DNA from: Hyphochytrium catenoides
Taxonomy: Eukaryota > Protista > Hyphochytriomycota
Direction of reading: 5' to 3'
Length of the DNA stretch: 64,000 bases
Assembly (NCBI GenBank): GCA_900088475.1
Contig: FLMG01002622.1
Span: 124,001-188,000, forward strand
Position 1 is the stretch's first letter, and every line of letters begins with the position of its first letter. The position numbers and the translations under genes are program-made. The notes beneath the pieces were generated by a model that saw only the letters and a list, made by a program, of their open reading frames with translations, did not search any database and was not told the DNA's origin. This document shows positions 1-64,000 of the stretch, one piece after another.

Positions 1-229
1 TTTGAATCTCTCTCGCTGTCTCTCTTTCTCGCTGCCTTTTCCCCCTTCTCTATATTTCTTACTCTCGCTCTCTACGGCTGTTTTCCTAATCTCGCCAACT
101 TCTCGGTGCTCTTCTCTCTTTCTTTGCTTCCTTTTTTTCTCTCTCTCTCTCGCGCGCTCGCTCTGTGCACTCACTCTCGCCCTCTTTTTAACTGTTTGTC
201 GCTCTCTCTGTTTATCCCTAACACGTCAG

Positions 230-9046
<8,817 letters not shown>

Positions 9047-9344
9047 GACAGTAAGAGGGAGGCTGTCACTGACACAAAAAACTATAGGAAAAGAGAGCGA
9101 AAGAGAGAAGGAGAGAGAGAGAGAGAGAAACGGAGCTCCGGCAAAGAATAGTGGCACACAGGGAGAAAAGGAGAGAAAGTGCCAAAAGACCACTTTCTCA
9201 GTTTATTTATGACTTTCTAAAAGGCTTCCTCACCGTCAAAAGTCCCAAAGTCCGCTTCTCTCTCTCTCTCTCTCCCCCCATCTCTCTCTCCTTGACAAAA
9301 TATTTCTTGAATCTCCCTTCTTCTGCACATCTCTTTCCCTACTA

Positions 9345-11635
9345 TCAGGAGCTACATCGTACAATAAATTGCTCTGTCTTAGCACAGAGGAGCTGCCAGT
9401 GCTGAGGAGAAGAAGAGAACTCTTGTGTGACTTCCTCTTCTTCACCTCTCTCTCTCTCCTTTCTGGGAGATCCATTGGTCCCTGAGCTTTGCTCTCTCCC
9501 TACTTTGGCCATCACGTGCAGAGCTTCTCCTAATCGCTGATAGCCTTCCGCTTCAAAGGAGGGGGAGGAAAAGAAGAGAGGAGAAAGATGAGGGAAGAGG
9601 AAAGAGAGAGTGAGAGAGAGAGAGAGAGGTAAAAGACAAAGAGCGTTTTTGCAAGCAAATAGCAGAAGAGGAGAGGTGTCCTTATAGAGGGGAAGAAATG
9701 ATCTAGGAAAAGACAGACGCACCAGAGAGACTTAAGCAGAGAGGAGGAAAGAGTTGATTTCCATATAGAGTTGGACAGAAAAGAGAGAGAGAGAGAGAGA
9801 GACACTAGCGTTACCTGTAAGTGCTGGGGAGCCCGCAAGCGACTCAGCGAAAACATCCTAACAAAAGAAGAGAGGGAAGAGATGTTTAGTTCTGCCAGAG
9901 ATACGGCACAGGGGACTAGCCGACAAGCAAAGCCAAATTAAGAAAGCGAGAGACCAGAGAGAGACAAAAGGAGAGAGAGAGAAAAAGGAGAAAGAGAGAG
10001 AGGGCAAAGCCCACAAGAATGGATAGAAAAAGAGTTGGACAACAAGAACAAGTGATGGATAAGAAGTAGGAACAACGTAAAAGACCAAGAAGAGAGTGAT
10101 ACGCAAAATGACGGAAAAAGAAGAGAGAGAGAGAGAGAGAGAGAAAGAAGAGAAAGAAAGTACCTCGTAGAGATAGACAATCTGTCTAATGACCAACTTC
10201 CTCAGGGCCAGAGGAGAGTCAATGATGGTCAGATCAACAAAGAAATAGACGTCATTCTGCACACTAAAACTTAGCGGAAGAGAGAGCTCTCTCTCTCTCT
10301 CTCCCCCGCCTTTCACTCTCTTTCCTGGGCCAACTCTATCTTCCTCTTTCCCTCCCACTTTGCCTGCCTCTACCAGGGGGGGAGAGAGAGGAGAAGAACG
10401 CTCTTTGTTGGCAAGATTCTGTTGTCTCTTTGAGTGCGTTCTGGCAATAAATCGAAAAATTTCTGAGAGGTCCTCTCTGTAGATCACACAGCGTATCGTC
10501 CGTCTTCTCTGTGTGGCAAGAAGGAGAGAGAGAGAGAGAGAGTCTCTCCCATGCGCCCTCTCTCTCTTGTCCAAGAGAAGCGAAGGAATGTTTGCATAGA
10601 GAAGATTATCAGGACCTGAGGACCGCAAGCTTTTCTGGTCCGTCTTGAAGATCTTCTCCGCTGTGTTCAAGAAAGGCCGGTGTGATAAGCAGAAAAGAAG
10701 AGAGAGAAAAGAGAGAAAGGAAGAATGAAAGAAGAATGGAGAGAGAGAGAGAGAGAGAGAGAATAAGATACTTGGCACACCGAACAAATCAGTAATACGA
10801 AGAAAATAGGAAGAAGTGAAGGACAAAAGCGATGCCAAGGCAGAGAACATCAGAAGATGATCTCTCTGGGAAAGTAAGAGAGAACTAGAGGAAAAGAAGG
10901 AGGAGAGAGGTAAGAAAGAGAGAGTGAGATCGGGAGAGAGAGAATAGATGCTGTGCCACCTTGCTTCCTTAGTGCTTGGTAGACGCTTTCCGTCACGCTT
11001 CTCTCCTTTGCCTTCTCCAATCTATGGCGCTTTGCACTCGCGGGAGAGAGGAGCCGGCTGTTCAGAGCTAAAGAGAGAGAGAGAGAGAGAGGGAGAAAGA
11101 GAGAGAGAGAGAGATTGAAGAAGACAGGAGAATTTAGAAGCAGTAAGTACAATGTTTCTAGAAACGAACATGAGGCCAGCAGAAGGGTCTCGAAGTGGGA
11201 GAGAGCGAGAGCAAGAGAGCACACTAGGAAGAGAGAGATAGAGGGGGAGTGGGAAGAGGGGGAGAGAGAGAAACAAGGGAAAACAAGAAAACAAGAGAGA
11301 AGCGGAGAGAGGAAAAGAGGCAGAGGGCGAGAGAGAGAGTTGGAAGAAAAGAAAGAGAGAGCAAGTATGGAATGTGCGGACCCGTGAGGGCAACAATGGG
11401 AAAAAGGTAAGGAGAGAGGAGAAAGAGAAAGTAGGGAGAGAGGAGAGAAAGAGAGCATTGTGGTATAGCCAAACATACCCGAGAGACCGTCGTTGTCCAG
11501 TCGCGAAGCTTCCCTTCCGTCTGTTCGGATAGAGTGACCGTCTTCAGAACGTGACCACACCAACAGCGAGAGAGTAAGAGAGAGAGAAAAGGAGAGAGAG
11601 AGAAAGAGAGAGAGAAAGTGAGAGAGAGAAAGAGA

Positions 11636-11671
<36 letters not shown>

Positions 11672-14633
11672 AAGATGATATGAGATTGAGAGGAGCGACG
11701 AGAAGGATTGGCATTGCTCGTTAGAACAACGCGAAAAATGGAATAGTAAGTACGAGAGAGATGGAAAGAAACAGAGAGGAACGAGAGGTGGGAGAAAGAA
11801 AGAGAGAAAAGAACCAAAAAGCAGACAAGAGGTCAACGGAGAGGATGAACGATAAATAAGGTTCTTGGAATTGAGGGTGAAAGTTGATGCACAGGACCCG
11901 GAGGAAGACACTAGGGAAGATGGTAAGAGAGAGAGAAAGAGAAAGAGAGAGAGGGAGAGAGAGAGAAAGAAAGAAAGAGAGAGTATGTTAGTGGCCTATT
12001 TCTTCTATCTTCATTCCGTACCCCTCTTTCTTCCTCCCGCTGCTGCACCTCCTCCTTGTATCGCGTGCCTAAGGCATCTCTCTCCTGAAGAAGAGACAAC
12101 GGCGGAACATTGCTGGAGCTTCTTCTGATGTGCGCAGAGGAAAGTGCTCGCCTGACTCTTAGGGTTAAGAGTATGAAAAGCACTTCCTTCTCTCTCTCTC
12201 CCTGATTTCTCTCTCTCTTCTGACGAGCGAGGTCTGCAATCTTGGAATTTGCCTATAACGAAGCTGAAGTCATAGAGAGGAAGAGAAGAAGGAGAGAAAG
12301 AGTCCAGCGCAGCTTTCTCTTGCTTCCATTCCGCGAACTTGACCGTCATCTTTGTCGCTATGGCCTAGTACGCATTGAGAGAGAGAGAGGAAGAGGAATA
12401 ACGAGAGAAGAGACCAGACAGAGAATAGAGAGAGAGAGAGAAAGAGTGATCGAGGATGTAAGAGCGAAAAAGGTCACTTTGGCGGTAGGACAGCGATAGA
12501 AAGCGTCATGCGAAGACAGGGAGAGAGAGAGAGAGAGAGAGAGACANNNNNNNNNNNNNNNNNNNNNNNNNNNNTTGCGAGAGAGAGGAAGGAGAGACAA
12601 AGCGAAAGAAGGAAAAAAATGCAGCCTTATTGTTGAGCTTCTGAGTGGGCAAGGTTAAGCTGGGGACGAAGAAGATAGGAGACAGAGAGAAAGCAGAGAG
12701 AACGTCATTGGAAAGAGAGAGTTTTGTCGCGGAAAGAAAGAGTTTGGAAGGAGAAAGAGAGAGGATCAATTGTGCCGTCTTTCCCCTACCGAGAGATCTC
12801 CAGGGAGCAGAGCACGAAAGTCCTTGCATGTCTCCAGCATACAGAAGTTTTTCTAGCAAACCAAGCAGCCGGAGACGGCGGATAAGTGATGGAGAAGAGA
12901 AAGAGAGACAGAGAGAGAGAGAAAAAGAGAGAACAGACTATAAGTGATGTGTCAGGCACAAATGCCAGAGGAGGAGAATCCTAAGGGAGAGCATCATCTT
13001 TACATTAGTAAGGAAGGTCTTGGCGAAGAGAAGAGATATAATGGATAGTAAGATTGGAAAGGGCACACAGAACCGAGACAAAGAAGAGAGAGAGAGAGAG
13101 TGAGCAAGGAGAGAGAGCGAGGGCAGGAGAGAGAGAGAGCAAGGAGAGAGAGAGAGAGAGCACAGGGAGAGAGAGTTTACTAGATGGTCCAGCTCGGTCT
13201 GGTTGTTGAGGTCCACATCAGCAGCAGCAGCTGCTGAGTCAAGCTGATATTGAAAGGCCAGCAGAACTATCTCATCCCAAAGCTACCAGAGTAACAGGTC
13301 AGAGACAGACAGAGAGAGAGATAAAGAAAGGACAGAGAAAAAGGAGAGAGAGAGAGAGAAAGAGAGGGGAGGGAGAGAGAGGTAGAAGGAACGTTAAAAA
13401 TAACAAGCCCCATTCCAGAGAGTAAGTTCTCCACGCATCACCACCAAAAGCTACAATGTTCGACCGCTCTCTCCCTCTCCCTCTCTCTCTCTCTCTTTAT
13501 ATATATATATGTATGTATATTTCTCTTCTTTCTCTCTCTTTCTTCCCTCGTAGCATGTGTCTTCTCTTGCTTCCTTACAATTGGAGCCCTAGTGTCCGCA
13601 AAGAGGTTGATCAGGGAAGAGAGAGGCACACGTTTCAGTTCTCCCGAGGAGAAGAGTCTTACAGCGCAGCGCTGAGATTGGATCTCAGAGACGATGCCCC
13701 ACTGAGGAGAAAGGAGAGGAAAAGGGAGAGTCAATCATTATCATCATGCCTTTCTCCCTTTCCTCCTATACCCTATCTCCTGTTAGAGAAAGAGTCATCT
13801 CTCTTCACCTTGTTTTTCTCCTTCCCTCTTCATTCGCGTTCATCCTCTCCTTTCATGTTGGCATAGATACAAAGCCCTTCTGTGTATTTGTGGCATTTTT
13901 GTCTCTCTCTCTCTCTCCTCTCTTCTTTTCTCTTTTTTCTTCTCGCTCTATCTCTCCCAAACTCCAATTCTCTTGGCACCCTCTGTCTCTCTCTTATCTC
14001 GATTAGGCCCTACTCTTTCCACGGCAATACTCGTCTCTCTCTGTGTCTCTCTCCCTCTGTCTCCCTTTCCTTGCGCCCACATCTCTCCTTTTCTCCCTCT
14101 CTCTCCTCTAGGCTTACCTCTCTCTCGCTGCTCACCACCACCGATCCAACGTCAATGTCTGTCATAAACGTAGGAGAAGAAATCTTTCTCTGTCCTGAGC
14201 CTCCTTCTCTCTTGCACAGAAAACTCTTTCCTGTAATGGACTCGGAGAAAATAGGAGAGAGAGAAGGGGAAGAGAGAGCCTTGTGTTGGCCATGAGAAGG
14301 AGAGAGACAGTCCCAATGGGCGGCAAACGTGCAGCGGACACAAGATCCACCGGTTCGAGAAGAAAGAGAAGAGCTACAGAGAGCGCAAGAGTGACGGGGA
14401 CAGAGAAAGGTGGCGCCTTTCTCCCCTTTTGTGCTCCTCTCGCCGGGTTCTTTGGCCTTCAGGGCACAACTGCGGCCCGAGAGAGCGAGAGGAAGAAGAA
14501 GGAAAGACAAAGGGAGAGGGAGAGAGAGAAAGGGAGAGAGACAGAGGGAGAGAGGGGGGAGTGGGGAAGAAGAGCACATTTTGGTTAGAAAGAAGAAGAA
14601 GGACGTGTCACGAATAGTTGAGTTGGGGATATA

Positions 14634-14680
<47 letters not shown>

Positions 14681-16116
14681 AGAAGAGGGTGCGAGAGAGA
14701 GACAAAGAGTAACAGATGGGAAGTAGTCTTCTCTCGCGTTCCTCTTCTTACCCCTAGAAGAGAGACTATAAATACTAAAAAAAAGACGACGGATAGAAAG
14801 GAAGAGAACCCACAACAATTTGCTTGGACTTCTCTCCTGTCTCTCTCTTTCCTGCCTCTCTCTCTCTCTCTCTGACATTTAGAAGCCGCTTACCCCGGAT
14901 GTATAACGACCCCACAGTTAGGGGCCGCACAGCGAAGAAGAGAGACTCTCTCCACGCCAAACTTTTTGCAGCCGCTACACTGCCTGATGCCTGTGATGCA
15001 CTCTGGACAAAGCCACCGGGATGACTCCTCTCCTGGCTTTCCTCTCTCTTTCTCTCTCTCTTGATACTCCTTGTCTTTCCTCTCTTTCTTCGTCTTCTCC
15101 TCTTTATTCTCCTTTCCTGCTCGGCGCCCCTTGGAGTCTAGTCTCATCTTCTTGTTCTTCGGTCCATCTTCTTCTTCTTCGTCGTCTTCCTCCTCTTCTC
15201 CTCGTTTTTTCTTTCTCTCCCCGCGCTGTCTCTCTTTCTCGTCCGCTTTCATTATCACTACTTCGATGGTAGATCTGGAAGACTGTCCCTTTGTCCTCAG
15301 TCTCTCTCTTTTCTTCTCATCTCTCTGCTCTTCCAAGCAGAACGGATGGAAAGAACGAAAGCACCGTCCGTCACACATCCAGAGATCGCCTCCTTCCCCA
15401 CAAAGGTAGCACAGATCGTCGTGTAAGTCAGAGATATCAGCCGCAGGACCGTCATTTCCTCCGCTTCTTTCCCTCGGCCGGGAAGAAGAGAAAGAAGAGA
15501 GAGAAGGAAGCTTACTCGCCCGATAAGAGAAGCATGGCCGGTCTTTTCCCGTTGCATCAAGGCCGTTACCAGCTCCACCATTACCATTTCGTGCCAATTT
15601 GTTAGCCTTTTTGCTAAGGAAAGATGATCCAGAGCCGCTAACCGCCTTCTCTCTTACTTTGGTATGAGAGATGGTGGTCTTCGTCCCGTTCTCTCTTTCT
15701 CTCCCTATGTCTCTCTCTCTTTTCTCTCCTTCCCCATTCTCTGTCTTGATCTTCTCTCTCTCTCTTCCCTCCTGCTCCTGCTGGCGAGAGGCACAAGCTT
15801 CCACATGTCTCTCCACGACGGAGAGAGCGACAGAATGGCCAAACTTTTGATTGCAGAGAGGGCAATGGCGCGAGAGTTCTCCGCTGATGCCAAGCTGTTT
15901 CCTCCTCAGACAAGCGCTGACATGTCTGTCCATGGCCACAGGGTTAAGAAAGAGACGGCTGCAGATGGGACATTTGATGTCTTCTTCTCTCCCTTGTGCT
16001 ACTATTGAGGAAGGGTCTATCTTCTCTGTCTCTCGTCTCTTGTCTTTCTCTCTTTTCTCTTTCTCTGTCTCTCGCTCTGGAGTGGACTTGGGTGTCCTAG
16101 ATGTCATGCTCGCCAT
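9345..16116 (-). CDS. Large multi-exon chromatin-reader-like protein: 2 UBZ/Rad18-type zinc fingers, NSD-type PHD finger cluster, Tudor/KOW-like module, unassigned C-terminal region
   Basis: Exon 1 (16116-~14894) encodes CPIC...DRHVSAC, CPLC...ERHVEAC, CYLCGEGGDLWMCDGRCFRSFHPFCL...WLCPEC and CSGC...RCAAPNCGVVIHPG. Exon ~14469-14118 encodes FLCPRHSCALC...CVRCTFAAHWDCL. Spliced DVGSVVV-WGIVSEIQSQRCAVRLFSSGELKRVPLSSL is SH3-barrel-like. Further probable exons near 13180-13280, 12790-12985, 12010-12350, 10165-10680 and 9345-9555. The 5' half is secure; the 3' exon chain and whether it is a single gene are uncertain. Confidence 0.7.
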
Positions 16117-16628
16117 CCTCCGAGTTTCTTAGGGCTCTAGAGTGCGCTGCCTCGTCTCTCTCTCTCTCTCTCTCTCTTTTGCTTTCTCAGTCTCCTCGTC
16201 CACAGCTATCTTGTCTAGATGGGCCACAGAAGTCACCCTTCGCTTCTCTCTCCAGTTTGATTCTCTATGTCTTTATACTGAGATCGTGTTGAGCTCATCC
16301 TCTGTCATCCTGGTTCTCTCTCTCTCTCTCTCTTTTTCTCTCTCTCTTTCTCTCTCTCTCTGTCTCTCGGTCCTGTCTCTCGTACTCTCTCTCTCCACCG
16401 CCAGTATAAATTGTTTCCAAGACTCTAGGTGGCGCTGTGTTGCGGGCTTCAGCCTCTCCCTTTGCCTCTCGTCCGTCCTGGCCGAGGAAGATTGATCTTT
16501 GTTGTCTCTCAAGAACCAGTGCCATGTTGAACCATGTTCAACCTGCGCGCTCAGAGACGAGAGGAGGAGAGAGGAGAGAGAGCAGAACATTGAGGGAGGG
16601 AAGGGGAAAGAGAGAGAGAGAGCGAGAG

Positions 16629-16696
<68 letters not shown>

Positions 16697-16963
16697 GAGA
16701 TTTCGATAATCGAGACAGAGTGGAAGATATCCCTCAGGTTATACAACAAATAATCACCAGACCCAATGTTCAACTATTTACGGTTAGCCGAATATAACAT
16801 CAAAATCTCTCTATAGCACATCTCACCGGAAGGTGTATTACTATTTTCCAATATCAGCGCTTATAATTGGGGCCTTTAATTAGCTTCGGCTTATGATTAG
16901 AACAGTGAAGAAAACTGTGGAGCTATGGTGGAAGGAGAGCGCCAGAGAGAGGAAAGAGCAACA

Positions 16964-17015
<52 letters not shown>

Positions 17016-17152
17016 TAACAAGGAGCGATGACGATGAGAGAGAAAGAGGACGTCAAAGAAAAGGGAGAGAGCGAGAGAGCTAGAGAGAGAGAGAGCTAGA
17101 GGGACCGAGAGAGAGAGAAAGAGAAAGAGAAAGAGAATTGCTGTGGCCTTCC

Positions 17153-17734
17153 TTAGCGCGTTTGAAGATTATTGTTACAGAGCAAAGAGCGAAACTCTTC
17201 CGAGCAGAAGTCGGCGCCTCTGATATAGTTCCCATCGCTCGGCCCTACTACCTCCGTCTCTTCTTCTCTCTCTCTCTCTCTCTCCCCGTCTATCATTTCT
17301 CTCTTCTCTCTTTCCTCTCTCTCTCCCTCTCTCTTCGTCTCTTCTCTCTTAGCTGCTGCGAGCATGCCGTCCACAGAGAGAGAACGAGGGAGAAAAGGAG
17401 GCTTTGTCTGTCTTAGCAAGGCAAAATTGACGGTGGAGAAGAAAGGATGACTCTTGATGGCAACCGAAGACTGCATCCGCTTCTCTTCCTCCTTCATAGA
17501 GAGACCAAAGAGAGAGAGATAAGATTGCGAGAGAGAGAGAGAGAGAGAGCATTAGATAGAGAGAAAGGGAGAGAGAGAGGATTAGAGAAAGAGAGAGAGA
17601 GAGACTAGATTGAGAGAGTAAGAGAGAGAGAGAGGTGTCAGGAAGGTGTACAAAGCGAGAGAAGAGAGCGCGGAATGTGGGACGGAACAATGGACATGAA
17701 AGGTAATGAAATCTCGAGAGAAACTCAAACACGA

Positions 17735-17769
<35 letters not shown>

Positions 17770-17911
17770 CTACCTTGACAAGAAGCAACTCTATGAGATC
17801 CTTGAGCTCTCGGGAATGCTGATAATAACTTGGAAACTGCACTTCTTGCTCCAAGATCTTCTCCAAAGTCTCAGGCTGAATAGGGAGATCATAAGCACGA
17901 GAAGAAGAAGA

Positions 17912-17944
<33 letters not shown>

Positions 17945-17976
17945 GAAGAAAAGAAGGGGGATAGAGAGAGAGAACA

Positions 17977-18042
<66 letters not shown>

Positions 18043-18275
18043 AGAAGGATAGAGAGAGAGAAGGGATAGAGCGATTAGAGAGAAGGAGAGAAAGAGATTA
18101 AGAAAGAGAGAGAAGATGGTGGCGCAGGGAGGAAAGAGAGAGGGAAGGGAGAGACCAACAAAGAGAGAAAGAGAGCAGCCAAGCAGGAAAGTGAGGCTGA
18201 GATTTTAGCCAACATAGATTGAAAGCAAACAGAAGATTGCGAGGACGATTGAGAAGAGAGAAGGCGGACATAGGG

Positions 18276-18327
<52 letters not shown>

Positions 18328-18883
18328 ACTGACCACTGTGGTTCCGACGAAGGGCGTCCTTCCTACAGCCATTTCGTAAAGAAGCACGCCTTCATTATAG
18401 ACAAAGGCAAAAAGGTAAGAGAGAGAGAGACATTTTTGCTTAGAAACGGAGACCATCTGAGATGGTCACGAAGAGAGAGAGAGAGAAAGAGAGCAAGAAA
18501 GGAGGGAGAGACAGAACATTTTAGGGGAGAAGATGACTTTGACAGAAGAAATTGAGAGAGAAAGGGCGGAAGGGAGACCAACATAGAGCAGGAGATAGGT
18601 CAGAGGAGATAGGCGAAGAGAAGGGAGAGCAGCAGCAACCATAAGGAGACTGGCAGAGAGAGAGAGCAAGGAGAGAGGATCAAAGAGTAGGCCTGATGGC
18701 CACATAAGAGAGAAAGAGAGACACACAGAGAGAGAGAGAGAGAGAGAGATGTGACCTCCAGCACCTTACCAAAGGTCCACCAGTCCACGTTTCCGGAGTA
18801 AGATTCTCCCTTTATTACCTGCGGAATACCAGGCGAGAGCCAGAGTCTGAGAGATGAGATGGGTGGGTCCAGGTACCTAACTT

Positions 18884-18952
<69 letters not shown>

Positions 18953-19625
18953 CTATATCTGTTTCTCTCTTGGATCTACTCACCTCAGGTGCCACGTACT
19001 CTAAAGTGCCTACAAAAGATTTGGAGCGCGTCACTCTGAGATGACTCTCTGTCTCTATCACTGGAAAGTCCTCAAGGGACATACGAGAAGAAGAAAGAGA
19101 AAACCTTCTCTCCCGTGAAGATCTCTCTTTTCTCTCCCCGCTAGATAAGCTAGTGAAGGTTGAAGAGAGAGAAACAGTTTTGGAGGAAGAGGAGAGAGAA
19201 GAGAGAGAAGCTTCATCCTCGTGCATGCCTTTATCTTCTTCTGCCGGCAATTCTCTCTGTTTGGGAGGACTGGCAGAGAATGTCGGTAAGAAAGGAATGT
19301 CTCCTTCTCTCTCTCTCTCTAGAGTTTCTCTTCTAGTTTCCGACTCTCTTCTCTTCCCTGCTGTCTCTGTTTTTTTACCTCTGTTACCTTTCTCATCGTT
19401 CGACGGTTCTCACTGGTATGGCAAACTTCTCTCCTCTTCGGTCATTTCGTCCCTTGCGCTCCTAACTGTTTCCCTCCTTACTATATGTCTCTGTTCTCTC
19501 TCTCTGTCTCTGTCTCTATTTTCTCTCTCTCTCTTCCCTACTTTCTTTCTTTCTCTCTCTCTCTCTCTCTCTCTCTGTTCTTTTCCTTTCTAACTCTCTC
19601 TCTCTCTCTTCCTCCCCACCCCCCA

Positions 19626-19660
<35 letters not shown>

Positions 19661-19902
19661 CTCTCTCCCTAGGTCCCCCTCTTACCCGACGAGACTGGAC
19701 TTTGATCCAAAGAGAGCCTTCAAGCTACGGTTCGAGCTCGTCAAATGCTTGAGAGAGGCGCCTGACGCTTTCCTATTTCGTGGCGACTCTGCCGCGCTGG
19801 CCCCGCCCCAGGAGAAGGCGCGAGAGAGGTCAAAGTCAGAGAGAAGAAGAAAGCCATTGGACTGGAGGAGGAGATTCTCGGGCTTGAGATCTGGGGAAGG
19901 GA

Positions 19903-19971
<69 letters not shown>

Positions 19972-20386
19972 GAGAGCGAGCGACAGAGCGTGAGTGAGAG
20001 AGAGAGAAAGGTAACAGGAGGGGGGAGAGGAGAACCACAGAAGGGAGAGAGAGAGATGGAAGAGTGAAACCGGAGATAAGGAGAAAGCGAAGAGAACCCG
20101 AATTCGTGAGGGAGCCAAAGAGAGAAAAGGGCAAGAATAGAGAAACAACCATCAGATCGTAGGGACGAGTGGAAAGGTAAAAGGAACAGCTCAACTGCTT
20201 GCATCTCTCTCTCCTAACTTTTTTTTTTGTCTTTCTGTTTGTTTGTCGGTCTCTCTCTTTCCCTCTCATTATGTTCACGACTTTCTTTCGCTGTTGTCTC
20301 CGCAAGGTACCCTGAATCGAGCTCTTTGCTGTGTGTTCCTCCCCCTCCCCCTTCCGCTTATTTCTCCTTGCTATCTCTCTTTGTGC

Positions 20387-20463
<77 letters not shown>

Positions 20464-20871
20464 CTCTCTCGCTCTCTCTCGCTCTCTCTTAATGCCCTGT
20501 CTCTTTACTTCTGCATCTTGTCTCGTCCAAGGCTCTCCTTTTCTTTTACCTCTATAGACATATCCTCGGAGATGAATGTACTCCAGCGCTGTCAACACCT
20601 GAGACGCGTAGAATCGTATCTCCTTCTCCTGCAGAAGAGAAAGACTCATCAGCAAGAGGGAAGAGACGCCATCAACTCACCATGAAGAAGAGGGAGAGAA
20701 GGGGAGAGAGAGAGAGGGGAGAGAGAGAGAGAGAGAGAGAGAAGAAGGTACAGAATGGGGCACGAAAGGAGGAGAGAGAGTGGGGATTGATAATGATAAA
20801 GAGAGACTGAGGGTTGTAGAGAACAAGTTAGAAAGAGAGAAATGAACAGAATGAGAGCGAGACACACACAT

Positions 20872-20904
<33 letters not shown>

Positions 20905-23030
20905 GAGAGGTCCGTCACAGACCTTCAAAGGGTCTCTCTTTCTCTTCTTGAGATAGTCGAAGAAGGTGCCTCCCGCGCCATAAGTCATCAGAAGGAAGAG
21001 GCGGCTCGAGGTCTGGAAGCTCGCGTACAGATTCACGATAAAAGGATGAGAAGCACTGCGAAGGAAATCAATCTCCGGAATCCGGACGGACGTATCCTAA
21101 GAGAGACGAGAGAGAAAGAAAGAGAGAGAGAGAGAGAGAGAGGGTGAGAGAAAAGGTAGACGAAGAAGAAGGAGAATAATGAGGGAAGCTCTGAGAAGGG
21201 CGCCAAGCTAAAGAGAACCTGATTGAGGACAAAGGACAGGGAGAGGGGCCGGGAGAGAGTGAGGTCGAGAGAAAGTGGGAAAAGAGAGGGAGAGAGAGGA
21301 TGTTTTCGACAAGAGAGAGAAAAACATAAGAGAATTCGAGAAGAGACAAGGTGACGGGACTAATTAGGGAGGGCCGCACCGAATAAAATGGAGGGACTCA
21401 CTGGAAGACAGTAGTAGCGGGACGACTGAGAGATAAGAACAGAGAGAGAGAGAGAGAATGATGAGAAGAAGAAGAAAAAGGAGAGAGGCGTGATGCAAGG
21501 GGAGAAAGATACTGAAGGGACACAGCGATGGCGCATTAACGTTATCAAACCTCTGGCTTCCTTCTCAAGTGGCCTTTCTGGAGCTCTTTTAGCGCGAAGA
21601 AATGACCAGGTATCCTCTATACAAGAGAGAGAGAAGAGGGAGAGAGAGAGAGAGAGAGAAAGAGTTATAAGGTGGGGAGAAAGAGGGAGTGAAGAGGCTT
21701 CAGGAAGGAGAGGGAAAAGGCTGCTTTACATGAGATGCGCGAGATAGAAGAGACAGAGAGAGACAAGAGAGTACATAGCGATAATAGATTACGACGAGAG
21801 AAATTAGAGCGGAGGCCCCCGTTCTGCATGCAGAGAAAGGGAGAGAGACAGAGAGAGAGGGAGAGGATCAAAAGGAGAGAATAAAGAGAATGTTGATATG
21901 TGTCCTGACGAAAAAATACACAGCTTTAGGTATAGTATCCCTGAGATTAGGAGTGATGGGAAGAGAGCGGCAAGAGAGAGGAAGAGAGATATTGACGAAG
22001 GCAAAGAAGTATATTGGCAAACGCAAGCACGGGAAAGAGACGAAAGGAAAGAGAAAGAGAAGAAGAGAGCAGGCGTAACAGAGAAACAGGAAAGAGTCTC
22101 TTCTGACCTTGTGGGCCACAAGCCACACTTTCCCAACATTTCCCTTTCCCAAGACCTTGATCCAGGTGAATTCCTCTAAAGATTTGATTGGATGCTTCTT
22201 GCTTTCTCTCTCTCTCTGTCTCTCTTTTTTCTCTGGTCCCTCTTCCTCCTTCTGCCCCCTAAAGGAATGGACAGCAGCGTCTTCCATCTCTTTCCTCCCC
22301 TCCTCAGTTTCTCTCTCCATTTCGAGGCTGTCTTCTTCGTCCTCTTCCTCTTCTGAAATGTAGGCAATGTCTGAGGCGATGTCACTGTCATGGAGAGAGG
22401 ATTGAGAGAAAGAGAGTGTCTCTCTCTTGTTGTCACTCTCTTTCTGTATGTGTCTTTGCGTTTGCTCTTCTGCCTTTGTTCTCTCTATCTTCTCTTCTTG
22501 CAACGTCTCTTCTTGCTCTGTCTCTCTCCCTCTCTCAATTTTGGGCAAAGCTGTCTCTCTAGTGCGTACCCGTGTAAGCCATGCTCTTAGGCCAAACACT
22601 CCAGAAAGAGAAGAGGCGGTGGCTGTGACCATGACTGCCTTCTCTCTCTTCTTCTTGCACCACTTTCTCTTATCCCTCTCTTCTTTTGCTTCTCGCTCTT
22701 TCCTTCTAATGTGACTCTCCCTCTCTCATGTTTCAGTCTCTGCTTTATCTTTTTCTGGGAGTGTTCTCTTTCTTCCTTTATCACCCTGAGACCCTGACAC
22801 TAGAGAGAAAGAGAGACAGAAAGAGAAAGAACTTGTCCCACGCTTCCTAAAATGACAAGAGAGAGACAAATATGTGTCGCCGCTCCATCTCAAGCTCTAC
22901 CTGATTCTTCCTGTCAGTGTCCCAACCCTTTTTAGCAGACCTCCCACAGTGCCTTCATGATCTGTTACACATGCAGAGGCTAATGGGGATCTTCTCTCTG
23001 TGTCTTTCTCGCCTTAAATCTTCTCTCTCT

Positions 23031-23086
<56 letters not shown>

Positions 23087-23123
23087 TCCTTGGCTTCTTA
23101 GCTTCGTATACCCGTTTACTCAT
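17153..23123 (-). CDS. AGC-family Ser/Thr kinase of the DFD/insertion type (AGCVIII / Fpk1-Kin82-Nrc2-like), multi-exon
   Basis: VLGKGNVGKVWLV (~22150), FFALKEL (~21590), HPFIVNLYASFQT (~21030), IHLRGYVYR-DLKPENLLL (20550/19880), SDFDLS (~19830), SKSFVGTLEYVAPE (~19000), VDWWTFG-VLLYEM, IKSHPFF, KPPFLP; stop at 17153. The start codon is uncertain (ATG at 23123 by tentative splicing, or 22632). Confidence 0.93.
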
Positions 23124-23649
23124 CCTCCCTTCCTCTCGCAGCTTTGTATCACTTCTTCTTGTCGGCCTTGCCTATTTGTTTCTCTCTTCCTCTCCTTTCC
23201 GCTCCATAATATTATTTCCCTTTCTGCTCTTTCTATCTTTCTGTCTCTTCTTTCTCTCTGTCTCTCTCCCCCCTTTCTAATCCTTTGCGTTTCTTCCAAT
23301 TCTCTCTCTTCTCTTGTCTTCTCTCCCCCTTCTCTTTTCCTTTTCCTGTCCTTGTAGTCCACTGGCTCTTTCTTTAGAATGTGTTCAGTGATGTCACAGA
23401 GATAACGGACGATAGGGCTAGAGTGCACCATCATCCACATTCTTGACACTTAGCGCTTATAATGTCAATATCTTTGAATACTGTCCAATAGTGTTTAGAA
23501 TAAGGCTTCGAACATCAGCCTTCATTCTGATAGAACACTGACCCGTTACAATTCTAAATATAATCTATAGTCATTAGGACTAAGCTCAGTTTAAATCTGT
23601 CCTATCCAGGATATATGAGCCAAAACAGACCTAAAGTGAGTATATTCCT

Positions 23650-23725
23650 TCCAGCCAATCACCGATGAGGATAAGAATAGAACAACCAATCAGATCGCCC
23701 TTGATAAACCAGTATCCAATGAAAA
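23650..23725 (+). promoter_or_regulatory. Three phased CCAAT (NF-Y-type) boxes in the divergent kinase/NmrA intergenic region
   Basis: CAGCCAATCA (CCAAT at 23655), CAACCAATCA (23686) and ATCCAATGA (23716); spacing 31 and 30 bp, inside a repeat-free island. Confidence 0.55.
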
Positions 23726-24049
23726 GGCCACAAGTCTGACCACTAACAGGATGATTTGAGCCCTCGCAAGTGTATGTCGCCCAAGAATGTGCGTAAAATC
23801 TGTTAATCATTCGTCAGTGGGTGTTCCATAATACGGATAAGGAGCGCTCCTTTCAGAAAAGCGTAGCTCTACCATTTGGAGCGCTCCTTGACGTGCGATG
23901 GTATAACTTGAGCGTACATTGTGGCACGGGCGTAGGTAAAACGAAAAGGGAGAGAGGAAAGGTGCGGATGCTGGAGGTCGATGGAGAAGGGGTAAGACAG
24001 AGAGGACAGAGGACAAGAGAGAGAGAAAGAGAGAGAGAGAGTGCGTGAG

Positions 24050-24084
<35 letters not shown>

Positions 24085-24497
24085 GGGAAAGAGAGAGAGA
24101 CAGAAAGCGAGAGAGAGAGAGACATTTCGCTGAGGACGACGTGTATCTTGTGAAGTACAGAAAGATATCGAATGAGGAAGAATAGCAACGAAGCTTGCTC
24201 TGCTAAAAGCTTTCACCACTCAGTTCCTTCATATCTCTCTTTCAGCGTCACCTCCTGCTAGTAGGAGTTTAGAAGATAGATGATGAGGAAGAGAATGAGA
24301 ATCAGAGTCTCCATTCGTGTCGTCCTGCTTTTGTTGACCTCTTTCTCTCTCTTCTTGGACGTTCTTCCCAGGCTTCCCTCACACTTCTTTTTTTCCTCCG
24401 CAGTGAGCTGGTCTACAGTCCAAGACAGTACAGAGATAGAGTCCTACGAAGAGGGCTAGACTGAAATAACCTAGGGAAGGAGAGACTGACGATAAAG

Positions 24498-26231
24498 ATG
24501 GTAGAGAGAGACTTATCCTCCTCACACGGGGGGAGAGAGACAAAGGTGGTTGCCCTCGCTGGTGTCGGGGGCCTTGGGTCTCACGTGCTCGAAGTGATGC
24601 TTCGACAACTCTCTCTCTCTCTGTCCTCCTCTCCCTCTCCATCAACAACAACTTCTTCTTTCCCTTCATCTTCTTCTCTATATCAACCTCTCGTCCTCAC
24701 GAGAAAGAATGGCGGAGGCTTCTCTCTCTCCCATTCTTTCTCCGCTGAAGATGAGGAGAAGGTGCTGGTTGAGCCGGTGGACTATCAAGACGTAGAGGAC
24801 CTTAGAGGCGTCTTCGTCAAGCATAAAGTGTATGCCGTCGTCTCCTTCCTCAACCTTCTCATGGAGCCGAAGATCCATCAGCAGGTGCACGAGAATATGA
24901 TAAGGGCAGCCGAGATTGCCGGGGTCAAGCGGTTCATTCCCAGCGAATGGGCAACAGATGTCCGAAAGTAAGTGATTCAGCGTGGAAGAGAAGAAAGTAG
25001 GAAAATAGAGAGACAAAGAGAGAGGGAGAGAGAGAACAAGAGAGACACACATAGTTCTAGAGAAACGACCGGAGAAAGAGATAATAAGAGAGACGGAGAC
25101 AGATCGAGAACGTGTGAAGAGCCTGAGACAGAGGGAGAAGAGATAGATAGAGAGGGAGACACCAAAGGCAAGCAAGTCACGGGCAGGAGTCAACGTCCAA
25201 AGAAGGAAGAAGAGGAGAAGAACATAGAAGACCCGGCTGACACTTTTATTGGCTTTTTCTTCTTCTTTCGTCTAGGTTCCCGGACTTCCCTGCGTTGTAC
25301 AGTGGAAAGATCCCTATAAGAGAGGCTCTCGCACGCTCCTCTTCTCTTGAGTATACTCTTCCCTGCACGGGCCTCTTTATGGACTATCTTCTCCCTCCAG
25401 GAGGAAAGAAGTTCTTGAAAGATGTCTCTATTCCTGTCAACATTCAGAAGAGAATTGCCAAGATTCCCGGGACAGGGAACGAAGCAGTGACCCTAACTGC
25501 TGGAGAAGACATAGGAAAAGCTGTGGTTTGGCTTTTGGACAGGCCCAAAGGGTCTTGGCCCATCTTCTCTTACATCAGAGGAGAGACGACCACCTGGAAC
25601 CAAGTGCTTCAGGAGGCAGAGAGAGTCATCGGTAAGTCATTTCTCTCTTCCCTTGGTGGTTCTATTGTTGCCATTATTAGTGCCTGTCTTCCTCTCTCTT
25701 GCTGAACTTCGTCGTCTTCTTTTTCTCCCTCTGTCTCGCGGTCTGTGTCTCTCTTTCCCCCTGCCCCAACCCATCTCTCTCTCTCTCTCTCTTCGTTTGT
25801 CTGTCAGACTGTCTCTCTATCTGGCTGCTGTCAGACTGTCTGCTCTCTCTCTCTCTCTCTCTCTCTCTCTAGCTTCTCTCTCTTATAGAGTCTATTTTTA
25901 TCATCGGGAAGAGACTCTTGACCTTCTATGCCCCTCCCTTCAACCCTTTAACTCACTGTTCTCAAATGTAGGAGTTCCCTTCTCAGTAGAATACGTTCCC
26001 GAAGAAATGATAGAGAGAGAGATAGCCATCGCGAGAGAGAAAGGGAACCCTCTCCCTCTCTTCTATGCCGAAGTTGACGCACTCTACTCTCATGGGGCGT
26101 TGGGTCTCCCTGAGGGAGAATTTGAGGGGGAAGTGAGAGAGAGAATGACGGTCAGCAGACTGATAAGGGAGAGCTACTCATCTTCTTCCACTTCTTCGCC
26201 AGCAGTACCTACATCTCCGTCTCTCTCCTGA
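24498..26231 (+). CDS. NmrA-like / isoflavone reductase-family NAD(P)-binding oxidoreductase, 3 exons
   Basis: Exons 24498-24967, 25276-25631, 25972-26231. Rossmann start KVVALAGVGGLGSHV, VDY, AAEIAGVKRFIPSEW, YSGKIPIREAL, EYT...TGLFMDY, GTGNEAVTLTAGEDIGKAV. Confidence 0.92.
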
Positions 26232-26312
26232 TAGACCCGACTAAACGGTTGATGATGATGATCACAGTAATGAATGACTCACTCTGTTGTTGTTCCTCCT
26301 CTGGTGCTGTCA

Positions 26313-26352
<40 letters not shown>

Positions 26353-27854
26353 CTCTCTCTCTCTCGCACACTCACCTTGTCTCTCTCTCGCTCTCGTCTC
26401 TCTCGCTCTCGTTTTCTCTCTCTCTCTCTATTCTCACACACTCACCTTCTCTCTCTCGTCTTTCTCGCTCTCGTTTTTTCTTTCTCCTCTCTCTCTCTCT
26501 CTCTCTCTCTTTCCCTCTTATTCTAATGAGAGAGGAGAGAGAGAGACACCAAGAGGAACCGTTGTCCATAGTAAACAATAAAAAGGCCAACTCGAAGAAG
26601 GTAACTGCAGAAAAGGAGGAGAAACAAAAAAATTAATGGGCGATTTTGTATGAATAAACTTCATAAAAATGGCTTCCATAAAGTGAGAAAAGAGCGGATG
26701 GCTTATTTAGGAAAACAGTGCAGAAGCCAAATAACAAATAAGGAAATTTTTTATAAATTGAAATGGGAATAAAACTTTGTACTTCAACTTCCAAAACATC
26801 GACGAGACAGAAGGGACAATGAATGAAAAACTAGAGAGACTGTGAAAAAGAGAGCCAGAGAGAGAGGCCGCGAAAGAGAGACAGAGACAGAGAGAGAGAG
26901 AGAGAGAGGAAGAGGGGGGAGAGAGAGAGAATGGGAGACAGAGTAGAGAGAGAGAGACCACGAAAGAGAGACAGAGAGAGAGAGATAGGGGAGGGGGGGG
27001 GAGAGAGAGAGAGAGAATGGGAGACAGAGCAGAGAGAGAGAGAGTGAAGGTCGTATTCCTAAAGCAGTCTGGCACTCTGATCCTTTGATCCTTGGGAGGA
27101 CACTCACTCATTGTGGGCAGGGAGAGATAGTGGGCGAGAGGCAGAACATCAGAGAGAGAGAGAGAGGGAAAGAGACATTGAATAGAGGGAGAGAGAGAGA
27201 GAGAAGAGAAAGAGAGAGAGAAAAGAGAGAGAGAGAAAGGGAGGGACGGACGCAGTTAGAGAAAGGGAGAAGTATTGGGAAGCTGGTTGTAGGTGAGGAA
27301 GAGAGGGACCAAGAGGAGAGAGACGGAGGAACGATGAAGGCAACAACAGACAAACCGCAGAAGAAGGGAAGAAAGAAGAGGTGAGAGACAATCGAGAAGG
27401 GAGAGAGGATTTGAAGAGAGAGACGGTTAAAGAGAGAAACGAACGACAGAGAGAGAGAGAGAGAGAAAAAGAGAGAGAGAGAATGAGACGAAAGCTGCTC
27501 TTATAAGTGTCACTCCGAAAACTTCTCTCTGCAAAAGAATCAACGACGGCGCGAGTGTGAAGAGAGAACTATCCAGGAAGTGTGGGTAAGAGCTGCTCCT
27601 AGAATAGAGATAACAATCTCTCTCTCTCCTTCTTTCTCTCTTTCTCTCCGTGCTCCTCTGCATGTTCTTCATTTGTCCCGGGACTCCGCATTATATTAAG
27701 ACTCCTGGCGCCTTTCTCTCCAAGGGCTGCTCTCTCTCTCTCTTGTGGTTGCTCTTCTCTTCAGAGGATATTTTCATCTTCTTCTTCGTTCATTACTTCC
27801 CTCTTCCGCGCCCTCTCTCTCTCTCCCTCTTTCTCTCTCGATGTCTCTCCCTCT

Positions 27855-27904
<50 letters not shown>

Positions 27905-28019
27905 CCTTTTATTGTTACCAAGGCGCTTACTTCTCCTTCTTCACGGATCTTCCTTCACCCGTTTGCTTTTGCGAAAGAAGACAGATAAAGGAAAGGATAA
28001 GAAAAGAGAGAGAACGAAC

Positions 28020-28316
28020 ATGGGCTCTTCTCTCTCTTCCTCAGCTTCCCCGCCACCGCTTCCGCCTGGCGTTCCCAAGTCTCTCCCGGGAGACATAGAA
28101 GAACTTCGGTCGTCTCTCTCTCCGCAAGCCAAGCTGATTCTCCCTTCTGACGCGCAGTACAACGAGCTTCGCCTATCGAAGAGGTGGGAAAGGGAGAAAG
28201 AGGGACGTGGATGGAGAGGAAAGAGAAAGGAGAGGAGAAGCGACAGAGAGAGAGAGAGAGAGAAAAAGAGAGAAGGGGGAGAGAAAGAAGAGAGACAGAG
28301 AGAGGGAGACAGAGAG

Positions 28317-28355
<39 letters not shown>

Positions 28356-28535
28356 ATTCGACGGAGAGGGGAAGTGCGATGACTGCGAAGAGAAGAGAAG
28401 ACTGTAAATAGAGAGAGAGAAAGAGAGAGACTTTACCTGTCCGTTCTGTAGCGATCTGTACCCTCTTTCTATCCAGCATCACCTTCCCTTTTTCTTTCCA
28501 ATTATCCTCGCATCTTCTTCCGCCCACTTTCCCCC

Positions 28536-28584
<49 letters not shown>

Positions 28585-29249
28585 GAACATGGAATCGCGA
28601 CTATGCTGGTTATCCGAGCGCCATTGTGGTTGTGGGAAACAAGGAAGATGTTGCTGCCGCGATAAAGTTCGCAGCCAAATATGAAGAGATAAAGTGCGCC
28701 GTCACCTGCGGAAGACACGGTGAGCAGTCCTCTTCCCCTCCAGTTTGTTGACCTCTTCTCTCTCTCTCTCTCTCTCTCATGCTCCCTCTTTCTTTTTCCC
28801 TCTTCTTACGGTCTCTCTCTCTTTGCTTCCAATGCATTGTCGCTGACTCTTTCTTTCTATATCTTTCTGTTCGTGGGGTCTCTTTCGTCCTCTCTCTCTT
28901 TCTCTCTTTTTCTCTCTTTTTCTCTCTCTCACTCTCTCTCTCTCACACCCACACAGGTGTGCATTGCTTGCCTACGGACGCGATGGTCATTGACCTCAGG
29001 TGTGGCTTTCTGTGGAGTGTCTCTCTTCTTATCTATTTCCTTTCTCTCTTTGTAAGAGGCTCTCTCTTTCTTTTTTCACTTCTGCTTAATATCCCTCATC
29101 TTTTCTCTCTCTTCTGGAGCGTGACGGGCAGGGGGGCTTCCCTTCCCTCTCTTGCAACTCTTCCTATCTCTTCTCTCCTGTTCTCTCCCTGTTAGCCCTC
29201 CTACCAACTCTAGCGCCTGGTTCCAGACGGTCTCTCTCTCTCTCTCCTC

Positions 29250-29291
<42 letters not shown>

Positions 29292-29527
29292 TGTGTCCAC
29301 CTTAGTACTCCCTGGTCACTCCTGTCTCTCTTCTCTTTCTCTCTCACACACACATCCTTTAACTCTCTCTCTCTCTCTCTTTTTCTGCCCTGCCAGTGAG
29401 CTGAATCATATTGAGGTGGACAAAGAGAGAAAGAGAGTGAAAGTCGGTGGAGGCTCCAGGTTGGGACAGATGGACGAAGCGCTGGAGCCACACAAGTTAG
29501 CAGTCACCGCGGGTAAGGGCTGCTCTC

Positions 29528-29568
<41 letters not shown>

Positions 29569-30149
29569 TCTTCTTCCGCATTTGATTTTCTTTCTCCCTT
29601 CCTTCTGCTCTGTTATCTTTTTGCGTCTGCTGGGCCGTGACTCTCTCTTTTATGTGGCAACAACCTTTGTCCCTTCTCTTTTTCTCTCTTTCTCTCTCGG
29701 CACTTCTCCTCTCTACTTTTTCTTAACCTTTGTTCCGCTCTCTTTGCCCTTTTCTCTCTTACACTGCCTCTTTCTCCTTGTTTTCCCTCCTCTCACTTGC
29801 TCTCTCTCTCTCTCTCTCTCTCCTTCTCTCTCTTTTTATCTGTAGGTCATGTTCGCTCAACAGGCGTTGGAGGCTTAACTCTTCTCGGCGGCCACGGCAT
29901 TTTGGAGAGAAAGTTCGGCTTGACGGTGGACCACTTGGTTTCTATGGAAGTGGTGCTGGCCACAGGGGAGATAGTGAGAGCAACTCGTCCCTCTCTCTCT
30001 CCCTCTCTCTCTTCTTCTCTCTCTCCCTCGGACAACGAAGATCTCTTTTGGGCTCTCACTGGAGGAGGAGGAAACTTTGGCGTGGTGACAGAGTTTGAAT
30101 TCGAAGCTTTTGAACTTCCTCATGACGGACTGGTAAGGGAAGACAGAGT

Positions 30150-30187
<38 letters not shown>

Positions 30188-30607
30188 ACAAGAGAGAAGA
30201 GAGGCGTTTCCTCTTTCAATACTGAGTAGCACTTCGCAGTCTCTGTCATTCTCTTCTGTCATTTTATTCCGCCCTACTCTTCTTTATCTCTCTCTGTTAA
30301 CGTGTCCCTCTCTCACTTGTGGTTCGCTTCTCTCTTTCTCTCTCTCTCTTCTTAGTTTCTAGGAAACCAAAATGAGCCTTTCCAACTTGTTGTCCCCGTT
30401 CTTCTCTCTCTTTCTTTCTCTCTCCGTTCTTCTCTCTCTCTCTCTTCCTCTCTGTCTCCCTCTCTCGCTTCGATTGTCTTTCTCTCTCCTTCTCTCTCCT
30501 TTTCTCTAGCTCTTGGCTGGCCCACGCGTGGTTCCACCTCTGGGTTTTGGACCATTTCGCTCTCGCCGTGAGCTCCTTGACCAATGGGCCAAGTTCACGT
30601 AAGTAAC

Positions 30608-30667
<60 letters not shown>

Positions 30668-30994
30668 ACAGAGGGGGGAGTTTGAAGTGGAAAAGAGAAG
30701 AAACATGGACCATTGACTTGCTCTTTCTCTCTCCTAGAGAGAATGCTCCCGATGAGTTGAGCGGTATGATGATTCTCCCTGCCGGCGGTCCAGTGATTCA
30801 GTATCCAGTGTGGCTAGGCGACCATGATGCTGGTGGAGGCTCTCTCTTTCTCTCCCTCTCTCTTTCTCTCTCTCTTCCCTTCCCCGTCCCTCATTCTGTC
30901 CGTCGTTCTCATGTTCCCTTCTCTTCTTCCAACGCTCTCAGTTCCCTCGTTGTCCATGTCTCTTTTTTCTCCTGGTCTCCTTCTCGCCCAACGA

Positions 30995-31036
<42 letters not shown>

Positions 31037-31615
31037 TCTCTCTCTTCTTTCTCTCTCCAATCTCTTATAAAACCTCTCACTCTCTCTTCTCAGGTCGGAA
31101 GTACTTTCAGGAAAGACTGACCTCTCTCCCTGACGCTGGATGGTCGCTTGTCTCCTCTTTCAAGCCGCGGAGCTATTGGAAGGAGATACAAAGAGCCGCG
31201 CCTGACAAGCAGGGATATTACTATATGAAGGGTCAGCCTTCTCTCTCCTGTCTCTCCTTCTCCCTCTCTCTCGTATCCGTCCTTGTCCCTCTCGCTCTTT
31301 TTCTCTCTCTCTCTCTCTTACGCCCTCTCTTCCTTTCCATTTATATGCTTTCTGCCTTTTCTCATTTCCATGCTCTCTTGCGTGGCCTTCGTCTCTCGCC
31401 ATTTCTCTTCTTTTCTTGGCTCTTCCTCGCGATGTATGTATATGCTCTCTTTCGCTTTCTTTTGTCTCTTCTTCTTCATTCTATTTCTCTCTTTCCTCTC
31501 TCTCTCCCTCTTTTTTATTGGTTATTCTCTCTCTCTTTTTTCACGCCTCTGTCTCTCTTTCTGCAATCGTAGCCTCCTCTTCCTTTTCCCGTCTTTAGGA
31601 CTAGCACTAGGGTAA

Positions 31616-31662
<47 letters not shown>

Positions 31663-31685
31663 TCTCTCTCTCTCTCTCTCTCTCC

Positions 31686-31728
<43 letters not shown>

Positions 31729-32685
31729 CTCTTTGTAGGCGTTCTTCTCCCTTCTCTCTCTCCTGAGGTGCACAATATACTGGCAGGAGCTATAGAGGCT
31801 GCGCCGCCAAAAAGCGTCTTGCTGCTGAATCTTCTGGGAGGAGCCGCTGGAAGAGTGCCGCTGGAGGTTCGTCCATTGGGTTCTAGGGACGAGAGAAAGA
31901 GAGAGAGAAAGACAAAGAGAGAGAGAGAGAGAGAGAGAGAAGGACAAAGAGAGAGAGAGAGAGAGAAAGACAAAGAGAGAGAGAGAAAAAGAGAACGCAG
32001 GAGGAAGAGAAAGAGAGAAAGCGTGCAACGAAACGAGAGAGAGTTAAGAGGGGGGAGAAAATTGGAAGAGAGAGATATAAATTAAAGGTGAGGGCGAAAG
32101 AGAGAGAGAAAGAGATTAGGGCACGAAGTGAGGCTTCAAGCTGGAAGAGAGAACAACGAGGATATGCTTTCTGCTTTCTCCCCAGCTCTGGACCCTCCTG
32201 CTTAAAAAGCCTCTTTCAATTTCCGACTCACTATTTTGTCAACATCCTCTCTCTCTCTCTCTCTCTTCTCCCTCTCTCTCCCCTCCTCTTCCTCTCTCTC
32301 TCTCTCTTTGTCTCTCTGTCTCTCTCTCTCTCTCTCCTATTTGCCTCTCTTGGTCCAGAGTACGGCTCTTCCCCATCGTAAGTTTGAGCATTGGGTTATT
32401 GTCCTGGGAGAGTGGGACGGCACGGCTCGGACAGCGCAACAAGAGAAAGAGAAGGTCCAGAACTGGGTAAGAGAGACAGCGGCCAAGCTCCAACCTCACG
32501 CGGTAGGAAGATATGGCGTAGCGGGCGGTACACTTGGAGGGGGAGACGAGGGAGAGAAAGAGAGAGAGAACTGGCACGATGTCTACGGCCAGCACTATCC
32601 TCGTCTCCAGAAAGTGAAGAGAAAGTTTGATCCCAAGAATCTCTTCCGCTCTAATGAGAACATTGTACCAGCCTCGGAGGATTGA
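28020..32685 (+). CDS. FAD-linked oxidase, berberine-bridge-enzyme / 6-hydroxy-D-nicotine oxidase-like (FAD_binding_4 + BBE domain), multi-exon
   Basis: Exons ~28020-28183, 28586-28719, 28957-28999, 29397-29512, 29846-30132, 30510-30598, 30739-30832, 31094-31231, 31739-31866, 32359-32685. Motifs: WN...YPSAIV...EDVAAAIKFA, CGRH, MVIDLS, STGVGGLTLLGGHG, GLTVDHLVSMEVVLATGE, DLFWALTGGGGNFGVVTEFEF, C-terminal VYGQHYPRLQKVKRKFDPKNLFRSNENI. Confidence 0.95.
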
Positions 32686-32911
32686 AGAATGGAAAGAGAT
32701 GGCAGAGACAGGAAGGGAGAGAGAGAGAAACAAAGAGGGAGAGTGGGAGCAAGAGGGAAGGAAGAGAGAAGAGAGACCCAGAGAGAGAGAGAGAGAGAAC
32801 ATGTAAATGACGTGTAGACGAGTTAATCAGAATGATGAGCTTTCACCATGTAAAGAGATAGCTTATGTACAACAACTACTTCTCTCTTCTCTCTTTTCTG
32901 TCTCCTAGATT

Positions 32912-32969
<58 letters not shown>

Positions 32970-33379
32970 TCATTCATCATTGTTGCCTTCTTTCCCCCCT
33001 CACAATTATCATGACATTGGTCGTTGTTCATCCTCTTTCTTTCTTCTCTGTTACTATCCTTTCCTTCTTCTCTACTACTAAATAAGCTCTTTGACTTAAC
33101 TCCTTCACCTTCTTGTCGTCTCCCTTTGAATGTTCACTCCGTCTTTTTCTCTGCATAGCCACAGCAAGTCTTTCTCTTCTTCCTCGATTCTCATAAAGTA
33201 AATAAGTAAGGAGCGTTTTCTGATGTAACGACCAGCACAAAGGGAGGGAGGGGTAGAAGAGAAAGGGAAGAAGGGGAAGGCAGAGAGAAAAAGAGAGAGA
33301 GAGAGAGGGAGAGAGAGAGAGAGAGAGANNNNNNNNNNNNNNNNNNNNNNNNNNNNNNNNNGAGAGAGACAGAGAGGGA

Positions 33380-33411
<32 letters not shown>

Positions 33412-33558
33412 AGAGAGAGAGAGAAAGAAAGAGAGAAAGAGGCAACATCAATCCTATCTCTCCTCTTCATCATCAAAACTTCCTGGAGATACAGAAACCC
33501 TCCAGGACAAGCAGTTCAAAAGATTTGAAAGTTCGACAGTCCACTTCTCTCTCTCTTC

Positions 33559-33617
<59 letters not shown>

Positions 33618-33878
33618 TTCTGCCTTTTCTCTCGCCCTCTGTCTCCCCCTCTCTTTCTGTCTCTGTCTCTCTCTCTCTCTGTCCTTCTCTCTCTCTCCTT
33701 TCTCTCTTTCTTTCTCTTTCTTTGTCCTTTGCCTCGATGGCGATAGTTCCGTTCTCCCAACTCCTCTCTGGTCTCGCGGCTAGATCTACATTTCGCTGGC
33801 TGGGGGAGTTTTCTGTTTCCCTTTGCCCGTTGCTGTTACTTGCTTCGCACTTGGGCCGTGGGAGGCTGCGCTTTCACC

Positions 33879-33945
<67 letters not shown>

Positions 33946-34066
33946 GTGCTATCTTTCTGCCTTCGCTGACCGTGGTCAACAAAACTAGCAATCCTCTCTT
34001 TCTCTTTCTCAAACCCTCGACTCCTCTGCCGTCATTCCTTCTTCCATCATCCTCATAGAGCGAATA

Positions 34067-34317
34067 ATGAAGAGAATTTTGCTTCCAAAGCCCTCTGGAG
34101 GAGTCCCTTCGACGGACAGCGATAGACGAGAAGGAGAAGAAGGAGGAAGACCGGCAGCAGCGGTAAATGTCTTTTGTCTTCTCTCTCTCTCTCTCTCTCT
34201 CTCCCTCTCTCTCTCTCTGTGTGTCTCTCTCTCTCAACGAGAGATGGTGTCTTAGTGGCTTTTTGCGTTTTATAATAGCTTTTGCGTCTCTTTTCACGGA
34301 TTACTTGCCCGCTGCAC

Positions 34318-34392
<75 letters not shown>

Positions 34393-34560
34393 TTTCTTTC
34401 TCTCTCTCTCTTTCTTTTGTCTCTCTCTCTCTATCCTATCATTTTCTCTCCCCCGTTAGAGAGGTATCTTTCTTCTCTGTCTCATCTTCACAGCCACGAT
34501 GCGTCTTCCAAAGATCCTTTTTTTGCTTCTTCTCAAACATAACTCTGCTGGACGCGCCCC

Positions 34561-34615
<55 letters not shown>

Positions 34616-34644
34616 CTCTGTCTCTCTCTCTCTCTGTCTCTGTC

Positions 34645-34688
<44 letters not shown>

Positions 34689-35680
34689 TCGATCTCCAGC
34701 GCCCTAAATCTCCGCCTCGAGGTCGAGCTTCCACCTCATCCAAAGGCTCAGGCAGCAGAGTGGGCGGGCGACCGTATGGCGCCAAGAATTATACGCAAGA
34801 AGACGTGGACTCTCTCTTAGAGCTCGTCAACGAGTATCTTCCCATCAAGACAGAGGACTGGAAAGCCGTTGCTAAAGCGTACAACCAGAAGGCGAGAGAT
34901 GAATATAGAGCGGTGAGAGATGCGGAGAAGTTGAAGAAGAAGTTTGGAGAGCTTCACAGCCGGACGGACAAGAGAGGACTGAAGATTGGCGATGTAGCTA
35001 AAGCAACGCAGATCAATAGACGTATATGGGAAAAGAGAAATGGAAAGGGAGAAGAGAGACAAGAAAGAGAGGAAGAAGACGAAGAGCAGCAGGAGAGAAG
35101 AGAGCAAGACGAAGAAGGAGAGAATGTCTCGACTGGTGACAAAGAGCAAGAAGAAGCGGAAGCAGAAGAGAGCACTGGCAGAGTAGAGAGAGAAGTAAGA
35201 GAGGAAGATGAAGGTAGGCCATCAGCACGCAGAAGAGAAGAGGAGCGCGGAGAGAGACGAGAGACTCGACGTTCACCGGGAAAAGAAAGCGGCTCAACCT
35301 CATCAAAGAAACGAAGACGAGGAGAGACACGACAGACAGATACAGAGGAGCAGGAAGAAGGAGTGCCCAGCCCGAGCAATGATGAGGAGAGACGAAGAGA
35401 AAGAGAAAGAAGAAGAAGAGACATGTCAACAGATGACCCTCTTCGAACCTTCCTTCTCTCGCAGCAAAGTCCAGGAGTCTTAGAATACCGAGTGAAGAGC
35501 CTGGAGGACGAAGTGAAGAGGTTGAGAGATGACGTTAAGAGGCTGGAGAGAGCGTTGAACTCTGGTCTCTCAGAAATGAAGAGCACGATTATCCAGGCTC
35601 TTCTCTCCCATTCTTCTTCCTCCTCCGCTCCTGCTATTGGTGCCGGATCAGGAAGGTCAGGAGGACGTGCGGCAATCTGA
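34067..35680 (+). CDS. Myb/SANT-like DNA-binding-domain protein (DUF6818-like) with acidic linker and C-terminal coiled coil
   Basis: Exons 34067-34162 and 34700-35680 join in frame (~358 aa). GRPYGAKNYTQEDVDSLLELVNEYLPIKTEDWKAVAKAYN...RDAEKLKKKFGEL is a helix-turn-helix Myb-like pattern; LEYRVKSLEDEVKRLRDDVKRLERAL is a heptad repeat. Confidence 0.75.
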
Positions 35681-36111
35681 GATATAAAAACACCGGGAGA
35701 AAGATGGAAAAGAGAGAGAGAGAGAAAGACGGAAATCTAGCCAAGCCAGGGACCCAACGAACAGTTCCAGAAAAGGACAGAAGTAGGCAGACAGAGAGGG
35801 AAATCAGTAGCGGGCAAAACAAGAGAGAGGACGGGAAGGGGAGACAGAAAAGAGAGAGGAAATGTCAGCGCGACTCAATCGTTGTAAAATAGGGCTGGAT
35901 TATATATACTGGAGGCTCGCTTCAAGGTCCTCGTTGTTTCTCTCTCTCCCTCTCTCTCTCTCACACACTTATCACTACTGAACAGCAGTGAGGGACTACT
36001 TTCTGCTCTGTCTCTTTCGAGTTTATAACGTCCTTTCTCTCTCTCGTCGCTTTTATTTAGCTCCACTCCCTCTTCTCCTTTTCAAAAAGCAAGCTCTCTC
36101 TCTCTCTCTCT

Positions 36112-37377
36112 TCATTTCCCTTTTGCAGCAAGGTCCAAGGCATTCAACTCCTCTCTCAGCGCCTTCACTTTCTCACAGTGCGCCTCCAACAGCGGGTTCA
36201 TCACACGGAACCAAAGAGGAGGAAACACTGCCAGAAGAGCCATCCCCGAATAGCCCGTAGGGAGGTTAGGAGACTCATCAAACGAGCGGAGGATCTGATA
36301 TCGGCGGAGAGGATAAGAGTGATGATCTGAGTGCCTCTGGAGCTTGAAGAGGAAGAAGTTGGTTATCCGCATGTTCGCGTTCCACGAGTGAATCGGACGG
36401 ACTCTCTCCCACTGCCCATTCCGGAGCTTCTCTCTCTCTAGACCATAGTGTTCCACATAGTTAATCACTTCCAAGAGAGAGAAGCCAATGAAGCTCTGAA
36501 GAGCAAAGACAAGCGCAGCTGTGGATCCGAAGAGATAGCCTAGGGAGAGAGTGAGACAGAGTGGCGCTGCGGTATTGATAGTCATAGCGTTCTGCCAAGG
36601 GACATACGGATTCTTCCCCGTCTTTCTCAGTCTCTTCAGCTCTATCTCCCAGGCGCTGCGATAAGAACCGACCACGGTCTGCCACCAAAAGCCGTACAGC
36701 GTCTGGTTCTTCCTGGACGTGGCGGGGTCATTAGGCGTCCCCACATGCCAATGATGGCCGTGGACATGCTCGATCTGGAAGTGCATGTACGAGGAGAGAA
36801 GGAGACAGATCTTGGCTAAGAAAGGCTCAATGACCGTTCGCTTGTGCCCCAGCTCGTGCGCCACGTTAATCGATAGACCCGATGTGATTCCTAAGCCTAT
36901 GATTAACCCTGCAAGCTCGTTAATTGTTAACGGCGCCGTGGCCGCATAGTAGCAGCCTCCAAGTACGGTCGCGGCATGCACAAACGGCCAGAGAAAGGTT
37001 ACTAGCCGATAGCGAAGCTGTTTATCGAGGATTTTCTCTTGCTCAGGCGTAGGATTGAGCTCCAGAGTAGGGAGACAGAGGTCCAATAGAGGGACAATGC
37101 CAAAGGTCAAGACGAGAGGAAAGTAGTGCCACGCGCCGCCGAAGAGGATGCCAATGCCGCTGGTGATGGGCAGAAGATAGACAGCAAGATAAGGGAGAAC
37201 GCTAAAGTCATTGACGGTCTTGGCATAGTTAGAGACCGTAGAGAAAGGGGCGATGGGGCTTTTCCCCGCTCCGTCTTGGCCGTCAAGCGCCTCTTTCTTT
37301 CTATTTCCTAGCCCTGCGGCTCCACCGATGTGGCGTGGGACACCCGCGGAGAACGCCAGTGAAGAAGAAGCTGTCAT
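36112..37377 (-). CDS. alkB: Integral-membrane non-heme diiron alkane 1-monooxygenase (AlkB-type), intronless, 421 aa
   Basis: All four diagnostic His boxes are present: NVAHELGHK, EHVHGHH...VGTPNDPATSR, NYVEHYGL, LQRHSDHH. Also HSWN, SPNLPTGY, PPLWFRVMNP and multiple transmembrane segments. Confidence 0.96.
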   Translation of the reverse strand: MTASSSLAFSAGVPRHIGGAAGLGNRKKEALDGQDGAGKSPIAPFSTVSNYAKTVNDFSVLPYLAVYLLPITSGIGILFGGAWHYFPLVLTFGIVPLLDLCLPTLELNPTPEQEKILDKQLRYRLVTFLWPFVHAATVLGGCYYAATAPLTINELAGLIIGLGITSGLSINVAHELGHKRTVIEPFLAKICLLLSSYMHFQIEHVHGHHWHVGTPNDPATSRKNQTLYGFWWQTVVGSYRSAWEIELKRLRKTGKNPYVPWQNAMTINTAAPLCLTLSLGYLFGSTAALVFALQSFIGFSLLEVINYVEHYGLEREKLRNGQWERVRPIHSWNANMRITNFFLFKLQRHSDHHSYPLRRYQILRSFDESPNLPTGYSGMALLAVFPPLWFRVMNPLLEAHCEKVKALREELNALDLAAKGK

Positions 37378-38319
37378 CTGATGAGCTTGGTCCTTGAGTT
37401 GCGGAAGGAGACAGCGCAGGGAGGGATTGTGTCCTTCTCCTTCTTAACTTCTATGGCAAAGTTGGAGGATGGTCTATAGACGTATCGATGGCAAAGGTGT
37501 TTGTCCGGGAGCTGGAAATGTCAAAGTGAGAGAGAAGAGATCTGAAGCTTCCTGCAGCTCTGTCTCAGATCATTGAACATTGAAGTGGCCTCTCCTCGAC
37601 GCCGCTAACTAGCTCTTGGAAGCCCCTCCCGTCTCTTGTTCCACTTCTGCGGTGGAAGAGTGAGGTCAACTCTTTTGCCTTTCTCTTCTCCTTTCCTGTC
37701 TTTGACCGCGGACATCGACGATCAGGATCTTGCCACCTGGATGATGGAGAATTTGGGGCCGACCTAGGAAAGCTACTTGCCGTCTCACCGGCTACCGCCC
37801 CCGTGAGTTCTCTGTCCATTTCTCTTGTCCACCAGCTGCAGCTGCTGCGTCTACTTGCCCTTGAGTCGTGGATCATTCTGCAACTAAAGAAGAGAAGAGA
37901 AGAGAAGAGATAGATGGGAGGGCGAGAGAGAGAGAGAGAGAGACAGGGGAAGAGAGATAGATAGAAAGATAGATACTGTCCATTAGTAGATAGGTAGGTA
38001 GACAGATACCGAGTGAGCAAGGCAGGGAAGCGACAGAGAGATAGAAGGGGATGAAAGAGAGGAGAAAGAGAGGGAAGGAGAAAGAGAGAGAGAGAGTAAG
38101 AGAGAGAGAGAGAGAGAGAGAGTGAGAGAGAGNNNNNNNNNNNNNNNNNNNNNNNNNNNNNNNNNNNNNNNNNNNNNNNNNNNAGAACGAGAGAGAGAGA
38201 GAGAGAGGGAGAACGAGAGAGAAAACGAGAGAGAGAGAGAGAGAGAAAGAGAGGACATCCTCTCTGCCTGCTTCTCCCCGCTTTCCTTCCGTTCCCTGGC
38301 CATCCTTCCCTCCTCTTCT

Positions 38320-38392
38320 GGTTGGCCACAGTCTTATTATACTTAGCTTCTATTGGCTGTCATTTCTCTTAGGCTTTCCATGATTGGCTGAT
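38320..38392 (-). promoter_or_regulatory. Phased CCAAT boxes upstream of alkB
   Basis: Minus-strand CAGCCAATCA (ATTGG at 38383) and CAGCCAATAG (38352), plus a CCAAC variant (38321), each 31 bp apart. Confidence 0.5.
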
Positions 38393-38838
38393 CCTAGGGC
38401 TACTGGTCAAGTGAAGGCTAAGAATGGCTACTGGCAATAATATGCATCCACCGCCAAGGGCTAAATTAGGCAAAAACAGGCAAAAACAATGAGGTGAGGG
38501 AAGTAGTAGTATTTTGCTACTTGCTTCACGGCGGCTCCCACCCAACGTGACACAACCTAAAATAGTACGCGGATATGGTCTAAAATATAACCATAAAACA
38601 TAGTAGCGAGGAATGGTAATGAGTGAACTGTGTTCAACAGCACGTCGGAACCAGATTTGACGTGACTGCCATCCGAATTTTGGTCCTGCAACTCTCGGGT
38701 GAGACATCACCGAGTGCGCCAGATTTTGAATATGCCTGAAATATGTTCCTGATAGTTTCCAGTTTTCTGCAAATATACTGGTATGGACGGCAGGAGATAA
38801 AGAGCAAAGGACAGAGAGAGAGAAAGGGAGAGAGAGAG

Positions 38839-38905
<67 letters not shown>

Positions 38906-39912
38906 AGAGCCGGCAAAAGCGGAAGGGATATGACTGACGGATGGAGGGACAGAAGTGTAACAGAGAGAAGACAGATTGATGGAGAGAGAGAAGAGGAGGC
39001 GGGTGATCGAGAGAGAGAGAGAGAGAGAGACAAAAAGACAAAGAGAGAGAGGGAGTCCGACGAAAGAGAAAGCGAGACAGAGAACACTTGAGAAGGGTGA
39101 AAAGAGAGAAACAAAGAGAGAGGGAGAGAAAAACCAAAGAGTGGGAGGCTAAAGAAAAGAGGAAGAAAGAGGACAGCAACAAGAGAGAAGAGGGAAATGA
39201 AAAGCAAAGTCCACAGAAAGAGAAGAGCAGAGAAAGAGAGAAGAGAGCAGGTCCCTTGTGGATCGTCATGTCTTCCTTAATATGAAGAGGAGAGAGAGAA
39301 GAGAAAGGAGAACAAGAGAGAAGACACTCTCCTGGCAATCTACAGAATGACGATGCTTCATTCGCCGTTCTCTTCTGGACTTATCTCCCCGTCCTCTCTA
39401 CTCCTTTCTCTCCCCCCGTTTATTTGTCACAGGTTGCCTCTCCTGTCTTCAGACCTCCGTTGTCCATTCAAGGAAGCTCCTAGCTTCTCCTTCTTCCTTG
39501 CACGAGCCCTGTGGTGCCTTTCTTAGTCTCCCCCAGTCTCTCCTCTCCTTCCCTCTTCCCTTTATTCTTTCTCTGTCTCTCCTTTCCCATTAGAAGAGAG
39601 AGAAGGAAAGCAGGAGCCCTAGATTTATCGCTGATGACATCACTGTCACACGGTCATGACGTCTATAGAAGAGGCGGTGTATTTGAGCGTGGAATCCATC
39701 TATTTATAAGAGAGAGAGAGAGAGAGACAGAGGAGGCGAGAGACAGAGAGAGATGAAGAAGACTCTAGGAGGAGCATGGATGTATACATCTTAGCCAATA
39801 GATAAGGGTGTCCGTCTCTCCTTTCCTCCCTCACTACTCTCCCTGTCTTTCTCTCTCTCTCTATCAGAGCTCTCTCTCCCCATTATTCTCCTTATTAGCT
39901 CTAAGAAAACGC

Positions 39913-40856
39913 TTATAGCATGGGGATAGGGGAAGTCGAGGAAGAAAGTTCGTATGTCTCTTCCTCTTCCTTCTTTCCTCTTCGAATTGGTGCTGTCTCT
40001 TCTTCTTCTTCTACTTCCACAGCGTGCTGAAGCCATCCTGGAGGCAGAGGAGTAAGGTCCTCAGTGTAGACCAGAGAAGATGACGTGTGGGTGCCTCTTC
40101 TTCCGTTTGAAAGAAGAGACGAAGACGACACTTTTCTCTTTTGGTCTCTGGGATCAGTTCCCTTTCTTCCTGCTTCGTCTCCCTCTTTCTCTTCTTCAAT
40201 CAGAAACGTTAGCCGGTAGGCAGTGCTGTCTCTCTCTCCTACTCCGTGCTGAGTATAGGAGACAGACCTCGCGAGGAGAGGACGAGGAGGAGAGAGTGCT
40301 CTTGGGGGAGACTTTTCCAATGTTGAGCTGTAGAAGTCTTCGTACTTGTTATCCTCGCTCTGATTATGATCCTGCTACAAGAGAGTCGAGAAGGGGGAGA
40401 ATAAGAGCGGGAGAGAAAGAGAGAGAAAGACAGAAAGAGGGAGAGAAGGAGAGAAAGGGGACAAGAGTGAGAGAAGAATCCTTAGCGTTGGCGGTTCGGA
40501 ACTCTAGAGAGTCCAATATTCTTTCTCTCTTGAGGAGAAAAGTGGATAGGAAAGAGAGAGACAGGTAGCATGCATGGAAAAAGCAAGGACACGATAGAGA
40601 CGAGAGGGAAAAAAAAGCTCACGGTATAGAAGACAAAGGCGATTGAACAAAAGAGAGAGAGAGAAAGAGATTCAGAGATTCAGAGAGAGAGAGATCACGA
40701 ACATACCAGCGTCGTGGAGGCCGTGAGCTTTGTTGCGGTCCTGGAGAACACTGCCTTTGCTTTAGAAGAGGCATCCCAACATTGAGAAACATTGACACCG
40801 AATATCAGCGTCACCATCAGCTGCGGGACGGAGGATTCAACGGTTTGGAGAGAGAG

Positions 40857-40898
<42 letters not shown>

Positions 40899-42046
40899 TG
40901 TGAGATTGTGATTGTCAGCAGTTGATGATCTTTTAGCGCTCTAGTTGCAGAGACAGCCCCGTCCAGAGGCAAAGATTGAAGAGGTAGAACCTCAGAGGAT
41001 TCCTCTCCGGGAAGACCTTTCTCCTTCAAATATCTCTTCACCCGCTTCTCTTCTCTGCATTGCCCTTCCTTTCTCTTGTTGTCCACTTAATGGTCCTCTC
41101 TCTCTCGGTCTCTCTCCCCTATCCTCCGCATCTCTTCTCTCGTTTCTTACCCCGTTAGCCGCGATGCTGATATTGGTGACGGTGCAGTAGAGGTAGGCAG
41201 TCCGTCGGACGTAGGAGAGAGACTGCGGCCTGAACTCTGCCAAGACAGAGCTCAGAGCGTAGAGCCATGTCCAAGCCATAAACCACACGAGATACACTGT
41301 GAAACTAAGAACCTAAGGGCAAAGGGAGTTAGATATTTCCTCTTTCTCTCTGGGGTTTCTCACTCTCTCTCGTCCTCCCTCATACGCTTCCCTCCTCTCC
41401 TCCTATCGCGCCACCACTTTAGCTATGAGAGCCGAGAGGCTTGTAAGAGTATGTGCCGTCTCTCTTCTTTTCTTTCTCTTCTTCTTCCTTTTCTTCTCTC
41501 CCTTTCTCTCTCTCTCTCTCTCTCCTCTTTGTCCCTTTACTTCCTTCTTCTCAAAGTGCAGGAAACAGGAAAAGGCCAAATCAAGCTGACTCTTTACCTG
41601 GACGACATAGGTCCGTTGTACGTTCTTAAGGGCTCTTTCTCTCTCTCTTCTCTCCCTTTCTCCTCTTTCCAAGGCGCCTCCTTCATCTTCCAAGCCGCCA
41701 CTCTTTCTGTTATGCTTGTTTCCTCGCTTGGTGATGGGAGAGGTGGCAAGCAGGACGCGAAGAGTGCGGAAGGCAAAGTAGAAGCCACCAATGAAGAGTA
41801 AAGGATAGAGAGAGTAGAGAATGGAGAATCTAGAGGAACCCAAGAAAAGAGAGAGAGAAAGAGAGAGAGAGAGTGAGAGAGAGAGCAATGGAAGTAGAGC
41901 AAGTGAGGTAGAGAAAAACCAAAACGAAAGTGGGACAAGTAGGGAAGAGAAGAGAGAGAAAAATTAGCCCGGACACGTGGCTGGAGGGGAGGGAGCCGGT
42001 TCCATGCACTCCCTGCTCATAAATTACCCTCCATCCCCTCTCCCCC

Positions 42047-42097
<51 letters not shown>

Positions 42098-42127
42098 TCT
42101 CTCTNNNNNNNNNNNNNNNNNNNNNNN

Positions 42128-42179
<52 letters not shown>

Positions 42180-42429
42180 ACCTGAGAATTACGTCCTTCT
42201 CGGGTAGAAAGCAAGAGAAAGCGAGAGGAAGAGGTCCAAGTCTCCCAGCAAAGAGGAGACTGAGAGCAGAAAGGAAAGGATAGGCGAAAGAGACAAGGTA
42301 ATAACATAGAGCTTGACGGCGGACTCGCGCCAGTGGAACCTGCAACACGACAATCTAGACGGGGTAAAAGAGAGAGGAGAGAGATGAAAAGGGAGAAAGA
42401 GAGAGAGAGAGAGAGAAGAGAGGATAATA

Positions 42430-42460
<31 letters not shown>

Positions 42461-42824
42461 ACGAGGTGACAAGTCAAGATAAGTATGTGACATGGTGGAG
42501 AGAGAACAAAAAAAGAGAAAGGTTAGAAGAGAGTTGACGACGATGAATGAGCAGCACAGAGGCTGCGTAAGTAGTATAAGGGGTAAAGCGGGAGAGAGAG
42601 GTAGTAGCTGCCAACTGCCTACCGAGGACGGAGGTGGAACATAGAAAAGGAAAGAGACTCCAGAGATGAAAGCTACATACGAACAGAGAAGAGGAAGCCA
42701 AGAGAGAAGAAGAGAGAAAGAGAGGGAGGGCGTGAGGGGAGACGGAGAGAGAAAAATGTACATGAAGCGAGAGAGAGAGAAAGAGGGCGTGAGTAGGAGA
42801 GACGGAGAGAGGAAAATGTACATA

Positions 42825-42856
<32 letters not shown>

Positions 42857-43077
42857 AAAGAGAGAGGGACAGAAGAAAGAGGAAGAGAACCTGGTAGAGC
42901 ACGACCAGTACTCCGAACCATTGGGTGAGAAGTGCTGCACCGGCGAATTGAAAGGTAAAGCCTTGCGCGGCACAGAGGCCAGAGAAGTCGGGGAGGAATA
43001 TCTTCAGCTCACTCATGGAAGTCAAACCGAGAGAAAGACTCCAGACCAGCGACGTTAGCCTGTGAAACGATGAGGGG

Positions 43078-43129
<52 letters not shown>

Positions 43130-43479
43130 AGAGAGAGAAAAACAAGAGAAGAGAAAGCAAGAGGTAAGAGAGACCATAACCTTTTCTTCATTCAGGTACG
43201 AGGAGAGGGAGAGAGAGGGAAAAGGAACCTATATTCTATGGTTGGACGAGCTGAGGATAGCAGCAAGCGACAATAGGAAGAGGGAAAGAGAGAACTAACT
43301 GGAAGTCAATGAGAGGCACATTACTCAGAACTGAACAGAGAGACACACACAGAGAGAAGAGAGAGAGAGAGAGAGNNNNNNNNNNNNNNNNNNNNNNNNN
43401 NNNNNNNNNNNNNNNNNNNNNNNNNNNNNNNNNNNNNGAGAGAGAGAGAGAGAGAGAGAGAAGAGAGAGAAGAGAGAGA

Positions 43480-43525
<46 letters not shown>

Positions 43526-44140
43526 GAAGAAGAGAGGAATAGGCGACGTACGCGTAGACAGTAATCTGGTTGTCAGGGAATCGACGCAGCTCTTTGTTCG
43601 TAAGCCGTAAACAGATCAGCGCAATCACGCTGCGAGAGAAAGAGAGAAAAGAGTGTTGGTTGATTGAAGGTGAGACCATGACAAAACAGAGAAAGAGAGA
43701 GACTCGTAACGAGGAGGAGGAGGAAAGAAGGAGAAAAGCAGGGAAGAAAAAGAGAGAAGACGCCAAGAGTGGTTTTCGAGAAAGAAGAGAGAGAGAGAGA
43801 CGCAAAGAGAGAGAAAAGTGAGCTTCAAGTGAGGGCGATAACAGGAGAACCTGGCAAAGATCAAGAGACTCTACGGCAGAACAAAGAGAAAGACTAACCC
43901 CAAAAATGGGATCCGTGACAAAGGAGAGAGACAGAGAGAGAGACATCTGGAGAGGTCCAGTAAGTAAGGAAGAGAGAGAGAGAGCAACCTGGCGACTGAT
44001 ATCCATGTGATGACAGCTTGAGGCGTTCTAACGTCCGCAATGCAGGTCTGAATCTCTTCCTGAATCTCTCTCAGTAGCTGAATCTGAGAGGGAGAGAGAG
44101 AGGAAGAGACCGGAAGAGAGAGAGAGGGAGAAGAGGCCAT
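39913..44140 (-). CDS. Seven-transmembrane receptor-like protein (Frizzled/Smoothened-like or cAMP-receptor-like GPCR) with long low-complexity C-tail, multi-exon
   Basis: Approximate exons 44140-43991, 43630-43545, 43040-42892, 42357-42183, 41829-41599, 41297-41151, 40845-40707, 40530-40465, 40375-39913. Motifs: ELRRFPDNQIT (loop 1), GLCAAQGFTFQFAGAALLTQWFGVLVVLY (TM3), YYLVSFAYPFLS (TM4), FSCFL (ECL2 Cys), LYPLLFIGGFYFAF (TM5), VYLVWFMAWTWLY (TM6), SSVPQLMVTLIFG (TM7). Confidence 0.72.
42722..42845 (+). repeat. Intronic ~60-bp tandem duplication (2 copies)
   Basis: AGGGCGTGAG...GAGACGGAGAGAG.AAAATGTACAT.AAGCGAGA occurs twice in succession. Confidence 0.8.
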
Positions 44141-44515
44141 CGTGACAGGAGGCAGCGAAGAGAGAAAGGTACAGGAGACAAACGATAAATAAAAAAAGAA
44201 CGAAAAGAGAGAAGAGAGAGGAGTCTCTTCCCCGTGACAGACAGAAAAATTGAAGAGATCACGTAAGAGAGACAACCAGTCTCTTCTCTCTTAGCCTCTC
44301 ATGGCAGCTCAGGAGGAGGAAGAGTCAGGAGAAGATGCTATTTCGTTCTCTGTGTTTTAGAGATCAGAGAAACGTTCACATGGAAGAGAAACAGGGAAAG
44401 AGAGAGAACAAGAGAGACTAACGTCCTCACTTGAGGGCAGGAAGTGAGCTCTAGCGGAGAATAGAGACAGAGAGAGGTTGAGCGGGCGACGACGGCAGAC
44501 GAAGACCGAAGAGAC

Positions 44516-44546
<31 letters not shown>

Positions 44547-44735
44547 AAAGAGAGAGATAGAGAGATGATATCAGAAGACATCATGGGAGAAAAGTTCAAT
44601 GCATAGGATAAAGCGAGGTGGCCACAAGCAGGATGATGCAGTCGTGAAAGGGGGAGCTCTTTCTCACCCTCTCTCTCTCCTCTCTCTCCCTCTCTCTCCC
44701 TCCCTCTGTCTCTCTCTCTCTCCTCTCTCTCCCTC

Positions 44736-44772
<37 letters not shown>

Positions 44773-45444
44773 TTGTCTCCCTCTTCTCACCTCTACGTTG
44801 TCACAATCATTACTCGTGAGCTCAACTGCTTTCTTCTTTCCTCTCTCTTCTTCCTCTGTTTCCCCCTCTTCCTGTCCACGCTTCTTATCTTTCCCTTCTT
44901 ACCGTCTCTCTCCCATCATCGTACTTATTATCTGCGTGCTATTTGACTATAATTTTTTCTCTCTCTTTCTCTCTCTCTTTCTCTTCTCTCTCTTTCTCCC
45001 TCTCTCTCTTCAGCTCCTCTTGAAGTCGAGCTGTGTGCGGTCAGACAACAGCAAGCATCAGAATGGCTAGGACATTGTGTGTATGGGACGAAAAGGTAGG
45101 ACTCATAACGATTTCTCAGCCTAACATCTCTTCTAGCATTCTGTCTGTCTCTTTCCCTCCTTTCCTCTCTCTCTTCTTCAGCCGTCCCTGTTCATCCTCT
45201 GTTGTCTCCTCTCTCTCTCTTCTCTCTCTCCTGCTGTGTGTATCTGTGTACGACCTTCTCTCCAGCATCATGATCCACTTGACGTCGTCATTAGAGCATG
45301 TCTGCCATCAATCAGATCGCCACATCTTGCTCTCTCTCTCATCTCTCTTCCCTCTTTCTCTATTCCTCTCTCTTTCTCTCTCTGTCCCCGACCCAAACAA
45401 TGTGGAATAAGGCCAAACCATGCAATGTGCTGTTCTTAGGTTTG

Positions 45445-45489
<45 letters not shown>

Positions 45490-46001
45490 CGACAGTCAAC
45501 ACTAGAAAAGCTGTAGGGACACTGGACAGGTTAGACTGGCAGCCTGTGGCTGAGAAGAGAAAGAGTGAACTAGACAGAGAAACAAGTGTCGAGGAATATT
45601 CTAAGATAAACTATAAAAAACTAGAATGGGAGAGAGACAGAGTGACAGAGAGAGATAAACAAGCGACAAAGAAATAGAGAGAAAAGGGGAACGAAAGAGA
45701 AGGGAGAAACAGTAAACAGAGGCAAGAAGAGATATAGGCAGAACAGTTGAAATAGAGAAGAAAGAGCATTAATAGATGAGAGAAAGAGAGGAAAAGAGAT
45801 ATTTGGTAGTTAAAGATCACCCAGAAAACGCTCCAAGCCCGTCCCCCGTCCCCCTTCTCCATTATCCTGAGAAACATACCAATTCTTCAGAGCTCTTCTT
45901 TTATCCTGAATGTGGAGAGGATGGGATAAACTTGGCAGTAACGGCTTCTGAGTGACATGCATGTAACGGTAGTTGGTCCTGTAGAAGAGCGCTTGCCCTT
46001 T

Positions 46002-46066
<65 letters not shown>

Positions 46067-46162
46067 CTATTGCTTCTCAATCTCTTTGTTCTCTCTCCTT
46101 TTCCCATCTCTCTCACTCTCTCTCTCCTCTCTTTCTTCTCTCTTAGTTCTCTCTCTCTCTCT

Positions 46163-46207
<45 letters not shown>

Positions 46208-46529
46208 TCACTTTTTTTGTTCTCTCTCTCTCTCTTTGTTCTCTCCCTTTGTGTTTTCTCTCTCTCTCTCTCTTTTCTTTTTCTCTTCCAAGAGAGCTCT
46301 TCTGTTCCTGAAGGCTTATTATCGTTGCTCGCATCCTTTTCACTCTCAATAGACGGGAGCTGTGTTCGTCTCTATGAATATATTACTTCGTAAGTAAACC
46401 CTCTTTTTTTCTCTCTTCTTTTGATTGCTCTCTGTCCTGCCCTGTCCTGTCCTTCCTCTCTCTTCTCTCTCTTTCTCTCTCTTTCTCTCTCTCTCTCTCT
46501 CTGTCTCTCTGTGTCTCTCTCTCTGTCTC

Positions 46530-46578
<49 letters not shown>

Positions 46579-46582
46579 CTAT

Positions 46583-47021
46583 CTATCTATCTGTCAGAAA
46601 CTCATTCCCCCTCTCGTCCCCTCCTCTTCTCTCTACAAGGGCCTCTTCAGCAACTTTGTGAGGGATTGAGCCTACATCATCCATGGCCAGCACCAGCCAA
46701 GCAGTTCCTATGACTTCGTGCTGCTGGCTCTCAATTATAATCCCTCTCTCTTCTCGGCTCTCTCCTAACAAGGCCCCGTCCATTGCCATAGCTGCTTGCC
46801 TTTCCTCTAACAGGCCAAAGAAAGGACCTCTCTCTTCTATGATCACATCGTAAACGCTGCGTCTCTTTCTCTTCCTCTATCATCGGTGCCTTCTTGCTCT
46901 TTGAGTACGGCTTCTCTTCATCAGTTCTGACTCTTTCAGCCTCAAAGAGTCCCGTCTTTTTTGATGTTTGCGCCACAGCGGCTACAGCTCTGTCCCTTCT
47001 CCTCGCTGTCTCATTTTGAGC

Positions 47022-47056
<35 letters not shown>

Positions 47057-47471
47057 TCTTTCTGTCACACATTTTCCTCTCTCTCTTAGTCACAACATGA
47101 TGCACTTTCCTCTTCGTCTCCACTTCCTCTGCTTCCAGGTTCATAGTTAATTCCCTCGGGCCCTCACGTGCTATTTCTCTCTCTCTCTCTCTGTCTCTTT
47201 CTCTCTCTATACTCTCCCTCCATACCTGGCATCTCACATGGGCAAAGTCCGTGGGAGAGAGAGAGAGACGACAGAGATATCTTACAGAGCCAACGGATTG
47301 CATTCAGCATTTCTCCTCTACAGACCCGGACCGGGGATTGGTGGTGGCCTCAAAAGTGTTGCGCCACATTCATTCCCTTGTTGTTTCCCCTCTTCTGCTT
47401 CTCTCTCATATCTTCTGATTGTAAATTGTCCCTTGCTGCTGTTAGTTCCTCTGCTAAGGACCCCCCCTCCA

Positions 47472-47507
<36 letters not shown>

Positions 47508-47586
47508 CCTCTCTCTCTCTCTCTGTCTGTCTCTGTCTCTGTCTCTCGCTCTCGCTCTCTCTCTTTCTCTCTCTCTCTCTCTCCCT

Positions 47587-47649
<63 letters not shown>

Positions 47650-47950
47650 AATCTCCTCTTTCCGCTGTCTCTCTCTCTCTTCTGATGAGCTTCGCTCTCT
47701 CTCTCGTGCTTTCGGTCTCTCTTCCTCCCTCCTCTCTTCTCGAATCCTCTGCCACGCTTCTCTCACCACCTCATTCATGTGGCGCAAAACCCCCGACATC
47801 AACTGCTGTTTTAAAGAAGTTCAGCAGCAACAGCCTCTACTCAGTTCTCTCTCTCCATCTTCTTGCCCCGTTACGTTTTTTTCTATCTTCGTCGTCTTCT
47901 TCTGTTACCTCATGAACCTGCCATCACAACTATCGACGAACAACATACCT
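46583..47950 (-). pseudogene. Possible degenerate gene fragment
   Basis: Protein-like stretches (QQLMSGVLRHMNEVVREAWQRIREE; AVAAVAQTSKKTGLFEAERVRTDEEKPY; IIEERGPFFGLLEERQAAMAMDGALL) lie in different frames and are separated by stops. No family recognised. Confidence 0.22.
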
Positions 47951-47999
47951 TTTCCATTCCCTCTCTCTCTCTCTCTCTCTCTCCCTCTTTGTCTCTCTG

Positions 48000-48032
<33 letters not shown>

Positions 48033-48201
48033 NNNNNNNNNNNNNNNNNNNNNNNNNNNNNNNNNNNNNNNNNNTCTCTCCCTCTTTCTCTCTCTCTCTC
48101 TCTCTCTCTCCCCTCTCTCCGCTCCTTCCCTCTTCGCTCTCTCCACGCTTTTCTCTGTTTTGACCTTCTCTTCTTTCTCTTCCCTTTCTCTTCTATTGTT
48201 C

Positions 48202-48259
<58 letters not shown>

Positions 48260-48626
48260 CCCTCCTTTTTCTTTCTTTCCGTCTCTCACACGCTGTCAAC
48301 TTTTATCAATCAAATTCAACTAACCCAAAAGGAAGGGCTGGCAGTCTTTTCGGCCTAAAAACATCTTATTATAGTACGATAGAACTTGTGTTAGGGCTTT
48401 TTTTTTAAATTTGTGGGTGGGTAGCTTTTATTAGAACGTTTTATTAGGGCATCTTCATATTTTTGGCGATGTAAAGACTGTGGTTACTCACAGCGATTAT
48501 TATCTGTGTAACCCATATTATTTTCGGCTTGTTAGTTTCCTTCGGATGGTCGTTACAAACAAAGACGTGGCGTCGAGTGTAATATGCCTTTCTCTCTCCC
48601 CTGTTTTTGCTCTCTTCCTTCCTCTG

Positions 48627-48671
<45 letters not shown>

Positions 48672-49543
48672 TCTTGCCCTCCCTCTCCTCTCTCTCTCGC
48701 CCTCGGCCTCCCTCACTCGCCCATCTCTCTCTGTCGCTCTCTCTTCCGCACCACCCCCACCCTTGGCTGCCCTCTGTCTTCTTTCATCAGTCGATCTCTC
48801 TCTTCATCTCTTCTCTCCTTCTGACATTCTCCTGTTTGCCTCTCTCCCCTGCATCTCCCAGAGTAACAGCCCTACAGTCCTCGCCCTACTCTTCCTCACT
48901 ATCCTAAAATGTGAAGAACTCCAATCAAAAGCACGACCTGCACGGGACAGAAGATGATGTGCGAGAGAGAAAGCGCGCGCGAGAGAGAGAGAGAGAGAGG
49001 GAGGGAGAGAGCTTTCTTCTTTTCTCCACCCCACTTCTTCCCCATTGCCGTCCTGCACAGCCTCTCTCTTTTGTCCCTCTCCTCTGACCACATCGCATTC
49101 AAACGTTTCCGTTCCTTGTCATTTTCTTCATCCTTTCTCCCACTCTCATCCAGGATGAGGACGCAGTTGGGGCAAGGAAAGGGAAAGAGTGCCACGAATC
49201 CTCTTTTTTCTCCTGATCCACTGCCAAAAGCCTTGGGAAGGGTGACGATAAACAGCAAAACAAAAAGGTTTGCAACTACCAGCTGGGCCGAGGAACGCTC
49301 ATGAGATGGGCAAGTTAAGGGAGCGGGGAGAGAGAGAGAGAGGAAGAGAAAGAGAGAGAGAGAGAGAAAGAGAGAGAAGAGTAGTACTTAGGTGGAGAGC
49401 CATCCCGTCCAAGGCAAAAGGTTAAGTTAAGTGCGTTAGCGATAAGAGAAGACACTTTGTCACAATTTCACTGATCATTGGTTGGATCAGACCTCTACGC
49501 TAGGTGAGCAAGGAAGGAAGAGAAAGAAGGCAGAGCAGAAAAG

Positions 49544-49653
<110 letters not shown>

Positions 49654-49870
49654 TTATAGGACCTATGTGTCTCTGTGAAGGCGTGAGAGAGACTAGCAAC
49701 TTGAAGGATGTATGCCTGTCACTTCCCTTGGCAGTCCCTTCCAGAGCTTTATCCATATGACACGCCGCTCAGTCAGAAGCAGAAGGCGCCACGTCCACCA
49801 AAATAGATAACCTATAGCGGCTACCCATGTGCTCTTGCTGGTGATCCTCTCTTCCTTCTCTCTCTCTCTT

Positions 49871-49910
<40 letters not shown>

Positions 49911-50455
49911 CGCTCGCTCGCTCTCTTTCTTTCTTTCTCTCTCCCGCTCTCTCGTTTCAATTCTTCTTCCTCTCGCTTCCTTCTATCTATCCCGCAGTTT
50001 CTGGAGAGAAGACTTCTCATTCGCGTGCCTGGTTGGATCAACACGTCCCATCTTTGGTACCACGGAAGGACGCAGTAGAAATTGAGAGAGAAAGAGAGAG
50101 AGAGAAAGAGAGAAACGCGAGGTGGACAACCTTTATCGTGCGCGTGCTCTTCCTCATTCCTCTTTTCTCCCATCTTTTCTCATTGCTGCTTCTCTCTTCG
50201 GTAGAGTCTGCTCTTCAAAGCGCTAAGAGACGACATCCCCAACAGAGAAAATAAACGAGAGAGAGTGACGACGGGAGAGAAGCACTTAAAAGCGAAGAGA
50301 GCCAAAGACCCGTTGAAAGTCCCTCCGTATCTCGCGGACCCAAACCAGCTCCAGCTTCTTCACTTTCCATTCACATACTAAGGAGAGCTTCCCACCGTTG
50401 GGCAAGAGAGAAAGAGAGAGAGAGACGAGAGAACGAATCCAAGAGAGAGAGAAAC

Positions 50456-50681
50456 ATGGGGGCCGGTATGTCAGTGAAAGGGGAGGACCTTGTGGTGGCG
50501 CACTATATGCCTCCCTTTCTCCTGCTGAACGTAGACGATCAGCTCTCTCCTGAGCTAGGAGAGTTATGCATGGTGAGGAACCTTCTCTTTTATCATAAAA
50601 GTCTCTCTTATTCTTTCTAGTATCGCTCTCCTTCTTTCTCTCCCCTGGAGATAGTGCTCCACGTCTGACCTACTCTCTCTT

Positions 50682-50713
<32 letters not shown>

Positions 50714-51752
50714 CTTCGCTCTCTCTCTCTCTCTCTCTCTTTCTTTCTCTCTCGCTCTCTCTCGCTCTCTCTCTCTCTCTCCCCCTCTCTCTCTCTCATA
50801 GAAATCTATTAACAAGATAACTAGTGGTGAGGCCGCGGCTTACAAGGCAGCCAAGGCCCAAGATCCGTCTCTTATGCCGCTGCCTTTCTTCTACAACTTC
50901 TTCTACCAAGAGCTCTTCCTCCGGAACCCGATCATTAAGCCTTACTTCCTCTCGACATCGATGATCAAGCAGGTTAGTCTAAGGTCTCTGCCTCTCTTTC
51001 ACTGTCTCGCTGTCTCGCTCTCTTTGCTGTCTCCTCGTTGCTTTCCCGCTCGCTAGACTACTCTCTCTCTCTCTTCTCACCTCTGTCTATATTTCTCTGC
51101 ACTATTTCGGTAACAATGCAATCCTTCTATTCTCTCCTTCTCTCTCTCTTCTCTCTCTTTCTNNNNNNNNNNNNNNNNNNNNNNNNNNNNNNNNNNNNNN
51201 NNNNNNNNNNNNNNNNNNNNNNNNNNNNNNNNNNNNNNNNNNNNNNNNNNNNNNNNNNNNNNNNNNNNNNNNNNNNNNNNNNNNNNNNNNNTCTCCCTCT
51301 CTCTCGTCTCTCCCTCTTCTCTCTCCTTCTCTTCTCTGTGTACTTAAAAATCCTCTGTCTCTCCCCGCTGTCTGTCCCTTGCTCTCAATCATCCTTGCTT
51401 CTAGGGAGAGATGCTGGTGAAGACTCTTTGCTCTCTGGCAAGCCTGGGCAAAGTGTCCAGAGAAGAAAGTAAAGCCAAGATCATCGACTTGGCCGAGCGC
51501 CATAACAAGCGTCGGATCCATCCCGCGTTCTACACAGCCTTCGCCACCACTCTCTTCGACGTCCTGAGACAGACGCTGAAAGAAGATTTCACGGTCGAGG
51601 TAGAGCGCGCTTGGCTCGTGACCTTCTCTTACGTGATGAAGATCCTGATGCCTGCCGTCGTCAAAGGAAGCAAAGACCTTGCTGACCCTTCAAAGCCAGC
51701 CTTTGTCCCGGAAGATGCCCCAGCACGGCGGAAGTCCTCTGTGGCGCCCTGA
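50456..51752 (+). CDS. Single-domain 3/3 globin with N-terminal extension carrying a myristoylation motif, 3 exons, ~211 aa
   Basis: Exons 50456-50572, 50802-50972, 51405-51752, all phase 0. Globin template: FFY (B10 Tyr), NPIIKPYF (C2 Pro, CD1 Phe), KQG (E7 Gln), LAERH (F8 His), IHPAFYTAF (G helix), EDFTVEVERAW (H8 Trp). N-terminus is MGAGMS. Confidence 0.9.
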
Positions 51753-51776
51753 TGATGGAGAAGAGAGTAAAGAGAG

Positions 51777-52000
51777 CATGCTAAACATCGGGAGAAGAGA
51801 AGAGAAAGAGAGAGAAATGTACAGGACATCAAGAGAAGATAAGAGAAAGAAGAGAGAGCAATGTACAGGACATCAAGAGAAGATAAGAGAAGAGAAAGAG
51901 AGAGAAATGTACCGGACATCGAGAGAAGAGAAGAGAAAGAAGAGAGAGAAATTGTACCGGACATCGAGAGAAGAGAAGAGAAAGAGAGAGAAATGTACTG
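51777..52000 (+). repeat. ~41-46 bp minisatellite, about 5 copies, downstream of globin stop
   Basis: Core AATGTAC(A/C)GGACATC(A/G)AGAGAAGA recurs at about 51817, 51860, 51906 and 51951, with a partial copy at 51992; spacers are GA-rich. Confidence 0.85.
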
Positions 52001-52429
52001 GGCAGAGGAAGTGCCCAAGGTGCATAATGCATAGACAGAGTGGCCCGATCAAGAGCTATTATCTTAGGCAAAGAGCTTTGGATAGTAGCCGATAAATAGA
52101 CTCATTTTATCGCCAACAGATTCTCTCTCTTCTGCTGCTTTGTCTGAGCGAGCATTCGTCTGTCTGTCTTTTCCTTTCTGAAGAGAGAGAACGACGAGAG
52201 TTCCCATGATATAGAGAAGGGCCAGATAGGAAAAGACAGGAGGAGAAGAAGAGAGAAGATGACAGAAGAGGAAATGTGGCCTTGAATGTTTCCTAATTCT
52301 GATGGTGGCCATGGCGAGCAACGGACTGACATTCTCATAGACTCTGAGAGATAACTTTCTTATTACCTGGTCGTGAGGGAGCCTGACTCTAGAAACCGTG
52401 AACTCGTCCGCTTGGGCAAACCGTCATTT

Positions 52430-52461
<32 letters not shown>

Positions 52462-52465
52462 CCCT

Positions 52466-52496
<31 letters not shown>

Positions 52497-52550
52497 GTTC
52501 TCTCTCTCTCTCTTTCTTTTCTCTCTCTCTCTCTTTCTTTTCTCTCTCTT

Positions 52551-52590
<40 letters not shown>

Positions 52591-53003
52591 ACTCTCTTGC
52601 TTTCTTTCTCACTTGGTCTCTCCCTTTTGGTCTCTCTTGCAGGACAGTCCAACTCTATGTTACTGCTCCATCCAGAGGAAGGACAGCCATTAGATAAGGG
52701 TGATGAGGAGCTCGTTGCTTGCCTTGTCATCAGCGGCGGCATGGACTAAGAGAAAGAGCCTTCCTCTCTCCTCATATCTCCTCTCCGCTGGTGACAAAGA
52801 GTGTGGGGCTGGTGAAGCGCCTTTTTTATCAAACGATTCATCATCATCGTTAGCTAGTCACGGACGAAGACCAGGAAGAGGAGCAAGGCAGGGTCAAAGA
52901 GGAGAGAGAGCGGGCCAGCAGCAGCAATCGACTGTCCTTGCCACTTCCTTCCATCACTATATTAGACAATCTTATCAACAGCCGCCCGTATTCTTCTTCT
53001 TCT

Positions 53004-53074
<71 letters not shown>

Positions 53075-53126
53075 TCTCTCTCTCTCTGTCTCTCGCTCTC
53101 TCTCTCTGTCTCTACCATCACTCTTT

Positions 53127-54333
53127 TCAAGAGCTATTTCCATGGCCACTGGAGCTGCTCCCGACGACGGGGATCACCCTGGCACGCCCCGCAGAAGGAG
53201 GAAGACCAGCCGTCGTGTTCGTAGGAGAAGAGCCCTTAGCCACCGCTTCTTCTTCCATGTCTGGCCGCCTCCCGCCATCATCGCCGCCAGTGCGGCTTCC
53301 TATTATCTTCTTATTCTCCTTCTTCTTCTTGCCACTTGCGCTCTTCCTCCCAGCCGCCGCGTTAGCTGCCGTCCTTAGGACATTGACGAAGGAAGTCTTG
53401 ACGAAGCGATTGTAAGGGTCCAGGATCATGCGGTAGACCTCATCCTCCGCGATGGAGAAGGCCGCCGCTAGAGCAGGGAAGGTGCTCATGTCCTCCATCG
53501 CAGTCTTGGTCACCGCCAGCAGCTTCTTCCTCAATCCTTGGTCAATGTTCACCTCATAAACAGAGCCTTCCTCTATGCAATCCACCATCAAACGCTCGAG
53601 ACACGTCTTCTTCTCTGCGTCGGTCACCGCGACACGAAGGGCATTCACAGCGCTAAGGAAGAGTATGTTCTCGACGCAGAACTCTTTGACCAGGTAGCCT
53701 TTGAAGGCCTCCATCAGCTCCGGGCGGCTGGTAAGCACTGCCTTGAGCTCCACAGTGGTCGATAAGGGCTTCATCATTGCCTCCTCGTCTTCTCCTCCTT
53801 TCCCGCATTGCTCCGCAGTCTCGCCTCCGCCCTGGTCCTTGTTGGTCTTTCTCATTGCTGCGCTGGGCCCAGAGGAGGACGACGACGAGGAAGGGAAGAA
53901 GTAGAAGAAAGAGAGCTGCCACTTGCCTTCATGGCAGAAGGAGACCCATAGCGGGCGGATAGAGGCGAACCAGATGTAGGACAGAGTAGCAAGGGCAAAG
54001 GCAAGCTGGCCCATAAAGAAACAATGGACTCTCACGTCTTCCTGAAGGTTTGCCGCGATGGTGGCTAGCATCTTAGGGAAAGCGCCCATGACGAAGAGAA
54101 AGATGATCTTCTTCCAGTTCTCGCCCAGATCGAACGCATCCTTGACAAAGTGCATTTGGTACGCAAAGAGCGCGTTCACAGTGAGGATGAAGGCCCAGAA
54201 ACCGACAACGAGAGCTTGCTGGTGGGGAGGGAAGAGGTAGAAAGGCATCCAACAGAGCAAAGGATAAGAAAAGAGCAGGGAAGGCAGAGAGAGAGAGAGA
54301 AGAGAGAGGGAAAGCGAGAGAGAGACAGAGACA

Positions 54334-54373
<40 letters not shown>

Positions 54374-54380
54374 GAGAGAC

Positions 54381-54433
<53 letters not shown>

Positions 54434-55329
54434 GAGAGAGAGGCATAAGATTGAGAAAGAAACGGGGAACGGGGTGCGGGAACGGATGGCAAAATATATC
54501 AGAGAAAGAAGGAGACAGAGAGGAGAAGAAAGACAACGGAGGGAGAGAGAGAGAGAGTTAGTCTTCACAGTTTGATTGTCCTCCCTTCTCTCCTCCTTCT
54601 TCAGCACCCTTCCTCCTTTTCTCTTCTTTCCCTTCTCTCATTCTCCTTTCTTCGGTCATTTCCTTTCTTCCTCTCTTGAGAACTCGTCCATCATGTCATC
54701 AGAGCTTACCTCTCCCACTGACTGATAGTCAAAGCAAGCTGCATCGTCAATGCTCGAGCTGAACAGCGTGTGGGAGGACCTTAGGGAGATCTGGACCAAC
54801 GGAGGAAGGAAAGACAGAGCTCCAGCCACAAGGAAGATCTTCCAGAGATGAGACTGAGAGGAGAGAAAGCTCAAACGGAGAAAGATATCGTCTTTTCTCG
54901 TCTTCGCGGCGAGCTTTCTCCTCTGTAAATGATAGACGAACCACTGATAGAACAGCTGGAGAGAGGTCCCGATGAGGAAAGGGAAGTGGTCGGCCCAGGA
55001 GAGAACAAAGTGGAAGATGCATCGCGAGGAAGAGGGAGAAGATGGGGACGCGGGGAAGACGAGAGGCTCCAAGAGAGACAAGATGAAGAGGCTGGCGCCA
55101 ATCTGTGTGGCGATAAGGATGAAGGACGGCGTTGAGTTCAAGGGAAAGAGATGGCGACGCTTCCAAAGCAGGATGCACAGGAAAGGCGTGAGGATGAAGA
55201 TGATGCTGACAAACGCGATGCAGAAGGTCGCATACATTGTGCCCCGGGCATTGACAAACTTGGAGCTGCGCTGTGGAGGAGAGGAGGAAGAAGAAGAAGG
55301 GCTGGAGAATGAGGAGGGAGAGGCAGCAT
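53127..55329 (-). CDS. 7TM-RGS fusion protein (AtRGS1/GprK-like architecture)
   Basis: Exons ~55329-54710 and 54218-53127. TM1 is followed by WKRRHLFPL; KDAFDLGE lies between TM5 and TM6; RGS box LKAVLTSRPELMEAFKGYLVKEFCVENILFL...IEEGSVYEVNID...FSIAEDEVYRMILDPYNRF. Start is either ATG 55237 or an unseen upstream exon. Confidence 0.9.
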
Positions 55330-57083
55330 CTTGAGAAAGAGGAGAAGAGAGAAAGATCATCTTCCTTTTTTAACTTCTCTCCTGCTTTGGCCTAATTCTT
55401 TCCTGGGCTTGACTCTGACTCTCAATCTCTCTCTTCTTGGCCTCTTCTCACGCTATTTCTTCTCTGAGCCTTCTCAAAGCTGCCTCACTTTGCTTCTCCT
55501 TTTCTCCTCTGGTTAAGCTTCGGCGCTATCCTCTTCTACTCTTTCTTGTCCTATCCACAGCTCAGGTGGCTGGCTTGATGACCACTCTCAGCAAGGAGAA
55601 GAGAACAATGACTCGAGAGCTTTCCGGGCAAACTTAGAAGGAAAAAGAGAGGGAGACGTTGAGGCAATTCAAACGAAAGGCATGCGAGAAAGAGAGAGAG
55701 AGAGAGAGAGTGAAAGGGAAGGGTTCTGAGCGGGTTCTCACTGTTCAGGGACAGAAGAGAGAACCTATCGTGTGGAGAAGAGAGAGACACCCACAGAAAG
55801 TGACGCTAGCCACGATGACCCGTAGACGACAGATAGAGAAAGAGATACAGCTTCTTGAGACAGCAGCCAGGATGGGTTGAGATCGTAGATCGACGGAGGA
55901 GACAGGAGAGCTGGAGGCACGCATGCCTAAGAAGTGAGAGAGATCAGGAATGGGAAGAACAGGCCGATATGGGAAGACTCTCTTTGCCTCCTCTCTTACT
56001 TTTTCAGGGATCTACCTGTTACGCTAGATTCTCTCTCTGGGCATCTCCCTTTTCTTTCTCCGTCTCCTCTTGTCTCTCGCTCTCTCGTACAGAGAGTTCT
56101 CTTTCCTAATAACAGTCCAAGGGCTCAGATCTCCTTCTTTATCAACCTCAGGTCACCATCATCAAGAGTGATGGGCACCTTTCTTCACCTCTTCCTTGGA
56201 AGACTCTCTTTGGAGATGCAGCAGAGAGGGAGACATCTCACATGCAGAAGAAGAAAGAAACAGAGGGAAGATGGGCTACCGAGGAGAGCGAACAGCTGGA
56301 AGGGACGGCGGTTGAGCCTCCAGCAGAGTGGCGGCCAACCTTCGTCCATCATCGTCGTCCATGGCCCTAATCTCAGGATAGAATAGAAAGGAGAGAGTCC
56401 ATCAATAAGCTCGATAACCGCCGTCTCGCGGCTGGCTTGACAGCAGCGCTTATGCTAGACATCAGGTATCTTGTCTGTCCGCCTCTCTCTCTCTCTCTCT
56501 TGCTCCTCCCTGTCTGTCAACCTCTTCTCTCTCTCGTCTTCTTTCTTCTCCCGGTTTCAAACAACTGTCTCTCCCTAACACCTCCCAAGCTTCCTAGCTC
56601 AAGCGCTGTGGCCATTGCCTCATCTCTACCTCTTCTGTCTCTTTCCACATCGACAAAATAGCGAGAAGGAAAAGAAGAGAGGAGAGAGATGGATTGCGAA
56701 CACGCAGAGGAGAGAGCAACCGTCCGTTCCCGTCTATCTATCTCCCATCTATCTTGTCTTCTTCCCTCTCCTTGCTATCTCGTTCCTGGCTTCTTTCCCT
56801 TCTTTAACGAGCATCCTCGTGGGACACGCTCTCACCGCCCTTTTCCATTCTTTCTTCAGTGTGGCTCTTGAGATGATGGGGCCGTGAGCTCGTTATCTGA
56901 AGGATGGCGGAACCCGCTCTCTTCCTTTTCCCACTTCTTCGGCTACAAAATAGAAGAGTTGTTGCCCGTTGTGGTGTCCTCTCTCTTCTCGTCTCTCTCC
57001 CTCTCTCTTATGTAGTCTCTCTCCCTCTCTCATGTGTGGTCCCTCTCTCTTTCCCCCTCTCTCTTATGGAGTGTCTCTCTCTT

Positions 57084-57125
<42 letters not shown>

Positions 57126-57185
57126 CTAGCCTCTGTCTCTCTCCCTCTCTGTGTCTCTTTCTCTCTCTGTGTCTCTTTCTCTCTC

Positions 57186-57229
<44 letters not shown>

Positions 57230-57848
57230 CCCCTCTCTCTCTCTCCTCTGACCCTCCATGAACAGGGTGCCCAGCGCAGGTCAGACGGGTGATGGGGTAA
57301 CCGACTCTGCCCCCTCAGGGTAAGAGTAATAATACAATAGTACTAAATCAATACTAGTAAGGAAGGGAATATTGTTTTAGTCCCGTCCGTTACATGTCTG
57401 GACGCTTATGTACCGTGCCCGAAAGGTCACCGACCGATGAAGTGCACTTTTAGGGCTTGTCATAGATTGCTCTTGAGGAGAGGAGGAGGGAAGGAAAGAG
57501 AGAGAGAGGAAAGAAGAAGAGAAGAGAGAGACATCATCCTGATGATAGCCTTCTTAACTTATTTCTATCTGGTTGGCCCTCCTCCTCCTCTCTAGTGCGG
57601 CGGGTAAAGAGTCCACAAGGAAAAGAAGAGGGGAATAGAGGTGGCCACGCGACGGTTGACAAAGAAGAGGTCCAGACCGAGAACTACTTAGAGTGAGTTA
57701 ACCTCGCAGAGATCTCTTCTTTTCTTATAGAAAAGGCCTGGGCGAGTCCCATCACCAGCGGCAGCCCGTTCTCCTCCTCAGTCCACGAGTAAGAAGCTCC
57801 TGTTCCCCCAGAGTACCCCTTTCTTTTGTTTGCTCTTCGCCTAGGTAA

Positions 57849-57909
57849 GAGAACTAAGCCCAGTTCGTTATCTTTATGATTAAGCGGACACCGACTGGGC
57901 TTAGTCCTT
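57849..57909. other. Inverted repeat / stem-loop
   Basis: ACTAAGCCCAGT (57853-57864) is the exact reverse complement of ACTGGGCTTAGT (57894-57905); 29-nt spacer; pairing extends by a few bases on both sides. Confidence 0.7.
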
Positions 57910-58005
57910 GCTTCTTTCTTGCCCGTTCTCTCTCTTCTCTATCTAACTCTTTCAGGCGGCTCATAAGTCCATTCTCCATTCTATTTATGACCTCTACTTC
58001 CTACT

Positions 58006-58056
<51 letters not shown>

Positions 58057-59077
58057 TCTCTGTCTCTCTCTGTCTCTCTCCGCTCTCTCTTTCTTTTTCT
58101 CTTTCCATTCCCCCCCATCATCATGCTCCTGACCTCCTCATCATCTCTAGGTCTCTCCGCTTCCTTTCCTTTAACAACATCCTGGCGCTGAGTAACCGCT
58201 GGGCATCAAGAAGAATGGACGGAGGACGACATGATGAAGAGGAAGACGAAGCGAGGACTATCTCCGGACAATCCTAGCGTCTTCTCTCTCTACCGCCGCC
58301 CAGGAGAAATAAGCTGTGTCTCTTGACGAGATGGGCTACGTTCAAATTTGAGCTTGATTTATGATCCTCTCCTTCCCCATCCTCTTCTTTTATGGCTTCT
58401 TCTCCAGTTGTCTCTCCTGCTTTCTCGCTCTTTTTTATATATCTCTCTCGTCGTCCTCGTTCCCGTCTCTCTCTGTCTCCCTGGTCTCTAAGTTTCTTCT
58501 TCCCCTTCTCCGCCATCAATCCGCTCTGTCTTCCGGCATCGGCACTGGTCACTGCAGGAGGACTGAGCAGAGCAGAAACATGCCGATGTAGATTGCGGCT
58601 ACTATAGAACTTCTCCTTCTTCGTCGTCCTATGCTGTCCACCATCACTTGAGAAGAAGAGAAGCGCAGTTCATTGATATGTCAGACTAAGAAGAAGAAAT
58701 GACAAGCAAGAAAGATGCGTGGCACGAAAGAGAAAGAAGAGACTGACGCAACGATGCATGATATGTCTGGTTGAGCTGCTGTTATATGCTTTGAAATCCA
58801 CCTCAAAAAGGCACAAAGGAAAGCGGCAGCAGCTCCACAAGTGGATGTGAGACGGAACAAGGGAAGAGCTGACCTCAGACTGTTTCCTCCGGATGCTTGC
58901 CATCGTAGCCCAGCTAAAGCTCCCAAGTCAAGAGCACCCTCAGGATTGCCGAGAGCTAAGAAACGGGAAGGACAGAGAGGAGAAGAAGAAGAGAGAAAGA
59001 AAGAAAGCAAAAAAGATAGTTAGTTAAGAGGAGAGGAGAGAGAGAGAGCAGCAGCAACAAGCTCATAGACAAAGAGA

Positions 59078-62000
59078 ATGGCCGCGAGAGTTGATCGTAC
59101 CTCCTGGGACAAGCTCATCCTCGCCTTTGAGATTGGCACAGGTCTCCTCACTGCCATCCTCGTCCTGACAACCCCGATCAAGCCACTGGTGGTGAACTAC
59201 CTGACAACCTATACAAAGACATCGGAGTTCACCCTGATCAAGACCTACGAGTCTGATGGGCTCTATGTGAGTCAACCCACTGTCTTCATGTCTAAAGAGC
59301 GCGTCGTAGCCACGGAAGATGTGGAAGATCTTTGCCACACGAAGCGGCTGATGCTCCGGGCTCAAGCGACAACTGGAAAGGGATATCTCCGCGCGGGCGA
59401 TGTCTCCGAGAGCTGGGTCGATTGCATTGCTTCTCAGTTTGTCGCTGATGTCGTTACCGTCTTGGGAAGAGAGAATGTCGTTTGGGAAGATTTACTGAAG
59501 CTTAATCCTCCGTTTGCCAGTGTGTTTGTTGACCCTGAGCTGGAGCGCCGACGGATATTGACAGCTCCTCAGATCCTAGAGACATACGTGAATCCACGCT
59601 GGGGCGGGCTTCAAGGCACCTGGGTCTTCCGTCTCCCTCCTGAGCAGCCTCCAGCATCGTCTCCAGCGCTGTATGCGGCCGTTGACACGCTGGAGACGCT
59701 TGAAGGCTGGTTCCAGCTCTTTAACATCTCAATCCTGCACATGCACGTGTCTCAGCTGCCTGGCTTTGTCAAGTACATTGATCTTATCGAGGACCATGAG
59801 GGCTATGCAAAGTTCTTCATTCAGCCTTCACCTATCGGCGCGGGGCTGGACTGTTGGCGCCAGTCCACGTTATACCTTCGTGCCGCATGTGTGGCACGGG
59901 CCTACCCTATGAATATGTATGAGACGCTACTATCCAACAAGTTTGACGCGGCGAGGACACAGATCTATACGGCAGGCATCGGGTTCAATGTCTTCACCTA
60001 CTATGAGCTTCAGCTGTCCATGGATCTCAATAGCGCGGGGCTTGGAACAGGTCGCTGTAAAGCTTCAGGAAGCGTGCCGCAGATTGTCGCGGCGTACACT
60101 GCGGGCGGCGCCTTCTGCCGCATGTTTATGGAGACAGTGCTCTCCCGGCCTGAGAACAGTGGCTGGGGAGATAACGCTGACAGGCTGAGCGCTGAGGAGC
60201 GACACTTCTTTGGCTATTATTTCACTCGCTGCCTCCAAGTGATGACCTTGTACCCCGAATGGCGCTTTGGCGGCCCGCTGCTTCAGTATTATAAGTATGC
60301 AGGGATCACGGCCGCGCAGATGTCCAAAGCTGAAGATCTGTTAGCATCCGAGTCTTCGTCATTCAAGCCGTTCCCCAATGAGGCGCACGGCCGGAGCTTT
60401 CTCACGCAAATGAATGGAGAAGTCTGCGACTTTGCTCGTGGAAAGCTTGGACGGACCAACTGCTCTATGAACGTGACCTATTCAAAGCAGTCTTCCTATA
60501 CCAAGACCATTGGCGCCAAGCCGCTTCTCCTCGTCGTGGCGCCATCCACGCCTACTACGACTCAGCCAGTCTCCTCTTCTTCTTCTCCTGCAGCAGCAAG
60601 TGGTGGACAGTCGAACGGTGGAGGAGAACGAGGGGAAAGGGAAGTAGCAGGGACAAGGATCCTTGCCAGCTGCAACTATAACCAGAAAGCAATGCGTGAA
60701 GAGTCTCCAGAGCTCCTGCGCATTGCCCTCAGCCGCTTCTCTTCAACGACGATCCTCATGACAGGGACAGGCGTTCTCTTTGACGCCAGCTGCACGTCAC
60801 AGATCGACTTTGCAGCTCTCAAGTATGATAACAACCTCTTCCTTGGGAGCTTGGGCTGTGAGAACCTCGGCGCACTGGAGACGATCCGCTTCACATTTGC
60901 GGAAGAATGCTCGCCGTTGGAGCTCTCTATCGAGCCAGTGGCCAACCTCTCGGCTCTAGCCCAAACAGTTAAGCCCTCTGTCCCTGGAGAAATGGTCTAT
61001 CTCATGGGCACACAGACAGAATATCTTCTCTTCCGTGGGCCTCGGCTCTCCTGTGTCCTTACCAAGGGCATCCTGGGTACGGACGGTATCCACTTGGACA
61101 TCTTCAATAAGGAGCGGCTGGTAGATCTGCGGCAGTTCAGCGCCCGCGTGCGCCTCTCAGAAGGCTCCATCCGGCTAGCGATCACCTCCACGGTTGTCTT
61201 TGCCGCCCTCTTAGGCCTAAGCTTCTCCATCTCTTACGCTACGGAGATGCTGGCAAGAGTGAGGGAGATCCGCCAACAGCTCCTGCTCTACGGCTCCTCG
61301 CGCTACTTTGACTTTTATGCCGTGCGCTACGTGGAATGCTCAGCCTTTGTCCTCTCTCAGACCTTGGCCGTAGAGAAGATTATCCTGGCTCTGGGCGCGG
61401 TGCTCAACCTCTTCGTCATTGTCATGGGAGACTCCTCTCTCAAGGGCCCGACAGTTGTCTTCTCTCGCCAATACACGCCTCTCCTGCAGTTCAACATGGA
61501 CATGGCCTATATAATCTTCAACCTCGTCGGGCTGGGCCAGCTCTGGATGAGGCGTGGAGTCCAGCGCCTAGGGATTGCCCTCTGGGAGGTGCGAACGACG
61601 CGGGTTCTGTACGTGACAATGATAGGAGTGGCAGCTCACTCCGCAGGGATGGCGCTGCAGATTCTTTACAAAGAGTATACAAAGACCGAGACGCTCTACT
61701 TTCTCCTGCTGAGCTCTTTAATCGTCATTGCGGTCTGTGGGAACGTTGACTGGGGCGTGACCAAGGTGCCAGTCGTGGATTGTTCAACGCTGGGCTCACT
61801 GGGAAACTTCTTGCGCACAGAGTTCCAGCTCAAGGTCGTGGACATCGAGGAAGATCTCATTCTGTCTCATCTTCCCGTGTCCGGGAAGTCAAAGAAAACG
61901 ACATCTAGCAGCGGTTCGGCAGCTGCAGTGGCGCCAGTGAACGAGGTTCCTGCCTCTGGGGGCACGCGGCGAGATGGGCTCGGTGGTGGCCAGCAAGAGA

Positions 62001-62281
62001 TGCTCAGAGGCGTGCACTATACCATTCCTCTGCTGGTCAATCGCGAGCTGAACATGCTCAGGAGTCGACCAGGCGGGCTCTTCGCCGTTGGGGCGCATCG
62101 CGTCTATTCCCTGCTGACACATCGCGGCGGCGGCAGCGCAGCCTCCTCGGCTGCAGCTGGTGAGGTGGGACCCATTGCTCTGGCGGCGCAGAAGAGCAGT
62201 GAAGAGGGAGGAGAGTCAGAGAGAGCCAATGAGGTGGCTGACGGCATCGCGAAAGGTTATCTTCCTAATTATGTTTACTAA
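59078..62281 (+). CDS. Intronless 1067-aa uncharacterised membrane protein (N-terminal TM/signal anchor, ~670-aa Cys-containing soluble region, ~5 C-terminal TM helices)
   Basis: 3.2-kb uninterrupted ATG-TAA ORF of complex sequence almost free of microsatellite. Hydrophobic segments: LILAFEIGTGLLTAILVL, ITSTVVFAALLGLSFSI, IILALGAVLNLFVIV, AYIIFNLVGLGQLW, VLYVTMIGVAAHSAGMALQILY, LYFLLLSSLIVIAVC. No family recognised. Confidence 0.88.
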   Translation: MAARVDRTSWDKLILAFEIGTGLLTAILVLTTPIKPLVVNYLTTYTKTSEFTLIKTYESDGLYVSQPTVFMSKERVVATEDVEDLCHTKRLMLRAQATTGKGYLRAGDVSESWVDCIASQFVADVVTVLGRENVVWEDLLKLNPPFASVFVDPELERRRILTAPQILETYVNPRWGGLQGTWVFRLPPEQPPASSPALYAAVDTLETLEGWFQLFNISILHMHVSQLPGFVKYIDLIEDHEGYAKFFIQPSPIGAGLDCWRQSTLYLRAACVARAYPMNMYETLLSNKFDAARTQIYTAGIGFNVFTYYELQLSMDLNSAGLGTGRCKASGSVPQIVAAYTAGGAFCRMFMETVLSRPENSGWGDNADRLSAEERHFFGYYFTRCLQVMTLYPEWRFGGPLLQYYKYAGITAAQMSKAEDLLASESSSFKPFPNEAHGRSFLTQMNGEVCDFARGKLGRTNCSMNVTYSKQSSYTKTIGAKPLLLVVAPSTPTTTQPVSSSSSPAAASGGQSNGGGERGEREVAGTRILASCNYNQKAMREESPELLRIALSRFSSTTILMTGTGVLFDASCTSQIDFAALKYDNNLFLGSLGCENLGALETIRFTFAEECSPLELSIEPVANLSALAQTVKPSVPGEMVYLMGTQTEYLLFRGPRLSCVLTKGILGTDGIHLDIFNKERLVDLRQFSARVRLSEGSIRLAITSTVVFAALLGLSFSISYATEMLARVREIRQQLLLYGSSRYFDFYAVRYVECSAFVLSQTLAVEKIILALGAVLNLFVIVMGDSSLKGPTVVFSRQYTPLLQFNMDMAYIIFNLVGLGQLWMRRGVQRLGIALWEVRTTRVLYVTMIGVAAHSAGMALQILYKEYTKTETLYFLLLSSLIVIAVCGNVDWGVTKVPVVDCSTLGSLGNFLRTEFQLKVVDIEEDLILSHLPVSGKSKKTTSSSGSAAAVAPVNEVPASGGTRRDGLGGGQQEMLRGVHYTIPLLVNRELNMLRSRPGGLFAVGAHRVYSLLTHRGGGSAASSAAAGEVGPIALAAQKSSEEGGESERANEVADGIAKGYLPNYVY

Positions 62282-62300
62282 GATTGCCAGGAGAGAGAGA

Positions 62301-62366
<66 letters not shown>

Positions 62367-62608
62367 TAGAAGAACAAGTCTCCTCGTCTCTGGCGTTTTT
62401 TGTCTTCTTCGTGATATTAGCAGTCTATTAGACTGAAAGATTGGGCTTTGTTCATGAGTGAAGAGCATTACGTGTCTTCTTCCCTCTCTCTCGTGCTCTC
62501 TCTTCTTTATCTCTCTCCTTCTCTTCGCTTTCTCTCTATCTTTGTCTCTCTTCCCCTTCCACTCTTAAACTTTCTCGTAGTTCGGTGACACCGTCGGTGG
62601 AGATAAAG

Positions 62609-63890
62609 CTACATCCGAATGGTCTTCCTCATCAATGTCCTGAGCTTCTTCCTCTTTGGGTCTTGAACCTGAACGAGAGCTGCTGCCTCTGGACCGCTCG
62701 CTCCCTTCTCTCTGTTACCTTCCTCAGCTCCATGGAAGTGACTCTGTCCTCCACCGCCCTCTATTCCGCTCTCAAGGAAGACGGCATCATCCTCCGCAGA
62801 GTCACGATAAGAAAACACGTCAGAAGAAGAGTTGGAGGAGGAGGAGGCAGCAGAGAAGATCTGTTGCTCATTCTCAACTTCTCCTCTCATTTCTCCGTCT
62901 TCATCCCTGTTACCTCCGCTTGCTTCTTCCTTCTTTGCTCTCTCAATGTCCAAGAAAGTAAAGGCGGGAGGAGCAAAGACATCTGCTCTTTCTGGTCTGA
63001 AGGACTGCAAATCTACGCATTGGCCTGCGATAGAGGCGTTGCCTTTCTTCCCTCTGAACCCTGTTGTTTGATAGTCTCCGTCCTCCGTACTTCCGCAGAA
63101 AGAGTTATCCTTCGAAAAGCCCACACCTCTGTGTCTTCTGCTGCTGTCCTTTTCCATCAAAAGCATCAGGCCTGCTCCTCTGGCGCTCCTGATGAAGGCG
63201 TTGACTGGCTGCTTCATGGGCTCTTCGTTGTCATCCGTCTTAGTTGAGACCAGGATCTCTGTGTGATGGCAGGACGGACTGGAGAAGGAAGACGCAGACG
63301 AAGGAGAGAAAGAGGAAAGAGGAAGAGCCGCTGAAGAAGAAGGCGGAGGGCGCTTCATCATTGTCGAGGTGGTGAGAGAGACAGCGGAAGAGGTTCCATG
63401 GCCTTGCCCAAGAAGGACATTCTTCTTCCCATTCTTGCCAAAGAAGCGCCGGAGGATTCCGGACCAGAAGTAGACGAGCGCGTTCATGAAGCCGTTGATA
63501 GGCTCAAGAATCTATGGAGAGAAAGACAGATCATCTTATTAAAGGCCAGCGGGAAGGACGAGGGAGAGAGAGGAAGGGAACGTCTATTCTATACTTCTCT
63601 CTTTCTCTCTCTCTCTCTCTCTCCCCTCCATTCGCTCTTCTTGTCCTAATCCCTTTATGCTCCCTGTTTGATTTCTTCCCTATCAACCTCGACTTACCGC
63701 TTGTAAAAGGGCAAGAGTGAATATCTTTTGAGTGGGGTCAGCGATGACGACGAGCCTGTTGATGCTCGCTGGGACCCAAGAGATGAGAAAGATGAGAAGA
63801 TAGAGGTTGGACCGCATAAAGTAGCGTCGCTTGAGCTTGGCTAGTTCGCGACTTTGGCCAGTTGGGTCTGTGTCAAGCCCAGAGGAGAGC
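62609..63890 (-). CDS. 3' part of a cAMP-receptor-like (Dictyostelium CAR/CRL, GCR1-type) GPCR; 5' exons outside window
   Basis: Exon 63890-63698 reads KLKRRYFMRSNLYLLIFLISWVPASINRL...IFTLALLQA (TM6). It splices to 63511-62609, ILEPINGFMNALVYFW (TM7, GFxNALVY motif), followed by a ~280-aa Ser-rich tail. Confidence 0.85.
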
Positions 63891-64000
63891 CTGCACAGAG
63901 TAGGGGAAAGTGTTGCACGAAGAGCTGCTCAGTTAGAAGGCACTGGACGTTGACTGAGGACGCAGAGGACTCTCAGATCAGAAGGAAGGATGGACAGGGT

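Follow-up and report, generated by a model that had tools for sequence, protein, structure and literature searches.

The 64,000 nucleotides of the Hyphochytrium catenoides genome analysed here (the window, taken at its full length) carry an intact gene for an alkane hydroxylase of the AlkB type, which raises the question of whether this gene is a recent import from a bacterium, an artefact of assembly or an older possession of the host, whose lineage is Stramenopiles, Hyphochytriomycetes. The AlkB family is overwhelmingly bacterial; alkane oxidation by AlkB is seen as belonging to bacteria, and P450s are usually the only alkane oxidisers attributed to eukaryotes. The CYP52-type P450s of yeasts and fungi hydroxylate alkanes terminally, the reaction that is also predicted for AlkB in this eukaryotic osmotroph; these are haem-thiolate P450s served by a P450 reductase, and their fold and cofactor are unrelated to those of the His-ligated diiron membrane enzyme AlkB.

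The AlkB gene and its residence in the host genome

The AlkB ORF, localised at positions 36112-37377 of the minus strand, is uninterrupted and comprises 421 codons plus TGA, encoding 421 amino acids. Its start is the first ATG downstream of an in-frame stop in the ORF list, and M1 is the sole start giving the entire protein, because the next Met does not appear before residue 198. The stop-free frame spans 36115-37443 (443 codons), and the remaining five frames are broken. A complete, intronless AlkB of 421 residues with all the iron-ligand His residues had been described from the letters of the DNA alone (the sequence-only reading), and this was confirmed by the ORF, the Pfam match, the alignment to PDB entries and the invariance of the ligands. 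Neither an exact look-up nor a search of 5.8 billion proteins found an identical protein record. The features of the locus, in window coordinates, are as follows.

36112..37377, minus strand: AlkB coding sequence, intronless (ORF list, Pfam, PDB match, AF2, Foldseek)
37249..37377, minus strand: N-terminal tail, residues 1-43, predicted disordered (pLDDT below 50; unaligned with relatives)
37198..37248, minus strand: pre-TM1 motif PFSTVS..NDFSVLPY, residues 44-60, common to the Corallochytrium and Dermamoeba AlkBs (alignments)
37105..37107, minus strand: Thr91, chain-length gate position (HMMER alignment to 8f6t and 8sbb; position from PMC10113152)
36841..36858, minus strand: His box 1, HELGHK (H174, H178); His invariant in 170 sequences
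36748..36771, minus strand: His box 2, EHVHGHH (H204, H208, H209), plus Trp210, the subfamily-A signature
36442..36462, minus strand: NYVEHYG motif (E309, H310; Fe2 ligands), invariant; equivalent to Glu271/His272 of FtAlkB
36319..36342, minus strand: His box 3, LQRHSDHH (H349, H352, H353), invariant
36094..36111, no strand: (GA)n microsatellite, host-type flank, from the first base past the AlkB stop codon (sequence read)
38133..38183, no strand: assembly gap of 51 N, some 755 bp upstream of the AlkB ATG (sequence read)

The absence of introns had been presented as setting this gene apart from its surroundings, and this was not upheld: other long ORFs of the same 64-kb window, of 1067, 469 and 408 aa, are likewise uninterrupted, the Capsaspora AlkB orthologue is without introns too, and the published genome of H. 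catenoides has a mean of only 3.64 introns per gene (PMC5795050). The intronless state of AlkB is not unusual in the window or in the genome. The flanks, in turn, proved to be of the host-type microsatellite kind that had been reported, with (GA)n abutting the stop codon and CT-rich repeats read upstream of the gene.

AlkB is a host-resident gene in eukaryotic nuclear DNA. Its GC3 is 0.63, compared with 0.64 and 0.66 in the two longest other ORFs of the window, and its RSCU correlates with that of the same two ORFs at 0.70 and 0.64, the correlation between these two ORFs being 0.63; its codon usage is fully host-like and indistinguishable from that of the host. AlkB continues without a break into 36 kb of sequence with genes of eukaryotic type, including those for a GRF zinc finger, an intron-split NmrA-like protein and a BBE-like oxidase exon, and a gene for an RGS protein is found in the window beyond the gap of 51 N. 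Two sequencing runs made from this organism, one of 2011 and the other of 2017, contained 98% each of the words sampled from 35600-38130, a region which includes both AlkB boundaries, although these runs may be the assembly's own source, so that their agreement amounts to consistency and not to independent proof.

Among the neighbours, the GRF zinc-finger ORF is placed at the window edge (1-690, plus strand) and the NmrA-like gene is split by an intron into 24465-24968 and 25241-25702 (plus strand). At 32206-32682 (plus strand), 3.4 kb from AlkB, is the C-terminal exon of an FAD-linked oxidase resembling BBE (Pfam BBE, 1.3e-09); this flavin oxidase may be near AlkB by chance, or its presence may point to a small oxidation cluster. 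The ORF adjoining AlkB (34499-35680, plus strand) encodes 393 aa with an SLSL head encoded by (CT)n, a Myb/SANT-looking middle and a very acidic, Arg-rich tail, and had no Pfam match.

Protein family, predicted fold and active site

FA_desaturase (PF00487, 2e-27) was the sole Pfam domain in the AlkB protein, and HMMER matched it to the solved AlkB entries 8f6t (AlkB-AlkG of Fontimonas thermophila, 1.7e-81) and 8sbb (5.4e-72). NCBIfam gave no match for the protein, a neutral result which is no test either way. The AF2 model, built on 20 clade members, had a mean pLDDT of 86 and a pTM of 0.84, and Foldseek aligned it with 8f6t (TM 0.79, rmsd 1.7 A) and with 8sbb (TM 0.77), and returned no fold other than AlkB with E below 1e-3. 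The predicted model has the six transmembrane helices of the AlkB fold, which it has in common with FtAlkB/FtAlkBG (8f6t, 8sbb) and with AlkB of P. oleovorans/putida GPo1, as it does the His boxes and the NYxEHYG motif.

The diiron ligands of FtAlkB are His137/141/167/171/172/272/311/314/315 and Glu271 (PMC10113152). When this list was mapped through the HMMER alignment, in which the chain numbering corresponds to the paper numbering plus 3, the ligands of the window AlkB were H174, H178, H204, H208, H209, E309, H310, H349, H352 and H353, all of them invariant in 170 aligned sequences. The protein is 41% identical to bacterial AlkB over about 320 residues and bears the same nine His and one Glu; it is unlike bacterial AlkB in being encoded by a eukaryotic nuclear gene and in having about 43 extra disordered N-terminal residues. 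An N-terminal extension of about 55 aa had been claimed from the sequence. The extension is real: residues 1-43 are predicted to be disordered and are not conserved, whereas residues 44-60, conserved with Corallochytrium and Dermamoeba, do not form a free extension. In the AF2 model TM1 begins near residue 61.

At the chain-length gate, where a bulky residue limits the length of the chain, FtAlkB has Ile54 and P. oleovorans AlkB has Trp55 (PMC10113152). The residue at this position was small in 24/24 members of the eukaryote clade described below, while in the bacterial relatives it was Thr in 9/146 and mostly Val, Ala or Ile in the rest. A small gate residue is also found in the bacterial long-chain AlkBs, and long-chain substrates are predicted for the window AlkB from its Thr91.

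Relatives of AlkB and the origin of the gene

The best matches to AlkB in the search of 5.8 billion proteins were eukaryotic, with 47-50% identity, and came from two Corallochytrium genes (a species that we presume from the 'Clim_' prefix of their names), from Dermamoeba algensis (Amoebozoa), from the filastereans Pigoraptor chileana and Capsaspora owczarzaki, from the hemistasiid diplonemids Namystynia and Artemidia and from Cafeteria, a bicosoecid stramenopile. Two more species, Chromosphaera perkinsii (Ichthyosporea) and Phalansterium solitarium (Amoebozoa), emerged from a profile search. None of the bacterial relatives exceeded about 51% identity to the window AlkB. The Capsaspora gene is localised on a nuclear scaffold of 3.8 Mb, where it adjoins WAPL, and its product is annotated as 'alkane-1 monooxygenase', whereas the other named eukaryotic homologues are without annotation. 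Our literature search found no paper on eukaryotic AlkB and none describing the clade reported below; the 'AlkB' of the Diplonema genome paper is a DNA demethylase and not an alkane hydroxylase, and was set aside.

A FastTree analysis of 167 sequences placed the 11 named eukaryotic sequences together with 10 others in one clade (97). For IQ-TREE (LG+C20+F+G4 PMSF), 61 sequences were used: 20 belong to the clade, and the other 41 represent bacteria and had been reduced to a set in which mutual identity is below 58%. P0121, a near-copy of P0004, was omitted. The clade was again recovered, at 95/82 with a bootstrap that had not fully settled (correlation 0.986), and it contained 20 sequences and none of the 41 bacterial representatives. 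These 20 are the 11 sequences of named eukaryotes, the window AlkB included, and 9 sequences on contigs of 1.3-2.9 kb, which are taken as eukaryotic only because their contigs are the size of mRNAs; contigs so short fit with transcripts or with eukaryotes at low coverage but are no proof of either, and the bacterial clades include contigs of up to megabases. The nearest group outside the clade was P0034/P0101, weakly placed (92/74), which includes a Pseudobacteriovorax MAG and Tara contigs. The terminal branch of the window AlkB (0.63) is ordinary for the clade, and the protein resembles the other eukaryotic homologues, to which it is 40-51% identical, in having a single FA_desaturase domain and no fused partner. 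On a metagenome contig (L089:1-9710), one diplonemid-group AlkB (P0169) was found to have wide spacers, the upstream one measuring 1.4 kb, and as neighbours a Peptidase_C69 gene and two genes without a Pfam match.

Horizontal acquisition from bacteria, as put forward in the sequence-only reading, survives in only one of its forms. The phylogeny that it had called for was computed, and both the FastTree and the IQ-TREE trees place the gene within a broad clade of eukaryotes, the outcome named there as evidence against it; with Holozoa, Amoebozoa, diplonemids and another stramenopile around it, a transfer specific to this organism is unsupported. An old bacterial origin, on the other hand, is likely at some depth, given that the family is overwhelmingly bacterial, and descent of the eukaryote AlkB clade from one old bacterial acquisition is the most likely course. 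AlkB could have reached the hyphochytrid line by an ancient duplication into the two subfamilies described below with many later losses, or by transfer between eukaryotes.

Giant viruses were considered as a vector and rejected, since the AlkB-like genes of IMG/VR reach at most 40% identity and none of them belongs to the eukaryote clade; when ten homologues from viral contigs were added to the tree, the clade was preserved (SH-aLRT 83) and took in no viral sequence. The viral genes include a long-branch AlkB-like group with 36-39% identity on very large AT-rich contigs (L009, L010, L019; IMG/VR, 98-720 kb), AlkB-like copies with 31-35% identity in giant-virus MAGs (L021, L069, GVMAG), and copies with 27-29% identity on viral contigs of marine origin, which number in the dozens and measure 4-110 kb (within L022-L088).

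Two subfamilies of eukaryotic AlkB

The eukaryote AlkBs were divided into two subfamilies, A and B, which are defined in the present analysis. Subfamily A, with moderate support (89/74), contains the diplonemids, the window AlkB, Dermamoeba, Corallochytrium and P0004, and subfamily B (98/91) contains Cafeteria, the filastereans, Chromosphaera, Phalansterium and others. The residue immediately following GHH in His box 2 was Trp in 12/12 members of A and Lys in 12/12 members of B, while the same position in the 146 bacterial relatives was occupied by Val, Arg or Ala, with Trp in none and Lys in 2. The residue following the ligand His209 (window residue 210, nt 36748-36750) is a clean marker with three states, for A, B and bacterial sequences. 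HELGHK is likewise shared within subfamily A, as is the pre-TM1 motif (with Corallochytrium and Dermamoeba), and the HHxxP position (Pro356) was Pro in 12/12 members of A as opposed to Ala in 11/12 of B. The window AlkB branches within A and carries Trp210, HELGHK and Pro356; in this it sides with Corallochytrium and Dermamoeba, whereas Cafeteria, the other stramenopile, belongs to B. Forcing the window AlkB and Cafeteria to group together cost 37.7 log-likelihood units with an AU p of 0.048, a borderline value for a grouping picked after the tree had been seen.

Holozoa, Amoebozoa and stramenopiles have members in both A and B, and the diplonemids are in A. The presence of both subfamilies in each of the three groups fits an old duplication followed by many losses, although transfer between eukaryotes may also account for it. 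A fuller scenario, in which two ancient paralogues A and B predate that split, were lost many times, use a eukaryotic carrier (b5 or ferredoxin) and represent an ancestral route of hydrocarbon oxidation, seems unlikely to us as a whole. If it were true, AlkB would be an ancestral and overlooked means of hydrocarbon oxidation in heterotrophic protists.

Electron partner and docking patch

No rubredoxin is fused to AlkB, because FA_desaturase is its only Pfam domain, and no pattern of rubredoxin, cytochrome b5 or 2Fe-2S ferredoxin was found by a six-frame motif scan of the 64-kb window, a scan that covered motifs only, with 38053-38090 masked, and that an intron-split gene could escape. The earlier statement that the window holds neither a fused rubredoxin nor a rubredoxin gene accords with Pfam and with the six-frame motif scan. 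In the same scan, neither alkG (rubredoxin) nor alkT (rubredoxin reductase) was seen near the window AlkB, which is not part of an operon, in contrast to bacterial AlkB. Three HPGG matches were dismissed as candidates for cytochrome b5, since they sit in short stop-bounded frames and are attributable to chance; one of them, at 37732-37743 on the AlkB strand, 360 bp upstream, is in a stop-bounded frame of 40 residues with no b5 context.

FtAlkG docks on FtAlkB through non-specific electrostatic contacts with six arginines, at positions 143, 148, 169, 215, 284 and 287. The window AlkB has a basic residue at 3/6 of the equivalent, rubredoxin-facing positions (R180, K252 and R325), compared with a mean of 3.8 in the bacterial relatives, 2.8 in subfamily A and 1.75 in subfamily B. 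The difference between the eukaryote clade and bacteria gave a Mann-Whitney p of 7e-7, uncorrected for shared ancestry, and the equivalents of R284 and R287, the most conserved docking positions in bacteria, are largely lost in the eukaryote clade. This partly eroded docking patch hints at a changed electron partner. Rubredoxin, b5 and ferredoxins are all acidic, and for this reason the eroded patch singles out none of them; that AlkB was rewired to an electron donor of the host, as had been proposed, is a guess.

Proposed function and alternative explanations

The sequence, the predicted fold, the ten iron ligands, the clade membership and the host-like codon usage were observed here. The explanation that we consider best overall, and probably correct, is that of a nuclear gene of the host for a complete integral-membrane diiron monooxygenase, belonging to subfamily A of the eukaryote clade and most likely of old bacterial descent, with the mechanism of a hydroxylase as deduced from its relatives. 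With it a known enzyme family gains a new member, on a little-noticed branch that many unrelated single-celled eukaryotes have in common. In the proposed mechanism, six transmembrane helices would hold the diiron site, with its His ligands, on the cytosolic side; a hydrophobic chain would reach it laterally out of the membrane and be hydroxylated at the terminal methyl with O2 and two electrons. The Thr91 gate would admit long chains, of roughly C12-C16 or longer, and for a host that is a saprotroph of pollen and plant litter the substrates may be wax and other biogenic alkanes, or similar alkyl chains, with the alcohol product presumably feeding fatty-acid oxidation. The electrons would have to come from a small acidic carrier docking on the cytosolic face, possibly cytochrome b5, a ferredoxin or a rubredoxin whose gene is elsewhere. 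Alkane as the putative substrate of the eukaryote-clade AlkBs is carried over by analogy with the bacterial enzymes.

A recent, lineage-specific transfer of a bacterial alkB into this protist would accord with a family that is so predominantly bacterial and with a gene that has no introns and no fused domain of eukaryotic type; however, other long ORFs of the window are intronless too, the nearest sequences are eukaryotic, and the supported clade that contains the gene leaves out every bacterial representative, the closest bacterial match has only about 50% identity, the codon usage is the same as that of the host, and the subfamily-A Trp and the pre-TM1 motif, found in Corallochytrium and Dermamoeba, are absent from the 146 bacterial relatives, all of which makes such a transfer very unlikely. 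Bacterial contamination or a chimeric assembly might be suspected from the N gap 755 bp upstream of AlkB (38133-38183), but the host-type (GA)n directly follows the stop codon and leads without interruption into 36 kb that carry genes of eukaryotic type, GC3 and RSCU agree with the host, eukaryotes supply the nearest relatives, and the 2011 and 2017 read sets, which may be the source of the assembly, each have 98% of the words across the boundaries; we regard this explanation as scarcely credible.

A silent relic that merely looks intact is highly improbable, as the frame is free of stops over 443 codons while the other five are broken, all the ligands and the near-invariant positions of the family are kept, and the terminal branch (0.63) is ordinary for the clade. 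It is more conceivable, though we hold it to be rather doubtful, that this is a functional enzyme of the AlkB fold whose natural substrate is something other than a free n-alkane, the candidates being another alkyl chain (a fatty ester, an ether lipid, alkene epoxidation) or an endogenous hydrocarbon. The position of Trp210 directly after the ligand His209, a subfamily-specific change beside the active site, and the altered docking surface would favour such a substrate, and bacterial AlkBs take esters and further substrates; against it, the ligand set and the fold are unchanged and the gate residue is within the range of bacterial long-chain AlkBs.

For this gene alone the consequence of reading it as an old host AlkB is modest: it is one further member of the clade and not a fresh bacterial import. 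The conserved clade of two subfamilies, with a range that takes in filastereans, ichthyosporeans, Corallochytrium, amoebae, diplonemids, a bicosoecid and this pseudofungus, would add phagotrophic and osmotrophic protists to the consumers of plant-wax and cyanobacterial alkanes, and would alter the assignment of alkB reads in metagenomes and metatranscriptomes. It also poses a biochemical question, namely what reduces a eukaryotic AlkB. As a further observation, a rhizosphere metagenome of 2024 contained about 5% of the words sampled from the locus, which suggests that the organism or a close relative is present in soil.
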